Shown: positions 1 to 64,000 of the stretch, one piece after another
Numbering within the stretch: position 1 is the stretch's first letter
Layout of the letters: each line of letters opens with the position of its first letter
IMG/VR virus record: IMGVR_UViG_3300001477_000100
Direction: 5' to 3' (one strand)
Length of the DNA stretch: 64,000 nucleotides
Origin: an uncultured virus (IMG/VR IMGVR_UViG_3300001477_000100)
Lineage: Duplodnaviria; Heunggongvirae; Uroviricota; Caudoviricetes
The notes under the pieces: model-generated
Told to the model about the DNA's origin: nothing
The model's input: the letters and a program-made list of their open reading frames with translations, nothing else
The model's database searches: none
Program-made: the position numbers and the translations under genes

Positions 1-212
1 GTCAATGTAGAATTGCCAATGGAGATACGGTAAAGTCTTATACAATCATTATAAATGAGGTAGAAGTAGGAGGCATAAAGATTAATAACATACCTTGCGT
101 TGTTATGGAACAGCAAGACGCTCCTTTACTATTAGGTATGAGCGTTTTAAAAAAACTAGGTGACGATATTTCTATTGATTACAAACGTAACCTTTTGATT
201 TTAAGGAAGTAG
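1..212 (+). CDS. Retropepsin-like (clan AA) aspartyl protease, 3' part only
   Basis: Frame 3 reads QCRIANGDTV...GGIKINNIPCVV..QDAPLLLGMSVLKKLG..SIDY, ending TAG 210-212; ANG and LLGMS motifs are typical of TIGR02281-like proteases. Confidence 0.7.
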   Translation, partial: QCRIANGDTVKSYTIIINEVEVGGIKINNIPCVVMEQQDAPLLLGMSVLKKLGDDISIDYKRNLLILRK

Positions 213-244
213 TTAAAACATTAACAGTTTTTAATACGAAAAAA

Positions 245-276
245 TTTGGAAGTCTCTAAAATTTTCTATATCTTTG
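245..276 (+). promoter_or_regulatory. Bacteroidetes sigma-A-type promoter
   Basis: TTTG-N20-TATCTTTG. Confidence 0.85.
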
Positions 277-347
277 CAATGTGATTCGGAAACGAAAACA
301 ATATACAAAATGAGGTTTAAATTTTAAATGTTTTTAACACGAAAAAA

Positions 348-379
348 TTTGGAAATTACAAATAAAATTTATATCTTTG
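348..379 (+). promoter_or_regulatory. Bacteroidetes sigma-A-type promoter (tandem with previous)
   Basis: TTTG-N20-TATCTTTG. Confidence 0.85.
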
Positions 380-468
380 CAATGTAAAACAAAAACAAAC
401 TAGCAACGAAAGTTGCAGACAAATATTTCACAATTCACAATTTTTATTAACTTTAAAACTTAAACAAA

Positions 469-816
469 ATGGGAAAGTTTTTACAGATGATGAGTCAGAA
501 TGACTCGAAAGCTCTTGTAGCACGTGCGTCACAAATTAACACTCAGGCAAAGATTGCCCAGGAGGAGATTATCCACAAGCTCAAGATTGAGAAAACCAAT
601 GTTGAAATGCAGATTCAGGGTCTGACTGACTTCGCTCCAGACACCACTGATTCTCTGCGCCCTGGTGTAAAGGGTTGGAATCCTAACAAGTGGGCTGCTG
701 ACCTGCAGGATGCTAAGACTCGTCTCTACGAGCTTGGTGTTGAACTGAAGATTGCTCAGGCAACTTATGACGAGTTCTTCGGTGGTGACGATGAGGATGC
801 TGCTGACGCTCAGTAA
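469..816 (+). CDS. Hypothetical coiled-coil protein
   Basis: 115-aa ORF after tandem promoters, strongly biased codons, followed by a terminator. Confidence 0.85.
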   Translation: MGKFLQMMSQNDSKALVARASQINTQAKIAQEEIIHKLKIEKTNVEMQIQGLTDFAPDTTDSLRPGVKGWNPNKWAADLQDAKTRLYELGVELKIAQATYDEFFGGDDEDAADAQ

Positions 817-842
817 TCAAAGTTAGAGGCGCATCTAAGCTA

Positions 843-878
843 GGTGGGTAGCCACCAAAATGGCTACCTACTTTTTTT
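843..878 (+). terminator. Intrinsic terminator
   Basis: gtgggtagcca-ccaaaa-tggctacctac followed by T-run. Confidence 0.8.
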
Positions 879-910
879 CAAAGTATTAACTTAAAAAGAT
901 AAGAGACTTT

Positions 911-1519
911 ATGTGGAAATTCGCAAAACTTCATTCTGACAACAGCCCTATGGCTGAGATTTTGTCACAGTGCAGCGACAAGTCTAATCTCCGTCTCGTT
1001 ATTTATCACCTCTCTGAAAATCATGTAGAGTGTGCAACTGGCCCTAACGAGGTTCGTCAGCTTACTCTCACTAGTGAAGAGGCACGTACAATCCGCAATG
1101 AGGCACGTAATGGTGTGCATGCGATTCTTGCCTTTGACTGTGGTAGTGGACACGTTTACTTGATTGACAGTACTCCAGAGCTTCAAATTGCTTCGGCTGT
1201 GTTGCTTTGCGTTGTTACTGAGTTGCTGAATGGCTGCGTACAGCCAAGGCAGAGTCAGTGTGGTAGACCAGAGGTACGTGTGGCACGTCCTAGCATCGAT
1301 AAAGTTGCTTCAGCTAACTATCGTGCAATGGAGCAGCGCACTGCTCAGAGAGACGCAAACGGACGTTTTGTTCGCAAGCTAGAGAAAGATGAAACACCAT
1401 CAGACAAAAAACTTATTGAAGATGATGTTCTTGGAAGCAACGAGCCTTGGAAGAATCCTCCAGTGGCAGAGAGTGCTGATACCGTTATGAATCGTAGGTT
1501 CAGACTCGGTAGACACTAA
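911..1519 (+). CDS. Hypothetical protein with RDANGRFV motif
   Basis: 202-aa ORF. Confidence 0.8.
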   Translation: MWKFAKLHSDNSPMAEILSQCSDKSNLRLVIYHLSENHVECATGPNEVRQLTLTSEEARTIRNEARNGVHAILAFDCGSGHVYLIDSTPELQIASAVLLCVVTELLNGCVQPRQSQCGRPEVRVARPSIDKVASANYRAMEQRTAQRDANGRFVRKLEKDETPSDKKLIEDDVLGSNEPWKNPPVAESADTVMNRRFRLGRH

Positions 1520-1525
1520 AAAACT

Positions 1526-1567
1526 AAGGCTTATCATTTAGGAGAATGGATGATAAGCCTTTTTTTT
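1526..1567 (+). terminator. Intrinsic terminator
   Basis: aaggcttatcatt / gatgataagcctt stem followed by T-run. Confidence 0.8.
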
Positions 1568-1575
1568 ATTAAAAC

Positions 1576-1659
1576 GCACCACTAGCACGTAATTGGAAGC
1601 GTCCCTCTCTCCTAAAGAGGTATCGAAAGGTCTTATGGGTTCGAATCCCATGTGGTGTT
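1576..1659 (+). tRNA. tRNA-Arg(CCT) with extended variable region, CCA not encoded
   Basis: Acceptor GCACCAC/GTGGTGT, anticodon arm CCTCT-CT CCT AA-AGAGG, T arm ATGGG-TTCGAAT-CCCAT, 14-nt variable region. Confidence 0.8.
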
Positions 1660-1708
1660 CTAATTTCAGATACTAATTATTTTTGTACGTATTCGAATAT
1701 TTATAATT

Positions 1709-1996
1709 ATGAAAACTAGGGATAAAGCATATAGAAGGTGGAAAGACCACATGAAATATGTATCTAGGCTGAAAAAAGTTCTATATTATTGGGATGTTGA
1801 AGATAAAAATGCTCCCAACAAATGGAGAAAGGCGAAAAATTGGAAAGAGTTAGATACTCCAGAGAGTAAAGCTAAACAGTATAAGACTGTTACTAGAAAA
1901 TGGTCTTATGTGTATGAAAAAATAAAATCGCATATAAAGAATAAAAAACAACGAAAAGAAGGAAAAGATATTTCAAATAATTTTCTTAAAACATAA
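1709..1996 (+). CDS. Basic hypothetical protein
   Basis: 95-aa Lys/Arg-rich ORF, preceded by AATATTTATA. Confidence 0.7.
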   Translation: MKTRDKAYRRWKDHMKYVSRLKKVLYYWDVEDKNAPNKWRKAKNWKELDTPESKAKQYKTVTRKWSYVYEKIKSHIKNKKQRKEGKDISNNFLKT

Positions 1997-2001
1997 TATT
2001 T

Positions 2002-2139
2002 ATGATACCATGTGATGAAAAATGTCAATTATATTTTAGGTGCGAATTTGCGAATCGCAGACCTAGATGTATTTTCGATATGGGAATATATGTTAAAGAA
2101 GATGATGAAGATGAATTTCTTGAAAAATTAACTTATTAA
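2002..2139 (+). CDS. Small Cys-containing protein (45 aa)
   Basis: MIPCDEKCQLYFRCEFANRRPRC...LTY*, read by hand. Confidence 0.55.
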   Translation: MIPCDEKCQLYFRCEFANRRPRCIFDMGIYVKEDDEDEFLEKLTY

Positions 2140-2154
2140 AATAAGAATAAAATT

Positions 2155-2310
2155 ATGATGATGTCAAAGGATAAAGAAATGCAAGATTATTTTCGTAAGA
2201 AATTGAGGATAGCTTTACTTGGTGAATCATCATTAATGACGCACAATCAAGTGAGCGAGTTATGTAGGAAATTCTTTGAATACGGCATAGAATACGCTAA
2301 AAAGTCTTAA
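2155..2310 (+). CDS. Small hypothetical protein (51 aa)
   Basis: MMMSKDKEMQDYFRKKLR...AKKS*, A-rich leader. Confidence 0.55.
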   Translation: MMMSKDKEMQDYFRKKLRIALLGESSLMTHNQVSELCRKFFEYGIEYAKKS

Positions 2311-2524
2311 GGAAAGTTTTGTTAGACAATTAAGCGGTATACCTCAAGACCCAAACGCTATGGGTGGTCAAGACCCTAATGCTATGGGAGGGGGTATGAA
2401 TAGCCCTATAGAATAATTATGCAAGCACTTTAAATAGAACTATAATATAATATAGAACTATAATATAATAAATTATATATTAATAGAAAATTATGCTTGT
2501 GGTTTAACAGACTTATATTTGTAT

Positions 2525-2625
2525 CACCTAGCCAGCACGTGAGGCAGATTGGGATGCAAGGGCTTTTAAGGTTAATCCAACTAGCAATGGCGTAGCTAAC
2601 TATTGCATAGGGGTTAACCTTTTTG
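2525..2625 (+). ncRNA. Candidate structured ncRNA / long hairpin
   Basis: Follows a TATATTTG box at 2514-2521; GC-richer non-coding DNA with nested stems aaggttaa/ttaacctt and gcaat/attgc. Confidence 0.35.
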
Positions 2626-2633
2626 TTTCTCAA

Positions 2634-2698
2634 CGGTAGTAGTACATTGTACGAGAATGTTGACCTAGGCAGCAGTGGTGCAAATCCATGACTACCGA
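2634..2698 (+). tRNA. Aberrant short tRNA-like element, apparent CTA anticodon
   Basis: CGGTAGT/ACTACCG acceptor, GTAC/GTAC mini D-arm, TGTTG-ACCTAGG-CAGCA arm, GTGG-TGCAAAT-CCAT T-arm. Confidence 0.45.
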
Positions 2699-2746
2699 CA
2701 TTAGTTATAATAATTTAATTAAAAATTTTATAAAAATTAAGTAAAA

Positions 2747-4111
2747 ATGAAAAAGTTTTTATTGATGGGTTTCGTAGCCCTTGCTTTCGCAAGTTGCGTA
2801 AGTGACAAGGAAGTTGCCCCACAGACTCAAGACCAGAAGTACGCTGCTGCATTTGAGAATCTCGTGGGTGGACAAGTAAACGCCAATGTAAATTGGGGCT
2901 TCACTGATATGAATACCAATGTGGTAAAGGATAAAGATGATGCAAGTGCCTCTCGCCGTGCTCATAATGTAAACCGTAATCAATGGGGAACAGACCAATG
3001 TGCAGTTAATGTTCCTGTAAACGTTACTCCCAATGAAAGACAGCTAGTTTATGACTATTTCAATGTAAAACGTGAGGGAGCTGTTAACCAGAATAACGTT
3101 ATTTGGACTGACTACTTCATTTCTGAGGTATGGAAAGGTACGTCTACATCTAAAGATGGAGACGGAAATAATGTATTAGGCTCTGACAAGATGAATCACT
3201 TGCAGGTTCTTAAGGGTGATGGTAGCATTAACTCTGATGGTGCTTTAGTAGGAAACTGGGAGCATGCAAACGACTTCAATAACGGTAACCACAACTCTTC
3301 TTTTGGTACTATAGAAGGTCACACTTTTATGTATAATAGTGGTACATACGATTTTGCTTACCATAATGCAGTGGATTCTAAATACCATAATGAATATATA
3401 ATTATTCCTGGTTCTGAAATTGACCCCTCTTTAGCGGGATATTACTATGTTGGCTTCGATTTCTATGCTACACATCCAACAGGACAAGAGAGTAATAAGA
3501 ACATGGATGTTGAACGCGACTGGTTCTTTACTGACTGGATTGTACGTATCAGTCCTGCAGAGTACATTAATACTAAGCGCGTATTTGTTGAGGACTTGAA
3601 GGACAGCAGTCTCGATAATCTTAATATCAGCGACTGGGACTTCAACGATGCTGTATTTGATGTCGCATTTATTTCAGAGCAAAGTCAAGTAGACTGGAAA
3701 TATTATGATTATGCTCTTATTACTTTGTGGGCAGCAGGTGGTACCAAGGCTCTGACAATTGGTGGTAAGGAAGTGCATGAGTTGTTTGGTCAACCAGTTT
3801 CTACCATGATTAATACCAATGCTAATGGTGGCGTTGATGGTTTGGCTCCAGTTCAATTCCGTATTTATTATGGTCCTGCTGATAATACTGCAACTCGCAA
3901 TGCTTTAGAAATTGTAACAAGGGTTGGCTCTACAGAACTGACAGCAAAAACAGGTGAAGCTACTCAGAAGTGTGCAGTTTCTACTAAGACTAAGTGGATG
4001 AAGGAGCGCAAGCAACTCACTGGCAGCTATACCTCATTCAAAGCGTATGTAAAAGATAATAATCCTGAGGAGTGGTATAAAACAATTGCCAACGAAGGTG
4101 ACTTGTATTAA
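2747..4111 (+). CDS. Bacteroidales-type surface lipoprotein (DUF4842/DUF4114-like motif)
   Basis: Lipobox FASC after a hydrophobic signal peptide; EDL..DWDFNDAVFD motif. Confidence 0.75.
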   Translation: MKKFLLMGFVALAFASCVSDKEVAPQTQDQKYAAAFENLVGGQVNANVNWGFTDMNTNVVKDKDDASASRRAHNVNRNQWGTDQCAVNVPVNVTPNERQLVYDYFNVKREGAVNQNNVIWTDYFISEVWKGTSTSKDGDGNNVLGSDKMNHLQVLKGDGSINSDGALVGNWEHANDFNNGNHNSSFGTIEGHTFMYNSGTYDFAYHNAVDSKYHNEYIIIPGSEIDPSLAGYYYVGFDFYATHPTGQESNKNMDVERDWFFTDWIVRISPAEYINTKRVFVEDLKDSSLDNLNISDWDFNDAVFDVAFISEQSQVDWKYYDYALITLWAAGGTKALTIGGKEVHELFGQPVSTMINTNANGGVDGLAPVQFRIYYGPADNTATRNALEIVTRVGSTELTAKTGEATQKCAVSTKTKWMKERKQLTGSYTSFKAYVKDNNPEEWYKTIANEGDLY

Positions 4112-4202
4112 TTTGAATCCATTAAATACAATCATAAACAATTTTTTCAAAATAGGGAAATATTTATGTAGAAATAATATATTTTAATAGTGTAAGTAAG
4201 TG

Positions 4203-4790
4203 ATGTTTATAGGGTCTAATAATTCATTAACATACCTTAGACCATCTACATGGTGGTCTAAGGCTTTCAAATGGTTTGGAAGATGCCAATCGGCAGACTA
4301 CAAAGAGCAGTATACATATTGTGGCGTGAGACTATTTGATTTCCATTTATATGCTGATAATCATTGCCATATCATTGTAAAAAATGGAAAATATGAGTAT
4401 AATTTGTTTTCATTCTATGAAACGCTCAAATATCTCAATGATAAAGGTGATGTAACTCTTAATGTGGTTTTTGAAGCGTCTTTATACGATAAGAATAACG
4501 ACACAGAATACAAAAGAATTGAGAAAAAATTCTCTGAAATATGTGGGATAATGGAAACCATATATCCAAACATTAAATATATAGGTGGTCATAGGAAATA
4601 TGATGGGGAAAAGTTGCATACCTTTAAGTATGAAGCGAAAAACGGAACTCCTAACATTATTGATATGAGCAATAGTAATTGGTTTTATCGTTTACTTCCA
4701 ATCCTATCTAGTTTCAGAAATAGATACTACATCAAGAAATATGAGAATGAAAATGGTTTTCTTCTTTTAAATTTCGTTGATAGAAGATAA
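4203..4790 (+). CDS. PI-PLC X-domain-like protein, probably inactive
   Basis: GSNNSLTY (cf. GSHNS), CQ....EQY..GVRLFD pattern of PI-PLC-like phosphodiesterases. Confidence 0.6.
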   Translation: MFIGSNNSLTYLRPSTWWSKAFKWFGRCQSADYKEQYTYCGVRLFDFHLYADNHCHIIVKNGKYEYNLFSFYETLKYLNDKGDVTLNVVFEASLYDKNNDTEYKRIEKKFSEICGIMETIYPNIKYIGGHRKYDGEKLHTFKYEAKNGTPNIIDMSNSNWFYRLLPILSSFRNRYYIKKYENENGFLLLNFVDRR

Positions 4791-4862
4791 AGTAGCTGTA
4801 GGTATGTGTACACAACCTTAAACATAGTGAACGGATTTATTCTAGTGACGCAGCTAGTTAAT

Positions 4863-4947
4863 GGCGAGGTGGCAGAGTGGTCTATCGCACTTCTCTCATA
4901 AGGAAGGGAGCTTCGGCTCATCGTTGGTTCGAAACCAACCCTCGCTA
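4863..4947 (+). tRNA. tRNA with CAT anticodon (Met) and long variable arm, CCA not encoded
   Basis: GGCGAGG/CCTCGCT acceptor, CTTCT-CT CAT AA-GGAAG, V-arm GAGC-TTCG-GCTC, GTTGG-TTCGAAA-CCAAC. Confidence 0.85.
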
Positions 4948-4949
4948 CA

Positions 4950-5046
4950 AAGAAGCATACAGCAAGTAACTCTGTGGAGGAATGGTATACTCAATAGTCT
5001 GCAAAACTATCTTTTGTGGGTTCGAATCCCACCTTTAATGCTTCTT
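4950..5046 (+). ncRNA. tRNA-Cys(GCA)-like RNA with displaced closing stem
   Basis: D-like arm, anticodon arm ATAGT-CT GCA AA-ACTAT and T arm GTGGG-TTCGAAT-CCCAC are present but there is no canonical acceptor; the element is enclosed by AAGAAGCAT/ATGCTTCTT. Confidence 0.55.
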
Positions 5047-5057
5047 GTTTTATATCC

Positions 5058-5084
5058 AAGCACTCAGAAATGAGTGCTTTTTTT
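5058..5084 (+). terminator. Intrinsic terminator
   Basis: aagcactca-gaaa-tgagtgctt followed by T-run. Confidence 0.85.
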
Positions 5085-5157
5085 CATTTTTAGATAATTA
5101 TTAAGAACTGACTTATATCAATTAAAAGTGTAAAAACAACAATTTTACTTTGGAAAT

Positions 5158-5189
5158 TTTGGGTATTAATTATATTTTTCATATCTTTG
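5158..5189 (+). promoter_or_regulatory. Bacteroidetes sigma-A-type promoter
   Basis: TTTG-N20-TATCTTTG. Confidence 0.8.
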
Positions 5190-5574
5190 CAATGTTATAA
5201 ATGATTGGTGTGTTCGCACACACATAATTGACTTACGTCAAAATTAAGGGTGTTTTTTGAAAATAGATTAATAAAATGATTGTTTTAAAAAAATTATATA
5301 ATATATATTATAGGAAGTGAGTGAATAATGGTTGATATAGAAAACTTGAAATTTAACCTTGGTTATGTAATCACTAGAAAGCAAGGAACAGTAGAGAACT
5401 TGAAAAAATAATAGGAAGAAGTGCAAAAGAAAGTTTCTCATCTGTAGGATTTATAAAGCTAGGGTATTATAAATGGTCTAAGTTGAAATTGGCTGATGAG
5501 TATTACAAAGACCTATATGGTTATTTTTCATATCTATATCAGATTGTTAAATTTAAATTGAAAGGGAAATAATT

Positions 5575-5658
5575 ATGAAGAAGATAGCAAATTATCTACA
5601 TGCTTGGCTTAACAACTATGCTAGCATGACTCCCACTGGAATGATTCCATTGGTGTAA
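5575..5658 (+). CDS. Small peptide (27 aa)
   Basis: MKKIANYLHAWLNNYASMTPTGMIPLV*, after AAAGGGAAATAATT. Confidence 0.6.
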   Translation: MKKIANYLHAWLNNYASMTPTGMIPLV

Positions 5659-5793
5659 TGACAGCTTGGGAAGTTTTGCCCTAGCCAAACGAAAAGAACA
5701 GTAAGTGCAGCGGAATTGTTGGGGGTTTAGACCCTTTAACAGTTCCTTAAAAAAAAAGTAAGTAAATAAGTAAGTGTAAAAAGGGAAATAATT

Positions 5794-6189
5794 ATGAAGA
5801 AGTTTTTTTTAATGATGGTGATGATGCTCACCATGAGTGTGTATTCATTTGCAGAGGATAACAATGCAACTAAGTTAGCAAATACTGAAAAGTATGAGTT
5901 GAAAGTAAATCATCGTAAATTGGCATGTGCGTTGAATATGTCAAAAGACCAGATGGAAATGTCGGATGAAATAATCTCAGAACTTGAGAGAGATTTGGTT
6001 TTTGCATCTTGCATGGATACAGAAGAGAGCAGCGAGAAAATCGTTGCAAACGCTGTTAAGAAGAATATCAAATATATGTCTTATATCTTGAACGATAAAC
6101 AATATCGTAAGTATTTGACGCTTCTTAACATTACCCTAACTAATAGGGGATTTGATGTTTATGAGTTAAACAAATTTTTAATTAAGTGA
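5794..6189 (+). CDS. Secreted/periplasmic helical protein, Prevotella-like
   Basis: Sec signal MKKFFLMMVMMLTMSVYSFA; same AAAGGGAAATAATT leader. Confidence 0.8.
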   Translation: MKKFFLMMVMMLTMSVYSFAEDNNATKLANTEKYELKVNHRKLACALNMSKDQMEMSDEIISELERDLVFASCMDTEESSEKIVANAVKKNIKYMSYILNDKQYRKYLTLLNITLTNRGFDVYELNKFLIK

Positions 6190-6205
6190 AGAAAGGGAAA
6201 TAATT

Positions 6206-6313
6206 ATGAAGACAATTGGTAATTTAGCTAAGAAAGCAATTAAATGGTATTTTAACCAGTATGCACAGTGCTATAATGAGAAATATTATAAATATTCATA
6301 TAGGCATTATTAA
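6206..6313 (+). CDS. Small peptide (35 aa)
   Basis: MKTIGNLAKKAIKWYFNQYAQCYNEKYYKYSYRHY*, after AAAGGGAAATAATT. Confidence 0.6.
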   Translation: MKTIGNLAKKAIKWYFNQYAQCYNEKYYKYSYRHY

Positions 6314-6374
6314 AAAAAAGTTGAATAAAAGTTGATGCAGATGCACCAACTTTTTGTTTTTTTAACGGTTTTAT

Positions 6375-6406
6375 TTTGGATATTCAATTTTTTTTTAGTA
6401 TCTTTG
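6375..6406 (+). promoter_or_regulatory. Bacteroidetes sigma-A-type promoter
   Basis: TTTG-N20-TATCTTTG, ATG 6 nt downstream. Confidence 0.8.
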
Positions 6407-6412
6407 CATTAT

Positions 6413-6919
6413 ATGGCAAAATGGATGGCAGAATGGTATGGTTATATGAATAAAAGACTAACAGAACACAATAAAATTAAGTTTTTGGCGCAACAACTTG
6501 TTCTTGCGAATAACAAGAGACATAAATTGTGGCATTGTAATATTGAAAGAAAATGGTACGCTTTCCTAAAAAAAAGAAAATTATTCCAAAAATACGTCAA
6601 TAGAATAAATGAAATGTGCCAAAGAAGAGGATTTAGCGGTAGTTATTTTGGTTTAGAATACACTGGCACAATCAAAAAAATATGCCGACGCATAGATGAA
6701 TTCATAAGTGGCAACGGAACATTCCGTTGGTGGCAAAACGTATATGATGAATTTATGTTCGAAGAGAATAAAGCAAGCATTAACCATATTATGAGTGCTA
6801 GACTGTATATGACTGATAAAAAAGAGAAACATCATTCTACATACATCGGAAGCAGTAAACTAAAGAAAAGTATATATGATACATTAGTGGACGGTTTTTT
6901 TAAGTTATTTACGAAATAA
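6413..6919 (+). CDS. Hypothetical protein
   Basis: Start moved to the ATG after the promoter; contains KWYAFLKKRKLF. Confidence 0.7.
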   Translation: MAKWMAEWYGYMNKRLTEHNKIKFLAQQLVLANNKRHKLWHCNIERKWYAFLKKRKLFQKYVNRINEMCQRRGFSGSYFGLEYTGTIKKICRRIDEFISGNGTFRWWQNVYDEFMFEENKASINHIMSARLYMTDKKEKHHSTYIGSSKLKKSIYDTLVDGFFKLFTK

Positions 6920-7392
6920 TGGAATACCCAGAATTATATCTAGATTGGATAGATTATCTACATGAGAAAAAGCTATATGGCACATGGAAAAACGACTTAT
7001 CGTTATGTGCGTATGCATGTGAAAACGCTCCTAATCCAAGGCGCTATATTTTTGGTCTATGCGGAAAATCTGACTACATAGACACAATTATCAATTCATT
7101 TGGCGTAGCAAACGATAAAGGTCTTAGATATGTAATAGATAGGATTGCTCGTGATTTAAAATGGACTATTGCTTATTACAGTTCATCAAAAATAGATTGG
7201 TTTCAAATATATCATAATTTTTATACTTTAAGACACCCACCAATTACATTATCTAGAAAGTTATCTAGAAAACTTTATAGGTCTAACAACAAAATAAGCA
7301 GTAGCTATCACCCAAGAGAAAAAGAAGAACAACCTTGGTATAATAAAAGTTACGAAAAAAATAAATATAATAAAAAAGCATGGAGAAAATGA
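6919..7392 (+). CDS. Hypothetical protein
   Basis: 157-aa ORF, TAATG translational coupling. Confidence 0.75.
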   Translation: MEYPELYLDWIDYLHEKKLYGTWKNDLSLCAYACENAPNPRRYIFGLCGKSDYIDTIINSFGVANDKGLRYVIDRIARDLKWTIAYYSSSKIDWFQIYHNFYTLRHPPITLSRKLSRKLYRSNNKISSSYHPREKEEQPWYNKSYEKNKYNKKAWRK

Positions 7393-7985
7393 CAAATCGT
7401 CCTTGTCTAGACATGGAAAAAGCAATAAAATTGCTTGCAGCCAATTTAAGTAGTTTGGGCATTTCAGAAGGAGATATTGGAGTAGTATTAAGCCAAGCAT
7501 TTATTGGTTGGTTTAGCCGTTCTATGGCAACAGCCATTTTTGTATTCTGTAAAGATGCTGATGGTGATTGGTGTGTTCTAGCATCTGAACGTGGTGAAGA
7601 AGCTGCTGATTTCAGAGGCATGTGGAATTGTCCTTGTGGCTATCTTGACTTTGACGAGACCACAAAGGAATGTGCGGTTCGTGAGTGCTTTGAGGAAACA
7701 GGTGTTAAACTTCCTATTGAAAGTTTGATATTCATTGGTTATGAGGATGACCCAGTTACTGCTAATAGGCAGAATGTGACTTTCCGTTTTGGTGCTAAGA
7801 TTGAAAACCATATCACCACTGACTTCAAGTTCTCAAAAGAGAAGAATGAGGGTGCAGAGGTAGGCGAGATTAAGTGGGTCAAGATTAAGGACATTGACAA
7901 CTACGAGTGGGCTTTCAACCACAAGACTCGCATTGAAGAGATTTCTCTTCAGTTGCGTTTGTGGGATGAAGACGAGGACGTTTAA
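7389..7985 (+). CDS. Nudix hydrolase (possible ADP-ribose pyrophosphatase)
   Basis: Nudix box GYLDFDETTKECAVRECFEETGV; C-terminal WAFNH. Confidence 0.9.
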   Translation: MTNRPCLDMEKAIKLLAANLSSLGISEGDIGVVLSQAFIGWFSRSMATAIFVFCKDADGDWCVLASERGEEAADFRGMWNCPCGYLDFDETTKECAVRECFEETGVKLPIESLIFIGYEDDPVTANRQNVTFRFGAKIENHITTDFKFSKEKNEGAEVGEIKWVKIKDIDNYEWAFNHKTRIEEISLQLRLWDEDEDV

Positions 7986-7996
7986 TCATAGCAGCT

Positions 7997-8335
7997 ATGA
8001 AAAAGATTGTAAGCTTGCTCAATAGTTCTACTAGGAAGAACCAGCCAAAATCTGTCAGTACTGTTTACAAGAAATGGCTTCGCTATCTCAAGAGAAACAA
8101 GCTGTTTGACGAGTACATGATTTATATGGACTATAATTATAGCAGTAGGGGTACATATCCATACCCTTCTGACTACGAGGAATTGGCTGCATTAACCAAT
8201 GCGCTTCAAGCATGTGGTTTTCTTGATGTAGGAAACACATTCATACGCATACATTGGTATTCAGAGTTCTTAAAGTTTACCAAAGAGAGTGTACAATGGT
8301 GGAATTTCTACATTAAAGCAAAATTTTTGTGGTAA
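7997..8335 (+). CDS. Hypothetical protein
   Basis: 112-aa ORF; contains KWLRYLKRNKLFDEY. Confidence 0.7.
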   Translation: MKKIVSLLNSSTRKNQPKSVSTVYKKWLRYLKRNKLFDEYMIYMDYNYSSRGTYPYPSDYEELAALTNALQACGFLDVGNTFIRIHWYSEFLKFTKESVQWWNFYIKAKFLW

Positions 8336-8968
8336 AATTTGGAAATTTAAAAAAATATTTATATCATTTCAATGGATTTCATGTTTAACTTTTAAATAGA
8401 ATAATGTATATGAACAAAGAAATTAATTACAGTTATCTGAATGAAAGTGGAGTTTCTAAAAAAAAGCACATTCCCATTTGGCTTGAATTTGGATGTGGTT
8501 ATCATCGTGATGGCGGTTTTTCTATTAACACTATTTGTGGCTGTCACCTTATGACTTGTTTCAAACCTAATTCAAATGAAAGAAGAAACATCTATATCGT
8601 AGAGAATAAAAAGAGAGCAAATGAAGTATACGATAATGCTGTGTGTGGATATAGAATGGCAGAACGAAAAGAAAATTGCCCAATCAGTAACGTTATTGTT
8701 GAAGATTATGAAAGATATGGGTTAAACGTTCATACAATTACTTATAAATATCATTAAAAAGAGACGTAAAATATGGAATTTTATACAGAAAAAAAAAATG
8801 CAGTGTTTGAAGCTATTAAGATAGCCGAAATAAACATTGAGGAAAAGGGGTATCATGTGCTAGAGACAAGTTATACTGTAGATGCAAAAAATGGAAATAT
8901 TGAAGTAAAATTGAAAATTAAATAATAATAATGGATAAAATTTGGAAATTTAAAAAAATATTTATATC
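8333..8968 (+). repeat. 33-bp perfect direct repeat (8333-8365 and 8936-8968) derived from a promoter
   Basis: taaaatttggaaatttaaaaaaatatttatatc occurs twice. Confidence 0.8.
8404..8757 (+). CDS. Hypothetical protein
   Basis: 117-aa ORF. Confidence 0.7.
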   Translation: MYMNKEINYSYLNESGVSKKKHIPIWLEFGCGYHRDGGFSINTICGCHLMTCFKPNSNERRNIYIVENKKRANEVYDNAVCGYRMAERKENCPISNVIVEDYERYGLNVHTITYKYH

Positions 8969-8972
8969 TTTG
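8941..8972 (+). promoter_or_regulatory. Bacteroidetes sigma-A-type promoter
   Basis: TTTG-N20-TATCTTTG. Confidence 0.85.
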
Positions 8973-9038
8973 CACAAATTACGAGGATATGATATTTATT
9001 AAAGATAAAATAATATTTTAAAAAATTAAAAAAAAGAA

Positions 9039-9212
9039 ATGAAAAAGTTAGTATTTTTGTTTATGGCTAGCGTTGCCATGACATTTGCTTCTTGCAACTG
9101 CGGAACAAGTAAGTGCGAGACTCCAGCAAACGACTCTGACAGCGTAGCAGTAGTTGATTCTACTGTTGTTGACTCTCTTGTAGTTGAGGCTGACAGTGTG
9201 GTAGCTGAGTAA
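9039..9212 (+). CDS. Small acidic lipoprotein (57 aa)
   Basis: MKKLVFLFMASVAMTFASC lipobox then D/S/V-rich tail; has its own promoter and terminator. Confidence 0.8.
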   Translation: MKKLVFLFMASVAMTFASCNCGTSKCETPANDSDSVAVVDSTVVDSLVVEADSVVAE

Positions 9213-9243
9213 TCTTTAGTGAAGAAAGATTATTATGTTAAAT

Positions 9244-9280
9244 AACGCTAGATGATAACAAAGTTTATTGTCTAGCGTTT
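9244..9280 (+). terminator. Intrinsic terminator
   Basis: aacgctagatgataa / ttattgtctagcgtt. Confidence 0.7.
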
Positions 9281-9295
9281 AATTGTTTTACGACT

Positions 9296-10060
9296 ATGAG
9301 AATTATAGATAAAAATAAAGATTATTATGACTATTTGCAAGGAATCTATGGCATAGATGAGTTGGTGGTTTATGATAGAAGAGGCTCGTTTCCGATTGAA
9401 GTTTCCAAGCCAATATGCGATAGAGGTCTTTACTGTGGCAATTATACTAACGCCAATTTTGACCGCTGGTTTAGACGTGAGATACTTTACGATGACATAA
9501 AAAGGAAACCGATTAAAATTTACAATTCTAATTCTGTTGCTACTAGACTGTCAATAGAAAAAGAAGAGAAAGAGAGGGAGAGGCTTTTGAGTAAAGGACA
9601 TAGAGTTAAACCAATTAAATCACCAGTTGATTTAATGGAAGGTAAAATACTACATTTCTTGCTTGAAATTGGGTTTTATCATTATATATTTGAAGTTGAA
9701 AGATACATAGATGATAATGATGATAAAAAACTAATTTTAAAATACCGTCTAATCAAAAAAGAAAGGGTTGAAAAAGCAGATGATAGAGTGGCTTATGCCC
9801 CAATTTCAATCCTTCCGATAACTAGACAATATAAAAATGTTTTCAAAATATATGATGATGATAAAGAGCAGATAGTGTATAATCCAATACTTTATAGCAC
9901 ATACATACCGAAATTTATTGATGCTAAAGAAGCATGGAATAACCTTTATGAATACATATCTTCTCTAAGAGATAAAGAATTTGAAGATACAAGAACTAAC
10001 GACCAACATATAGAATCGCATGGCTTCGACAAAAAAATCAGTTTCAGACATAGGAAATAG
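9296..10060 (+). CDS. Hypothetical phage protein
   Basis: 254 aa; KDYYD N-terminus and HGFDKKISFR C-terminus. Confidence 0.8.
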   Translation: MRIIDKNKDYYDYLQGIYGIDELVVYDRRGSFPIEVSKPICDRGLYCGNYTNANFDRWFRREILYDDIKRKPIKIYNSNSVATRLSIEKEEKERERLLSKGHRVKPIKSPVDLMEGKILHFLLEIGFYHYIFEVERYIDDNDDKKLILKYRLIKKERVEKADDRVAYAPISILPITRQYKNVFKIYDDDKEQIVYNPILYSTYIPKFIDAKEAWNNLYEYISSLRDKEFEDTRTNDQHIESHGFDKKISFRHRK

Positions 10061-10793
10061 AATTGGGACCACGGAATCAGGTGAAATCGCTTATAACCTA
10101 GATGCTTTCGATAGGCTATATAAGGCTAATATTATCATCACAAAAAGGTTAACCGATAAATTGATAGAAAAACTTATCGAGTATAAAGATAAGATAATAT
10201 TACATCTTACCGTAACTGGCATGGGGTCAACTCGTATTGAACCGTTTGTTCCTAATCCACAAGCAACTTTAGAAAAATTACAAAAATTGATTGATGGTGG
10301 CTTTCCAACAGACCATATAGTATTAAGGGTTGACCCAATAGTTCCAACCTTCAAGGGTTTAAACACCGCTACAAGCGTTTTAAGACTCTTTAGGGGGCTT
10401 GGGATTAAAAGGGTAAGGATTTCCTTCTTGGATAATTATAAACACGTCAGAGAGCGTTTTAAAGAAATTGGGGTTGAACTATATAATGGTGAATTTCATG
10501 CCCCACTAAAAGAAAGACGAAAATGCCTAACAGCAATTAAATATTGCGCTGAAGAATGCGGTTACGAATCAGTTGAGGCTTGCGGAGAGCCAGGAATTGA
10601 TAGCGTACCTTGTCTTTCTCAGAAAGATATTGATATTTTAGGTCTTACTGATGACATTACATTGGAAGGAAGTAAAGGACAACGAAACAGTTGTCATTGC
10701 CCTAGTAATAAAAAAGAATTATTAAAAATAAAGCCGCATAAATGTAACAATGGCTGTTTATATTGCTACTGGAAAGATGAAAATCGAAATTGA
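10020..10793 (+). CDS. DUF1848-like Fe-S/radical-SAM-related protein
   Basis: LRVDPI, ISFLD.Y, CHC and C-terminal CNNGCLYCY. Confidence 0.75.
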   Translation: MASTKKSVSDIGNRIGTTESGEIAYNLDAFDRLYKANIIITKRLTDKLIEKLIEYKDKIILHLTVTGMGSTRIEPFVPNPQATLEKLQKLIDGGFPTDHIVLRVDPIVPTFKGLNTATSVLRLFRGLGIKRVRISFLDNYKHVRERFKEIGVELYNGEFHAPLKERRKCLTAIKYCAEECGYESVEACGEPGIDSVPCLSQKDIDILGLTDDITLEGSKGQRNSCHCPSNKKELLKIKPHKCNNGCLYCYWKDENRN

Positions 10794-11082
10794 ATTAGAA
10801 GATTGGAAATGCGAAAACCTTATTGCAATGAATCATTACGATGTTGAAGAGGTTACTGCGTATTATTCATATGATATAAATCCATATGGAAATAATTATA
10901 CGGAGGATAATTTGAAACCAATAAAAATCAAAATTGCATATCCAATTAATGAAAAACCGACAGCATTGAAAAAACAATATCCAATGCTAGAAGATTTGGA
11001 AAATTATAAATATGAAAAAGTTGTAAACAAACTTTTTAGCGAAATGTTATGGCGCACGATTTTAGATGTTAAAGTATATTAA
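10777..11082 (+). CDS. Hypothetical protein
   Basis: ORF overlapping the previous stop. Confidence 0.65.
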   Translation: MKIEIELEDWKCENLIAMNHYDVEEVTAYYSYDINPYGNNYTEDNLKPIKIKIAYPINEKPTALKKQYPMLEDLENYKYEKVVNKLFSEMLWRTILDVKVY

Positions 11083-11097
11083 AATGGGGGTTCACTA

Positions 11098-11128
11098 TTT
11101 GAACTCTCATTTTTTTTTTATACATTTG
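11098..11128 (+). promoter_or_regulatory. Promoter overlapping terminator hairpin
   Basis: TTTG-N19-TACATTTG within aaaatgggggttca/tgaactctcatttt. Confidence 0.75.
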
Positions 11129-11147
11129 CATCAAATTACTTAATTTA

Positions 11148-11822
11148 TATTCTAAAGTAGAATATGTAACTAATCATACTAAAGTTAAAATAGGATGCCC
11201 TATACATGGAGAATTTATGCAGCAGCCTATAAATCATCTTCAAGGTCAAGGATGTCCAATTTGCGGTAGAAAAAATGCAGCAAATAAATTGAAAAAAAAA
11301 TTAGATGCCTTTATTAATGATGCTAAAAAAGTTCATGGTGATAAGTATGACTATTCTAAAGTAGAATATATAAATAATGAGACAAAAGTGTGCATAATAT
11401 GTCCAGAGCATGGCGAATTTTGGCAGATACCTTCAGCACATTTAAGAGGTCAAGGGTGTCCAGATTGTAAAAATAGTACGTTAGAAAATGAAATACTATT
11501 GATTCTAAACGGAATGGGTATTTCTAATGAAAGGTATAGTAATATTGGCGGTATTCTTGGTAATCAAAGTGTGGATTTTTATTTGGATAAAGAAAATGTG
11601 GCTATCGAGTGTCAAGGAATACAGCATTTTATTGAATCTAGTTTTTTTACAAGTTCTTTAGAAAACGAAATAGAAAGAGACTTAAGAAAAAAAGAAATTT
11701 GTGAAGCACACGGAATTAAATTAAAATATTATATTAGGGAATCAATAGTAAAAAAATACAATATTTTTAGTGATAGAATTTATAAAAACATTTATAACCA
11801 AAATAATATTATATATGCTTAA
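11148..11822 (+). mobile_element. 5'-truncated free-standing homing-type endonuclease (Zn-ribbon repeats plus DUF559/Vsr-like nuclease)
   Basis: KVHGDKYDYSKVEY..CPEHGEF..HLRGQGCP.C repeats; VDFYL...AIECQGIQH; frame open upstream of ATG 11217 with a partial repeat. Confidence 0.75.
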
Positions 11823-12333
11823 ATTTATTATTATTGCTTGTATGAATCGAAAACAAGTAATTGGAAAAAATGGTAAATTATTGTATCGGATAGATAACGA
11901 TATTAATAATTTTGCTAGGATGACTAAACATAATGGAGTTGTCATTATGGGTAGAAAAACTTTCGAATCCCTTCCCAATGGTGTGCCTCTGAAGGATAGG
12001 ATAAACATTATTCTTACGACTTCTAGAGATTTTGGAGTAAGTGGTGAATACGATAACGTATACATTGTAAACTCAATTGATGACGTTATCGAATTGTGTA
12101 ACGCTTTTTTCTCTGATAAGGAACTATTCGTAATCGGTGGTGGTGAGATATACCGTCAGTTTATGGAGAGAAACCTTGTCAACGAGTTAAGGTTAACTAT
12201 TGTGGAAGATGATGATGATGGAGATACATTTTTTCCAGAGTTTGATGAAAAGGAATGGCGAACCTATTACAAATCAATGTTGCAAGGTAATGGAACTCAG
12301 TTCTGCTTCCATGTTTTAAAGAAGAACGATTAA
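11815..12333 (+). CDS. folA: Dihydrofolate reductase
   Basis: IACM....IGKNGKL, IMGRKTFESLP, LKDRINII, FVIGGGEIY, GDTFFP. Confidence 0.95.
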   Translation: MLKFIIIACMNRKQVIGKNGKLLYRIDNDINNFARMTKHNGVVIMGRKTFESLPNGVPLKDRINIILTTSRDFGVSGEYDNVYIVNSIDDVIELCNAFFSDKELFVIGGGEIYRQFMERNLVNELRLTIVEDDDDGDTFFPEFDEKEWRTYYKSMLQGNGTQFCFHVLKKND

Positions 12334-12335
12334 AA

Positions 12336-12698
12336 ATGAATGAAAATGAAAACGTCAGTAATATTCTATCTCATACAATAATAGAGAGAAAAGCATGCGA
12401 TAAGTGGAACTCAAAAACCATACAAGAAAGAATACACGCAAGTTATAAGTATAAACACATTTTTGTAAAATACAACTTACCATCTAATGATTGGGCAAAT
12501 AGATTTGATGGATTAACAAACCAGCAAAAAAATATTTTACTTAAAGGTGAATTGATTAGAACTTACGACTCTTTAGCAAATGTAGATAAAACCAAAATTA
12601 AACGAGAATTTGGTTTGTCTCATTTCTCAAGTAAATGGTTTAAACTTTCTCCGCATGACAAAAAGAAACTTTTAAATTCTGTGTTGCACAATGCGTAA
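12336..12698 (+). CDS. Hypothetical protein
   Basis: 120-aa ORF in operon. Confidence 0.7.
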   Translation: MNENENVSNILSHTIIERKACDKWNSKTIQERIHASYKYKHIFVKYNLPSNDWANRFDGLTNQQKNILLKGELIRTYDSLANVDKTKIKREFGLSHFSSKWFKLSPHDKKKLLNSVLHNA

Positions 12699-12936
12699 GA
12701 AAGTAAAAAATGTAAATAGAGATATTAGAGACATTTGTTATTTTATTACCCACGTCAAAGAGATTGAATTCAGAGTTAGTCTCATAAAAGAACTTGGGTA
12801 TAAGATAGGCGTTAATGTTGCCACTAAAGACTGTAAAGAAAAGGATATTACAATTGGTAAAAGAAAAGAAAGAAGAATTCAGATTGAACCTAAAATCAAA
12901 CATTCACCATTAGTAAGATGTGCGATAATAGAATGA
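12691..12936 (+). CDS. Hypothetical protein
   Basis: 81-aa ORF overlapping the previous stop. Confidence 0.7.
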   Translation: MRKKVKNVNRDIRDICYFITHVKEIEFRVSLIKELGYKIGVNVATKDCKEKDITIGKRKERRIQIEPKIKHSPLVRCAIIE

Positions 12937-12972
12937 ATCCGAGTTAAAGAAAGTTAAAATTAATATCAATAA

Positions 12973-13003
12973 TTTGTTTAATTAAAAAATTTTTATATCT
13001 TTG
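12973..13003 (+). promoter_or_regulatory. Bacteroidetes sigma-A-type promoter
   Basis: TTTG-N19-TATCTTTG. Confidence 0.8.
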
Positions 13004-13030
13004 CGAAAACTTATTAAAACAATAATAGAA

Positions 13031-14449
13031 ATGGCTGACTCAAAGACTTTAAATGAGAATGGCAATGTTGTTGCCAACACACCTTATGAGGAAAATGTTC
13101 CTACGCAAGAGGTAAAAACAAATGAAAATGACTCTAACGAGAATGTAGAGAATAAAGATGAAAAGAAAACATCTTCTAACACTGTTGCTACCGACAACAA
13201 TGCTAATTCCTCAACTGAGTCAAAGTCCAATGAAGATGTAAAGGAGACGCTTCCAGAAGACCCAAGGGATGATGATATGAAACTCCTTTACTTGGATAAA
13301 GAATTCGTATATGAGTGCATGGCTGTACCAACTCATTCTAAGAAAGAGTATCGTATGGTTACATTCATTATGTTATGGGCTAGAAAGAATAACATTACCT
13401 ATGAATTCGATGACTTCGGTAACATTTACCTCACAAAGGGTGAACTTGCAGAGGGAGAATTTTATCCTTGTGTAACTTCCCACTTGGACACTGTTCAAGA
13501 TAGACAAGACCCATATATCTATGCTGGCGTTCCTCTTGATATTAAAACAGAGAGAACTAAGGAGGGAGACCATAAAATTAGTGTTGACTCGAATGGTGGA
13601 GCATCTATTGGTATTGGTGCTGATGACAAGGGTGGTGTCTGCATCTGTTTGACCATGTTCAATTATGTAGATAAACTCAAGGCTTGCTTCTTCTTGGATG
13701 AGGAAACTGGATGTCACGGCTCTGATAATTTGGATAAAGAATGGTTTGAAAATGTCGGTTACGTTATTGGATTCGACTCTCCAGAACTTTATCGTGCTGC
13801 TTGGGCATGTAGCAGTGTTAAACTCTTTAGCTATGATTTCTACACAAAGCATATGAAAAGCGTATGCGACCGTTGGGGTCTTACTAAAGGATGTTTCTTC
13901 TCTGAGCCTTATACCGATGTGAAGAATATTCGTGAGAAAACGGATATTATATGTATGAACTTTGGTAACGGTGGCTATAATCCTCACTCTCCTACGGAGT
14001 ATACAATTATAGAGGATATGGATAGTGCTTGCGGTATGGGTATTGACCTTGTTGATAACATTGGCTGCACAGAGCATAAACTCAAGAGCACTAGCAGTTG
14101 GACTAACCGTACAAATAATACGTACAAGCGCAACGCTGATGGTACATACAAGTGTATCACAACTGACGATACTGAATTGCTTAGAGACCTTGGAGATAAC
14201 TGCCGTAGGAGCAATTATGGATTCGCTAGCCAGACTACTCGTACAACTACCACAACCACTACAAAGAAAGAAGATGAACTCAAGTTTGAAACAGTCAAGT
14301 ATATTGTTAATCGCTATGATTCACATATCCTTGGCATCAAAGAAGATGTTCTTGAGGCGGTTAAGGCTTTGTGCGAAAAGTCTAAAGTAGAATTCAGTGA
14401 ATTCGAAAAGGTTATCAATGATAAATTTAGTAATGAAATTAAATTCTAA
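13031..14449 (+). CDS. M20/M28-family zinc peptidase with disordered N-terminus
   Basis: SHLDTV, GIGADDKGG, DEETG, YNPHSPTEY metal-binding motifs. Confidence 0.9.
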   Translation: MADSKTLNENGNVVANTPYEENVPTQEVKTNENDSNENVENKDEKKTSSNTVATDNNANSSTESKSNEDVKETLPEDPRDDDMKLLYLDKEFVYECMAVPTHSKKEYRMVTFIMLWARKNNITYEFDDFGNIYLTKGELAEGEFYPCVTSHLDTVQDRQDPYIYAGVPLDIKTERTKEGDHKISVDSNGGASIGIGADDKGGVCICLTMFNYVDKLKACFFLDEETGCHGSDNLDKEWFENVGYVIGFDSPELYRAAWACSSVKLFSYDFYTKHMKSVCDRWGLTKGCFFSEPYTDVKNIREKTDIICMNFGNGGYNPHSPTEYTIIEDMDSACGMGIDLVDNIGCTEHKLKSTSSWTNRTNNTYKRNADGTYKCITTDDTELLRDLGDNCRRSNYGFASQTTRTTTTTTTKKEDELKFETVKYIVNRYDSHILGIKEDVLEAVKALCEKSKVEFSEFEKVINDKFSNEIKF

Positions 14450-14460
14450 CAAAACAATTT

Positions 14461-16920
14461 ATGATAGGTACTAATATAAGAGGAATCAGACACTTGTTTA
14501 GGGTGTCTGATTACTCTCTTAGAAAGATTTTAGTTAGGGCTGGAGAACATGGTTTTGACATTTGTGAGGTTTTAAAGACAAACCCAAATTCACAGATTGG
14601 TGAAAAAATGTTCATTTTCAATAATTGGTTTAATAATCACAACTTCGGAACTTCAGCTTTGGCTAGTCTTTCGAAAGAGATTGCGAATGATTTACAATGC
14701 ATTAACCATCCTAGGTTACTAGAGGTTAGTAAAACATCAAATGGGTTTGGCGATTATGCTAATGTTTTGACTGAAATCACTCTATTGCCAAAATCATTTG
14801 ATAAGGATTATCAAGCATTTTTGAAAGAAAATGCAAAAATGATTAAAAGCCTCTCAGATAAGTATGGTTTAAACCCAAATGATATACAATGCAAGAGATT
14901 GTACATATATACCGATGGCTCTAAGAATTTTTTCCAGTGGGCTGTTGATGTATACTTCAAGGCGCATTGCTCTATGAGAACCATACATAATATCTTATTA
15001 TGGAATGAATACTATAAACAATTGACTAAGAAACTTTCTAAGGGCACAATAACTGCGTATACCACACAGAGTAATATAAACGACCTTATGGAAGAGCTGT
15101 CAGTATTAAGGAATGAGAAGAGAGTTGGTGATGCGATTAACGAATTTAACACGGCTCAGAAAAAATTGTTGAGAAACAACGAATTATCTGACACCGATAA
15201 AAAAACCCTTGCAAGATTCTCTAAACTTTCAGAGATAAAAAAGATAAATTTCATTAAGAAAGTATCCACGATTGATGATTTCAATGAACTTATGCGTCAG
15301 ATGAGGCATGTGACAAGTGTTCATTTTGACTGGAACAAAGATTCCTTTATGGATTTCATCAATAATGTAGAGGGAATTAATTACAAGGTAATATTTGAAA
15401 ACGATTATGTAGTCTTGGTTAAAGTTGATGACTACGACACGATAAAACAGTTGGGTAAGACTACTAACTGGTGTATTTCTAAAAACAAAACATATTGGAA
15501 TCAATATGTCGGTAACACTCATGGTAAATCTACCCAGTATATGATATTTGATTTCTCAAAGTTAGAGGATGATAAACTATCCATTATTGGATTTACAACC
15601 ACGCACAACAAAGGCATTACATCAGCGCATAATTTCATTAACGACAATCTAATGGATGCTGGTAACAATCCTAACGCAATTATGCTCAAATCATATTTGG
15701 CTAGATTTAACGGTAGGAATAGCATATATAGTGTGCTACAAAATTGTGGTATTGACATAACACTTGTTGCACATTATGACAGACCTCAATATCAGTGGGA
15801 TTATGACCATTTCATGTCGTACCTTTACGAATGCGTTGATAAAAACAATGTTGACATAATCAAACACGATGGAGATAAACTAGTACTCTCTGTCCGTGAT
15901 GAGAACATCAAATATTTGTTAGGTGATGCCTATATGGATAATATTTCGTCAGATGATTATGAGTTACAGCACATCATATTTGCCGATTTTTCTATCAGCC
16001 AATATGATTCAAATAAATTGCTGTTTTCCATAATATACGACGGTGGTTGTGGGGAAGATTACCCAAGCAACGTATTCAATGAGTCATCTACCCAGACACG
16101 CGCTAGTTTCGATGGCAAGCTGATTGAGTTTGGTGTACCTTACGATATTATCAGAAGGACTGATGACATTGACAAAAAAGTAAGGAATGCTTATACATCG
16201 TTTAATACTAAGATGTTAAAGGAATGCATAAAGGTTGATAAAAATTGCTTGCACAGGGCAATGCATGAATATTTTGACATCGGAAATAACTATTCCTACA
16301 TCAATTCGTCACTTGTAGATTATTTGTCTTTCGATTATCTAGATTTGATATATGACAACGGTCATTATCTTGTAGAGTATATGGATTCCTCACATATTGC
16401 TGAATTACTGAAGAACTTGTTTAACTATCTGAAAAGTGCTGCTAGACAGTTGTATAGGAATGGGATTCTTGAAAAACCTAGTGAAGAGAGAATACATCTG
16501 TTCTATGACGAAAAGATACCTAATCGTGAAGATGTCATCTATGTCGGCTATTATCTTTTGATAAAACGTATCTTGGGTAGTGAAAACAACAGTAACAAAA
16601 TGGATTTCAATATCGCCTATGTAAAATTATTGAGTAACATTTTCAACTCAGGCCTTAGTGGAGGCCTTATAAAAGAGTTCATGTTTATGATGCTTAATAA
16701 TTTGAATATGTCTAGTAAAAAGGATTCACCGTCATATATCGTTAACTATTTCGTTAGATATGGTGATGAAGAAATGCAAGAAGCAATTAAAAAACTTGCT
16801 GATAAGTATGAATGGATTAAACCAGTCTATGAAAGTGCTTTAAAGTCAAAGAAAGAGCATGAAGATTTCATTTCTAGCGCATTTGTAACTATGCCAACCT
16901 ATACGGTAACATTCCGTTAA
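14461..16920 (+). CDS. Large protein with WCI-motif domain (paralog of 17283-19343)
   Basis: LGKTTNWCISKNKTYWNQY...QYMIFDFSK..D..SIIGFT. Confidence 0.8.
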   Translation: MIGTNIRGIRHLFRVSDYSLRKILVRAGEHGFDICEVLKTNPNSQIGEKMFIFNNWFNNHNFGTSALASLSKEIANDLQCINHPRLLEVSKTSNGFGDYANVLTEITLLPKSFDKDYQAFLKENAKMIKSLSDKYGLNPNDIQCKRLYIYTDGSKNFFQWAVDVYFKAHCSMRTIHNILLWNEYYKQLTKKLSKGTITAYTTQSNINDLMEELSVLRNEKRVGDAINEFNTAQKKLLRNNELSDTDKKTLARFSKLSEIKKINFIKKVSTIDDFNELMRQMRHVTSVHFDWNKDSFMDFINNVEGINYKVIFENDYVVLVKVDDYDTIKQLGKTTNWCISKNKTYWNQYVGNTHGKSTQYMIFDFSKLEDDKLSIIGFTTTHNKGITSAHNFINDNLMDAGNNPNAIMLKSYLARFNGRNSIYSVLQNCGIDITLVAHYDRPQYQWDYDHFMSYLYECVDKNNVDIIKHDGDKLVLSVRDENIKYLLGDAYMDNISSDDYELQHIIFADFSISQYDSNKLLFSIIYDGGCGEDYPSNVFNESSTQTRASFDGKLIEFGVPYDIIRRTDDIDKKVRNAYTSFNTKMLKECIKVDKNCLHRAMHEYFDIGNNYSYINSSLVDYLSFDYLDLIYDNGHYLVEYMDSSHIAELLKNLFNYLKSAARQLYRNGILEKPSEERIHLFYDEKIPNREDVIYVGYYLLIKRILGSENNSNKMDFNIAYVKLLSNIFNSGLSGGLIKEFMFMMLNNLNMSSKKDSPSYIVNYFVRYGDEEMQEAIKKLADKYEWIKPVYESALKSKKEHEDFISSAFVTMPTYTVTFR

Positions 16921-16959
16921 CATTTGTGATTGACACACCATTCTAAAAAAAAAAAATAA

Positions 16960-16992
16960 GTGGTGTGTAAGGTATTTACACACCACATTTTT
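16960..16992 (+). terminator. Intrinsic terminator with possible competing stem
   Basis: gtggtgtgtaa/ttacacaccac followed by T-run. Confidence 0.75.
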
Positions 16993-17003
16993 AATTCATT
17001 TTG

Positions 17004-17189
17004 ATGATGAAAACATTTACGTTGTTTATTGCTATTGCATTTACCGTTTTTTTTATAAACGATAAATTCAGTAAAGCAGTCAGGGTCATCGCCTTCAACG
17101 AAGATGAAACAAAAAATAGTGCAATTTATTCATTTATAATGATGATAATAATCATTATCTCATGGACAATATATTTTTCTTTCTTTTAA
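17004..17189 (+). CDS. Small two-TM membrane protein
   Basis: Two hydrophobic stretches. Confidence 0.6.
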   Translation: MMKTFTLFIAIAFTVFFINDKFSKAVRVIAFNEDETKNSAIYSFIMMIIIIISWTIYFSFF

Positions 17190-17209
17190 TTTTTATTAAC
17201 ATAAAAAAT

Positions 17210-17240
17210 TTTGTAGAGTAGAAAAATTATTATATATTTG
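17210..17240 (+). promoter_or_regulatory. Bacteroidetes sigma-A-type promoter
   Basis: TTTG-N19-TATATTTG. Confidence 0.8.
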
Positions 17241-17282
17241 CACAAACAAACGGAAAAAACAAATTTAATTCTTTTATTAAAC

Positions 17283-19343
17283 ATGACTTATAATAAAAAA
17301 CAGATGCAGCCTTTGATTGATAAGTATGGCATCAATCCAGAGACTAACAAATTATTTATTAAAGTATGTGAAATGTTCGATGGTCAGTCAAACTACCAGA
17401 TTTGGGCTGTTAGAATGATATTCTCTCAGTCAATGACCTTTGAAGAGTTGGAAACCATTCACACTTGGATTACTACCAACAGTAACATGATTAACAAGCT
17501 CGAAAAGAAGAATGTTGTATCATACTCTAATAAAAGTGGAGTTGCCCAATTACTTAAAGAGATTAAGGGTCTTGAGCGTATTGCTTTTGTTAAGAATATT
17601 ATCTCTCATTTCAATACAGAGCAGAAAAAGATTCTGACTGAATCTATTTTGGGTAAGGAATACACTCCAATTGAGGCGTATGAGAATGCAAACATTAAGA
17701 AATGGTATGATGTTTTCAAGACGTTCAATAAAAAACCTATGAATATTAAGAACAAGTTCTACAGCAGTAGTTCTGCTCTTAAAAACGCTGCATCACTCCA
17801 TCAAGCAATTCTAGATTGCCTCAATAGAACTTATGATTGGAAAGAGGGTAAAGAAGACCTTCTTGCTTATATAGAACACAATGCAAAAGACTGCGAAGTG
17901 GTTTTCAACGAAGGTCCTTGTGTAGTTGTTTATGTTCCATCGTTCCAATCTAGTCATAAACTATGCGGTAATGGACGTACTGGTTGGTGTATCGCTCGTG
18001 AAGAGTCGTATTTCAAGAGTTATGTAACAAGTAAGGCGAATCGTAGTCAGTATTTCTTGTTCGACTTTAGCAGAAAAGAAAGTGATGCATTTGCACACAT
18101 TGGTTTTACTGTTGAGGGTGGAACTGGCATTGTTGAAGCACAAACTTGCCATAACTATTCAATGATTAATCCTTATAGACAAGGCAACGAAAATCTAAGT
18201 ATTTATAATGTGTTCGATAATTTCGGCATTAAAATGAGCACTTTCATGCGTTTGCCTAAAGAACTAGGATTCTCTTGGAACATTACCGATATGATAGCAA
18301 TGGTCAAAAAATCTCCAGAATCATTTGCTATTGCATATGAGGGTGATGGACGTTTGATTATAAATGTCCTTAACTCTAGAGTGTTCAATGATTTTGTTAA
18401 AAAGACTTTCATCAAAACCAACAATTTCAACTCCATTGACAATAACAACAAAACCTATTTGTTTATGGATTTTAACCTCCCAATAAACAATGAAAGGTCA
18501 CTTATTGCAATGCAATATCGCAAGGATATGTATGGCACATTGTCTTTGTCTGTGATGTATGACATTTTTGGTGCTGAAATTTCAAAAGAAGGATATTTAT
18601 CAAAAATTGGTATTTCTACGGATAAGTATCTAAATCGTGAGGCAATTGACCCATCAATCCTTCTTCACAAACTCATTGATGAGAACGATGAGATTGGGGC
18701 TATCAAGTTGATTGAGAAAGAACGTGGTAATATTAATGTTAACTACGAATTTAACCAGAGAATCCCTGTTTTCTCAGCAATAACTAACAAAATGTTCAAA
18801 CTTTTTGACACTATTGTTAATTGTGATGGATTCAACTCACAAATTGAGGATGGTTTTGGCGAAACTTTGCTTCAGTCATTAATCTATTTGCATGGAAGTG
18901 ATGAGGTTGCAAGTTCAGAAGAGGATAACAAGATATTGACTAATATGATTAAGTCAATCCTTTCTAGTAAAAACTTTAATCTTGCAGCAAAAGACATCAA
19001 TAACGATTGCGCTCTTAATACTGCTTGTGAGTACACAAATGAGGTATGGATTGTAAAAGAGCTAGTTTCCAATAAAAACGTTGATGTAAACGTTGTTAAC
19101 GATTTTGATTGCACAGCAGTTGGTAATTGTATCAGAAACAACAACCTTGAGGCACTTAAAGTTCTTGGACAACGACCAGATTTGAAAATAAGAAAAGAGG
19201 ATAAAAGTTTGGCAAAAGAATTCGGTATTAACTTGGACGAATACATAAAGCCAACTGACTCAATATTCGGAAAGTATACTACTGAGAAAGTAGGTGCTTT
19301 AGCAGAAGAAGAGGAATTAGAATTAGAGCTTACAAAAGCATAA
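17283..19343 (+). CDS. WCI-motif domain protein with C-terminal ankyrin-like repeats
   Basis: GNGRTGWCIAREESYFKSY...QYFLFDFSR; DGFGETLL, DINNDCALNTAC, DVNVVNDFDCTAV. Confidence 0.8.
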   Translation: MTYNKKQMQPLIDKYGINPETNKLFIKVCEMFDGQSNYQIWAVRMIFSQSMTFEELETIHTWITTNSNMINKLEKKNVVSYSNKSGVAQLLKEIKGLERIAFVKNIISHFNTEQKKILTESILGKEYTPIEAYENANIKKWYDVFKTFNKKPMNIKNKFYSSSSALKNAASLHQAILDCLNRTYDWKEGKEDLLAYIEHNAKDCEVVFNEGPCVVVYVPSFQSSHKLCGNGRTGWCIAREESYFKSYVTSKANRSQYFLFDFSRKESDAFAHIGFTVEGGTGIVEAQTCHNYSMINPYRQGNENLSIYNVFDNFGIKMSTFMRLPKELGFSWNITDMIAMVKKSPESFAIAYEGDGRLIINVLNSRVFNDFVKKTFIKTNNFNSIDNNNKTYLFMDFNLPINNERSLIAMQYRKDMYGTLSLSVMYDIFGAEISKEGYLSKIGISTDKYLNREAIDPSILLHKLIDENDEIGAIKLIEKERGNINVNYEFNQRIPVFSAITNKMFKLFDTIVNCDGFNSQIEDGFGETLLQSLIYLHGSDEVASSEEDNKILTNMIKSILSSKNFNLAAKDINNDCALNTACEYTNEVWIVKELVSNKNVDVNVVNDFDCTAVGNCIRNNNLEALKVLGQRPDLKIRKEDKSLAKEFGINLDEYIKPTDSIFGKYTTEKVGALAEEEELELELTKA

Positions 19344-19351
19344 TTAACATC

Positions 19352-19403
19352 AAAATGAGTGATGAATAAAGAAAAAAAAATAATTTCATCACTCATTTTT
19401 TTT
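19352..19403 (+). terminator. Intrinsic terminator
   Basis: aaaatgagtgatgaa / ttcatcactcatttt. Confidence 0.75.
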
Positions 19404-19412
19404 ATCTTTTCA

Positions 19413-19444
19413 TTTGTTTTTTAAGAAAAAAAAACATATCTTTG
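19413..19444 (+). promoter_or_regulatory. Bacteroidetes sigma-A-type promoter
   Basis: TTTG-N20-TATCTTTG. Confidence 0.8.
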
Positions 19445-19487
19445 CAAAAAGAAAATTTTATGTTAAACAATTAAAACCTAATTTGTT

Positions 19488-20924
19488 ATGAAAATTTATG
19501 ATTATGGTAAAATCAAGACTTGTTTAATATGCGGAAGCATTAATGGGAACGTTGACCGTTTTGTTAAAATGATTGTTGGAAGTCTAACCAACATAAGTAA
19601 ATATAAAGTTGAGCAGCACCCAAAAGAAATAGAAAGACAAGAAAGGATTAGAAGAAAACAAGAAGAAGAGACCCAATCATTATTTGGTGGTATACACAAC
19701 CCATTTGGCATAGGTGGCGGTATTCCACAACCTCGTGACCAACATGGCAATACCATTAGAAGGTGTGTAAACAAAATGAGCAAACATCCAAAATATTGTG
19801 GCTATTCTTTAGATAACGCAGTGTTAATTGTCAATGGCTCAAATACATTTGGTCAAAACGATTTGAAATATTATTATGACAAATTTAATATGCTAAATGA
19901 TGTGTTAGCCGATAATAACACGCATATCCTATTTGTGAGAGGTAATGATGACCCCAAATATTTTACGGATGAATTACTTAATCTTAGTAATGTGAAAACT
20001 ATTCAAGATTATTCTGTGGTTAAACTAAACAAATTCAACTGTTTATGTATCGGTGGTCAAGTTTCATTGGATAGGCTTTGGAAATCTGAGCAAGAAAAAA
20101 GAATAGGTAAAAAAATGTTTTGGGTAAATGAACGTATGAGATTTGATGAAGATGGGATAAATGAAATACTTTCCGAATATAAAATATCTTGTATTATTAC
20201 GCCTAGTTCGCCATCATTCGCATATCCAGGAACAAACGCTTTCAAGAAAAGCCCTTGGGTCACAAAAGATAAGACTCTTTTAAATGACCTTAACGATGAA
20301 AGAGTGGTAATGGATAAAATATATAATAGAATGATTGAAAGTAAAAGCAAACCTTATATCTGGACTTATAGTAGGTTTGATGAATCCAATCAATCCGTAA
20401 TTAACGACATTTTATTTCAGTCATTGTGCTCGTTTCAGTTTTTCAACTTTAATAACGCAGCAGCAGACTACTTTAACATCGACTTTTCTAAACAGCTTAA
20501 AGAAAATGAATTTTCGATAGATAAAAAAAGTTATTATACCGTTTCATCAACAATAGGGAATTTTAGGGATGCTTTTACTAATGATGCTATTTTTGGCAAT
20601 GCTGATGAAGAAACTGATGAAGATGGTCCTGCTGAAGATAATGAAGAAAGAGAAGTGGAGGAAGATTTTGAAATGGCAAATCCAAATATTGAAACAGCGC
20701 AAGAGATTGGCGGTAATGCTGATGAAATGAATGGAGTACCATATTTTGGTCCTAGTGTGGTACATTATTGGGAACAACCTGGACGTTATGCTATAGCTGA
20801 AGATAATATAGCAACTGTTGAAGCGACCTATGAAAGATTGCGAGGAGACCTTAACGCAATAACTGGAGTTCCTAGAGAAGCATTAACAATAGATGTAGGA
20901 GGAGAAAATGGCACAAACCAATAG
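19488..20924 (+). CDS. Degenerate calcineurin-like metallophosphoesterase with acidic tail
   Basis: ICGSINGN, FVRGNDDP, CLCIGGQVSLDR resemble GDIHG / GNHD / IGGA.SID but lack the metal ligands. Confidence 0.65.
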   Translation: MKIYDYGKIKTCLICGSINGNVDRFVKMIVGSLTNISKYKVEQHPKEIERQERIRRKQEEETQSLFGGIHNPFGIGGGIPQPRDQHGNTIRRCVNKMSKHPKYCGYSLDNAVLIVNGSNTFGQNDLKYYYDKFNMLNDVLADNNTHILFVRGNDDPKYFTDELLNLSNVKTIQDYSVVKLNKFNCLCIGGQVSLDRLWKSEQEKRIGKKMFWVNERMRFDEDGINEILSEYKISCIITPSSPSFAYPGTNAFKKSPWVTKDKTLLNDLNDERVVMDKIYNRMIESKSKPYIWTYSRFDESNQSVINDILFQSLCSFQFFNFNNAAADYFNIDFSKQLKENEFSIDKKSYYTVSSTIGNFRDAFTNDAIFGNADEETDEDGPAEDNEEREVEEDFEMANPNIETAQEIGGNADEMNGVPYFGPSVVHYWEQPGRYAIAEDNIATVEATYERLRGDLNAITGVPREALTIDVGGENGTNQ

Positions 20925-21672
20925 TAAATTTTATTCGTTGATGGTTGTCGGTGAAAACCCTAAAAGCATAGTGGAAAAATATGGTTCTGAATACAAAACA
21001 GAACCATATGTAAAATACAAATACCTAAACGCTAAAAAATATCAAGATACCGCAATTAAAACACTTGATACCATATTAGCAAATATTGACAAAATAGATT
21101 TACCAATAACCAAAGAGGCTGTGGAAGATAGGCTAGACACCATCAAAAAACTATCTCCATTTGAATACTACAGAGAACTTACCGATGGTATGTACTATGA
21201 TGAAAATGGTGATGCATTATCAGACGAAAACCCATACGTCAAATATAATACTTGTAGGATTGGAAGAAATTTCTGCATTCCTCTTAAACTAAAAGATGGC
21301 AGTGAATCATATAGTGCATTGGCTAAAGATATTGATTGGGATGCAATGAATGGTGCTAACAAAGAGGTATATGAAGCAGCTTGGGAACTTGTGGTAGATG
21401 GTAGAGAGCCGCAAAACGACCAAGAGAAGACCATTTACGAATCAATGAAGGATAAAGAAGCCTATTTCAGTAATTTCAAGTCAAAAGAGGATTATGTCAC
21501 CTATAGCACTTCATATTGGAACTATGCCTATGCAGATGAAAATGGATGGGTTGACGTAGATTCCTCTGGGGATGAAAAAGAATGGATAAATGAATTCTAT
21601 TCTAGATTCGTGGAAGGTCTCAAACCAAATGATTTAGTTACCATTTTTGAATGCTCAATCAATAATGGTTAA
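20908..21672 (+). CDS. Hypothetical protein
   Basis: 254-aa acidic ORF. Confidence 0.8.
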   Translation: MAQTNSKFYSLMVVGENPKSIVEKYGSEYKTEPYVKYKYLNAKKYQDTAIKTLDTILANIDKIDLPITKEAVEDRLDTIKKLSPFEYYRELTDGMYYDENGDALSDENPYVKYNTCRIGRNFCIPLKLKDGSESYSALAKDIDWDAMNGANKEVYEAAWELVVDGREPQNDQEKTIYESMKDKEAYFSNFKSKEDYVTYSTSYWNYAYADENGWVDVDSSGDEKEWINEFYSRFVEGLKPNDLVTIFECSINNG

Positions 21673-21697
21673 AAAAAATTAAAAAACGTGAGATAAT

Positions 21698-21728
21698 TTT
21701 GCAGTCTCACGTTTTTTTCATATATTTG
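21698..21728 (+). promoter_or_regulatory. Promoter overlapping terminator hairpin
   Basis: TTTG-N19-TATATTTG; TTTG lies in the loop of aaaaacgtgaga/tctcacgttttt. Confidence 0.8.
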
Positions 21729-21753
21729 CATTAACGTAAAATGTAAACTGATT

Positions 21754-22710
21754 ATGACTGAAAATACACTGTTACTCAAACAATTTAGAAGTAAATTTGT
21801 TAAAGATTTCAATTTGCCTATCCAAGTAGTTCAATCGCCTTATTTTGACGAGCATATAACACTACTTGAGGATGATTGTGGGGCAAAAACAAAATATCTC
21901 ACCTTGTTAGAAACTGTTAGGGATAAATTTGACGGTAATATGCAGAAATTCCTTGAGTATCGGCATAATATAGAAGACCAAATATTAGCCTATATACTCA
22001 ACTCCGAGGCTTACAAGGCATTTAATGGTGCTAAGAGTGAGATAGCTTCAGAGACACCAATTGTAGGTTCTCCAGAGCTTTATACGAAGGAACAGTGTAA
22101 TTGTTTTTTTGTGTCTTATGACATGATTAAGGCAAACTTCCAAGCATTAAATTATGCAGACCCAGCAATTGTAAAGGATTGTGATACCTATGAAGAGTTT
22201 ATCGAGAAATTCACTGACATAGAGTATTTCAAACACGCAAAACAACTTAGACAAATGCTGTTTGGTAAACTTAACGGTAAAAGGACATCTGCCATTGAGA
22301 AATTAATATCTAATAAGTTTGCAAAGAAACTTGCCGAAAGATTTGATGATAAAATGAAACTCTACTCTATCAAGACTGATGAAATTATTCTCAAGTTCTT
22401 GGGTACAGAAGAGGAATTTAAAAAACTTGCTGTTACTAACGAAGAGTTTATGGGATTCCGATTTAGAGTTAATAAATTTAAACTTATGTCTCAAGACTTC
22501 AAACGTGGAGTTTCTGACAGAATTGTCACGGCATATATTAAAGAAGATTATTTAAATGGCAGGAAACACACTTTACATTGCGTTCCTGACACTTATTACC
22601 CACAAGTGTATAAACTACTCAATGGGATGGAAATAAACGATTCTGACTTAGTTTTCTACTATGACCACGAATTGGCTAAATTTATGTATCCGTTAGAATT
22701 AATAAAATAA
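21754..22710 (+). CDS. Hypothetical protein, possible divergent polymerase-palm-like fold
   Basis: 318 aa; SYDMIKANF and KTDEII motifs. Confidence 0.75.
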   Translation: MTENTLLLKQFRSKFVKDFNLPIQVVQSPYFDEHITLLEDDCGAKTKYLTLLETVRDKFDGNMQKFLEYRHNIEDQILAYILNSEAYKAFNGAKSEIASETPIVGSPELYTKEQCNCFFVSYDMIKANFQALNYADPAIVKDCDTYEEFIEKFTDIEYFKHAKQLRQMLFGKLNGKRTSAIEKLISNKFAKKLAERFDDKMKLYSIKTDEIILKFLGTEEEFKKLAVTNEEFMGFRFRVNKFKLMSQDFKRGVSDRIVTAYIKEDYLNGRKHTLHCVPDTYYPQVYKLLNGMEINDSDLVFYYDHELAKFMYPLELIK

Positions 22711-22711
22711 A

Positions 22712-24118
22712 ATGAACGAACTATTATTTAAAAAAGTTGATGATAGAATCAAACACTTAGTTGACCTCATACAAGCGTCAATCAAAAACACCCATTTTGA
22801 AGGGAAAGTATATTTAGTTGGCGGTTGTGTGCGTGATGCATTGTTAGGATTACCCATTAAAGACATTGACATCGTTGTTGAAATGAAAAACGGTGGAATG
22901 CTGTTTGCTGTATATATGGCAATAAAACACCAGTGTTTTATTCAGAATACTAATCCAGTAGTGTTTGAAAACTATGGAACTGCGAAGTTCCAATTGTTCA
23001 AGAACGATGAATTCAAAGATATAGAGATTGAATGTGTCCAAACTAGAAAGGAACAGTACCACAAGGAAAGCAGAAACCCAGAAACTGTATTCGGAAGTCT
23101 TGAAGAGGATGCAAAAAGGCGTGACCTTACCATCAATTCTCTGTATTATAACATCAGCACAGAGAAAATACATGATTTTAACGGCTCTATAGATGACTTA
23201 GTAAATCAAGTAATAAAGACTCCAACTGACCCAGATGTTACGTTCAATGATGACCCATTGAGAATCCTACGTGTAATTCGTTTTTCAACTAGATTCGGTT
23301 GGGATATTGAAAAAAACACTTGGTTAGGGATGGTTAAAAATGCGCACCGTATTCAAATCATTTCACAAGAAAGAATCAGTGAGGAAATATCCAAGATTCT
23401 ACTTTGTGAAAAACCAAGTATCGGTATTCGGAAAATGTATTTCTGTGGCATTTTGCATAGAGTGATGCCAGACATTTATGATACAACCTACGCCTATGAG
23501 TCAAGGAATCCTATGGTTAGCACATTTGACCATACAATGAATGTGCTAGATACTGTTCAACCATATCTTGAAAATAGATTGGCTGCTTTGTTCCATGATG
23601 TTGGTAGAATTATAACAGAGAAACGTAGGGATGTGATGCCAGATAAGTTTAGTGCAGAAATTGCTGCAAGCGACTTGAAGGACATGAAATACCCTAATTA
23701 TATCATCAAATCTGTTGAAACAGCCATTAAGCATCATAGAGGTTTTGCAAGTTATGCCGATGGCGTATTACCGCCAGATAAGAAGATTAGAAAATTTATC
23801 AACTTAACTGGTGATGATTTGGGGGCAACTGCTGACCTAATGAACGCCAATAATCTTTATTGCACCTTTGGTAAGAAAAAACGGCAAGTTCTTGATATTC
23901 TCAATAGAATAGAGGAAATGGAAGATGCTGAAAAAGCAGCAAATGTTAAACTTCCTATCTCTGGAGACGATATTTTGAAGGAATTTCATTTAAAAAGTGG
24001 ACCAAATATTGGAATACTTTTAGAGGCTGTTAAAGAAGCATATTTTGAAAATCCTAATATGACTAAAGATGAAGCATTTGAGATTGTTGAAAATAAATTA
24101 AAGAGCCTAACGGTATGA
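22712..24118 (+). CDS. cca: CCA-adding tRNA nucleotidyltransferase / poly(A) polymerase family with HD domain
   Basis: VGGCVRD..DIDI, RRDLTINSL, DDPLRILR, ERISEE, DHT..FHDVG. Confidence 0.9.
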   Translation: MNELLFKKVDDRIKHLVDLIQASIKNTHFEGKVYLVGGCVRDALLGLPIKDIDIVVEMKNGGMLFAVYMAIKHQCFIQNTNPVVFENYGTAKFQLFKNDEFKDIEIECVQTRKEQYHKESRNPETVFGSLEEDAKRRDLTINSLYYNISTEKIHDFNGSIDDLVNQVIKTPTDPDVTFNDDPLRILRVIRFSTRFGWDIEKNTWLGMVKNAHRIQIISQERISEEISKILLCEKPSIGIRKMYFCGILHRVMPDIYDTTYAYESRNPMVSTFDHTMNVLDTVQPYLENRLAALFHDVGRIITEKRRDVMPDKFSAEIAASDLKDMKYPNYIIKSVETAIKHHRGFASYADGVLPPDKKIRKFINLTGDDLGATADLMNANNLYCTFGKKKRQVLDILNRIEEMEDAEKAANVKLPISGDDILKEFHLKSGPNIGILLEAVKEAYFENPNMTKDEAFEIVENKLKSLTV

Positions 24119-24215
24119 CCCATTAGGTTCTTTAATTATAATAATATAATATATTAAATAATATTAATAAAATATAATATATAATATAATATTTTTATAT
24201 TTAAATTATTTTTAG

Positions 24216-24223
24216 TATATTTG
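24216..24223 (+). promoter_or_regulatory. Promoter -7 box after an extremely AT-rich tract
   Basis: TATATTTG(CA); canonical -33 TTTG absent. Confidence 0.55.
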
Positions 24224-24240
24224 CATAAAAAAGAAAAACT

Positions 24241-24735
24241 ATGGGTACACTATGTAAAAACTGTCCTTGCAAGGGTCTTAAGACAGAAACTGATTCTTGT
24301 ATGACCCTATTTGCGAAAAAATATCATAATTCTTGTGTTACATATGATATTACTGAGTATAAGGTGAAACAAGAAAAAGAGAAATTCATGAAAGAACTTG
24401 AGGAGTTAGCAAATGAAAAGAAAACAACCATCAATAATGAAGAAAAAACTATTGATACAGAGGCATTAAATGAAACAGTGGAAATGCCTACTGATGATGT
24501 TGTAAACACTCAAGAAACGCAAAAAAAGACTACATCAAAAACAATTAAAGTTAAAAAAGCACCAAAGTCAAGAGAGGTCAAAAAACCAAAAGAGACCAAA
24601 AAAACATCAAAGTCAAGAGAGGTCAAAAAACCAAAAGAGGCTGAGAAAGAAGCAGAGATTAAAAATGATGCTATAGCAGAAATTGTTGGAAATCTTACCA
24701 CTGCTGCTGTCGCATGTGAAAATAATAATAATTAA
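24241..24735 (+). CDS. Lys/Glu-rich protein with internal repeat
   Basis: N-terminal CKNCPC; KSREVKKPKE twice (DNA repeat caaagtcaagagaggtcaaaaaaccaaaagag). Confidence 0.75.
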   Translation: MGTLCKNCPCKGLKTETDSCMTLFAKKYHNSCVTYDITEYKVKQEKEKFMKELEELANEKKTTINNEEKTIDTEALNETVEMPTDDVVNTQETQKKTTSKTIKVKKAPKSREVKKPKETKKTSKSREVKKPKEAEKEAEIKNDAIAEIVGNLTTAAVACENNNN

Positions 24736-24747
24736 ACAGAATAAATT

Positions 24748-25323
24748 ATGAATAAAATTTTGATTTTAATAGATTGTCAATATGGTTTTCTAGAGGGCGG
24801 TAATCTTCCAGTGGAAGGTGCAACCCATAAAATGAATCGTCTTGCTGAATTTATACGTGAAAACGGTCCAGCATATGATAAGATATTTCTAACAGCAGAT
24901 TGGCATCCGCATACACATTGTTCATTCAAGGCAAACGGTGGGGTATGGCCTGAACATTGCGTACAACATACGCATGATGCAGCAATCTATCAGCCAATTA
25001 TTGATGCTTTGAACGCTATTAATAGTGACTATATTGTCTTGACTAAAGGGGTCGATGAAGACCACGAGGAATATTCAGTGTTTAAGAATGAAAAGTCTAA
25101 TGCATTACTTAGTAATATTTGTGAAATGATGAAAGTAACTGATATTGATTTGGCTGGCATTGCTTTAGACGTGTGTCTTTTTGATTCATTGAAAGATGGT
25201 TTAAGGGCATTTCCAAATGTTAATTTCCACGTTCTTATTGATTTTTGCCCAGCAATAACAAAAGATGGGGAGGAAAAAGTTATAAACTTTATCAATAATT
25301 CAGAAAGAGTCAATATTGGGTAA
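24748..25323 (+). CDS. pncA: Nicotinamidase
   Basis: LIDCQYGF..GNLPVEG, TADWHP, WPEHCVQ, TKG, GIALDVC. Confidence 0.9.
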   Translation: MNKILILIDCQYGFLEGGNLPVEGATHKMNRLAEFIRENGPAYDKIFLTADWHPHTHCSFKANGGVWPEHCVQHTHDAAIYQPIIDALNAINSDYIVLTKGVDEDHEEYSVFKNEKSNALLSNICEMMKVTDIDLAGIALDVCLFDSLKDGLRAFPNVNFHVLIDFCPAITKDGEEKVINFINNSERVNIG

Positions 25324-25324
25324 T

Positions 25325-25579
25325 ATGGCAAGGATAGAGATACCAATGAAAGAGTATAATGACTTGAAAAGCAAAGTTAAGTCATTGGAACAAACTCTAG
25401 TTGATGTTTCAAAGGAAACAGCAATATATAAAGAGAAATTAAGCATTTTGGAAAGTCTTGTTATGGATTTAGAAGATGAAGGAATCCTTAACAGAATCTT
25501 TAGTTGGAAAAACATTATTAGTCCATTTAAAGAAGTCTTCAAAAAGGATGAGAAAAAGCAAGAAACTAAGACAACTTAG
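25325..25579 (+). CDS. Coiled-coil hypothetical protein
   Basis: ORF immediately after pncA. Confidence 0.7.
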   Translation: MARIEIPMKEYNDLKSKVKSLEQTLVDVSKETAIYKEKLSILESLVMDLEDEGILNRIFSWKNIISPFKEVFKKDEKKQETKTT

Positions 25580-26180
25580 AATAAAAAGAAAACTAAAAAA
25601 AGCTAAAAAGGTGGAAGAACAAATAAAAAAAGACCCATATGCTGATATTGATTCTGAATTCTGTGGGATTAGTAAAAATCACCAACTAGTGCAAGATTTT
25701 TGTAGGGCGTTAAAAAACAAAAAAGTTTTTGGTCTATTCCGCATGAGATATTCGATAAAAGACGTTCCTCCAGGACAAAAAAGAAGTGCGCTAAGAGACG
25801 ACTCTCCTATTTATTTGAAAGGCATCACATTGTATAATATGAGAAATGATTCTGATTTGATAAAAAGGCTTAAAATACTTTGCAGAATGATTTATATAAA
25901 CAATTATGATGTTAAAAAATGGGAAAAATTAAATTATAGAAGTAGTATAACTAATTTTTTAAGCTTCTATGCTGAAGATTACTTGAGTAAGAAATCTTAT
26001 CCAATAAAGCACTCGTTATTGTATTATCAATTCCTATTCGGAATAGGTTCTACTGTAGTTGGGCTTGTTTTAATGTTCTGCCTTATATACTATATGTGGG
26101 GATGTTCTGTATTGATAACAATGTTAGGGTTATTGTTGGTATATTGTGCAGGAGTAACAATAAAAATCTATAAAAATTAA
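25548..26180 (+). CDS. Membrane protein with two C-terminal TM helices
   Basis: Basic N-terminus, hydrophobic C-terminus. Confidence 0.7.
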   Translation: MRKSKKLRQLRIKRKLKKAKKVEEQIKKDPYADIDSEFCGISKNHQLVQDFCRALKNKKVFGLFRMRYSIKDVPPGQKRSALRDDSPIYLKGITLYNMRNDSDLIKRLKILCRMIYINNYDVKKWEKLNYRSSITNFLSFYAEDYLSKKSYPIKHSLLYYQFLFGIGSTVVGLVLMFCLIYYMWGCSVLITMLGLLLVYCAGVTIKIYKN

Positions 26181-26200
26181 CGTTTTTTAAGATAAAAAAA

Positions 26201-26232
26201 TTTGGATATATCAATTTAATTTCGTACATTTG
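26201..26232 (+). promoter_or_regulatory. Bacteroidetes sigma-A-type promoter
   Basis: TTTG-N20-TACATTTG. Confidence 0.85.
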
Positions 26233-26237
26233 CACCA

Positions 26238-26435
26238 TGAAGCTTCAAAACGGTAACTGAAAGACGTGGTGAGGGCAGTCCTGCCACACGACATTGCTAA
26301 GATATAACAGTCTCGACTTCGGAACAGATTGATGCTTGCAATGGAGTTAGTTTGACCGAGATTGTAAAACAGTCAGTTATCAAGCAATTACTTAGATGAG
26401 TGCGGAAGAAGGAAACGCTAGCCGCATGAAGATTG
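26238..26435 (+). ncRNA. Candidate ~200-nt structured ncRNA
   Basis: Non-coding and GC-richer; stems ggtaactga/tcagttatc, acagtctcg/cgagattgt, tgcgg/ccgca, plus a crossing cattgc/gcaatg pair. Confidence 0.55.
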
Positions 26436-26440
26436 CATTA

Positions 26441-26525
26441 AGGACGATAGCTCAGTTGGTAGAGTACACCAGAACGTGGAAACACTAGTATGGGGAGGTC
26501 TGTGGTTCGAGTCCACATTGTCCTA
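26441..26525 (+). tRNA. tRNA-like element with expanded anticodon loop (no clear anticodon)
   Basis: AGGACGA/TTGTCCT, TAGCTCAGTTGGTAGAGT D-arm, AGGTC, TGTGG-TTCGAGT-CCACA; 19-nt loop containing GTG-GAAA-CAC. Confidence 0.7.
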
Positions 26526-26540
26526 CTAATTAATAAAAAA

Positions 26541-26744
26541 ATGGCAACAGAAACTTTAGGGGCACATCTTAGAAATTTATTAACCCCATATAGAACATTG
26601 CTGTCTCTTGTTGAGGACATCAATAATGGAGAAATTGAATTGGATGTGCTGAAAAAAATTAAATGTGATAACATTGACGAAATTATAGAATTTTCCCATT
26701 CCGACAAAATGGAAAATAATTTGTGGAGAGGAGAAACAGAATAA
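26541..26744 (+). CDS. Small hypothetical protein
   Basis: MATETLGAHLRNLLTPY; start moved past the tRNA-like element. Confidence 0.65.
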   Translation: MATETLGAHLRNLLTPYRTLLSLVEDINNGEIELDVLKKIKCDNIDEIIEFSHSDKMENNLWRGETE

Positions 26745-26763
26745 TTAGTTAGAAATAAAATTT

Positions 26764-27669
26764 ATGAGTCTAGAAGTTTATCAAAAAATTGATACAATGT
26801 ACAAAAGGTACATTTTTGATGGTAGCAAATGCCCAAACAAGAAGTGGCTTAAATTCAAAAATAAGATAATCTTGGGCGAGTTCTCAAACATTGAGGCTAG
26901 TTACCTTTTCAATTGTCCTTGGGAGGCATATAGCAAGATTGATGGCACGAACTCTAAGATTGCGTTTTTCCCATCTACCCAAGAGATTCGCGTTGAAGGT
27001 AAAAACGAGAAATCAAGCTCTATGCATGGACAGTTCGAAATGCTGCAAGAAATTGGTGAGCGTATCAAGCCACAACTTTGCGCAATGTTCCCCAAAGAGA
27101 GTGCTAGATTTACTCCAGTAAAAGATAAGGAAACAAATAAAATAGAGTACTATAGGCTCGATGGAAATAAAGCAGAAACATTATGTTCCGATATGTATCG
27201 TGTAACCCTTGAAGAGGTTCCAGTTTATATCTACGGAGAGTATTTTGGTACTGGTATTCAGAAGTGCGGTTCTCGTTACATTCAGAATGGTAATGCATTC
27301 CGTGTGTTTGACATCAAACAGCAAGGTTGGTGGACACCAAAGGATGTAAGAGACTCATTGTGTAAGGGTCTTGGACTAGGCACTGTTCCTTTCTTGGGTA
27401 TAATGGCGCTCAAGGAAATCGAAGATAAGGTTAGAAGTGGTTTTACAACTCAGTTTGAGGGTGCTGCTGACCCAACTATGATTGAGGAGGGTATTGTTGC
27501 TCGCCCAGTAATTCCACTCTGTAATGGAAGCGGTAAGAGAATCATTGTAAAAGTTAAATACTGTGATTACATTGAGTATGACACCGTGCGTAAAGAGTTT
27601 TCAGACGAAGAGTTTGAAGAGTTTAATACATGGTATCACGAAAATATCGAAAACATTAAGGTAGAGTGA
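26764..27669 (+). CDS. Rnl2-type ATP-dependent RNA ligase
   Basis: Motifs I KIDGTN, III YGEYFG, IIIa FDI, IV EGIVARP, V VKVK. Confidence 0.85.
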   Translation: MSLEVYQKIDTMYKRYIFDGSKCPNKKWLKFKNKIILGEFSNIEASYLFNCPWEAYSKIDGTNSKIAFFPSTQEIRVEGKNEKSSSMHGQFEMLQEIGERIKPQLCAMFPKESARFTPVKDKETNKIEYYRLDGNKAETLCSDMYRVTLEEVPVYIYGEYFGTGIQKCGSRYIQNGNAFRVFDIKQQGWWTPKDVRDSLCKGLGLGTVPFLGIMALKEIEDKVRSGFTTQFEGAADPTMIEEGIVARPVIPLCNGSGKRIIVKVKYCDYIEYDTVRKEFSDEEFEEFNTWYHENIENIKVE

Positions 27670-27911
27670 TGGCTAGAGATTTATTTAGAGGTATTATCAG
27701 AACATTGCTTTTGTTATGCCTAATGGGTGGCTGCGTAGAGGGATGCTATTTTATGGGTGAACTATCAAAAAACCAAACTGATAGGTATAACCCATATTAT
27801 AATAACTCTAGGAGTTACCCATACGGTAACGTTGAAGAAACAGAGGAAAGAGACTATGAGCCAATTAACACAGATACAAGCGCAACAACGTCACCTAGAC
27901 TCGAATATTGA
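27669..27911 (+). CDS. Small membrane-anchored protein
   Basis: Hydrophobic N-terminus with GC. Confidence 0.55.
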   Translation: MARDLFRGIIRTLLLLCLMGGCVEGCYFMGELSKNQTDRYNPYYNNSRSYPYGNVEETEERDYEPINTDTSATTSPRLEY

Positions 27912-28290
27912 ACAAGTTTTTATGTATCAAACCTCTTATGGAAGAACAAAATATTTTCCATTTAGAGTTGGCGATATTGTTCGTGTTACAGATTGGGGTT
28001 ACTGTTACTCTTCTTACACAAAAGCATTCGTTTTTCTAACAGGAAGTAGGGAAACCCCATATTATTCTTTTTATAAAAGAGAACAAGAAGGTGATAAACA
28101 ACTTTTCAAGATAATAAATATTGCAGAGCATGAGCTTATGAGTGGAGATATAGTTTGCTATATTCAAGATAGGCTTAAACGTGGTGTGGTCATAGCTCCA
28201 GAAGGGTTAAAACTAGTAAAGCAGTTTCCTCTTAGGAAAAATGAAACAATTAACATAGTATTAAAAAAAATAAATGAAACAGGGCTATGA
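27856..28290 (+). CDS. Hypothetical protein, tandem paralog A
   Basis: MSQLTQIQ..PFRVGDIVRV..EGLKLVKQFPLRKNE. Confidence 0.75.
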   Translation: MSQLTQIQAQQRHLDSNIEQVFMYQTSYGRTKYFPFRVGDIVRVTDWGYCYSSYTKAFVFLTGSRETPYYSFYKREQEGDKQLFKIINIAEHELMSGDIVCYIQDRLKRGVVIAPEGLKLVKQFPLRKNETINIVLKKINETGL

Positions 28291-28721
28291 GCCAATTAAC
28301 ACAGATACAATCAGTGAAACGTTCAAACCCTAGAGCTAAAGAAGTGTTTATTTACTACAAAGCTAGTGGGGGTAGAGATTGTTTGCCTTTTAGGATTGGT
28401 GATATTGTTCGTGTTAGAAATTGGAGGGATGTTTATCCTAGATATATTGAAGCATTCCGTTATTTTACGAATAGCAGCGATTTCCCATATTATTCTCCTG
28501 GTAGTTTCAAAAAAACAGAAAAAAGAAGACAAGAAGGTGATAAACAACTTTTCAAGATAATAAAAATTGCTGAACATGAACGAGACAAATCTATACTCTG
28601 CTACATTCAAGATAGGTTTAAACATGGTGTGGTCATAGCTCAAGAAGGGTTGAAACTAGTAAAACAATTTCCTCTTAGGAAAAACGAAACAAATAATATA
28701 ATATTAAAAAAAATAAAATAA
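28287..28721 (+). CDS. Hypothetical protein, tandem paralog B
   Basis: MSQLTQIQ..PFRIGDIVRV..EGLKLVKQFPLRKNE. Confidence 0.75.
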   Translation: MSQLTQIQSVKRSNPRAKEVFIYYKASGGRDCLPFRIGDIVRVRNWRDVYPRYIEAFRYFTNSSDFPYYSPGSFKKTEKRRQEGDKQLFKIIKIAEHERDKSILCYIQDRFKHGVVIAQEGLKLVKQFPLRKNETNNIILKKIK

Positions 28722-28801
28722 AAAAATAAAATTATTGTATTTCTCCAATATTAAAAAAGAAAATATGATTACAAATTTAAAAATTTTAAAAGAAAAAATA
28801 T

Positions 28802-30025
28802 ATGAAGCAAATCGTAACTAAATTCACCGACCAAGATATGTATACTTTTACTTGCCAGTATTACATTCTTCACACATATCCTCGTGCAGAGGTGCGGTAT
28901 TCATTTTTTGACCGCAATCACACACGTTATCCAAAAGGTTTTAGTGAACTGTTGCAAGAACAGATAAATGGCATGAAAGATGTTGTGATTACAGAGGATG
29001 AAATAGAATTTATGAAGAATCGTATTTACTTCCTCCCTGAATGGTATTACAACTTTCTACGTGGTTTTAGATTTAATCCCTCAGAGGTACATATTTTCCA
29101 AGACCTTGATGGGTATCTGTCCATCATGATTGAAGGCAAATGGTATTCTACAATTATGTGGGAAATGCCTATTCTTTCAACAATATCTGAACTCATGCAT
29201 ATCATCAATAGTGACATTGAAAAAGTAGATAGAACATATGAATATGAAAAGGCTGTTGAAAAAGGTGTTAAAGCATTTAGCAATGGACTTCTATTGAGTG
29301 ACATGGGAACTAGAAGGCGTTTTGATTTCCAGAACCACTATGATGTGGTTAAAGCACTTAAAGATGCGGAGTCTTTGTGCGTTTTAAACGAAAAATGCAC
29401 TGGTAAATTCGTTGGAACATCTAATGTATGGCTTGCAAAAGAGTTTGACCTCACTCCTATTGGAACTATGAGTCATCAACTTTGCTCTTTCGAAGAGTGC
29501 GTAAGTGGTGTGTTTGAGTGTAATCATCAGCTAATGAAAAAATGGTCAGATGTGTATTCAGGAGACCTTGGCATTTTCCTTCCAGATTGCTTTGGAAGTA
29601 ATATATTTCTTTCCAATTTCTCTAAAGACATGGCTAAGATGTTTGACGGAATCCGAATTGACAGCGGTGACGAAAGGGAAGAGACTGAGAAGATGATTGA
29701 GAAATATAACTCTCTTGGTATTGACCCTAGAACCAAGTCAATAGTATATTCCAATGCCCTTACAATAGATAAAGCTATTGATTTGCATAAGTGGCTTGAT
29801 GGGCGCATGAAGGATTCTTATGGTATAGGAACGCATCTTATGGCTGACGTTACCAACCGTGAAACAAATGAAAAGTTCCCTTATTCCAATATAGTCATCA
29901 AACTTGTTGGAATGAGAATCACCGAAAACAGAAAATGGCTTGATTGCATCAAGTTGTCAAACGACAAGGGTAAGACGCTTGGAAATCCAGAGAAATGCGT
30001 TTATATCCAAAAGCAGATAGGATAA
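28802..30025 (+). CDS. pncB: Nicotinate phosphoribosyltransferase
   Basis: DQDMYTFT, DMGTRRR, GTSNV, PIGTMSH, GIRIDSGD, YGIGT, NIVIK, KLS. Confidence 0.93.
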   Translation: MKQIVTKFTDQDMYTFTCQYYILHTYPRAEVRYSFFDRNHTRYPKGFSELLQEQINGMKDVVITEDEIEFMKNRIYFLPEWYYNFLRGFRFNPSEVHIFQDLDGYLSIMIEGKWYSTIMWEMPILSTISELMHIINSDIEKVDRTYEYEKAVEKGVKAFSNGLLLSDMGTRRRFDFQNHYDVVKALKDAESLCVLNEKCTGKFVGTSNVWLAKEFDLTPIGTMSHQLCSFEECVSGVFECNHQLMKKWSDVYSGDLGIFLPDCFGSNIFLSNFSKDMAKMFDGIRIDSGDEREETEKMIEKYNSLGIDPRTKSIVYSNALTIDKAIDLHKWLDGRMKDSYGIGTHLMADVTNRETNEKFPYSNIVIKLVGMRITENRKWLDCIKLSNDKGKTLGNPEKCVYIQKQIG

Positions 30026-30052
30026 ACATTAACATAGATTAACGTGGGATAT

Positions 30053-30083
30053 TTTGCTATTCCACGTTTTTTTTATATATTTG
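30053..30083 (+). promoter_or_regulatory. Promoter overlapping terminator hairpin
   Basis: TTTG-N19-TATATTTG; TTTG lies in the loop of aacgtgggata/tattccacgtt. Confidence 0.8.
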
Positions 30084-30253
30084 CCAAAACGAATATATGA
30101 GAAATTTAATCATTTTATCTGATAAAGAATTAGAAGACTTATACAGCAAAGTTCCTAAAGAATGTAAAGCATATCATAAAATTATGCTTGAGTATTATAG
30201 GTTGAAAGGTATTCCAATTAATCACGGTGCTAATTTATAAAAAACCAATTACT

Positions 30254-30616
30254 ATGACTGAAGAAGAATTAATAAAACAGTATGAAATATTACACGCAAA
30301 AAAAATAAAAATACTGAAATCGTTTAAAGATGGGGATTTTTTTAAAATAACATCTAATAACAAAATAGTCAAGTGGGGTAGTTTTGAAAATTTCAAAGTT
30401 ACTGAAAACGGAGTAATAATTTCAACCCATATGTATTGTGATGCTGGAATCAAAGGATTTCTGCCCTTTGAAGACAATTTTTTTTTGCTAAAAGAGAGTG
30501 GGGCTATTGAAAAAATGAAACCCACTGAACTTTTAGTTTTTATGCTTAAACTGAGAGAGCAAAGTTACACTTTTAATAGGCGTAATAAAATGTTAATAGA
30601 TAATTTAACAGAATAA
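30254..30616 (+). CDS. Hypothetical protein (KP..L..L...FN tail family)
   Basis: C-terminal MKPTELLVFMLKLREQSYTFNRR. Confidence 0.7.
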   Translation: MTEEELIKQYEILHAKKIKILKSFKDGDFFKITSNNKIVKWGSFENFKVTENGVIISTHMYCDAGIKGFLPFEDNFFLLKESGAIEKMKPTELLVFMLKLREQSYTFNRRNKMLIDNLTE

Positions 30617-30618
30617 CT

Positions 30619-31125
30619 ATGAGAATAACTGATAAACATATATTTTTCTGGGGCGAATGGCCTTCAAATTGGTATCCTTGTACCTTTAACGCTGAATATG
30701 AAGGTAAAAAATATACTTTCTACAATTCAGAACAGTATTTTATGTTTGTAAAGGCTAAAACGTTTGGCGATGAAGAAATTGCCATGAAAATTGCCTTTGA
30801 GGGCAAAAACCCCAAAACTGCAAAAACACTTGGACGCAAAGTAAGAAATTATGATGATAATGTTTGGAATGAAAAACGTTATCAAGTGATGGTTGATGCT
30901 TGTTATCTTAAATTTTCATCAAACGAAGAGTTGAAAAGTAACATACTTTCTGACGAATTTAATGGAAAACACTTTGTTGAAGCTAGTCCGATAGATAAAA
31001 TTTGGGGCGTTGGTCTAGGGGAAAATAACCCTATGATTGATGACGAGAATAACTGGAAAGGTACTAATCTTCTTGGAAAAGCATTAGATGAGGTAAGGGA
31101 GCGTTTACAAAATGAAAGAAGTTAA
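30619..31125 (+). CDS. NADAR (YbiA-like) family protein
   Basis: SNWY, SEQYFM..KA, AKTLGR.V, KF, VEASP.DKIWGVG, GTNLLGKAL..VR. Confidence 0.93.
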   Translation: MRITDKHIFFWGEWPSNWYPCTFNAEYEGKKYTFYNSEQYFMFVKAKTFGDEEIAMKIAFEGKNPKTAKTLGRKVRNYDDNVWNEKRYQVMVDACYLKFSSNEELKSNILSDEFNGKHFVEASPIDKIWGVGLGENNPMIDDENNWKGTNLLGKALDEVRERLQNERS

Positions 31126-31702
31126 AGAAACAGTATTAAGGACAAGACCTTGTATGTGCGTATGCAATATTGATAATTTTAAGAGCGGATGCTACTATCC
31201 AATGATTCCTCTACCGAGTAGTGGTGGGGCAATAATATACGAGCCAATAAGAAATCATTATAAGCCTAAAACATTACCATTTAGCACATATGTACAACAT
31301 TTCTTTAATTTACCATCGGCAGTTAGACTTAAAATTCTAAAACTCAAGGATTTACTTTTTTATCGTTTTAGAATTAAAATAGAAACCTATGTTGCTTATT
31401 CTGAGGATGATGATTCCTTTGCATACTATTATCGATTGTTTGACCGTTTTGATAGACATATGGTAACTTGGGCTAATAAAAAATATACTATACTGACAGC
31501 AGAAATACACGGCATCCATGAGAATAAATATTTTTCTTCTGAAGAAGTTGCGTTAAAACATGCGCTCAAAACCGCAAAACATTTTTTGTTAAGGTCATAC
31601 AATAAAACCGATGTTTTAAAATCCATATTTTGTGGGCTTGATTTTGATAAAAAAATTGAAAGATATATTATTATTCATCGTAAAGAGCTAAAATTTGACT
31701 AA
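31112..31702 (+). CDS. Hypothetical protein
   Basis: 196-aa ORF. Confidence 0.7.
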   Translation: MKEVKETVLRTRPCMCVCNIDNFKSGCYYPMIPLPSSGGAIIYEPIRNHYKPKTLPFSTYVQHFFNLPSAVRLKILKLKDLLFYRFRIKIETYVAYSEDDDSFAYYYRLFDRFDRHMVTWANKKYTILTAEIHGIHENKYFSSEEVALKHALKTAKHFLLRSYNKTDVLKSIFCGLDFDKKIERYIIIHRKELKFD

Positions 31703-31705
31703 ATA

Positions 31706-31737
31706 TTTGGCTAGTTCAATTTTTTTTCGTATATTTG
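31706..31737 (+). promoter_or_regulatory. Bacteroidetes sigma-A-type promoter
   Basis: TTTG-N20-TATATTTG. Confidence 0.85.
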
Positions 31738-31766
31738 CATCATATGATTAAATATACTACAATAAT

Positions 31767-32270
31767 ATGAAGAAAATTATTTTACTCCTATTTGCAGTTA
31801 TTTCATTATCATCATGTGAAGTTAACTGCTGTATGTACTGTGATGGTCGTGGATGCGAATACTGTAAGCCTTATGGGTGCGCATATTGCAATTTCAGTAG
31901 AAACGGATGCTCAAACTGCAATCGTGGATATGTAAACCGTAACAGCGGTAGCGGATATGGTGACGTATTTAGTGCTGACAAACTATTGGGAACTTGGCAA
32001 ATGGATTACCCTAGTTATGTTGGTGATATGGAACTTAAAGAGATTAAGTTCATTGATGAGTGGAAGTGTGATATAACATTTTCGGTTGGAAGAAATCCAG
32101 ATTGGTATACGCACACTTATTCATATTCATATAGTAGTGGGTATATTAGATTCACAAGAAGCGGAAGCACTTTCAGTTTTAAGATTGAGAGGTATTTGTT
32201 CCCAGAACTATATTTGAGGGATTCATTTGGAACATACACATGGAGAAAAGTTAGGGCTTATGGATGTTAG
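31767..32270 (+). CDS. Lipoprotein with Cys-rich repeats and beta-barrel-like domain
   Basis: Lipobox LSSC; CxYC..GC.xC twice; LLGTW. Confidence 0.75.
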   Translation: MKKIILLLFAVISLSSCEVNCCMYCDGRGCEYCKPYGCAYCNFSRNGCSNCNRGYVNRNSGSGYGDVFSADKLLGTWQMDYPSYVGDMELKEIKFIDEWKCDITFSVGRNPDWYTHTYSYSYSSGYIRFTRSGSTFSFKIERYLFPELYLRDSFGTYTWRKVRAYGC

Positions 32271-32595
32271 AGAAGTAAAACCAATTACGCCTCAAGAAGT
32301 TGAAGAGGCAAGGAAAAATGATATTCCTAGTTTTGTAATCGAAGCAGTAAACAAACTGTTGAAGAAGAAATGGGATGGCAAAAAAGCCATAATCACGCAA
32401 CACGAAATAATCAGTGAAATAAAACCTAGTAACGTCTTAGGTTTGGAAAATGGCGTTAGATTCCGAGCCGCAGTGCTTTCTAATCATTGGCTTGATTTTG
32501 AAGATTTATATCGAAAAAGTGGTTGGAAAGTTGAATACGATAAATCAGGATATTGCGAAACATACGATGCATATTTTAAATTTACAAAAAAATGA
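32260..32595 (+). CDS. Hypothetical phage protein
   Basis: IPSFVIEAVNKLL...DFEDLYRKSGWKVEYDK. Confidence 0.75.
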   Translation: MDVREVKPITPQEVEEARKNDIPSFVIEAVNKLLKKKWDGKKAIITQHEIISEIKPSNVLGLENGVRFRAAVLSNHWLDFEDLYRKSGWKVEYDKSGYCETYDAYFKFTKK

Positions 32596-33146
32596 ATAAC
32601 GTAAGTGTAAAAACAATTGTGGCTGTCTCAATTATTGTTATCCTTGGATTGGGATTTATTGCCACCGTGGGAAGTTATTTTTCCTACAATAACAAGGAGG
32701 TATCTCTTCGTGAGCAAGCAGAGGCACAGCGAGGAAAGGTAGAAGGGGTACACGATGCCATGTGGAAGATTATTTCGCAGAAAGCGCAAGTGTCTAATGA
32801 GTATCGTGCTGGGTTCGATTCCATTTATACCCACATCATTGAGGGTCGGTATTCAAAAGGTGATGGGTCACTTATGAAATGGATTACTGAAGCCAATCCT
32901 AATTTTGACACTAGCCTTTATAAGGACGTAATGGATGCAATCGAGGTGCAAAGAACTCAGTTTATGAAGGCTCAAGAACGTATGATTGACATAAAACGTG
33001 AGCATAGCACATTATGCAAGACATATCCAGGACGTTGGTTCATTTCCAACCCGTCTGAAATAGAATACACAATAGTATCATCAACTCATAGTAAACAAAC
33101 AATGGAAACTGGTCTCGATGATAACGTTGACATATTTAAAAAATGA
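32592..33146 (+). CDS. LemA-like membrane-anchored protein
   Basis: N-terminal TM helix followed by YN and helical coiled coil; EANPN..LY. Confidence 0.65.
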   Translation: MNNVSVKTIVAVSIIVILGLGFIATVGSYFSYNNKEVSLREQAEAQRGKVEGVHDAMWKIISQKAQVSNEYRAGFDSIYTHIIEGRYSKGDGSLMKWITEANPNFDTSLYKDVMDAIEVQRTQFMKAQERMIDIKREHSTLCKTYPGRWFISNPSEIEYTIVSSTHSKQTMETGLDDNVDIFKK

Positions 33147-33694
33147 AAAATGTTGGAGTAAATAAAAAATATATGGCAATAGCTTTAAGGTTTCTTAAAG
33201 AAACTGGGCTATTGCCATTTTGGAAAGAATACGTAATTAAAGAAATCAATGAAGGAAAGAGGTTTCAAACGGAACATTGGTCTATGCATACATATATAGA
33301 CCAAATATTTGGTTTTAGTAATTTCACTACTTTTGTGAAACGTAAAATAGAGAGTGAAAGAAACCAATTAAATAATTATGTGCCAGTCGAAAGCACTGTA
33401 ACCATTGATGGCGTTGAACATAAAGTCTACGGAGAACGCAAGATAATTTACTCTTTTCCTTCAGTATATTCGCTGTTTAGGTTTTGGTTAACAGCAAATT
33501 CTTCACTATACGGAGAATACACATTAGCAGGAGGAATACCAGAACAGTATATTAAAAAACATATTATAGTTGATACGAAAAGAAGAAAAACAACAATACT
33601 GTTATATGAAGAAGAATATTTTGAAGGTTTTTGCATTGGTCGAAGACTCGTAGAATTGGGTCAAGTATTGAAAGAAATTAATGCGTTATGTTAG
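33143..33694 (+). CDS. Hypothetical protein
   Basis: 183 aa; LRFLKETGLL. Confidence 0.7.
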   Translation: MKNVGVNKKYMAIALRFLKETGLLPFWKEYVIKEINEGKRFQTEHWSMHTYIDQIFGFSNFTTFVKRKIESERNQLNNYVPVESTVTIDGVEHKVYGERKIIYSFPSVYSLFRFWLTANSSLYGEYTLAGGIPEQYIKKHIIVDTKRRKTTILLYEEEYFEGFCIGRRLVELGQVLKEINALC

Positions 33695-34953
33695 TTATTA
33701 TTTATTTATTACCTTTTATCATTTCATTCTTGCTTTTGATGTTTTTCAGAAAGCAAGTGACTTGGTTGGAATACATACTTTTAATAGGAGTGTCTATTGT
33801 TTTCACATTATTATTGAAAACAGCATTTGTATCTTTCAATGAAAGTGATACAGAATATTGGGGCAGTTATGTTACCAAAATTACCCATTATGATGATTGG
33901 GATGAATGGATTGAACGGACATGTACTAGAACAGTACACGATGGCTACGATGAAAATGGGCATGAAATAACTCATACTGAAACATATGATTGCTCATACA
34001 GTGATTATCACCCAGAAAGATGGACATATACTGACAATAATGGAAACGAAACATATTTCTATAACCAAAAAGAGTTTGACTTAGCAATGGCTGAGTTAAA
34101 TCATCCTAGTGCTGTGTTTGTTGATATGCACCGTGACTATTACACTAAGGATGGTGATGCGCAAGAATACCATTGGGACGGAACATACCAAAACAGCAAG
34201 ACACTAACTACAACTCATACATATACCAATAAGATTATCGCTTCTCGTTCAATATTTAAATTTGAAGAGATTAGTGATGCGCAAGCAAAAAAACTTGGTT
34301 TGTTTTCGTATCCAAATATATGTGATTATGACCAAAATCCTATCATGGGAATGAACTTTGATAGGGAGACTGAAAAAAAAATTAGGTTTTTAAATGCCAC
34401 AATGGGTGGTAAAAGACAATTCAGATTATATATTTTGATTTTCAAAGATAAACCCATAGAAATATCTGAGCAGCAAAAATCATATTGGCAAGGAGGCAAC
34501 AAAAACGAATTTGTATTGTGCCTAGGATATAACACTAAGACAAACAAAATAGATTGGTGCAACCCATTCTCATGGTGTGATAAACCTACGTTAGAGGTGG
34601 CAACAAAAAGGTATTTTAGGGAGCACAATACACTTGATATTTCTAAGTATGGCGATTGGCTAGCAAACAATATAAAACTCTGGAAACGTAAGCAATTTAA
34701 GGACTTTGACTATATAAACGTTGAAATGACCGATGGGCAAACTATCGCTTTGTTCATAATCATTCTATTAGTGGATGTTATACTTTCTATTTTTATTGTT
34801 GCGAATGAAATTGTAAACGAAAACATATACAAATCTAATGGGACATTTAAATGGTCAATTTCTGAAGATGATATTGTTTTTTTCGGTGAGAAAATAAACG
34901 ACAAACTATCTAAATTAGTAGATATGTTTTGTAAAATTAGATATTATGTTTAA
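33688..34953 (+). CDS. Membrane protein with large extracytoplasmic domain
   Basis: Two N-terminal TMs and one C-terminal TM; YWQGGNKNE. Confidence 0.8.
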   Translation: MLVIIYLLPFIISFLLLMFFRKQVTWLEYILLIGVSIVFTLLLKTAFVSFNESDTEYWGSYVTKITHYDDWDEWIERTCTRTVHDGYDENGHEITHTETYDCSYSDYHPERWTYTDNNGNETYFYNQKEFDLAMAELNHPSAVFVDMHRDYYTKDGDAQEYHWDGTYQNSKTLTTTHTYTNKIIASRSIFKFEEISDAQAKKLGLFSYPNICDYDQNPIMGMNFDRETEKKIRFLNATMGGKRQFRLYILIFKDKPIEISEQQKSYWQGGNKNEFVLCLGYNTKTNKIDWCNPFSWCDKPTLEVATKRYFREHNTLDISKYGDWLANNIKLWKRKQFKDFDYINVEMTDGQTIALFIIILLVDVILSIFIVANEIVNENIYKSNGTFKWSISEDDIVFFGEKINDKLSKLVDMFCKIRYYV

Positions 34954-35473
34954 ATTTGGAAAATACTATCTTTGCGAAAAATGCAAAGAAATCAATGAGG
35001 AGGAAGTAAATACATTTATAATGAATGTTTTCCATACAAATAGAACATACCTTTCTTATAGTTGTGGTGATGATTATGAGCCTCAAACAATGATGGAATT
35101 CCATGTTGGAGGTATATACAAATGTACGTTAGACAATTATTTGATAGATGATAATGGGAAACTTGTGTTTATCGGTAAACTTGATGGATTTTTATTCGAA
35201 GAAGTGAAAATTGATTTACACGGATGCGAAAAAATAATTGGTGCTATTAACGAACATTATGGCTGTATTGCATCAGTAAGACCTTGGGCAGTAAATGATG
35301 GAATTGGGATAACATATGTATGCAATGTAACACTGCGTTCTGTAAATGGGAAGTGTGTTGCTTCTGGATGTGATTTCTCAACAAATCCAGTAAACGGTTT
35401 ATTAGCTGCATATAGAGGCGCAAGAAAAGCTTTAGCGAAAAGCGGAAAACTAAATAGAGCCATTCATTTTTAG
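34946..35473 (+). CDS. Hypothetical protein
   Basis: 175-aa ORF. Confidence 0.7.
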   Translation: MFKFGKYYLCEKCKEINEEEVNTFIMNVFHTNRTYLSYSCGDDYEPQTMMEFHVGGIYKCTLDNYLIDDNGKLVFIGKLDGFLFEEVKIDLHGCEKIIGAINEHYGCIASVRPWAVNDGIGITYVCNVTLRSVNGKCVASGCDFSTNPVNGLLAAYRGARKALAKSGKLNRAIHF

Positions 35474-35605
35474 TGTATCTACCTTCTCTAAGAGTCGCTA
35501 GCATCTTCTTTGTAATACTCATTTGGCGGTTCACAGAATTGCATAATAATTTCAGTGAAGAAAAGTGCAAATTACTTGAATAAAATGTTAAAAAACGTTT
35601 TTTTA

Positions 35606-35637
35606 CTTGTTTTTTCAAAAAAATACATATATCTTTG
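35606..35637 (+). promoter_or_regulatory. Bacteroidetes sigma-A-type promoter
   Basis: CTTG-N20-TATCTTTG. Confidence 0.75.
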
Positions 35638-35773
35638 CAACACATATGGAAAGTGAAAAAGAATTCAAAAAATTATTATACAGAACATTTGATATTATTT
35701 CATTAGTATCATTTCTTGCTGTGATAACTATGATAATTTTAAAAATTTTAAAATAACAAATATATTTATAACT

Positions 35774-36442
35774 ATGGCAGATTTCAAAAGTAGGCTTTTG
35801 AGCCTTATTGACAACGGTGCGTCACAAGCAAAGTCATTGATTGAAAGTTTCAACGATGTTGTAGATTCATTCGATATGGACGCACAGATTGATTTCTTCA
35901 AGGAGAAGAAAAACGAACTTATCAAGAGAGGAAACGAGTTGTTTGGCGATTTTGCTGAATTGCTCAAACAAGTTAAAGAGAGCCTTACGGATTTCTCAGT
36001 TACTGTACCTTTTGATGAGTCAATTGGTGAAAAAATCTCATATGAGGTTAAAGACGGTAAGCTCAACATTGAGGTTACTTATGAGGACGAGACTAGCGCT
36101 AGAAGCAATAAAACTGCTGTAGTGATTCCTAGTAATTGCGATTTGGAGCAGATTACACTAACCAAAAACGCAACACTGAAAACCGCTACAGTTACTATTC
36201 CTAAAAAGGTGATTGAGCCAGTAAAGGAAGAGGTAACGCCAACTGAAAAGCCTAAAAAAGCGGTGAGAAAAAAGGCAGCTAAAAGAGCTGCTGAAAAGGA
36301 GAATACTCCTAACGAAGAGACAATGACTCACATATCAAGTAAACTCGCCCAAAAGCTTAGTCAGAATGGTAACAAATATGCCAAAATGATGGGTAGGGAT
36401 AAGAACGGACGTTTTGTTCGTAGAACTCCTAAAAGCGAGTAA
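35774..36442 (+). CDS. Hsp20/alpha-crystallin-like protein with basic tail
   Basis: ISYEVKDGKLNIEV and terminal TVTIPK strand; RDKNGRFV. Confidence 0.55.
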   Translation: MADFKSRLLSLIDNGASQAKSLIESFNDVVDSFDMDAQIDFFKEKKNELIKRGNELFGDFAELLKQVKESLTDFSVTVPFDESIGEKISYEVKDGKLNIEVTYEDETSARSNKTAVVIPSNCDLEQITLTKNATLKTATVTIPKKVIEPVKEEVTPTEKPKKAVRKKAAKRAAEKENTPNEETMTHISSKLAQKLSQNGNKYAKMMGRDKNGRFVRRTPKSE

Positions 36443-36485
36443 TTTCTAAATGTTATAACTTTTTGTTCATATTGATTGGTACATT

Positions 36486-36520
36486 GCCTAGTTCCGTTTG
36501 TGAAAATAGACTAGGCTTCT
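36486..36520 (+). terminator. Hairpin with GTGA tetraloop (terminator or processing signal)
   Basis: gcctagt..ttt-gtga-aaa..actaggc. Confidence 0.5.
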
Positions 36521-36526
36521 TTAAAT

Positions 36527-36598
36527 GGCTCGTTGCGTGAGTAGTAAGCGGTCGTTCTGCAAAAACGTTCTACATTGGTGCAAATCCAATACGAGCCT
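36527..36598 (+). tRNA. tRNA-Cys(GCA), CCA not encoded
   Basis: GGCTCGT/ACGAGCC, U73, CGTT-CT GCA AA-AACG, ATTGG-TGCAAAT-CCAAT. Confidence 0.85.
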
Positions 36599-36630
36599 CT
36601 ATTAAATAAAGTTAAAAGTTGAATTGATGT

Positions 36631-36661
36631 TTTGTCAGTTCAACTTTTTTTCGTATATTTG
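36631..36661 (+). promoter_or_regulatory. Promoter overlapping terminator hairpin
   Basis: TTTG-N19-TATATTTG inside aaaagttgaattga/tcagttcaactttt. Confidence 0.8.
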
Positions 36662-36687
36662 CATCAAACAAAAAAAAAATAATAATT

Positions 36688-36972
36688 ATGGCACAGTATA
36701 TAGAAAAAAATAAAGTATTAATGTGGATAATGGAAGAGTTAAACTCTTATCAGCCAACAGAAATAACTAGTGGAAAATATGCCCTTACTAGTGCGGTTGA
36801 TTTTATCAACACTCTCGAAACTAAAGATATTGATAAAGTCAATAAAATCTATGAAGAAATCAAAAAAAGATACGAATACTGGAGAGAAAAAGAACACAAT
36901 TCTCATAGTATAGAAACAGAAGCAAGAATGTCTGAATGTCAACATTTATTGTTGCTGCTTTCTCACATTTAA
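36688..36972 (+). CDS. Hypothetical protein (MAQYI family, cf. 62502)
   Basis: MAQYIEK...FINTLE. Confidence 0.7.
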   Translation: MAQYIEKNKVLMWIMEELNSYQPTEITSGKYALTSAVDFINTLETKDIDKVNKIYEEIKKRYEYWREKEHNSHSIETEARMSECQHLLLLLSHI

Positions 36973-37009
36973 CAATATAAAAAAATCAAACCAATAAAAG
37001 ATAAAAATA

Positions 37010-37363
37010 ATGGCACGTTATAAATTATCAAATGCTTTAAGGCATTGTGACCCAAAGGAATTCAAGTCTGATAAAGCCGCATGGAATAACTTAAGAAAGC
37101 ATTTTCTTTTCAAAGAAGAAGACGGTAGTGTATCTGGATGTTACATTTGGTTGTGGAAAGAAATTGAGGTAGAAATTCCCATCAATAATGAAGAGGAATA
37201 TGTAAAAATGCATAATGCAAAATACGGTCCTCGTCCTTATGGATACGGACCAGATAATGCAAAATTGCTGAAAGTCGGTGAGCCAAACATACATACTGTA
37301 TGGATTCCTATTCTTGAGGGAATCACAACCCATCCTTATAACGTAACTAAAAAAAAGAAATAA
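37010..37363 (+). CDS. Hypothetical protein
   Basis: 117-aa ORF. Confidence 0.75.
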   Translation: MARYKLSNALRHCDPKEFKSDKAAWNNLRKHFLFKEEDGSVSGCYIWLWKEIEVEIPINNEEEYVKMHNAKYGPRPYGYGPDNAKLLKVGEPNIHTVWIPILEGITTHPYNVTKKKK

Positions 37364-37454
37364 CTATGGATACAGAGAATGCAGTAGATGTATTCAACAA
37401 GCAATGTCTTCTCTATCAATAATTTGTATGTATATTCATTTGAATAATAAAACT

Positions 37455-37940
37455 ATGGTAACGGTTATAACGTTTAAAGCGATAAGTGAACGTAGGATTG
37501 TTCACAAAAACATAGGTATAGAGCATAATTTTGAAGAGATACCTCCCACTAAATTTATGGGTGTAGACCTTCCAGCGGTTTCTGTGGAAAGCCAAGTTAT
37601 CGATATGCTTGATGAAACGGATAAATCTCAGATTATGATTGATTATGATTTTGACATCATTCTCGATTACTATCCGAAGAAACCTAGAAAGAAAAAAGTT
37701 GATGAACTAAAGGAATTCATGGAATACTGTCAAGAGGTTGTTGATAAAGTTCCTAGTTTTAAAAGACCATTAGAGGCAATCATATCAGAATCGAAAGATT
37801 TGTTTGGTAAAGGTAAATCCAACGAGACTAAACTAAAAGAGATAATTAAACGATATGAACTCATTATGAAAGGCGCAAACGGAGCATTTGACATGATGAA
37901 TAATATTTTAGCTTCTAGTTCGAGAAAACAGATTGATTAA
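37455..37940 (+). CDS. Hypothetical protein
   Basis: Start at aataaaactATG. Confidence 0.7.
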   Translation: MVTVITFKAISERRIVHKNIGIEHNFEEIPPTKFMGVDLPAVSVESQVIDMLDETDKSQIMIDYDFDIILDYYPKKPRKKKVDELKEFMEYCQEVVDKVPSFKRPLEAIISESKDLFGKGKSNETKLKEIIKRYELIMKGANGAFDMMNNILASSSRKQID

Positions 37941-37976
37941 TTATGGTAATAACATCGAAGTTAACCCAAAATAGAT

Positions 37977-38336
37977 ATGGAAGATAAATTAACAGCAAAA
38001 ATAGTGAATCTTTTTAATTCTCATGGAATTAAACAGTTTAGTACAGACAGTACCATTTCAGAGGTCTTAAAATGGTTAAGAGATAACAAGGGATTTTACA
38101 TACTTTGTGATACCCATAAGTATGGAACGAAGAAGAGAAAATGGCGTTGGTGTTTGATTAATCTAATCGCAAACAAACTTGTAGAGACTTCAAGTGGGAC
38201 TCCATGTGATGTACCAACTTATGACATAGACAAAGAAGAGGGTACACGTGGATGGGGCTATATTTATGATTCATGGGAAGAAGCCTCTATTGCTGGAATA
38301 GAGTATATTTGTGTCCATTACAAAAAAATTTGGTAA
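37977..38336 (+). CDS. Hypothetical phage protein
   Basis: VLKWLRDNKG...SWEEASIAGIEY. Confidence 0.7.
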   Translation: MEDKLTAKIVNLFNSHGIKQFSTDSTISEVLKWLRDNKGFYILCDTHKYGTKKRKWRWCLINLIANKLVETSSGTPCDVPTYDIDKEEGTRGWGYIYDSWEEASIAGIEYICVHYKKIW

Positions 38337-38415
38337 ATAAATTGGGGACGGTATACATGTATCAATGGGTCAACTTGTATATTATCATCTTATTTATTAA
38401 AATTGGAATGACTTA

Positions 38416-38447
38416 TTTGTTTATTCCAATTTTTTTTTATATATTTG
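38416..38447 (+). promoter_or_regulatory. Promoter overlapping terminator hairpin
   Basis: TTTG-N20-TATATTTG; aaattggaat/attccaattt. Confidence 0.8.
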
Positions 38448-38467
38448 CCAAAAAACACAATATTGAT

Positions 38468-39151
38468 ATGAAAATATGCGCATTCTCAGATATGCATGGG
38501 CAACTAGATTTTAAGGTTGAACCATGCGATATAGTATTAATTTGCGGTGATATTGTTCCGCTTAATATACAGTCATACTCAACCCAAAGCGAAAAATGGT
38601 TTGCGACTGTTTTTATACCTTGGTGCAATAATCTTCCATGTGAAAAAGTATTGTTTGTGGCTGGTAATCATGACCATTGGTTAGAGAGACATCCAGATAG
38701 AATTAGATTATTACTCAAAAACAATGGTGACAAAATTACCTATTTGGATTGTGAGACATTTGAATATCAAGGGAAAATAATCTATGGCACTCCATTGTGT
38801 AAACCATTTGGTAGATGGGCTTTTATGCCATCATATGAAGAACAAGACGAGAAATACGAAAGGCATCTTAATATAATTGGCAAAATTGACATCATCATGT
38901 CTCACGATGCTCCTTATGGCATTAGTGATATTATTTTACAGAAAGATTGCTGGTGGGCTGATGGCACACACATCGGAAACGAATCATTAAGAAGATTTGT
39001 TGACAAGGCGAAACCAAAGGTGATGCTTCATGGACACCTCCATTCTACGCAGCACGAAAAAACAGAGCACAACGGAACTGATGTCTATTGTGTGTCTTTG
39101 TTGGATGAGGACTATAAAATGACGTACAAACCGTTATATCTAGAGACTTAA
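38468..39151 (+). CDS. Calcineurin-like metallophosphoesterase
   Basis: SDMHG, CGD, AGNHD, SHDAP, HGHLH. Confidence 0.9.
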   Translation: MKICAFSDMHGQLDFKVEPCDIVLICGDIVPLNIQSYSTQSEKWFATVFIPWCNNLPCEKVLFVAGNHDHWLERHPDRIRLLLKNNGDKITYLDCETFEYQGKIIYGTPLCKPFGRWAFMPSYEEQDEKYERHLNIIGKIDIIMSHDAPYGISDIILQKDCWWADGTHIGNESLRRFVDKAKPKVMLHGHLHSTQHEKTEHNGTDVYCVSLLDEDYKMTYKPLYLET

Positions 39152-39152
39152 T

Positions 39153-39332
39153 ATGGATAAAGGAATACAAAAAATCGCTGACAAATACATACAAAAATGT
39201 CCTCAATGTGGCAAAGAATTTTACCCTTGGGAAACTCTAATGGTCACATTACCCCAAAACGATATGAGACCATTTCTATATTGCCCCAATTGTAAATATT
39301 ACGATGATATGGAGACTTTTAAGAAAGATTAA
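39153..39332 (+). CDS. Small Zn-ribbon protein
   Basis: CPQC...CPNC, read by hand. Confidence 0.6.
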   Translation: MDKGIQKIADKYIQKCPQCGKEFYPWETLMVTLPQNDMRPFLYCPNCKYYDDMETFKKD

Positions 39333-39342
39333 CTTTTTATAT

Positions 39343-39373
39343 TTTGAAATTGAACTAAAAACTTATATATTTG
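39343..39373 (+). promoter_or_regulatory. Promoter, ATG 4 nt downstream
   Basis: TTTG-N19-TATATTTG-catt-ATG. Confidence 0.75.
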
Positions 39374-39377
39374 CATT

Positions 39378-40112
39378 ATGAATGGAAAATTTAGTGATAG
39401 AGATTTACAAATTCTAGTTTTTAAATATCTATGCAGAGTGTTGAAAAACAGAAAAATATATCATAGATTCAGATGTTTTATTGGCAATGGAGAGGGTGTT
39501 GTATCAATTATAAAAAGACCTTGCTTTTATGACTTGTACTCTTCGTTTCAATGTATGAAGCCGATAGTTAACGTGGCTCTATCTCAAGCATCGGAAAATT
39601 CATTTTACCGTGTAACTACAATGGGTGGTGTAATTACTGTCTTTGAAGCAATGCTTGGTAAGTATGATACTATAGATGAATGGGATAATGGACAAGTGCA
39701 AACAAGAGTCACACAGTTAATTAATACGTTGATACACTGCTGTGTTGAGAAAACCGTGAAAGATTTCCGTCAACTTGAAGATATTGGACGAGAAACATTC
39801 GATATGGTATGTAGAAAGATATTTGGTAACAACTTTGTCGATGAAACAGAGAAAGAATTACCAGATAATATAAAGAAAATACTTGAGGCACAAAGAATGT
39901 TTATGGAAAATCACGATGTTGATGACCCTAGACGTTTATTTGGTAATAGAGAGTTTATGAATTTCTTGAAACAACAAGGATATTTAGACGATTTAAAAGT
40001 AGGTATAGAGCCACCTTCAAGATACGAGCCTAGAACGACAATGGATTGGAACAATCCTTGGGATGACTTGTTTGATGGTGACGATGAGGATTGGGAATGG
40101 ACTGTTAACTAA
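39378..40112 (+). CDS. Hypothetical protein
   Basis: 244 aa with acidic tail. Confidence 0.75.
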   Translation: MNGKFSDRDLQILVFKYLCRVLKNRKIYHRFRCFIGNGEGVVSIIKRPCFYDLYSSFQCMKPIVNVALSQASENSFYRVTTMGGVITVFEAMLGKYDTIDEWDNGQVQTRVTQLINTLIHCCVEKTVKDFRQLEDIGRETFDMVCRKIFGNNFVDETEKELPDNIKKILEAQRMFMENHDVDDPRRLFGNREFMNFLKQQGYLDDLKVGIEPPSRYEPRTTMDWNNPWDDLFDGDDEDWEWTVN

Positions 40113-40117
40113 AAGAT

Positions 40118-40801
40118 ATGGCACATATTATTGATGACAATATAGTCCATCCATGCTATGGAATGAACTGTAATGAATGTGAAACTTGTAAGTTTGACAG
40201 GGATTTATTTGTGGAAGATAAAAAAAGTAAACAACATATGAATAATTACGACTCTTGCGAGTGTTGCAGTAATTTGATTAAAAATTATATTGGCGAGGAA
40301 AGGCTTAAATTTAACGCTTGTTGCGGTAGGTCACTCATTGAGTTTGGTAACACTCATAGACCTAGGTTAATTAAAGTAAATACTGGTCCTATGTTGCCTC
40401 TTCCTACACCAGATTGGTGTCCTAAGAAAAGAGGTGTAACTAAAGAGTATTTAACCACAAGTGAATTACAAAACGAAATTAAATCATTACCATCGCCAAA
40501 TGATGTATCAACAGCAAATTCAAAAACAGAAATAAATAAACCTATGACCTATAGCGAAAGAAGGGAAAAAATGATGCAACTCCCAAAACACATAGAATGG
40601 GATGACATCGAAGAAGGTGGTGTATATGTAATACCAAAAATATTACATCAATCAAGGAAAGTTGTAAGGGTTGTGATTAAGACAGAATCACTACTCCGTT
40701 GTAGCGAGATAGACGAATATGGCAAAGAAAGCCAAACCTTGACCTCTGTATATCCTAGGGATATTGACATGGTATTTATCACAAAAGTATTAAAATATTA
40801 A
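40118..40801 (+). CDS. Cys-rich protein; C-terminal domain paralogous to next gene
   Basis: CNECETC, CECC, PDWCP; EWDDIEEGGVYVIP. Confidence 0.75.
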   Translation: MAHIIDDNIVHPCYGMNCNECETCKFDRDLFVEDKKSKQHMNNYDSCECCSNLIKNYIGEERLKFNACCGRSLIEFGNTHRPRLIKVNTGPMLPLPTPDWCPKKRGVTKEYLTTSELQNEIKSLPSPNDVSTANSKTEINKPMTYSERREKMMQLPKHIEWDDIEEGGVYVIPKILHQSRKVVRVVIKTESLLRCSEIDEYGKESQTLTSVYPRDIDMVFITKVLKY

Positions 40802-40807
40802 TTGTTT

Positions 40808-41068
40808 ATGGCTAAACATAAAACAGTACAAGATTTAAAGACTGAAATATCAGCATTGAAAAGTGTTACACCTTGGTCTGAGGTAGTAGAGAAGGGTGTA
40901 TATCACATTCCACCTATTATCACTCTTGAGAGAAGAGAGATTGTGATTTTGAAAAAAAATGGAAACAGTGCCACTTATAAAAGAATCGGTGATACTGAAC
41001 AGAAGGAACGAACAATGTATGATACTAGCGTATTTGCTAAGTTCATGGTGAAGAGGAAAAAATATTAA
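40808..41068 (+). CDS. Hypothetical protein
   Basis: PWSEVVEKGVYHIP resembles the C-terminal domain of the previous ORF. Confidence 0.7.
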   Translation: MAKHKTVQDLKTEISALKSVTPWSEVVEKGVYHIPPIITLERREIVILKKNGNSATYKRIGDTEQKERTMYDTSVFAKFMVKRKKY

Positions 41069-41111
41069 CTTTTTTTAAGACGCAAAATTTAGAATTTAAA
41101 AAAAAATTTTG

Positions 41112-41119
41112 TATCTTTG
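41112..41119 (+). promoter_or_regulatory. Promoter -7 box
   Basis: TATCTTTG(CA) with TTTA at -33. Confidence 0.65.
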
Positions 41120-41135
41120 CACAAAAGAATAAAAT

Positions 41136-41591
41136 ATGCTTTATATTAGTTTTAGAATATTATTGATGTTCCCTTCATTTATGGCAATTTTGAATATGAT
41201 TGCCACTAATAAATATGAATATATATTTTTCCCAATTGTAATATTGATTTGGGTGATATATTCATTTTTTGATGAAGATGATAGGGAGTATCTTAGACGA
41301 AACGGTATAGACGCTGACGAAATATCTTGGTTTTTTCCTGATTACAACGACTATGGAGCAATAAGAGATAAGCATAAACCGCTCAATCAAAATAATAGTA
41401 GCCATACTAGGACATATCCAGCAAGTAAAACAACTGATGATAGTAGATATGCTCCTACAACAGCATATAACTATTATGGTTATATTAGTGGGTATAATAA
41501 TCCTTATAAGAAGTTGAAAGATAAGTGCAAAAGGAATTTTAAAATAACAATAGCTAAAGATACTGAAGATGATGGAACAGACGGATTATAG
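41136..41591 (+). CDS. Membrane protein
   Basis: Two N-terminal hydrophobic segments. Confidence 0.7.
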   Translation: MLYISFRILLMFPSFMAILNMIATNKYEYIFFPIVILIWVIYSFFDEDDREYLRRNGIDADEISWFFPDYNDYGAIRDKHKPLNQNNSSHTRTYPASKTTDDSRYAPTTAYNYYGYISGYNNPYKKLKDKCKRNFKITIAKDTEDDGTDGL

Positions 41592-41706
41592 TAATGAGCC
41601 ATTTTTTACTGCTGCTACCATAGTAGGAGGAAATATGAGTAACAAATGCACTAGTTCTGAAAATAAGAAGAATGTAGGTTCTTCATACCCAGAATTTTAT
41701 TATTAA

Positions 41707-41922
41707 ATGACTAATTTTACATTAAATGACGTAGAGGAAAAAAGAGCCAATGATTTTAAACAATGGCATAAGAGGTGCAGACCAAAGAACACTAATGATA
41801 TGTTTCCACAGTATGCGCCATACAAATACATATTCACACCAACTGGAATAGGTAACGGTGTTGATATAGTATGTCCTTATTGCGGAAAAGTCAAGAATAT
41901 TACAGATTACAATAGTTGGTGA
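41707..41922 (+). CDS. Small Zn-binding phage protein
   Basis: FTPTGIG..CPYCG..NITDY..W. Confidence 0.75.
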   Translation: MTNFTLNDVEEKRANDFKQWHKRCRPKNTNDMFPQYAPYKYIFTPTGIGNGVDIVCPYCGKVKNITDYNSW

Positions 41923-41941
41923 ACTAATAACATAAAAATAT

Positions 41942-42277
41942 ATGAGTACAGAAACAAAAACAGTAACTAAAGTTGAAACTGAGGTTAAGGAGAGTCAGCC
42001 AAATGAAGAGGTGATAATTGTTGAAGCACCTTTGTTTATCCTTTTTGCAGAATACCTAGGATATGTCAGCATTTTCAATAAAATGGCTGAAGATTGGTGT
42101 GATGGTAAAGTTCCAGAAATACACATCCAAAAGATTATTATCTTGGAGGCTAAATGTATCCTTAGACAAATGAAAAAGGACTATGGACTAGATAATATCC
42201 GTGAATTCTATTCCATGTATTACCCTCTCATATTCCAAGAATATGACGAGAATTTAGCCAAACTAATTGAGAAATAA
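41942..42277 (+). CDS. Hypothetical protein
   Basis: 111 aa, followed by a terminator. Confidence 0.75.
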   Translation: MSTETKTVTKVETEVKESQPNEEVIIVEAPLFILFAEYLGYVSIFNKMAEDWCDGKVPEIHIQKIIILEAKCILRQMKKDYGLDNIREFYSMYYPLIFQEYDENLAKLIEK

Positions 42278-42283
42278 TACGTT

Positions 42284-42315
42284 GGCTAGCTTTTGGATAA
42301 AGGCTAGCCTTTTTT
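42284..42315 (+). terminator. Intrinsic terminator
   Basis: ggctagctttt/aaaggctagcc followed by T-run. Confidence 0.75.
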
Positions 42316-42319
42316 CATA

Positions 42320-42541
42320 ATGGATACAGTTGATTATATAATGTTATGTGCTGTAATGATAGGTTCTATTTTTTTGTTTCTATTTATGTGTTTCGGAAAT
42401 ATAGAAAACAAAAAAAAAGCGTTTGTTTATTGGCTTATGCTATCATTATTAAGTATTGTGTTTTTTTGTTTTATAACGTTTTGTAAGTTACATCCATTTT
42501 GTAGTTCAAGTATTTTTTTTAATCTAAAATGGTTATTATGA
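42320..42541 (+). CDS. Small membrane protein
   Basis: Two TM segments. Confidence 0.55.
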   Translation: MDTVDYIMLCAVMIGSIFLFLFMCFGNIENKKKAFVYWLMLSLLSIVFFCFITFCKLHPFCSSSIFFNLKWLL

Positions 42542-42864
42542 CTAGTATTTCAGAATTTGTTTCCAAACATCGAAAACAAATAAAAAACATATCCATTGAA
42601 GAAAAAGTTAACAAGCTTCCTTGGTATCAAAGACCCATTGAACGCAGTGCATTTACGTCTAGAAAAGCAAAAGATGGCAAACACTATGTGAGGCATAAGG
42701 AATGGGCTGAAGAAATCTGGATTGGTCCATACAATACGCTAAAAGATGTGGATGAAATCATTGATTCATACGTTAAAATGTCAGCAGTTGCCCCACTTAA
42801 TAGGATTACTAGTGATAGAGAAATTCATTCAGTTTACATAGAAGATATTAACAAGTTTTTTTAA
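42538..42864 (+). CDS. Hypothetical protein
   Basis: ORF coupled to previous. Confidence 0.7.
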   Translation: MTSISEFVSKHRKQIKNISIEEKVNKLPWYQRPIERSAFTSRKAKDGKHYVRHKEWAEEIWIGPYNTLKDVDEIIDSYVKMSAVAPLNRITSDREIHSVYIEDINKFF

Positions 42865-42885
42865 AGATAAAAAAACCTTAAAAAT

Positions 42886-42917
42886 CTTGGTTAATTAATT
42901 TTTTTTTCATATATTTG
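42886..42917 (+). promoter_or_regulatory. Bacteroidetes sigma-A-type promoter
   Basis: CTTG-N20-TATATTTG. Confidence 0.75.
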
Positions 42918-42930
42918 CAAAAAAAAGATA

Positions 42931-43227
42931 ATGATTTTAATTTTCGCTATCATATTGACAGTATACGCTATAATGTATGCCGTTACAAAAAGCATCATTA
43001 AAGACGAAATAAGTGATTACAAAAATTATTCCACATACAAATATGGAATTGTTGATGAAAAACTATACGTCTATCTGCTCAAAAATAAAGAAAAATTAGC
43101 CATATATGGCGCTTTGGGGTGGCCTATTTACTATTTGTTTAGCATTGGGGCTGCTTGCGGTGCTGACATTTTTGACGCATTAACAAGTGATAACTATGAA
43201 AATAGGATTGCTACTTGGCTCATTTGA
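42931..43227 (+). CDS. Membrane protein
   Basis: Two TM segments, WP motif. Confidence 0.65.
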   Translation: MILIFAIILTVYAIMYAVTKSIIKDEISDYKNYSTYKYGIVDEKLYVYLLKNKEKLAIYGALGWPIYYLFSIGAACGADIFDALTSDNYENRIATWLI

Positions 43228-43831
43228 CCCAATACATATAGCACATGTTAATATTGCCTCTTGCGCAATTAACGGTGGACTATGTGATAAGGTGTTATTT
43301 GTTGTCGCAAAACATAATCCTTGGAAGAAACACGAACCAGCACCATTTGAATTACGCTGTGAAATGATAACAGCATCAATAGGGGCATTTGGTGATAAAT
43401 GCGAAGTCTGCACATTAGAGAAAGACATCGAGCCTCCTACATATTCTTATAAAGTATTGGAGAAAATTCGTGAAACTTATCCAAATGATGAATTATTCAT
43501 AATTTGTGGTAGTGACACAATTGATGCCGTTACTCAATGGAGAAAGTTTGAAACCGACATTAAAAATAAAGTAGGTTTCATTGAGGCGAAAAGAAATGAT
43601 GGTACGGAAATTGATAATGATAAAGTGCCATTCATAATACAAGAAGGATACAGACATGATTTGACAAATATCGGCTTTTGGTACATAAAAACGCAGAGGA
43701 TGGATGCATCATCAACGCTAGTCAGAGCCATGATAAGCAAAGGCATGAATCCAATTCCTTATGTCAATGAACAAGTATTTGGAATAATAAAAAAATTCAA
43801 TTTATATACAGATGGAGAAAAAAACATTTAA
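43196..43831 (+). CDS. nadD: Nicotinate/nicotinamide mononucleotide adenylyltransferase
   Basis: LLGSFDPIHIAH, NPWK, RCEM, ICGSD, W, ASSTLVR. Confidence 0.9.
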   Translation: MKIGLLLGSFDPIHIAHVNIASCAINGGLCDKVLFVVAKHNPWKKHEPAPFELRCEMITASIGAFGDKCEVCTLEKDIEPPTYSYKVLEKIRETYPNDELFIICGSDTIDAVTQWRKFETDIKNKVGFIEAKRNDGTEIDNDKVPFIIQEGYRHDLTNIGFWYIKTQRMDASSTLVRAMISKGMNPIPYVNEQVFGIIKKFNLYTDGEKNI

Positions 43832-44390
43832 CAAAGGCGATTTCATTAAATATAGCGCATATAGCAGTACAAACGACAACACTAGATTCGCATTTGGCAT
43901 ATTTGAGGGTGTTGACTTAGCACCAGAATTTCAATATACAAAGAAACTTTCATTGGCTGCATACTATGATTCTTGGAAGTATTGCAGTAACTTAGACAAT
44001 GGAGTTGGATGGGGATACCAACCCGTTCTTGAAATTGCTAGCCAAAATAAGCCGTGCGAAAAAACTATTGATACTATTTGTGAAGATAGCTGGTGGACAG
44101 TATGCACACCTCTTGAGAAAAAACGTGCATTGGAAATTCTTGCTAAATATGACGTTGATTGGAATGAGGAAGAAATGACTCTTACAAATGTCAAAACTGG
44201 CGAAATACTCCATCGAATCATCATTCCTAAACTAGAATACAATGGTGATGTAATTAAACCAATATGTCATGAGCTTAAAACTAAACTTAAAACAGCTGTT
44301 TTAAGTAAAAATAAAACATCATGTAGTTCATCTTATCCAAGTCAATATAATCCATATGGATATAATGGATATGACGAATATTACGATTAA
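43812..44390 (+). CDS. Hypothetical protein
   Basis: 192 aa; FNKGDFI start. Confidence 0.75.
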   Translation: MEKKTFNKGDFIKYSAYSSTNDNTRFAFGIFEGVDLAPEFQYTKKLSLAAYYDSWKYCSNLDNGVGWGYQPVLEIASQNKPCEKTIDTICEDSWWTVCTPLEKKRALEILAKYDVDWNEEEMTLTNVKTGEILHRIIIPKLEYNGDVIKPICHELKTKLKTAVLSKNKTSCSSSYPSQYNPYGYNGYDEYYD

Positions 44391-44394
44391 ATGT

Positions 44395-44565
44395 ATGGAT
44401 AAATCATTAGAAACATATCTCTTATGGAGATTCAAAGTGAACAACGTCAATCATTATCAACACTATGCTAATGATTGGATATATAACCTCACAGAAAACC
44501 AATTGAACTATTTTTCAATAGAAATGGAAAGATTGTTAAATAGAGGAATTTATAAAGGCTTGTAA
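44395..44565 (+). CDS. Small hypothetical protein
   Basis: MDKSLETYLLWRF. Confidence 0.6.
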   Translation: MDKSLETYLLWRFKVNNVNHYQHYANDWIYNLTENQLNYFSIEMERLLNRGIYKGL

Positions 44566-44566
44566 T

Positions 44567-44932
44567 ATGATTAACGGAAAAGATTTAAGTAGGTGTATAG
44601 ATATATTATCTGAATTAAACGCTAATGCTGCAAGTAGAAAGGATAAACAGTTAATCCTAGAACTTGGATACATTATCAAACAAGAACTAGACCTTGTTAA
44701 CTTATGGGAAAAAAACCATAATGAGGCAATAAAAGGCAGAGAGCGAATTGACATTAATAAGCTCTTGGAAGATAATGCCCAATTATATAAGGAAAACCAA
44801 ACCCTTTTGAAAAATCTTGACCAGTTAAAAGCAATTATTGAAACCAAATTACCGTTAATTCAAACAGATTTGACGGAAATAAAAAACGAATTTAATGTTT
44901 TGAATAATCATATAGAAAATAATTTATGTTAA
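44567..44932 (+). CDS. Coiled-coil hypothetical protein
   Basis: 121 aa. Confidence 0.7.
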   Translation: MINGKDLSRCIDILSELNANAASRKDKQLILELGYIIKQELDLVNLWEKNHNEAIKGRERIDINKLLEDNAQLYKENQTLLKNLDQLKAIIETKLPLIQTDLTEIKNEFNVLNNHIENNLC

Positions 44933-44956
44933 AAAATCTGTATTTTTGCCAATCAT

Positions 44957-44988
44957 TTTGGTAATACAGATTTTTTTTCATATATTTG
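44957..44988 (+). promoter_or_regulatory. Promoter overlapping terminator hairpin
   Basis: TTTG-N20-TATATTTG; aaaaatctgtatt/aatacagattttt. Confidence 0.8.
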
Positions 44989-45011
44989 CAATAAACAAAA
45001 AATATAATATC

Positions 45012-45185
45012 ATGGCATCAAAAAATGTTTTAAGCGAAGCAATTAATAAATTGGTCTCAGCAAATACCATTCTTTTAGAAAAAGCTATAAAAGACAAGGC
45101 AAACGCTGAGAACTATCGTAAAGAAATAACTAAAAATCAGTCTATGATTTTAGACTATAAATTCCGTCTTGAACACGATGAATAA
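45012..45185 (+). CDS. Small hypothetical protein
   Basis: MASKNVLSEA. Confidence 0.6.
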   Translation: MASKNVLSEAINKLVSANTILLEKAIKDKANAENYRKEITKNQSMILDYKFRLEHDE

Positions 45186-46029
45186 ACAAGAAAGAATAGA
45201 AGAATATGAAAACACAGTTGCATTATGTAATAAGGGTTTTTACACAATAAATGGCAACGAAATTCATATTGATGGATTAGATGACTACATGGTACATGGT
45301 ACTAGGTTCTACAATAAAAAGATTAGGGCTGACTATACGGAGCGTCCTAGATACGAAACCGAAATTAAAGTAGTCAACAATGACTGCCTCTATGAGGCTA
45401 AAAAAATGATTGACAATGACTTGAGACCAGCGGTTCTCAATATGGCATCATTCCATACTCCTGGAGGTGGTGTTACAAGAGGTTCGTCAGCGCAAGAGGA
45501 AAACCTATTTAGACGGACAAACCTCTTTAAGTCATTATATCAATTCCACGACATTGGAAAAGATTTTGGAGTAGAACAGAAAGAAGAAAGATACCCACTT
45601 GACTATAACTATGGGGGAATCTATAGTCCTCGTGTCATTGTCTTTAAGGAAAGTGACGATGCTGATTATAGACTAATGGAAGAGCCGTTCTATGTGGACA
45701 TTATTACTCTTCCAGCGGTAAAGAATCCTAAGACTGAAAACGGCAAAATAGTTCCTTGGGTTGAAACCGTCATAAAAAATAAAATAAGACAGATATTGGA
45801 TATTGCCCTCTCAAACGGCAATGATTCATTGGTTCTTAGTGCTTTCGGATGCGGTGCATATGGAACACCTCCAGAGGAAATGGCTAAATTCTTTGCTGAT
45901 GTTCTTGCATCTGAAAAATATCAAGGGTTGTTTAAGGTAATACATTTTGCCATAATTGATTTGTCATCTACAAACGGTGAACATAATCCAAATGGGAATA
46001 TAAAACCATTTAAAGATGTCTTTGGATAA
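45178..46029 (+). CDS. TIGR02452/DUF2263 macrodomain, bacterial PARG-like ADP-ribose hydrolase
   Basis: VLNMAS..PGGG...AQEENL.RR, IYSP, LVLSAFGCGAY. Confidence 0.9.
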   Translation: MNKQERIEEYENTVALCNKGFYTINGNEIHIDGLDDYMVHGTRFYNKKIRADYTERPRYETEIKVVNNDCLYEAKKMIDNDLRPAVLNMASFHTPGGGVTRGSSAQEENLFRRTNLFKSLYQFHDIGKDFGVEQKEERYPLDYNYGGIYSPRVIVFKESDDADYRLMEEPFYVDIITLPAVKNPKTENGKIVPWVETVIKNKIRQILDIALSNGNDSLVLSAFGCGAYGTPPEEMAKFFADVLASEKYQGLFKVIHFAIIDLSSTNGEHNPNGNIKPFKDVFG

Positions 46030-46459
46030 TATTAAATTTGCCAAAAAGCCAATTTTTTCTCAAAAGTCATACTGGTTATACAAACTTTTTATAGAATTCT
46101 GCAAAGAAAATAAATGTATGCACATTCTGTATAATGATGGCTATTTAAAAGAAGGCATATTCGATGACGCAATTGAAAATTTCACCATGCTAACTGGATT
46201 AACTGTTTTCTTTGAGGAAAGCGGAAATCTTGCAAGATGCATTGTGGAAGGGGAATGTAATGCTGCTTTCGAAAGAATACAATTATGGCGATATTTTCTC
46301 CTTAAAAACTATACTAAAATTCCAGGACAAGTGAGAATGGAATTGGGACCAGATATGTGGTTAAAAATTATGAGAACAATGAGAGAATTTGGCGATAGAG
46401 GCAATAAGAAAATAATAAATGCTTTAGAAAATTTATATTTATATACTATCAATGAATAA
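46016..46459 (+). CDS. Hypothetical protein
   Basis: 147 aa. Confidence 0.7.
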   Translation: MSLDNIKFAKKPIFSQKSYWLYKLFIEFCKENKCMHILYNDGYLKEGIFDDAIENFTMLTGLTVFFEESGNLARCIVEGECNAAFERIQLWRYFLLKNYTKIPGQVRMELGPDMWLKIMRTMREFGDRGNKKIINALENLYLYTINE

Positions 46460-47492
46460 AACTTTTTTGAAAAATCTGCTTCAAGCACCTAGTCCTAGCG
46501 GCTATGAGGAACATGCGACAAAAATCGTAAAAGACTATTTAGAGGAATGTGGCGTAAAGTATGAATTCACCGACAAAGTTGGTAACGCTGCTTTCTCAGT
46601 TGGCAATGGTAACATTGTCATTATGCTTTCAGCGCATATTGACGAGATAGGTCTTCAAGTTCAACATATTGATGATAAAGGATTTGTCCATTTCATCAAA
46701 GATGGAGGAACAGACGCAAAGGTATTACCTGGCTCAACCGTAGCCATACACACTGCCAAAGGTATTGTGAATGGAGTAATTGGCAAGATACCAATTCATA
46801 TCGAATATTATACAGACGATAAGGATAAGGCTATCAAGGTCAAGGATATGAAAATTGACATTGGTGCTGAGACCAAAGAAGAAGCAAATAAACTTATCTC
46901 AATTGGAGACCCCATCACAATTTGTGACATCCCTCTTGAGTTAGGTGCTAATCGTTTCGCTGGGCGTGGACTTGACGATAAGGTCGGTGTCTATGTTATG
47001 GCAGAGGTGATGAAGCAACTGAAGAATCTCAATCTCCAGAATGTCAAAGTGTATGGAGTGGCTTGCACACAAGAAGAAACGTCAGCAAGTGGGGCTGTCG
47101 GTGCTGCAACTAAAATCAACCCACAGTATTCTATTGATTATGACGTAACATTCGCAACCGACGATGATTATGTAAGTCCTAATGAATGGGGTGACATCAA
47201 ACTTGGAAAGGGTGGCGCAATTTCTCACGGTGTGGATAGCAATAGAAAGTTTACACGACTGTTGAAAGAAGTGTGTGAAACAAATAAAATCCCTTACCAA
47301 GAGTTTTCAGTTGGAAGCGGTGGAACAGATACAGTCCACATTAAACAATCTTCTGAGGACTGTGATACACTCTTGCTTTCAATCCCTAACAGAAACATGC
47401 ACACACAAGTGGAAGTATGCGACTATAGGGATTTGGAGTCATTGATTAGAATGACCGTTTCTGCAATAATTAGAATCAATAACGGAATTTAA
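46452..47492 (+). CDS. M42-family aminopeptidase
   Basis: SPSGYEE, AHIDEIG, IDIGA, GLDDKVG, QEE, DVT, GGTD, RNMHT. Confidence 0.92.
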   Translation: MNKTFLKNLLQAPSPSGYEEHATKIVKDYLEECGVKYEFTDKVGNAAFSVGNGNIVIMLSAHIDEIGLQVQHIDDKGFVHFIKDGGTDAKVLPGSTVAIHTAKGIVNGVIGKIPIHIEYYTDDKDKAIKVKDMKIDIGAETKEEANKLISIGDPITICDIPLELGANRFAGRGLDDKVGVYVMAEVMKQLKNLNLQNVKVYGVACTQEETSASGAVGAATKINPQYSIDYDVTFATDDDYVSPNEWGDIKLGKGGAISHGVDSNRKFTRLLKEVCETNKIPYQEFSVGSGGTDTVHIKQSSEDCDTLLLSIPNRNMHTQVEVCDYRDLESLIRMTVSAIIRINNGI

Positions 47493-47494
47493 TT

Positions 47495-47703
47495 ATGGGC
47501 AAAAAAATATACACCAAAAAATAGCAGACATAATAATTAAAATACTTTTAATTGCAAATTTTGCAATAGTAATCTGGTATTGTTTTGACCCATCTTTTAT
47601 GGATAAACTTGAAGATAACACTAGAATGACTATTGCATTATCTATGGTGTATAGTTGGGGCATAATTGGAGGTTTTGCGCTTGGTGCAAAACAGTCCAAA
47701 TAA
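47495..47703 (+). pseudogene. Small membrane protein interrupted by a frameshift in an A7 run
   Basis: ATG GGC then A7; adding one A joins it to an open two-TM frame ending TAA 47701-47703. Confidence 0.45.
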
Positions 47704-47746
47704 AATGGTATTAACTTTTATATTGCTACTTAAAAAAAACATAAAT

Positions 47747-48301
47747 ATGAATACAAATACTAAAGAATATGAAATATCAATCCTTAAAAAGATTGACGAG
47801 TCTATAGCAAAGACTACAGAGAAACTTGCTCCCATAGCAACAATTAAAAACGAGGATAAGACACCAGAGGAACTGTTTGAGGAAATGAACCTTAAGAGTA
47901 GAAATGGTGCGCTTAAACTCATTAAGTCAGAACTCATTAGGGAGAATGAGAAAAATCATACGAATCTTGAGTATAAAATGCTTGAGAATGAGGAAGTTAA
48001 AGTTCTCATTAAACTCGCTAACAACCATAAGGAAACAATGGAGGGATACCTCAAAAGCGGTAATACCAAACTCTATGATAGTGAGTCAGCGGAACTCAAG
48101 GTGATTGAGGAATTCACTCCAGCACAGCCTACTGAGGAAGACATCGTTAACTTTACCAAAGAGGTGATTGCTGCATATATCGCCACCAAGGAAGAGGGTT
48201 ATGTCCCATCTATGAGAGATATGGGTCAGATTGTTCCGAAGGTTAAGGCAAAGTATCCTAACGTTGACGGTAACATAATCAGAAAAACTCTTCTTGGATA
48301 A
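47747..48301 (+). CDS. GatB/YqeY domain protein
   Basis: LKLIKSEL, ELKVIEEF.P.Q.TEE, MRDMGQI. Confidence 0.8.
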   Translation: MNTNTKEYEISILKKIDESIAKTTEKLAPIATIKNEDKTPEELFEEMNLKSRNGALKLIKSELIRENEKNHTNLEYKMLENEEVKVLIKLANNHKETMEGYLKSGNTKLYDSESAELKVIEEFTPAQPTEEDIVNFTKEVIAAYIATKEEGYVPSMRDMGQIVPKVKAKYPNVDGNIIRKTLLG

Positions 48302-48302
48302 T

Positions 48303-48689
48303 ATGTTAATGGAAAATAATGGTATGGCAGTTAAATCAGTGGTAGCAACCAAGGCAAAACCCACAGAGATTCAAAACGCCATTAATCGCTTGTATGAAGA
48401 CTATAAAAAAGCGTTGAATGGTATCCCTTTAAATGACGAACAAAGAGAAAACCTCACGAAATACTTTGTACTAGCCACTGACCTTATTCCTAGGGAAAAT
48501 GTAGAGGAAACACCAATAAAGGAAGAAAACGTTATATGCAAACTCCTTTTGAGTGGCTCTCCAAATCTTTTAGGTGCTACCGTTGATGGAATTCTTAAAT
48601 CGTTAATAGTGAAAAATAAAAATGGCTATACAGATACTGAGAAAACTGGAGAATATACCATGACACTATTAATCGAAAAAAAATCTTAA
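48303..48689 (+). CDS. Hypothetical protein
   Basis: ORF directly after yqeY-like gene. Confidence 0.7.
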   Translation: MLMENNGMAVKSVVATKAKPTEIQNAINRLYEDYKKALNGIPLNDEQRENLTKYFVLATDLIPRENVEETPIKEENVICKLLLSGSPNLLGATVDGILKSLIVKNKNGYTDTEKTGEYTMTLLIEKKS

Positions 48690-48693
48690 ATAA

Positions 48694-48725
48694 TTTGGAT
48701 ATTACATTTATTTTTCGTATATTTG
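48694..48725 (+). promoter_or_regulatory. Promoter, ATG 4 nt downstream
   Basis: TTTG-N20-TATATTTG-caat-ATG. Confidence 0.8.
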
Positions 48726-48729
48726 CAAT

Positions 48730-49038
48730 ATGGAAAATAGTAATTTCATAGACTATAACGAAGTCGTTAAGATATTAGAAAAGAATTGGTTTTACGGTTT
48801 CACTGGAAAACGAGAGAACAATAGGGTGACGTATACTTTTAAGAGCATACGTTACCCAAACGTTCTTATTAGCGTCAAGACATTGAAGATAGAACCAAAT
48901 AAAGTTCTGTCTAAAAAAATAGTGTTGGGAATTAAATTTAATGATATTGAAATAAACGGATGGAAAGAGTTTATTAAAGGGTTAAAAGAAATTTACAAAT
49001 TTAATAAGAAAAATTATGGGAATACAAAAAAAAATTGA
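48730..49038 (+). CDS. Hypothetical protein
   Basis: 102 aa. Confidence 0.7.
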   Translation: MENSNFIDYNEVVKILEKNWFYGFTGKRENNRVTYTFKSIRYPNVLISVKTLKIEPNKVLSKKIVLGIKFNDIEINGWKEFIKGLKEIYKFNKKNYGNTKKN

Positions 49039-49118
49039 TACCATTATAACAGTCGTTGGTGTAGTAGTATCAGCATATCAGCTAATGGAGAAAACATTCA
49101 AATGGTATGAAAAAAAAC

Positions 49119-49538
49119 ATGGCAAGAGAAACAATTCTAAAAATATTACAAGACCCATCATTAAAGGTGCGTAAAAGAGGAATTGTTGTAAAAATGATAT
49201 GCCCACATGCCACAAGGACACCAAGGAACTATATGATACTTCTACTGAACGATAAAAGCAAACTGTGTGGCACTAAAACGAACAATTATAGCAAATACAA
49301 GTTTTCGTATGACACTAACAAGTTTGACACTAACGATTTGTTTCCAGAATTTGCTGTTAACTTAGCTGGGAATTCATCAACTCGTATAGGGGTTTCTAAA
49401 GAATCTTATATAGTTAAGCCAACTATACAAGACTACCTTGAATTATGGGATATGTATACAACATATAAGAAAAAATGGCAAGAAATATGGCGTTGGCAAG
49501 AGAAACAATACGGAAAATATTACAAGACCCATCATTAA
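49119..49538 (+). CDS. Tandem triplicated hypothetical protein, copy 1
   Basis: ARETI.KILQ.PSLKVR..G.VVK...VKPTIQDYLELW. Confidence 0.75.
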   Translation: MARETILKILQDPSLKVRKRGIVVKMICPHATRTPRNYMILLLNDKSKLCGTKTNNYSKYKFSYDTNKFDTNDLFPEFAVNLAGNSSTRIGVSKESYIVKPTIQDYLELWDMYTTYKKKWQEIWRWQEKQYGKYYKTHH

Positions 49539-49858
49539 AGGTACGTAGAAAAGGTGTTGTCGTGAAAATAATTTACCCAGATGCCACAGTCACACCAAGG
49601 AACTATATGATAGTTCTACTGAACGATAAAAGCGAACTGTATACCACTAACGATTTGTCTACAGAACTTGCTGTTAACTTGGCTGGGGAATCATCAACTT
49701 GTATAGGGGTTTCTAAAGAATCTTATATAGTTAAGCCAACTATACAAGACTACCTTGAATTATGGGATATGTATACAAGGAAAAAATGGCGAAAAATGCG
49801 AGAAAAATGGAGTTGGCAAGAGAAACAATACGGAAAATTTTACAAAGCCCATCATTAA
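49487..49858 (+). CDS. Tandem triplicated hypothetical protein, copy 2
   Basis: Near-identical to copy 1, shorter in the middle. Confidence 0.75.
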   Translation: MALARETIRKILQDPSLKVRRKGVVVKIIYPDATVTPRNYMIVLLNDKSELYTTNDLSTELAVNLAGESSTCIGVSKESYIVKPTIQDYLELWDMYTRKKWRKMREKWSWQEKQYGKFYKAHH

Positions 49859-50154
49859 AGGTACGTAGAAAAGGTGTTGTCGTGAAAATAATTTACCCAA
49901 ATACCACAGTCACACCAAGGGACTATATGATAGCTCTACTGAACGATAAAAGCAGACTGTTTGGCTATACTGGTTTGGGTCTAGAATTTGCTGTTAACTT
50001 GATTGGGGATTCATCAACTTTTATAGGGTTTTCTGAAGATTCTTATATAGTTAAGCCAACTGTACAAGACTACCTTGAATTATGGGATAAATATACAAGA
50101 TATAAAAGAGAAAATGGCGTTGACAATAAAAGCAATAAGAGATACATACGGTGA
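49807..50154 (+). CDS. Tandem triplicated hypothetical protein, copy 3
   Basis: Near-identical to copies 1 and 2. Confidence 0.75.
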   Translation: MELARETIRKILQSPSLKVRRKGVVVKIIYPNTTVTPRDYMIALLNDKSRLFGYTGLGLEFAVNLIGDSSTFIGFSEDSYIVKPTVQDYLELWDKYTRYKRENGVDNKSNKRYIR

Positions 50155-50497
50155 GCCCGTTGCGCAATGGATTGGAATAGATGATTTCGATACAATAAAA
50201 GGAAAAGAACACTATTTACTCGGAACTAGGATATATGGTGACGATGACAGTAATGAGAAAATCATACTTACTAAAGAACAAAGCGTAGATGCACTTTTAA
50301 GAGGGTCTATGATTATGACTATGAGGAAAAGTCTAGATAGAGATTTCCAAAAAATGCCTTGTGATGTGTTTGAAAAACCAGACATCACAATGTATATCAT
50401 TCTAGGGCAAAGATTAAAAGAGGAAGGAATTATTTTCAACAAGAAATTAGGGAAATTTAAATGCGCTAAAGATAAAAAGGAGAGTTTTTTATCTTAA
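50114..50497 (+). CDS. Hypothetical protein (KP..Y..L..G..FN tail family)
   Basis: KPDITMYIILGQRLKEEGIIFNKK. Confidence 0.7.
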   Translation: MALTIKAIRDTYGEPVAQWIGIDDFDTIKGKEHYLLGTRIYGDDDSNEKIILTKEQSVDALLRGSMIMTMRKSLDRDFQKMPCDVFEKPDITMYIILGQRLKEEGIIFNKKLGKFKCAKDKKESFLS

Positions 50498-51610
50498 CTC
50501 TCCTTTTATTAATTTATTCAATTCTTCTTTTATCACGTTATTAATCATTTGTTTGTTTTCACCATACGGATAACGCATTGCGTGATAACGAGCCAAATTA
50601 CCAGCAGCACGTTCACGAGGTGCATATACCGCTTGGTCTCTAGTATTCCTAAAATCCCTAAAGAACTCTCTTTTCTGCGCTTGATTGGCTAGGTGAGGGA
50701 TAAACTGTGTCTTACCATCCCTAGCATATTGTATCTCATTTTCCTCTTCATCCTCATAAGAATCTGGGCCATAGTTTCCATCAATATAATCACTTAGCGT
50801 ACAAGCAGTTATTTCTCCGTCATTTCTCCAATCTTCAAATACCATGTCATATTGTAATAAATCTTCATATGTAACAATTCCAGTGTTAGCTAAATCTCTC
50901 ATTATGACGGTAAGAGTTTGTGGGTCTGGTTGCTCAGTCGTATAAAAGCCTATCATACCTAGTTGAGGCCATATCCTACCTTCATTTCTACCACTTTCAA
51001 AATACCCTTCAAAACTGCTACCAATCTCTTCTAATGCTTGGTCTATACCATCTTTATCGGTAAAGTCATAATACTCAGCCTCATTGCTTGCTATTTCTTC
51101 AGCCAACTCATCTGCATTAGGTATTGAACCGCCATTAATCGCATTCTCTGTAATTTCCTTTGCTTTATCCCTATCCAATGAATAACAATTTTCATCTAAC
51201 CATTCGTCAAGGTCAATTTCATCAGAGCCATCGCTAGAAACATACATATCAATGTCTTCGTTATATGTATATCCGTATTGTTTAAAATCATTAACCAAAT
51301 CTTCTAAAGCATCAGTGAAATATGAAATCTCTTCTTCCATATTTTCTTTTTTAGCGTTATAGAAATACCTTTTTGCCATTTTACCGCAAGCATTTACATG
51401 GGTTGTATAAGCGTCACCGATTGAAAATATGTCATTTCCATTATATTCCTCTTGCCAATACCCAAACGGAAAACCATATTCTGTGTTCCAATCAGCCGCA
51501 TATGATTGTCCAGTTCGTTCATCCTCAAAATGTGGGTGGTCAGTACCCGCTTCAAAACTCCAATTATCCTCATTTAACATTTGAGATTCTAATATATGTA
51601 TTTTTTTCAT
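50489..51610 (-). CDS. Very acidic protein, probable late/virion-associated
   Basis: Only convincing minus-strand gene (373 aa); KKIHILESQ N-terminus, INNVIKEELNK C-terminus; AATATTTATA upstream. Confidence 0.8.
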   Translation of the reverse strand: MKKIHILESQMLNEDNWSFEAGTDHPHFEDERTGQSYAADWNTEYGFPFGYWQEEYNGNDIFSIGDAYTTHVNACGKMAKRYFYNAKKENMEEEISYFTDALEDLVNDFKQYGYTYNEDIDMYVSSDGSDEIDLDEWLDENCYSLDRDKAKEITENAINGGSIPNADELAEEIASNEAEYYDFTDKDGIDQALEEIGSSFEGYFESGRNEGRIWPQLGMIGFYTTEQPDPQTLTVIMRDLANTGIVTYEDLLQYDMVFEDWRNDGEITACTLSDYIDGNYGPDSYEDEEENEIQYARDGKTQFIPHLANQAQKREFFRDFRNTRDQAVYAPRERAAGNLARYHAMRYPYGENKQMINNVIKEELNKLIKGELR

Positions 51611-51638
51611 TGGCTATATGTTAATTTTCTATAAATAT

Positions 51639-51670
51639 TTTGGTTATTTAAATTATTTTTCGTATATTTG
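51639..51670 (+). promoter_or_regulatory. Bacteroidetes sigma-A-type promoter heading the small-gene array
   Basis: TTTG-N20-TATATTTG. Confidence 0.8.
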
Positions 51671-51711
51671 CAAAAAATAATAATAGAATTGATTTTATAA
51701 ATGTTGTGATT

Positions 51712-51984
51712 ATGGGACAGAAAACATCAATTTGGGAAAGATTACGAATGGCTTATAGAGCATTAACTCAAGATTATTATGTGTTCTTTGGCTTTGATAA
51801 AGATACAATTATATGGAATAAAAATGACACATACAAAGAATTGAATAGAAAGAAACTATCGCAATTCTCGTATATACCATATAATATCAAAATGATGGCA
51901 TACGGAAAAGAAACTAACATACATGATTTTTTGTGGAATGTCATAGAAAATTTTGCAAAAGAAGCCCAGAATGGAAAATTCTAA
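51712..51984 (+). CDS. Hypothetical protein
   Basis: ORF after promoter. Confidence 0.65.
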   Translation: MGQKTSIWERLRMAYRALTQDYYVFFGFDKDTIIWNKNDTYKELNRKKLSQFSYIPYNIKMMAYGKETNIHDFLWNVIENFAKEAQNGKF

Positions 51985-52001
51985 ATTAAAGAAAAATAAT
52001 T

Positions 52002-52367
52002 ATGCCAACAATTTATCCAAAAAAAATTCGTAGAAAATTTGCTTCGTTAAACCTTGAAAAAATAAAAGAATCTTTAACGAAACAAGGGTATGAATTTATT
52101 CGTGACGGGGGGTTTCGTCCAGAAGATGAGCCTTTCGAATACTCTAATTATCTGTTCTATAAACACCCACAAACAAAAGTGGCTGTCAGAGTAGGGTATG
52201 ATTATCCTTTGTTTGGTAAGAAAAATGTGATTTTTGAAATCTGCTACGCAAAAATCAAAGATACATATTGGAATGATGTAACTCCAAATTTCTCGAAAAA
52301 TTGTTGGAAAGAAATTAGCGATTGGTATACTAAAGATAAAACTGGAAAATTCGTAAAAAACAAGTAA
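52002..52367 (+). CDS. Hypothetical protein
   Basis: 121 aa. Confidence 0.7.
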   Translation: MPTIYPKKIRRKFASLNLEKIKESLTKQGYEFIRDGGFRPEDEPFEYSNYLFYKHPQTKVAVRVGYDYPLFGKKNVIFEICYAKIKDTYWNDVTPNFSKNCWKEISDWYTKDKTGKFVKNK

Positions 52368-52531
52368 TTAGAACTTATAATAAATATGAAAAAGGTATAT
52401 ATTGAAGGAGTTTTGCTTCCCATAGCTATTGTACTAATATCTTATGGAATACATAATACAGAAGCAATATATTACTTAATAGGTGGAGTTTGTACTGGAG
52501 TTTATGTTTCCATTCAAAACAAAAAATGACT

Positions 52532-52915
52532 ATGGCAACAATTAAATCATATACTGATATAGAGCAAAGTCGTAAGTTGGCAGAGATACTGCCACTTGAA
52601 AGTGCTGATGCAATATATGAATATTGTGGAGCAAAATTAGAAACGTCAAAATTAATAGAGAAACCAATTTACTGGCTTGTAATAAAAGGTTTTGAGTCAT
52701 GCTGTAGATTTTCAGCATCAAAAAAAGATATCCCTTGTTGGTCGCTTGCAAGTTTGCTTGGTGTATTACATTATTACACTCTGCAAACTAACACAGATGG
52801 AACTGTGTTTGTGGTTTGCGATAGCAAGAAACCTATGATTTCAGATGCATATGATAATCCTATTGATGCTTGTGTAGCTATGATTGAGAAATTACACGAA
52901 CTTAAAATGTTGTAA
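52532..52915 (+). CDS. Bacteroidales phage-type hypothetical protein
   Basis: TDIEQSRKLAEILPLESAD..IPCWSLASLL..NPIDAC. Confidence 0.75.
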   Translation: MATIKSYTDIEQSRKLAEILPLESADAIYEYCGAKLETSKLIEKPIYWLVIKGFESCCRFSASKKDIPCWSLASLLGVLHYYTLQTNTDGTVFVVCDSKKPMISDAYDNPIDACVAMIEKLHELKML

Positions 52916-53090
52916 ATATGACAAAGAAACAACTTGTAGAACTATGGAATAGTTTGGATGATGATACAGAAATAGAATTTCCTTATGCTTATAGTAAAGA
53001 AAACGGAAAAATTAAAAAGATTATTATAATTACAGATGCGGCTGATTGGAACACAATGTAATATTTAAAAGAACTAATAAATAAGAAATC

Positions 53091-53321
53091 ATGAAAGAAG
53101 AATCTTGGGTATGTGTTGATGGTCATGACGATGAGAGAATATTTCCTCGTAAACCTCATAGAGAGTTCCCAAATATGGACTTAGAGGTTATGTGGGGGCA
53201 AAGATGGACAACAGACCCTCTTGAAAAAGAATATCGAAAAGGAATACTCCTACCAAAAGGAACTATTAAATATCTTACTGGCAAAGAAATGTCATATAGT
53301 GATGAGCCAATAAAATTGTGA
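53091..53321 (+). CDS. Hypothetical phage protein
   Basis: WVCVD..LPKGTIKYLTGKEMSYSDEP. Confidence 0.7.
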   Translation: MKEESWVCVDGHDDERIFPRKPHREFPNMDLEVMWGQRWTTDPLEKEYRKGILLPKGTIKYLTGKEMSYSDEPIKL

Positions 53322-53412
53322 TTATGAAAGAAAAACTGAAATGCCTAAGATTGCCATTCCTTGCATGGTTTATTTTAGTAATTATAATGTCGATTATTAA
53401 ATGTAGTTGAAT

Positions 53413-53547
53413 ATGGAAGTAAAAGAAATAATTAGTTTTTTAGAAAAAGCCAAAGAGCATACTTATAGTTCTCAAGATAAATACCGTTTATCAATGGCAA
53501 TAGATACACTTTGGCACATGAAAGAATGTGGTTGTTTTAATCATTAA
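53413..53547 (+). CDS. Small protein (44 aa) sharing its 5' end with the next gene
   Basis: MEVKEIISFLEK..FNH*. Confidence 0.55.
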   Translation: MEVKEIISFLEKAKEHTYSSQDKYRLSMAIDTLWHMKECGCFNH

Positions 53548-53551
53548 TACT

Positions 53552-53959
53552 ATGGAAGTAAAAGAAATAATTAATAAAATATCCTCAATAGAAAAAGAAA
53601 TTTACAATTACGTTGTAAATACAGAACATTGGCTATTCTATTGGATTCCAAACAAAGAAGTACAAGATTTCATTAAAGAATATCCAGAAGATTATGAAGA
53701 TAGAGTTCATCTACAAGTCAGAAATATTAGTTCTTCACCTTCTTTTATAATAAAATTCGATGAACACCCTAATGATATTGAAAGTATTCAGAGATATGCT
53801 GTTCTTTATACATTTAGAGATTCCGTTAAAGCAAGTTGGATGGAGTGGAATGGTAAAATTAAAGAATTGCAGATAATGAACAAAGAAAAGGAACTTGCAT
53901 ATTACAAACAGAAAGTTTCTGATGCTGAAAAAGAAATAAAAGAACTTACACGGTTGTGA
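53552..53959 (+). CDS. Hypothetical protein
   Basis: MEVKEIINKISS.. Confidence 0.7.
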   Translation: MEVKEIINKISSIEKEIYNYVVNTEHWLFYWIPNKEVQDFIKEYPEDYEDRVHLQVRNISSSPSFIIKFDEHPNDIESIQRYAVLYTFRDSVKASWMEWNGKIKELQIMNKEKELAYYKQKVSDAEKEIKELTRL

Positions 53960-54104
53960 TTATGGACTATAAAAAGAAATATGAAAAGGCAAATAATGTA
54001 TTAACAAAAATACAAAAAATGATAGATGACCACGAACTTGATGCTACTGAATTTTGTGGGGAAGTTTGTCATTTACTTCGTGAATACAATAATAATAAAT
54101 AACT

Positions 54105-55124
54105 ATGAAAGAATTATCAATAGAGCAAAAAGCCAAGAGATATGACGAGGCTATTGCACATGCAAAAAATTTATTAAAAACTATTGGCAATGCAACACTT
54201 GGCAATCTTGTTTTGAAAAATGAGTTTAAAAATATGTTCCCAGCTCTTGAAGAGGACGAGGATGAGGAGATAAGGGAATGGATAAAGAAAGAGTTGGTAT
54301 CTAAACATGTTGTTGATAATATTGTTAATGATGTGATGGCAGATAAAGCTCTTGCTTGGCTTGAAAAGCGAGTTCCTATTGATGAAGAAAAAATTCTGAT
54401 AGGTGCAAGAAAAGATGAGGATGAGAGGATAAGGAAAAACTGTATTCATTTTCTTGAACTTCAAAAACAGCATCACGCTGCAACATTTGAAATAGAAGAA
54501 TGTATTGATTGGCTTGAAAAGAAAGGTGAGCAGAAACCTGCTGATAAAATTCAGCTTGGCAAAAAATATAAGTGTATTGCTTCACCAAGATACTCTGCGT
54601 TTGTGAAAGGTGAAATATACAAACCAGAAGATAAATTTCTTTGTAGCCTGATGAACTTCTGCTATGATTGTTTTGAGCCAATAGAAGATGGTGAGAAGAA
54701 GTCTGCTGATAAAGCTGAGTCCAATCTTTTAACCGTTGAACGAGCAAAGGAAATGTCACCTTTTATGAGGAGTGGTTTTGAAAACGAGTATGCTGCTTGG
54801 AGTGAAGAGGATGAAGAAATTGCAAGAGCCCTTAATGATTACGTCAAAAACTTGGACATCCTTTTCTCCAAAATAAATATTGGCGGTAAAGATGTATTAT
54901 CAAAAGAGTTTCGTGAGAAAGTACAAGATTGGCTCAAATCCATAAAAGACAGAGTACAACCACAACCAAAGCAAGAGTGGAGTGAAGAGGATGAGAACAG
55001 AATGAATAATTTATGTCATTTCTTAGAAGAATATGGAAATCAGTATTACGGACATCTAACATTGCAAGGCACAATTTCTTGGTTTAAATCCCTCAAAGAC
55101 AGAGTACAGCCTAAAGTTGAGTAA
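54105..55124 (+). CDS. Modular repeat protein (KAK.YD / EDE.IR..WLEK / WSEEDE..SLKDRVQP)
   Basis: Repeated modules shared with 56627 and 62502. Confidence 0.8.
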   Translation: MKELSIEQKAKRYDEAIAHAKNLLKTIGNATLGNLVLKNEFKNMFPALEEDEDEEIREWIKKELVSKHVVDNIVNDVMADKALAWLEKRVPIDEEKILIGARKDEDERIRKNCIHFLELQKQHHAATFEIEECIDWLEKKGEQKPADKIQLGKKYKCIASPRYSAFVKGEIYKPEDKFLCSLMNFCYDCFEPIEDGEKKSADKAESNLLTVERAKEMSPFMRSGFENEYAAWSEEDEEIARALNDYVKNLDILFSKINIGGKDVLSKEFREKVQDWLKSIKDRVQPQPKQEWSEEDENRMNNLCHFLEEYGNQYYGHLTLQGTISWFKSLKDRVQPKVE

Positions 55125-55245
55125 AGGATAATTAGAATGTCTTGGTTATGCAATAGAAAAGTCAGAAAAAGACTAGTCTCCACTAATAAACAATAGGATT
55201 TATCTCACATTAAAAGCATTGAAAGAACAACTAGAGAAGTTATGA
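55119..55245 (+). pseudogene. Decayed C-terminal module of the preceding gene
   Basis: SKG*LECLGYAIEKSEKD*SPL..LKALKEQLEKL resembles the C-terminus of 56627. Confidence 0.45.
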
Positions 55246-55475
55246 AAAAGATTATTTTGTTAGCACTTACCGCCTTGATGATGGTGGGGTGTGATAATAA
55301 CGGTACTCCACTTGGATATTCTTATTTAGAACTTGATTCTTGTGAGTACATTGCGGGTATAAACCAATTAGCCCACAAGGGCCGCTGCCGATTCTGCGAG
55401 GTTCGTGATTCCATTAAATGGGAAAAGCGTAAAAAGGAATTGGAAGAGTTGGTTGAACAATTAAAGGAGAAATAA
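55242..55475 (+). CDS. Small lipoprotein
   Basis: Lipobox MVGC; DSCEYI..HKGRCRFC. Confidence 0.75.
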   Translation: MKKIILLALTALMMVGCDNNGTPLGYSYLELDSCEYIAGINQLAHKGRCRFCEVRDSIKWEKRKKELEELVEQLKEK

Positions 55476-55603
55476 TATGAAGTCAAAAAAAGACATATGG
55501 ACATTCAAAAATACTGTAGTGAAAGGCGTGAGTTTCTAAAAACTGAACGTCTTAGGATGGAAGCTCCACTATTTAAACGTATTTAATTTGGTTTATGATA
55601 ACT

Positions 55604-55945
55604 ATGGAACAAGAAGAAAATAAAAATTTATTGTTTAAAGACCTATCTGCAAGGTTGCCTTATGGAGTAAAAATTAATGTAGATGGAGAAGAGGATACTT
55701 TGCTCGAATTGGGAGTTGATACTGGCTGGGTAAATGCTTCTTATGATATTGAAGAAGTCCGTCCATATCTCCGTCCAATGTCTTCTATGACTGAGGAAGA
55801 AGATGAAGAATATGAGTCTATAAAATGTTGGAAAAATGAATGGGAGTTAGTCGATTGGCTCAATGCCCATCATTTTGATTTTCGCAATTTCATTGAGAAA
55901 GGGCTCGCCCTTGAAGCACCAGAAGGAATGTATAATATAAAGTAG
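55604..55945 (+). CDS. ARLPYG/PYLRPMSSM family protein, copy 1
   Basis: KDLSARLPYGVK..PYLRPMSSMTEEE..LEAPEGMY. Confidence 0.8.
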   Translation: MEQEENKNLLFKDLSARLPYGVKINVDGEEDTLLELGVDTGWVNASYDIEEVRPYLRPMSSMTEEEDEEYESIKCWKNEWELVDWLNAHHFDFRNFIEKGLALEAPEGMYNIK

Positions 55946-56087
55946 AAATAGCTATGGGAGGTTTAGTATTAGTTATTCTAGGTCTAATCATAACCGTAAC
56001 TTTGGGGTTATGGATGATGTATCTCGATAGATTTTTTGAAAAAGAACACACACCAAATGACTGGTATGAAATTTAACTTAAATAACT

Positions 56088-56441
56088 ATGGTAACGATTA
56101 AGAAAGAAGAATGCCCAATAAAAGATAATGGATTTGAATATGGGGGCAATCATTATGATTGTCAATTAGCAATTGAGCGTGACATAAAAATGATTCTGCA
56201 AGAAGCCGAAACATTCCATGAAGATACTTTTGACAGGCTTTATGATAGAAACACATTAAGACCCGATAAAATTCATTTATTTGTAGATGAAGATAATGTT
56301 CCTATTTACGGAATGATTATATATCTTATAGATTACAAAGAGGAATATAATAGTAGGTATGCTTGTGGTGGATACTATAGATTTGAATTTGATAATTCAA
56401 CGCTTTTACCACATCCGTATCAAGAAAGTATCTGTTGGTAA
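56088..56441 (+). CDS. Hypothetical protein
   Basis: 117 aa. Confidence 0.7.
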   Translation: MVTIKKEECPIKDNGFEYGGNHYDCQLAIERDIKMILQEAETFHEDTFDRLYDRNTLRPDKIHLFVDEDNVPIYGMIIYLIDYKEEYNSRYACGGYYRFEFDNSTLLPHPYQESICW

Positions 56442-56473
56442 TAAAAAGCAAGAACAATAAATATACTGTGATT

Positions 56474-56623
56474 ATGGGATATTTTGTATGTCAACATTGT
56501 GGTGCTCATTTGCACAATAGCAAAGTAGAAGATTTAAATCAATGGGAAGACGAAGAATCTATTGGATGGTCTTATGTTTGCCCAAGGTGTAAGGAAGAAA
56601 ATTATAAAGAAATAAAGTTTTGA
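56474..56623 (+). CDS. Small Zn-ribbon protein
   Basis: CQHC..CPRC. Confidence 0.65.
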   Translation: MGYFVCQHCGAHLHNSKVEDLNQWEDEESIGWSYVCPRCKEENYKEIKF

Positions 56624-56626
56624 ATT

Positions 56627-58399
56627 ATGACTACAGAAGAAAAAGCCAAAGCCTATGACGAGGATGAGAGGATGAGAAAAATTATATCTGATATTTTACT
56701 TACAGATAGTGATGAAATAAGAGAAATTCTTGACGCTAATAATGTTTTAATGCAAGATATTGATACTTGGCTTGAAAAGCAAGGTGAGAAGAATCTTGCT
56801 ACAGATTTCTCCGACCTCAGAACTTGGAAATACATTGTTGACGCAGTTTGGACTGAAAAAGAAGGCATGGGACAGTATATTGATAGTCCATTTACAGAAG
56901 AAATTGCTAAGAAGTTACAGAAAAGATTTGGTAATATTGAGCAGAAGTCTGTTGAGAAGGTTGAACCGAAGTTTCACGAAGGTGAGTGGGTTGTTAATAG
57001 ATTTGGTGATGCTTGGCATATAGATAGTTTTGACGGTAAGAACTATCAAGCATCTAATTTTGTCATTAAATATAAGCATTGCTATTTTCCAATCGAAAAA
57101 CAGAATGAAATGCATCTTTGGACTGTTGAAGATGCAAGGGCAGGCGATGTGCTTGTAGATGAAGATAATAACATAGGTATCCATAAAGAAATAGAAGGTC
57201 TTTATTGGAATTCTTATATCTATCTTGGATGTGATGGCAAACTTCGAGGTTTTAGTATTGGTGGTAGCCATAAACAAGCTAATACTCGTCCAGCCACCAA
57301 AGAACAGCGTGATACTCTGATGGAAGCAATGGCTGATGCAGGTTACACCTTTGATTTCGAGAAGAAAGAGTTGAAGAAGGTTGAACCAAAATTCCATAAA
57401 GGTGAATGGATTGTGTTAGAAAAAAAACCATGTCAAATTATAAGCATAGACGATAAAGGGAATTATATAGTACAGTATTGTGATGATGAAAAGACGCATG
57501 AACTATCAAAGAAATTTTGTGAGTCCTATTTTCATCTTTGGACCATCCAAGATGCGAAGGATGGTGATATACTTAGCACAGAAAAAGGTAGACCGTTTAT
57601 TTTCAGAGGACTGACAGATAAAGATAACCCAGACAGTCCAGTTGCATATTGTGGCATTGATAGTATTGACGATTTTTATGATTGTAGTAAGTATAATGAT
57701 AGTGGGTGGACATATGAAAAAGTCTTTCCTGCTACAATAGAACAGCATGGTCTCTTGTTTCAAAAGATGAAAGAAGCTGGATATGAGTGGGACGCTGAAA
57801 AGAAAGAGTTGAAGAAGATTGAGCAGAAATCTGCTTGGAGTGAAGAGGATGAAAAGATGATATGGGCAATTCCTTTAATAATTAAAAGTTATCCTAATCA
57901 AGAAATGTTTTATGGATATAGTAAAGAAAAACTTATATCTTGGTTCAAATCCCTTAAAGACAGAGTACAACCAAAACAAGAGTGGGTTGAAGAGGATAAG
58001 AAAATGATAAATAAAATTTGCCAGAATTTATATGATTATCCTCGTATTAAATCTCCATTTGATGATGAATCATTCAATGAAGCACAAAAAGAAGTACAAT
58101 TTATTAAATCACTCCGACCTCAGAACAATATTACTGATGAAGAGCTTGCTCAAGCAAAGAAAGATGCTTATAATGATGCCCTTGATAAAATTGAATATCA
58201 TAGTGGTGAGCCTACATTTGATGATGGCTGGCATGCTGCAATTGATTGTATTCTAAAGAATTCCATCATACCTCATACCACTTGGAAGCCAACTGAAGCG
58301 CAACTCACACAACTTGGGGCAGCAGTTTCAAAAGGTAGAGCTGGATATTTTAATAATGATGTACTTAGAGAACTCTATGAACAACTTAAACAACTTTGA
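56627..58399 (+). CDS. Large modular repeat protein
   Basis: Two EPKFH.GEW..HLWT..DA..GD..PAT.EQ..GY..D.EKKELKK units plus WSEEDE modules. Confidence 0.85.
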   Translation: MTTEEKAKAYDEDERMRKIISDILLTDSDEIREILDANNVLMQDIDTWLEKQGEKNLATDFSDLRTWKYIVDAVWTEKEGMGQYIDSPFTEEIAKKLQKRFGNIEQKSVEKVEPKFHEGEWVVNRFGDAWHIDSFDGKNYQASNFVIKYKHCYFPIEKQNEMHLWTVEDARAGDVLVDEDNNIGIHKEIEGLYWNSYIYLGCDGKLRGFSIGGSHKQANTRPATKEQRDTLMEAMADAGYTFDFEKKELKKVEPKFHKGEWIVLEKKPCQIISIDDKGNYIVQYCDDEKTHELSKKFCESYFHLWTIQDAKDGDILSTEKGRPFIFRGLTDKDNPDSPVAYCGIDSIDDFYDCSKYNDSGWTYEKVFPATIEQHGLLFQKMKEAGYEWDAEKKELKKIEQKSAWSEEDEKMIWAIPLIIKSYPNQEMFYGYSKEKLISWFKSLKDRVQPKQEWVEEDKKMINKICQNLYDYPRIKSPFDDESFNEAQKEVQFIKSLRPQNNITDEELAQAKKDAYNDALDKIEYHSGEPTFDDGWHAAIDCILKNSIIPHTTWKPTEAQLTQLGAAVSKGRAGYFNNDVLRELYEQLKQL

Positions 58400-58516
58400 A
58401 TTATGCCTATAGCAAGATGTGGAATAGAATTCTCTTGGGATTGCCTAATTGATTGTAAAAGCGACAACCCAAAATGTATTGGTTGTCCTATTAGAAAGAA
58501 ATCTAAAGATTGAATT

Positions 58517-58912
58517 ATGACACAAAAAGATAAAGAATTACTATTAAAAGACCTTTGTGCAAGGATTCCTTATGGTGTTAAAGTGTGCGCTGGAGAAGAT
58601 TTAGCTATGACGCTTAAGCAAATAGATTATAAATGTTTTTGCGAATCTTGGGAAAATGAAGATTTTAAATGTCATTCAAGGTGGATGTTCCCATACCTCC
58701 GTCCAATGTCAAGTATGACTGAGGAAGAAAAAGAAGAATATATTAATATTAAACAAGGAGAATGCAATGGCTGTGTTCTTACAGGAAAAGGTGACCCGAA
58801 TACAGAATTTTTATTAGTAGATTTTTTCAATGCTCATCATTTTGATTACCGTGGTCTAATTGAGAAGGGTCTTGCACTTGAAGCACCTGAAGGAATGTAT
58901 AATATAAAATAA
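58517..58912 (+). CDS. ARLPYG/PYLRPMSSM family protein, copy 2
   Basis: Same conserved blocks as copy 1. Confidence 0.8.
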   Translation: MTQKDKELLLKDLCARIPYGVKVCAGEDLAMTLKQIDYKCFCESWENEDFKCHSRWMFPYLRPMSSMTEEEKEEYINIKQGECNGCVLTGKGDPNTEFLLVDFFNAHHFDYRGLIEKGLALEAPEGMYNIK

Positions 58913-58920
58913 GTAAAACT

Positions 58921-59337
58921 ATGACACAAGAAGAGAAAGAACTATTACTTAAAGAGCTTTGTGCAAGATTGCCTTATGGAGTAATATGTCAATTCATTTG
59001 GTCTTATAGTAATGAAACTACGGATGAAGAAGTTGTAACTGATAAAGATGATGATAACATAAAATGTATTAACATTCATACCAAAGAGATTCAAGCTGAT
59101 TACTATGATGAATGGGTTGATTTAGAACACTGTAAACCATACCTTCGTCCAATGTCAAGTATGACTGAGGAAGAGAAACGTACATACACTTCGCTAAGAG
59201 CACATGCCGCTCCTTTTACTATTGTCAATTGGCTTGACGAAAACCATTTTGACCATAGAACAAATATGGAAGGAGAATATCTGATAGAATTGGGTCTTGC
59301 TATTGAAGCACCAGAAGGAATGTATGATAACCATTAA
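58921..59337 (+). CDS. ARLPYG/PYLRPMSSM family protein, copy 3
   Basis: Same conserved blocks as copy 1. Confidence 0.8.
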   Translation: MTQEEKELLLKELCARLPYGVICQFIWSYSNETTDEEVVTDKDDDNIKCINIHTKEIQADYYDEWVDLEHCKPYLRPMSSMTEEEKRTYTSLRAHAAPFTIVNWLDENHFDHRTNMEGEYLIELGLAIEAPEGMYDNH

Positions 59338-59473
59338 ATACCGTAAGGATTCAGATTATATTAAATACCAAAAGTAGCATGAATAAAATATAAAAAATAT
59401 CATGGTTGACTTTGCGTAGATTGGAATTATGTTTTAAAAAATGAGGTTGAACAATAATATTAAATAAAACATT

Positions 59474-60544
59474 ATGACAATTACAGATTTTTTCTTAAAA
59501 CAAACGACAAAAGAAATCAAAAATAAATTCAAGGAAATTAATCTTGATAAGTATTATGACTTTCCAGAAAATATTAAGGAACTATGCAAAACTTTTAGAC
59601 TTGAAAATGATAAATTCTGTGACAACTGCTATACAATTAAAAGACATAGCACAGCAGAAGTCTATATGTACTTTAATCTACCAAATCCACTTGATGAAAA
59701 ACACCCAATGTATTTCAAGGTGGAATATTATGTTACATCCGCAAAAGGAGGATGCTCAATCTCATTGGGATTAGAAAACCATATTGAACTATTTGAAAAG
59801 GTTTCAACAATCTTTGACAATAGAATAGAATATAATAATATCGAATTCAGACTTTGGAAACAAAACCTTCCAGAAATCTTCGATGAAAAAAAAGATGAGT
59901 GGGATGATAACAAGAAATACTATTGCCTTAAAAAAGGATTAACCCCTTGGGATTACTACCAAGCACTGTGCAAACACGCAGAAGAGGTTAAATCACTAAT
60001 AGACATGTTCGTTACAGCCGCTGAAAACGGAGAATTCGAAAGAACATGGAATGAACTCAAGCCACACGATAAATGGGAAAGAGGGCACGAAACATTCCAT
60101 GCAATGTACTTCCCTCCAGTAATGTATGCCTACTATAGAGCAGTAAAAGCTGGAGCAACACCAAACCTCAAAGACTTTGTAATACTTTTATCGTACTCAG
60201 ATAAACTTGGGAAAAATAAAATGCCTGATGCTGAAAAGATACAAGAAGCATTCGATAAAATATTAGGATATAATACAACTGATGATGAGGTAATGCAAGG
60301 CTTTAACTACGTCATTAACCACTTTAAAGAAAAACACCTTATTGACGATAGTCTTAATAAATGGTGCGAACTATACGTTGAGGCAAATAAAGAACTCTTG
60401 AAGGAAGTAAATAGCATAAAACAAAAACTCTCAAAGAAATATAATATCAATGAGAATTGGTTAAGATGCGTCTGCCTATACAGAAACGAAAAAGATGTTA
60501 AATGGGATAGTGACTATATACCAGATAACGCTTACGCAAAATGA
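59474..60544 (+). CDS. Hypothetical protein with atypical (A/C-rich) composition
   Basis: 356-aa ORF. Confidence 0.8.
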   Translation: MTITDFFLKQTTKEIKNKFKEINLDKYYDFPENIKELCKTFRLENDKFCDNCYTIKRHSTAEVYMYFNLPNPLDEKHPMYFKVEYYVTSAKGGCSISLGLENHIELFEKVSTIFDNRIEYNNIEFRLWKQNLPEIFDEKKDEWDDNKKYYCLKKGLTPWDYYQALCKHAEEVKSLIDMFVTAAENGEFERTWNELKPHDKWERGHETFHAMYFPPVMYAYYRAVKAGATPNLKDFVILLSYSDKLGKNKMPDAEKIQEAFDKILGYNTTDDEVMQGFNYVINHFKEKHLIDDSLNKWCELYVEANKELLKEVNSIKQKLSKKYNINENWLRCVCLYRNEKDVKWDSDYIPDNAYAK

Positions 60545-60644
60545 CATACATGTGGTTCACAGCAACAATACTAGAACTTGTTACTTTCGTGATTTTCTTA
60601 ATAAAGTGGTATCAGCTTAGATGAATGTATAAAATCGATTGATT

Positions 60645-60947
60645 ATGATAGAAGAAACATACGTTAGTTTTGAAACCGCAAAACTGTTGAAAATTTAATA
60701 TATGATAGTTAAAGAATATAAAGATAAAAACATTAGAAAAATTTACTCAAAAAATGATTTGAATATTTTCGAAAAATGTCCATTTAGCAAGTGGCATCCA
60801 GATTTAAGGAGCTATAACTGTCTTATATGTAATAAAAGAATTAGAATAGATTTTATTGAAGATAATAAAATATGTGTACTTACTTGTAAAATTCACGATT
60901 AGAAAGTTGAAGCATCATTAGAATATTCACTTAAAAACTTGATTTAA
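60645..60947 (+). pseudogene. Split remnants of a YVSFETAKLLK-family gene flanking ORF 60702-60902
   Basis: MIEETYVSFETAKLLKI* at 60645-60698 and VEASLEYSLKNLI* at 60906-60947. Confidence 0.5.
60702..60902 (+). CDS. Small Cys-containing protein
   Basis: CPF..CLIC..C. Confidence 0.6.
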   Translation: MIVKEYKDKNIRKIYSKNDLNIFEKCPFSKWHPDLRSYNCLICNKRIRIDFIEDNKICVLTCKIHD

Positions 60948-61109
60948 ATGGAATCTTGTATTATGTAATCCTTAGTCCAAAAAAAGGTCATGTCTATGAC
61001 AATGGGTTGGTATTGTGTGAGGGTTGCAATAAAGTATTAGTTAAGAAAGGAGTAAAATACTGTAGCAAATGCAGAAGAATTTACCGACAAAAATAAAATT
61101 GATTTGATT

Positions 61110-61367
61110 ATGGAAGCACCAGAGAAGATTTATATCCACCCTGATATAGGTGGTAGAGAGTTTTTGCGTCCTTGGTTACATAGACCAGCAAGCAATGAGA
61201 GTGTTGAGTATGTACGCACCGATGTCTTTATTAAGAGGGCTTGTGAATTTCTTGATGGATGCATTCCTGATTATATAGATTTGGAACACGCTAATGTTGA
61301 TACATTTATGAATGTTGATAACAAAAGATTTATTGAGGATTTCAAAAAGTATGTGAAAGGAGAATAA
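61110..61367 (+). CDS. Hypothetical phage protein
   Basis: APEKIYI..VEYVRTD.FI..ACEFL..FIEDFKKY. Confidence 0.75.
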   Translation: MEAPEKIYIHPDIGGREFLRPWLHRPASNESVEYVRTDVFIKRACEFLDGCIPDYIDLEHANVDTFMNVDNKRFIEDFKKYVKGE

Positions 61368-61411
61368 TGTATCAGTTGACTGAATTTAAAAAACTTAATA
61401 AAAGGCGATAA

Positions 61412-61753
61412 ATGAAAATCATACCGTATACAATGTCATTGATGTTCGATGAATGCAACATAAGGTATTTTGGTAATTCACTTCCAAGACCAATGTTCGG
61501 ATTCACTAATGAGAAGAATTGCTATGCAAGATTTTGTCATTATCCATCAGCAGGAATATATGCAATAGATTTCTCTGAGGCGAATTTAAAAGACTGTGAA
61601 TTGGATGAGGAACTATTCAAAACCTGTATGATTCACGAAATGATTCATTTATATTTGAAATATAACCATATTAAAGATGATGCCCAACACGGCACGCAAT
61701 TTAAACAAATGGTCGATAAATTAAATAAAATGTATAACTTAAAAATATTTTAA
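61412..61753 (+). CDS. SprT-like zinc metalloprotease
   Basis: N.RYF..SLP, HEMIH, HGTQF. Confidence 0.85.
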   Translation: MKIIPYTMSLMFDECNIRYFGNSLPRPMFGFTNEKNCYARFCHYPSAGIYAIDFSEANLKDCELDEELFKTCMIHEMIHLYLKYNHIKDDAQHGTQFKQMVDKLNKMYNLKIF

Positions 61754-62001
61754 ATAATATGTCAGGAATATATGATACACTTGGACTATGCTCGGAAAGA
61801 ACAAACCCAGAAACAGGTGAAAAGGAATGGTTCTATAGTGGAGGATGGCATAACCAAAAATGGATGGATAACTACGGGCTAGGATGTATATTAGATGCAG
61901 ATTGGGGACTAGGTGATGAATATGATTAAAATGGGTATGATAATAAATTTGTGCCATCTTCTATATTATTTTCAATATAAAGCACAGAAAGGATAGAATA
62001 T

Positions 62002-62196
62002 ATGAGTATGGTAGCAAGATTATTTAAAGGAGCTATGGACGATGAATGGCAATGTTGGTGTCCTGCTTGTGGTGAGAGTGTCTATGTAGATTTAAAGAAT
62101 GATTTTTATCAGACAATGGATAATGGAGATAGGGAATATTATGTACGCTGCCCCGAATGTGGACAAGCGTTTTACACAGCAGAATCTTATGATTAA
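62002..62196 (+). CDS. Small Zn-ribbon protein
   Basis: CPACG..CPECG. Confidence 0.75.
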   Translation: MSMVARLFKGAMDDEWQCWCPACGESVYVDLKNDFYQTMDNGDREYYVRCPECGQAFYTAESYD

Positions 62197-62216
62197 AGTG
62201 CAGAAAGGAGAATAAT

Positions 62217-62486
62217 ATGAGTAAAGCAGAAGATTTAGCAAAAATGTTATATCCAGATTGGAAGGCAACTGGTGTTCCTACTGTTGATGGTTTGGAAAAT
62301 TCAGAGGCTAGAATCCAAAGAGTAGCTTATACTAAAGGCTACCGCCAAGCGGAGAAAGATATGTTATATGAATACGGATGGCTTGTGCCAAAAGTAAAAA
62401 TGTTAAAACTTAAATATTGCCACAACAGAGAGGCTGTAAAAGCAATAGAAGAAGCATGCGACATATTAAACGAATTTAAACAATAG
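62217..62486 (+). CDS. Hypothetical protein
   Basis: KGYRQAEKD. Confidence 0.7.
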   Translation: MSKAEDLAKMLYPDWKATGVPTVDGLENSEARIQRVAYTKGYRQAEKDMLYEYGWLVPKVKMLKLKYCHNREAVKAIEEACDILNEFKQ

Positions 62487-62501
62487 TTAAAAAAAATAGT
62501 T

Positions 62502-62954
62502 ATGGCACAATACATAGACAAAGACGCTGTAGTAGCGGAGATAGAGAGATTAAAAAAATCACATGATAATTGGTCTTATATGGGAAAACGCTTCCATCAA
62601 GATTATGAGACCCTTTTATCTTTCATCGACACCCTTGAAGTGAAAGAATCATCGCTTGAGAAAAAAGCAAAAGCCTATGACAAGGCTATTGAACTTGCAA
62701 AAACATATTTAAGCATTACTGACTCAGTTTCCGATGCTGAATTAATAGAACTTATATTTCCAGAACTCAAAGAAAAAGAGGATGAAATTAAACAAAATGG
62801 ATATATAGAACTTACAGATTTTGAATCTGCATTATTCACCGCATTTAGTGACGCTTGGCAACAATATTTAAGAGGAGAAGAAGTAAATGTCGCACAGTGG
62901 GCTAAAGAACATTCTGCTGAACTATTAGAAGCGGCAAAATCAAAAGTGGAATGA
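62502..62954 (+). CDS. Mosaic protein (MAQYI plus KAKAYD..FPELKE modules)
   Basis: Modules shared with 36688 and 54105. Confidence 0.75.
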   Translation: MAQYIDKDAVVAEIERLKKSHDNWSYMGKRFHQDYETLLSFIDTLEVKESSLEKKAKAYDKAIELAKTYLSITDSVSDAELIELIFPELKEKEDEIKQNGYIELTDFESALFTAFSDAWQQYLRGEEVNVAQWAKEHSAELLEAAKSKVE

Positions 62955-62991
62955 AGAAAAAAGTTAAATAACTATAAAATACCTAAGAGTT

Positions 62992-63023
62992 TTTGCTTTT
63001 GGGTATTTTTTTTTATACATTTG
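62992..63023 (+). promoter_or_regulatory. Promoter overlapping terminator hairpin, ATG 4 nt downstream
   Basis: TTTG-N20-TACATTTG; aaaatacctaagag/cttttgggtatttt. Confidence 0.8.
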
Positions 63024-63027
63024 CATT

Positions 63028-63381
63028 ATGGATAGAAATATATCGGAAGTATTGAAGAATCTCAAATCTGCCATAGATGACAGTGCTGAGAACATAACGA
63101 AAATCACAAGTGGCAACGTATCCCATGAAGTGGCTAACATACGCTCAGTCGTGCTAAACCTAACTGACGCATATATTAGCCCTAACTTGGATAAGATTGA
63201 TGATATAGACCTCAAGAATCTGTTGGAGAAGACTCGTAGGAATCTATTTGCCATTAACAATACATTAGAAATGCTGAACCCAACCAACGTTAGCGAGGGT
63301 GGGAACAAACAACTCCATGATTGGCTTAAATTCTACTCAGATGCCCTAATACCATATATCAAGAAATATGCCAAAATATAA
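63028..63381 (+). CDS. Hypothetical protein
   Basis: 117 aa; KITSGNVSH. Confidence 0.7.
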   Translation: MDRNISEVLKNLKSAIDDSAENITKITSGNVSHEVANIRSVVLNLTDAYISPNLDKIDDIDLKNLLEKTRRNLFAINNTLEMLNPTNVSEGGNKQLHDWLKFYSDALIPYIKKYAKI

Positions 63382-63598
63382 ATTCAGCACAATCGGAGCA
63401 AATGAAAACGGAAATAAAATATTCTGTAAACTCACTCTAGATAAACATAATCTGTTGAAAGGATATTATGATTTTGATAAAGAGAAATTCATTGTCATCA
63501 AATACCTATATCATAATTTCCCACAAGGAGTCACAAAGAATAAAATTAAAAAAGCATTGAAAGAAATACTATTACTTGATTATGACTGGAATATATAA
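63368..63598 (+). CDS. Hypothetical protein
   Basis: 76 aa. Confidence 0.6.
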   Translation: MPKYKFSTIGANENGNKIFCKLTLDKHNLLKGYYDFDKEKFIVIKYLYHNFPQGVTKNKIKKALKEILLLDYDWNI

Positions 63599-63911
63599 CA
63601 TCAGAGGTTTTTATGATGGAGAAAAAAACCCGTCATTAAAACGTGTCAAAAATTTAGTTCCACGAATAGTAACATATGACGATACTTATGCCCTTTGTTT
63701 GATAGAAAAATACAACCACATTGAATATCATGATTCATACTATTGTTTTTTATCAAAATATGGGGTAACTGATAAAGATAAATGGTGCTATGGTGACACT
63801 ATTAAAAAACCGTCTTTGGAAGACTATTTCAAAATATCATACAGATTGAAAGAATTGGGTCTTATATTTAATCTAAAAAAAATAATATATGATAGCAACA
63901 GAAATAAATGA
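63582..63911 (+). CDS. Hypothetical protein (KP..DY..L..G..FN tail family)
   Basis: KKPSLEDYFKISYRLKELGLIFNLK. Confidence 0.7.
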   Translation: MTGIYNIRGFYDGEKNPSLKRVKNLVPRIVTYDDTYALCLIEKYNHIEYHDSYYCFLSKYGVTDKDKWCYGDTIKKPSLEDYFKISYRLKELGLIFNLKKIIYDSNRNK

Positions 63912-64000
63912 ATTCTTCAGATACCTTAATGAATTATTGGACAAATTCGTGACTGGTATTGAGGTTAAACCGATAAGGATAAAAAAAGATATGTATATCA
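63889..64000 (+). CDS. Partial ORF running off the window
   Basis: MIATEINEFFRYLNELL.. Confidence 0.5.
   Translation, partial: MIATEINEFFRYLNELLDKFVTGIEVKPIRIKKDMYI

Follow-up and report, generated by a model that had tools for sequence, protein, structure and literature searches.

We find that the interval at 26201..27669 of the window, by which we mean the whole 64,000-nt stretch of the uncultured virus record IMGVR_UViG_3300001477_000100 (Caudoviricetes) analysed here, probably encodes, in a self-contained phage gene, a stable non-coding RNA of ~290 nt, and not the RNA-plus-ligase machine envisaged in a preliminary description of this DNA. The host phage is a giant rumen phage, and the best reading of the RNA is that it is a new tRNA-island-type phage non-coding RNA. 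It is structured and reaches higher levels than its neighbours, as a single piece ending at the 3′ end of a tRNA-like element. We propose that a Bacteroidota-type promoter starts a transcript that would fold into three parts: a four-helix junction (26252-26381) with a UUCG-capped long arm, a bridging helix that carries an invariant hairpin (26384-26436), and a tRNA-shaped module (26441-26525) whose anticodon loop appears to be swapped for a GAA/AGUA loop and a GAAA mini-hairpin. Since the anticodon loop is replaced, this module is predicted to be unable to decode.

The consensus promoter reported ahead of the RNA is borne out by a Bacteroidota-type match on the plus strand at 26201..26232, with TTTG at -33, a spacer of 20 nt and TACATTTG at -7, the -7 consensus being taken from the parts of PMC4747536 available to us. 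The window contains 29 sites of the form TTTG-N17-23-TAnnTTTG where 5.3 are expected, and none of 100 shuffles yields as many; a sigma-70 scan with an E. coli-type consensus missed the promoter at 26201-26232. The promoter motif is retained across all three upstream forms of the RNA element. A further Bacteroidota-type promoter motif is absent from the plus strand between 26232 and 30053, and no terminator-like site was found 3′ of the tRNA-like element, from which it is probable that the RNA, a small open reading frame (ORF) and the ligase gene are co-transcribed in one clade. The RNA was correctly called non-coding and GC-richer: none of the six frames is open, even when single stop codons are read through, and its GC content is 0.44-0.46 compared with 0.34 for the genome. 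Its upstream and downstream neighbours encode a CCA-adding enzyme (22712-24118, 2 kb upstream of the RNA), a nicotinamidase-like protein, the RNA ligase and NAPRTase.

Relatives were collected with a search that relied on an exact motif, which yielded 16 distinct versions of the RNA. The cassette of promoter and RNA occurs in three contexts, namely type A, type B and a short form without the 5′ domain, and the gene neighbourhoods of the type-B and short forms differ from those of type A. In eight type-A loci the 5′ domain is 96.6-99.3% identical to that of the window, and the ligase genes of the seven alignable type-A loci, five of which are among these eight, are 72.3-88.4% identical. Judged by these sequence comparisons, the RNA is under very strong constraint. 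The earlier failure to match it to a known family agrees with a scan against Rfam 15, in which only tRNA matched. Nor was a description found in the literature searched, which supports the suggestion that the RNA is undescribed, and it is a candidate new Rfam family. BLAST of 26150-26800 against 50,697 phage records gave no match, and scanning viral contigs with a 5′-domain pattern returned the two known loci and no others. The single match of a pattern scan of genome contigs lay in a GC-rich proteobacterial MAG and was rejected as a false positive. ARAGORN and Rfam at the gathering threshold returned nothing at the ligase loci L001-L007, though L001 and L006 contain the element.

To evaluate the proposed structure, we compared homologs by covariation. 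Between type A and type B, 14 of the 44 modelled pairs differ; pairing survives in 13 of them, with compensatory changes in 10, which upholds the view of a structured RNA. A covariance-model alignment of 15 rows has 99% of its cells paired and changes on both sides in 10 of 33 pairs, a value matched in 0 of 500 shuffles and set against 0-2 in slid controls; this alignment was fitted to the structure and comprises essentially two clades, so that independent pair-change events are few. RNAalifold on 12 full rows predicts P1, P2, P3, P3b, P3′ and P5′. Thermodynamic folding of 26225-26530 gave no signal relative to shuffled sequence (z 0.04), and the support for the RNA structure, which comes from aligned sequences, is comparative only.

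The 5′ domain (26252..26381, plus strand) is modelled by the covariance-model alignment and RNAalifold as a four-helix junction closed by P1 (26252-60/26373-81), a helix already noted in the preliminary description that proves real and covaries. P2 (26266..26287, plus strand) pairs 26266-69 with 26284-87 and 26273-75 with 26280-82 around the loop CAGU, within which L019 carries a change of C26276 to U. Its covariation, from GUGG/CCAC in type A to AAGG/CCUU in type B (two compensatory pairs), substantiates the hairpin formerly placed at 26265-90. The long arm (26292..26343, plus strand) is built of P3 (26292-97/26338-43), P3b (26299-301/26335-37) and P3′ (26308-13/26326-31), the last a hairpin with the UUCG-capped apex CGAC-UUCG-GAAC, in which both partners have changed in five of six pairs and every cell (100%) is paired. 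Comparison with type B led us to replace with P3′ the long-range helix 26307-15/26357-65 of the preliminary description, in which 0 of 9 pairs change on both sides, four pairs contain unpaired cells and 87% of cells are paired. With P3′ in place of that helix, the cattgc/gcaatg pairing at 26292-97/26338-43, which had suggested a pseudoknot, is nested and does not cross. P5′ (26348..26364, plus strand), a hairpin UAGUUU/AGAUUG with a variable loop at 26354-58, is predicted by RNAalifold; its variation is confined to the loop (26356 and 26358; GACCG versus UAUA in type B) and its stem is invariant, so that pairing is predicted. A rival pairing, GUUU/AAAC (26350-53/26367-70), was replaced by P5′ in the model after the comparison with type B, and may form instead.

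Downstream of the junction, P4 (26384-89/26431-36), with two compensatory and two one-sided changes between type A and type B, encloses hairpin H, the whole occupying 26384..26436 on the plus strand. Hairpin H has a stem at 26401-05/26422-26 and the loop AAGAAGGAAACGCUAG at 26406-21 (plus strand), and is identical in 16 of 16 versions, although the search pattern itself required the H loop, which partly accounts for the invariance of hairpin H and of the replaced arm described below. The tgcgg/ccgca pair of the preliminary description is the stem of this hairpin, and given its invariant sequence the pairing is predicted. Likenesses of hairpin H or the 5′ domain to a K-turn, a tetraloop receptor and RNase P CR-I were seen by eye and discarded, as the pieces misfit.

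The tRNA-shaped module (26441..26525, plus strand) comprises an acceptor stem (26441-47/26518-24), a D arm and a T arm (26501-05/26513-17), ending in the discriminator A26525, and CCA is not encoded. It scores 42.9 bits with RF00005 over model positions 1-71, above the gathering score of 29, which supports the tRNA-like element proposed earlier; the default run of ARAGORN called no tRNA at 26441-26525. In L020 the T stem carries a compensatory change (G-C to A-U), and pairing is preserved by the one-sided changes seen elsewhere, while the change in the tRNA-like part of L024 makes G4-U69. That the element lacks an anticodon loop was also rightly noted, since its arm is 29 nt instead of 17 and has no conserved U33. 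This arm (26467..26495, plus strand) consists of an imperfect stem, GAA (26472-74) opposite AGUA (26487-90), and a GUG-GAAA-CAC mini-hairpin. The window and 13 other versions have an arm of 27-31 nt without a 7-nt loop, where 17 nt is usual, and GAA, AGUA and the GAAA loop are retained in 14 of 14 form-2 rows and in L016. AGUA is preceded by U, by C (L025 and L016) or by A (L020), and this variation shows that the preceding base is not U33. AGUA faces GAA in a helix-flanked internal loop, the sequence signature of a sarcin-ricin (bulged-G, loop E-type) motif, for which AGUA/GAA is given as the canonical sequence in the portion of PMC1865062 consulted. The stem of the arm is imperfect in nearly every version (3-4 of 5 pairs), which could reflect decay instead of function. 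Two versions, L012 and L023, have a normal tRNA-Ala(AGC) at the same site, suggesting that the tRNA-shaped part may still act as a tRNA in some phages.

The RNA is transcribed, forming its own contig in four RNA libraries of four studies at 3-18x the depth of its flanks. Element depth was 150.7 against 18.5 and 8.6 for the two flanks in the first library, 44.1 against 3.7 and 3.1 in the second, 96.2 against 27.2 and 34.5 in the third, and 24.7 against 3.6 and 3.2 in the fourth; part of this excess could come from co-occurring strains collapsing onto the conserved segment. The RNA contig is continuous from the 5′ domain through the tRNA-like module. Its 3′ end lies at 26523, 26526 and 26523 in three runs, corresponding to the 3′ end of the tRNA-like element, and at 26472 in the remaining run, where contig ends only approximate true RNA ends and both CCA addition and RNase P cleavage are invisible in contigs. 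Stretches without cover by an RNA contig, such as 26474-26555 in X1, are not evidence of absence. Circular, back-joined or spliced junctions were absent from the RNA contigs of the four runs, a weak argument since rare forms are lost from contigs. Bearing on the possible collapse of strains, the upstream flank is a variant in run X3, X1 and X3 branch at 26241, and X2 and X4 have no such loose ends.

As stated in the preliminary description, a small ORF (26541-26744, plus strand) and a ligase gene (26764-27669, plus strand), classed there as Rnl2-type, follow the tRNA-like element. The ORF, of 67 aa and without a Pfam or NCBIfam family, is a variable passenger: it occurs here and in L006, L019, L020 and L024, is replaced by a different ORF in L001, and gives way to other sequence 3′ of the tRNA-like element in L017, L018, L028, L029 and L030, with the ligase start lying within ~140 nt of that element in L017, L029 and L030. 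The ligase is an ATP-dependent RNA ligase with an Rnl2-like nucleotidyltransferase domain (PF09414, 56 bits), in which K58 (the motif I lysine), D60 and G61 of KxDG do not vary across 26 sequences. A profile of 26 homologs found T4 Rnl2 as its best PDB match (1s68, E 3.2e-17), spanning chain residues 15-186, that is, the nucleotidyltransferase domain, with ~35 residues lying beyond it; a single-sequence search of the PDB at E up to 1 returned nothing. Foldseek with a model of pLDDT 93.4 (a shallow-alignment model, pLDDT 48, was unusable) placed T4 Rnl2 at ranks 1-4, headed by 1s68 and 2hvr (E ~2e-10). The phage ligase thus resembles T4 RNA ligase 2 in fold (E 1.9e-10; TM 0.51 by query and 0.64 by target) but differs in having 17% identity, in a sequence match confined to the nucleotidyltransferase domain, and in scoring below the cut-off of the TIGR02307 equivalog (15.7 bits, cut-off 197); its score against TIGR02306 is 19 bits (cut-off 151).

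The functional module of RNA plus ligase suggested in the preliminary description is not supported in that form, as ligase-bearing relatives occur without the RNA and the RNA core occurs with no ligase nearby. The ligase gene lies 3′ of the RNA in 8 of the 8 type-A loci with enough downstream sequence, all of them members of one syntenic clade. The RNA is absent by BLAST and covariance model from three complete 410-kb ligase-bearing relatives, and its core (hairpin H and the tRNA-like element) is found in L011, L012, L023 and L027 among different genes, where the flank contains no ligase. The ligase family counts 883 relatives in the protein collection versus 16 versions of the RNA, the latter from the exact-motif search, and a polynucleotide kinase (AAA_33) was sought in the phage genome with no match. 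The ligase looks like a neighbour of the RNA and not a required partner, and the two are tied by synteny within a single clade and by probable co-transcription there.

Several known systems share a tRNA-like part with this RNA. Longer RNAs may carry tRNA-like 3′ handles that are recognised by tRNA-processing enzymes, as in the T4 stable RNAs species 1 and 2 (rnaC and rnaD), which are phage-encoded RNAs of unknown function, in MALAT1-mascRNA and in the tRNA-like structures of plant viruses. We propose that the tRNA-shaped end of the phage RNA likewise serves as a handle for tRNA end-processing and CCA-adding machinery, which would fix the 3′ end and stabilise the RNA; unlike these handles, its arm holds a sarcin-ricin-type loop and a GNRA hairpin. 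The module resembles tRNA (RF00005) in its conserved acceptor, D and T arms and 42.9-bit match, and in L012 and L023 it is called as tRNA-Ala(AGC), whereas the arm of 27-31 nt and the conserved 200-nt 5′ extension, still joined in RNA contigs, set it apart. It is also unlike tmRNA, as it has no tag frame and ARAGORN places the phage tmRNA at genome position 243191-243516, with none at the present locus. YrlA, which acts with Ro60/Rsr and often adjoins the RtcB ligase, offers a parallel as a tRNA-mimicking non-coding RNA encoded beside an RNA ligase. However, the phage ligase is Rnl2-like and not RtcB, the YrlA topology differs from that of the phage RNA, which has open acceptor ends and a capped anticodon arm, and a search of the complete 295-kb phage genome for TROVE/Ro60 (PF05731) gave 0 matches where control genomes were positive.

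Other explanations account for parts of these data. The RNA might be a decoy, its tRNA-shaped module, perhaps with the degenerate 5′ junction, sequestering a toxin or host defence enzyme that reads the acceptor, T or D arm of the tRNA body while being immune to anticodon-loop cleavage, with the ligase, CCA-adding enzyme and NAD-salvage genes forming a counter-defence neighbourhood. Phages use tRNAs against tRNA-targeting defences, and an abundant RNA that has kept the tRNA body and lost the anticodon loop, next to genes for a CCA-adding enzyme, nicotinamidase-like protein, RNA ligase and NAPRTase, would suit such a role. We nevertheless consider it unlikely, because the near-invariant 5′ domain, hairpin H and the specific GAA/AGUA-GAAA arm are left unexplained, there is no known target, and different genes surround the type-B and short forms. 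A cis-acting leader or processing cassette, in which the 5′ region regulates the small ORF and the ligase through to NAPRTase or the tRNA-like element punctuates the transcript for RNase P/Z, would fit the location of the RNA between the sole promoter motif and the ligase operon with no terminator after it. Against this, the next gene varies (it may be the 67-aa ORF, the ligase itself, a DUF559-like ORF, or tRNAs and small ORFs of unrelated kinds), the RNA contigs end with the tRNA-like element, beyond which depth is 3 to 18x lower, and the Rfam scan matched no riboswitch family, which makes a leader somewhat less probable still.

We give a slimmer chance to an intron-bearing tRNA, from which an endonuclease would excise 26471-84 and the Rnl2-like ligase would seal the ends to give tRNA-Thr(AGU), the plain-tRNA relatives being intron-less alleles. 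With its intron option, ARAGORN does call tRNA-Thr(agt) with a 14-nt intron at 30/31; L012 and L023 carry an uninterrupted tRNA with a related loop (UUAGCAG versus YUAGUAK), and in all eight assessable type-A loci a ligase of the nick-sealing type lies 3′ of the RNA. Yet C (L025 and L016) or A (L020) can take the place of the putative U33, the putative intron hardly varies, and its GAA forms a paired motif with the AGUA of what would be the anticodon loop, which makes ‘exon’ and ‘intron’ one structural unit. The anticodon stem thus formed would number four pairs and contain a mismatch in most versions; the intron would lie at a non-canonical position, and inspection by eye yielded no bulge-helix-bulge. 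Rfam intron families went unmatched at E up to 10, 14 nt being far below a group I core, and the form-2 elements L011 and L027 have no ligase in the available flank. All four RNA runs are unspliced and lack the joint, a weak argument given that contigs drop rare forms and sample mature tRNAs poorly. Very improbable, finally, is a decaying tRNA gene behind a functionless, chance-structured leader. The anticodon stem, imperfect in most versions, and the fold without a thermodynamic signal (z 0.04) would agree with decay, but the 96.6-99.3% identity of the 5′ domain beside ligase genes that are 72-88% identical, the 10 compensatory pairs and the raised RNA depth in four studies speak against it.

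We return to the reading of a tRNA-island-type RNA, in which the small ORF and ligase would be downstream genes on the same promoter in one clade. The invariant loops may act as docking surfaces for a partner that the RNA has in common with the tRNA-like element attached to the GOLLD-like RNA of this phage, probably part of the translation or tRNA machinery. GOLLD and ROOL occur near tRNA islands, and tRNAs lie in the GOLLD linker, according to the available part of bioRxiv 10.1101/2024.12.08.627333, and the present RNA resembles them in lying beside or being fused to a tRNA or tRNA-like element. GOLLD and ROOL, which are large RNAs encoded by phages and prophages, are also akin to it in being highly structured. 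They differ in that the RNA has no match to the GOLLD (RF02032) or ROOL models in 25500-28000 at E up to 10, has an upstream part of ~200 nt compared with 580-800 nt or more, and is composed of a four-helix junction and a hairpin. The place of GOLLD and ROOL beside tRNA islands is a long-standing puzzle, and to our knowledge nobody knows why tRNAs accompany them. The ~290-nt RNA is a compact relative of this theme, expressed, near-frozen in sequence and with a clear helix map, whose tRNA module has visibly abandoned decoding for a known protein- and RNA-docking motif. Its size suits biochemistry and structure work and could make the binding partners of phage tRNA-linked RNAs testable.

A broader reading, which we regard as unlikely, is that this RNA and the GOLLD-linked tRNA-like elements with expanded arms belong to one system of anticodon-less, tRNA-shaped adaptors of giant Bacteroidota phages, in which the UUCG arm and the sarcin-ricin/GAAA arm would dock a common partner such as the GOLLD assembly, the ribosome or a translation factor. 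If true, it would give the first handle on the purpose of GOLLD-linked tRNAs. In favour of the tRNA-island reading itself, the same genome encodes a GOLLD-like RNA (G000:C1:240692-241113; E 2e-22, with 85.7 bits where the gathering score is 150) directly followed by a 123-nt tRNA-like element with an expanded arm. An exact module is common to the RNA and a GOLLD-linked tRNA-like element: the expanded arm of the latter contains the UUCG-capped module, and the 31 nt at 26307-26337 are 100% identical to the expanded anticodon arm in the relative G001. The UUCG-capped hairpin module, with covarying stems, is also present in G000, G005 and G002.

The source record of the window is a complete 295-kb phage genome with direct terminal repeats; it encodes a tmRNA and some 40 tRNAs. 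On the window's + strand, at ~26240-26525, lies an RNA gene of ~290 nt comprising a 5′ domain (26252-26381), helix P4 with the enclosed hairpin H (26384-26436) and a tRNA-shaped module (26441-26525). It yields an abundant and structured RNA under constraint, whose 3′ end is tRNA-shaped and which is unable to decode in the window's phage; this RNA is very probably a stand-alone non-coding one. It is preceded by a Bacteroidota-type promoter (26201-26232, + strand) of the form TTTG-N20-TACATTTG; TAnnTTTG is the -7 consensus given for Bacteroides (PMC4747536). The window has 29 sites with this motif (TTTG, 17-23 nt, TAnnTTTG), most of them on the gene strand; 5.3 were expected, and none of 100 shuffles reached 29; a scan for E. 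coli-type promoters missed the 26201-26232 site. The preliminary description had proposed a promoter followed by non-coding, GC-richer DNA, and both features hold: the ~290 nt after the promoter contain no open frame in six frames, even with a single stop codon read through, and have a GC content of 0.44-0.46 against 34% for the genome.

A search with the ligase protein encoded downstream recovered seven viral loci, of which only L001 and L006 carry the RNA, and an exact search for the hairpin-loop motif recovered four viral and 16 metagenome stretches, giving 16 distinct versions including that of the window. The upstream part is either long and of type A (window, L001, L006, L017-L020, L024, L028-L030), long with a diverged 5′ domain and of type B (L016, L023, L025; 81-85 bits on the type-A model against 172-175), or short through deletion of the 5′ domain (L011, L012, L027). 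The anticodon arm of the tRNA-shaped module is normal and called as tRNA-Ala(AGC) in L012 and L023 (form 1) and replaced in the other 14 versions (form 2). Type B and the short form each include both arm forms, so the central portion of the module has been exchanged on more than one occasion, or else recombination has moved it. Identity to the window is 96.6-99.3% for the 5′ domain (eight type-A loci), 83.9-98.8% for the tRNA-like module (ten loci) and 72.3-88.4% for the adjacent ligase genes (seven loci); the non-tRNA part therefore evolves more slowly than the tRNA-shaped part.

Thermodynamic folding gave no signal (z 0.04), whereas comparison did. Between the window and the type-B locus L025, 14 of 44 modelled pairs differ; 13 of these keep their pairing, and in 10 both partners are changed. 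A covariance model built on the type-A 5′ domain finds all nine full type-A and all three type-B copies; in the resulting alignment, which was itself fitted to the model and covers in essence two clades, hence few independent events, 99.0% of cells are paired and 10 of 33 pairs are changed on both sides (shuffled mean 4.5, with 0/500 shuffles reaching the observed number; 0-2 when partners are slid by 1-3 columns). Covariation among homologs had been put forward as a check on the RNA, and compensatory pairs are found between types A and B, that is, between two clades. Comparison bears out the helix 26252-60/26373-81 (P1) and the hairpin at 26265-90 (P2), both recognised in the preliminary description. 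A third proposed helix, 26307-15/26357-65, fails: none of its nine pairs is double-changed, four show unpaired cells, and the paired share of cells is 87%; the local UUCG-capped hairpin P3′ (26308-13/26326-31) is fully paired with five of six pairs double-changed. Given P3′, the CAUUGC/GCAAUG pairing (P3) that had suggested a pseudoknot becomes a nested helix and requires none. Run on the 12 full rows, RNAalifold joins P1, P2, P3, P3b, P3′ and P5′ (26348-53/26359-64) in a four-helix junction, where P5′ is plausible as a real helix, its stem being invariant and variation confined to the loop. P4 (26384-89/26431-36) shows two compensatory changes and encloses hairpin H (stem 26401-05/26422-26), which is identical in every version, an identity partly built in since the search pattern required the H loop.

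The sole Rfam 15 match of the RNA is tRNA (26441-26525, 42.9 bits), with an anticodon arm (26467-26495) of 29 nt against the usual 17, and the default run of ARAGORN calls no tRNA there, which agrees with the earlier reading of an anticodon-less tRNA-like element beside an RNA that could not be matched to RNase P, tmRNA, SRP, 6S, a group I intron or the small ribozymes. The acceptor (A26441-U26524 inward), D and T stems stay paired through the observed changes, including one compensatory T-stem pair in the type-A locus L020, and CCA is not encoded. The arm runs as an imperfect stem, GAA, C, GUG-GAAA-CAC, U, AGUA and the returning stem, and the GAA, the AGUA and the GAAA loop are conserved in 14/14 form-2 rows and in L016; AGUA/GAA is given as the canonical sarcin-ricin motif sequence (PMC1865062). 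With its intron option ARAGORN calls the module as tRNA-Thr(AGU) with a 14-nt intron at 26471-84, but L025 and L016 have C, and L020 has A, at the would-be U33; the putative intron hardly varies, and its GAA goes together with the AGUA of the presumed anticodon loop. We therefore read the arm, from its sequence, as probably one structural unit in the place of the anticodon loop.

Thirteen RNA-library rows in public runs carry the stretch or part of it, and for four of the runs, each from a different study (X1-X4), contigs were placed on the window. The element forms a separate contig in all four, with zero differences from the window and zero gaps, and the 5′ domain continues unbroken into the tRNA-like module. 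Contigs span 26208-26472 in X1 (depth 150.7; flanks 18.5 and 8.6), 26271-26523 in X2 (44.1; 3.7 and 3.1), 26208-26526 in X3 (96.2; 27.2 and 34.5) and 26230-26523 in X4 (24.7; 3.6 and 3.2), an excess possibly inflated by strain collapse on the conserved segment, as X1 and X3 branch at 26241 and the upstream flank in X3 is a variant one; neither feature is seen in X2 or X4. Three of the four contigs stop within two bases of the discriminator A26525, although contig ends need not be true RNA ends, and no joint within the RNA appears in the contigs, from which rare spliced or circular forms would drop out. The X1 and X3 RNA contigs have 26208-26241 (promoter and start) in common and then diverge into different sequence, indicating that this segment also heads another transcript or variant locus.

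Downstream lie a small ORF (67 aa, 26541-26744, + strand) with no family and the ligase gene (26764-27669, + strand; PF09414). The designation Rnl2-type stands for the domain and not at the equivalog level: a profile of 26 diverse homologs best matches T4 Rnl2 (1s68, E 3.2e-17; 2hvq, E 7.5e-16), and a confident structural model (pLDDT 93.4) has T4 Rnl2 as its first match, followed by the nick-sealing ligase of Naegleria and the trypanosome editing ligase, with K58, D60 and G61 invariant in the homologs. The ligase comes after the RNA in 8/8 type-A loci that include at least 1 kb of downstream sequence (window, L001, L006, L017, L019, L020, L029, L030), which form one syntenic clade; three further loci are too short to judge. 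Co-transcription is likely from the sequence, as the + strand of 26232-30053 has no promoter motif and no terminator-like site follows the tRNA-like module. The proposal of an RNA-plus-ligase module finds no support in its stated form. G001, G002 and G005, complete 410-kb relatives with the ligase, yield no RNA by BLAST or the covariance model and have only the P3′ module, at another place, and L002 has a 158-aa ORF in the RNA's position. Conversely, the core of hairpin H plus the tRNA-like is found in different surroundings, its flanks free of a ligase, in L011, L012, L023 and L027; the L011 and L012 contigs, just 45% and 18% complete, contain no ligase homolog, and the L023 core adjoins CinA-like and HIT genes and a tRNA array.

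In the window the unit is flanked (22712-25323, 28802-30025) by an HD-domain CCA-adding enzyme and a nicotinamidase-like isochorismatase-family protein upstream and NAPRTase downstream; together with the CinA-like and HIT genes of L023, this places the RNA among clustered tRNA and NAD-salvage genes. Adjacent paralogous ORFs of 177 and 144 aa (27757-28721) have the motifs FRVGDIVRV and LKLVKQFPLRKNET in common, neither with a family. In L001 the small ORF is replaced by a 145-aa ORF (2598-3035) with a weak match to DUF559 (endonuclease-like; 17.5 bits, below the cut-off of 20.6), and the first ~35 nt of the small-ORF region are still conserved. The phage has a second PF09414 RNA ligase gene (G000:C1:103292-103804, outside the window; 379-aa frame), and the window's ligase protein is also recorded, identical, on a 407,879-nt contig.

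A GOLLD-like RNA (RF02032) is encoded in the same genome at G000:C1:240692-241113 (85.7 bits, E 2e-22, full model length, below the gathering score of 150), directly followed by a 123-nt tRNA-like (pair G000:C1:240555-241113, outside the window; L035 757-1314, minus strand) whose greatly expanded anticodon arm bears the hairpin CACUCU-CGACCUCGGAAC-AGAGUG. Similar pairs occur in G001, G005, G008 and G009. The equivalent arm in G001 has 31 nt identical to window 26307-26337, and G005 and G002 carry covarying versions. Hence the 5′ domain has a long arm homologous to the expanded anticodon arm of the tRNA-likes linked to GOLLD-like RNAs, and as a whole it resembles a tRNA-derived module that has become worn. 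GOLLD and ROOL, phage RNAs with no known function, are reported to lie close to tRNA islands, and the GOLLD linker can contain tRNAs (bioRxiv 10.1101/2024.12.08.627333). We file the element with the phage tRNA-island structured RNAs and tRNA-like RNAs as a new variant; BLAST against 50,697 phage records gave no match, and a full-text literature search found no description of it at the level of titles and abstracts.

The tRNA-shaped end would draw end-processing and CCA addition, leaving the 3′ end fixed and protected, and the invariant loops (UUCG arm, H loop, GAA/AGUA-GAAA arm) could be docking surfaces for a partner common to this RNA and the tRNA-likes on GOLLD-like RNAs, with the ligase a presumed co-transcribed neighbour. 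This handle-plus-docking mechanism is tentative and may well be wrong; for the statement as a whole, a stand-alone non-coding RNA with a tRNA-like handle and docking surfaces beside a neighbouring ligase, we lean somewhat in favour.

Other tRNA-like features were observed in the phage. Just past tRNA-Met (4863-4947), at 4950-5046, a partial tRNA match (4974-5033, 41.4 bits) sits, by eye, inside a 9-bp outer stem AAGAAGCAU/AUGCUUCUU. The genome has 30 T-arm-like motifs beyond the default ARAGORN calls, the element's own T arm included, some called with the intron option and several preceded by GGAAAC...ACAGCAA. With that option a tRNA-Pro(GGG) is also reported outside the window (G000:C1:254192-254813), interrupted by 531 nt in which an endonuclease-like ORF is seen by eye; the insert could be a group I intron bearing a homing endonuclease, or the call could be false. 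The tmRNA lies at G000:C1:243191-243516 and a tRNA with anticodon CUA (amber suppressor type) at G000:C1:238172-238263, both outside the window; despite the latter, stops of long window ORFs are TAA in 22, TGA in 5 and TAG in 2. A CUA tRNA is present in L023 too.
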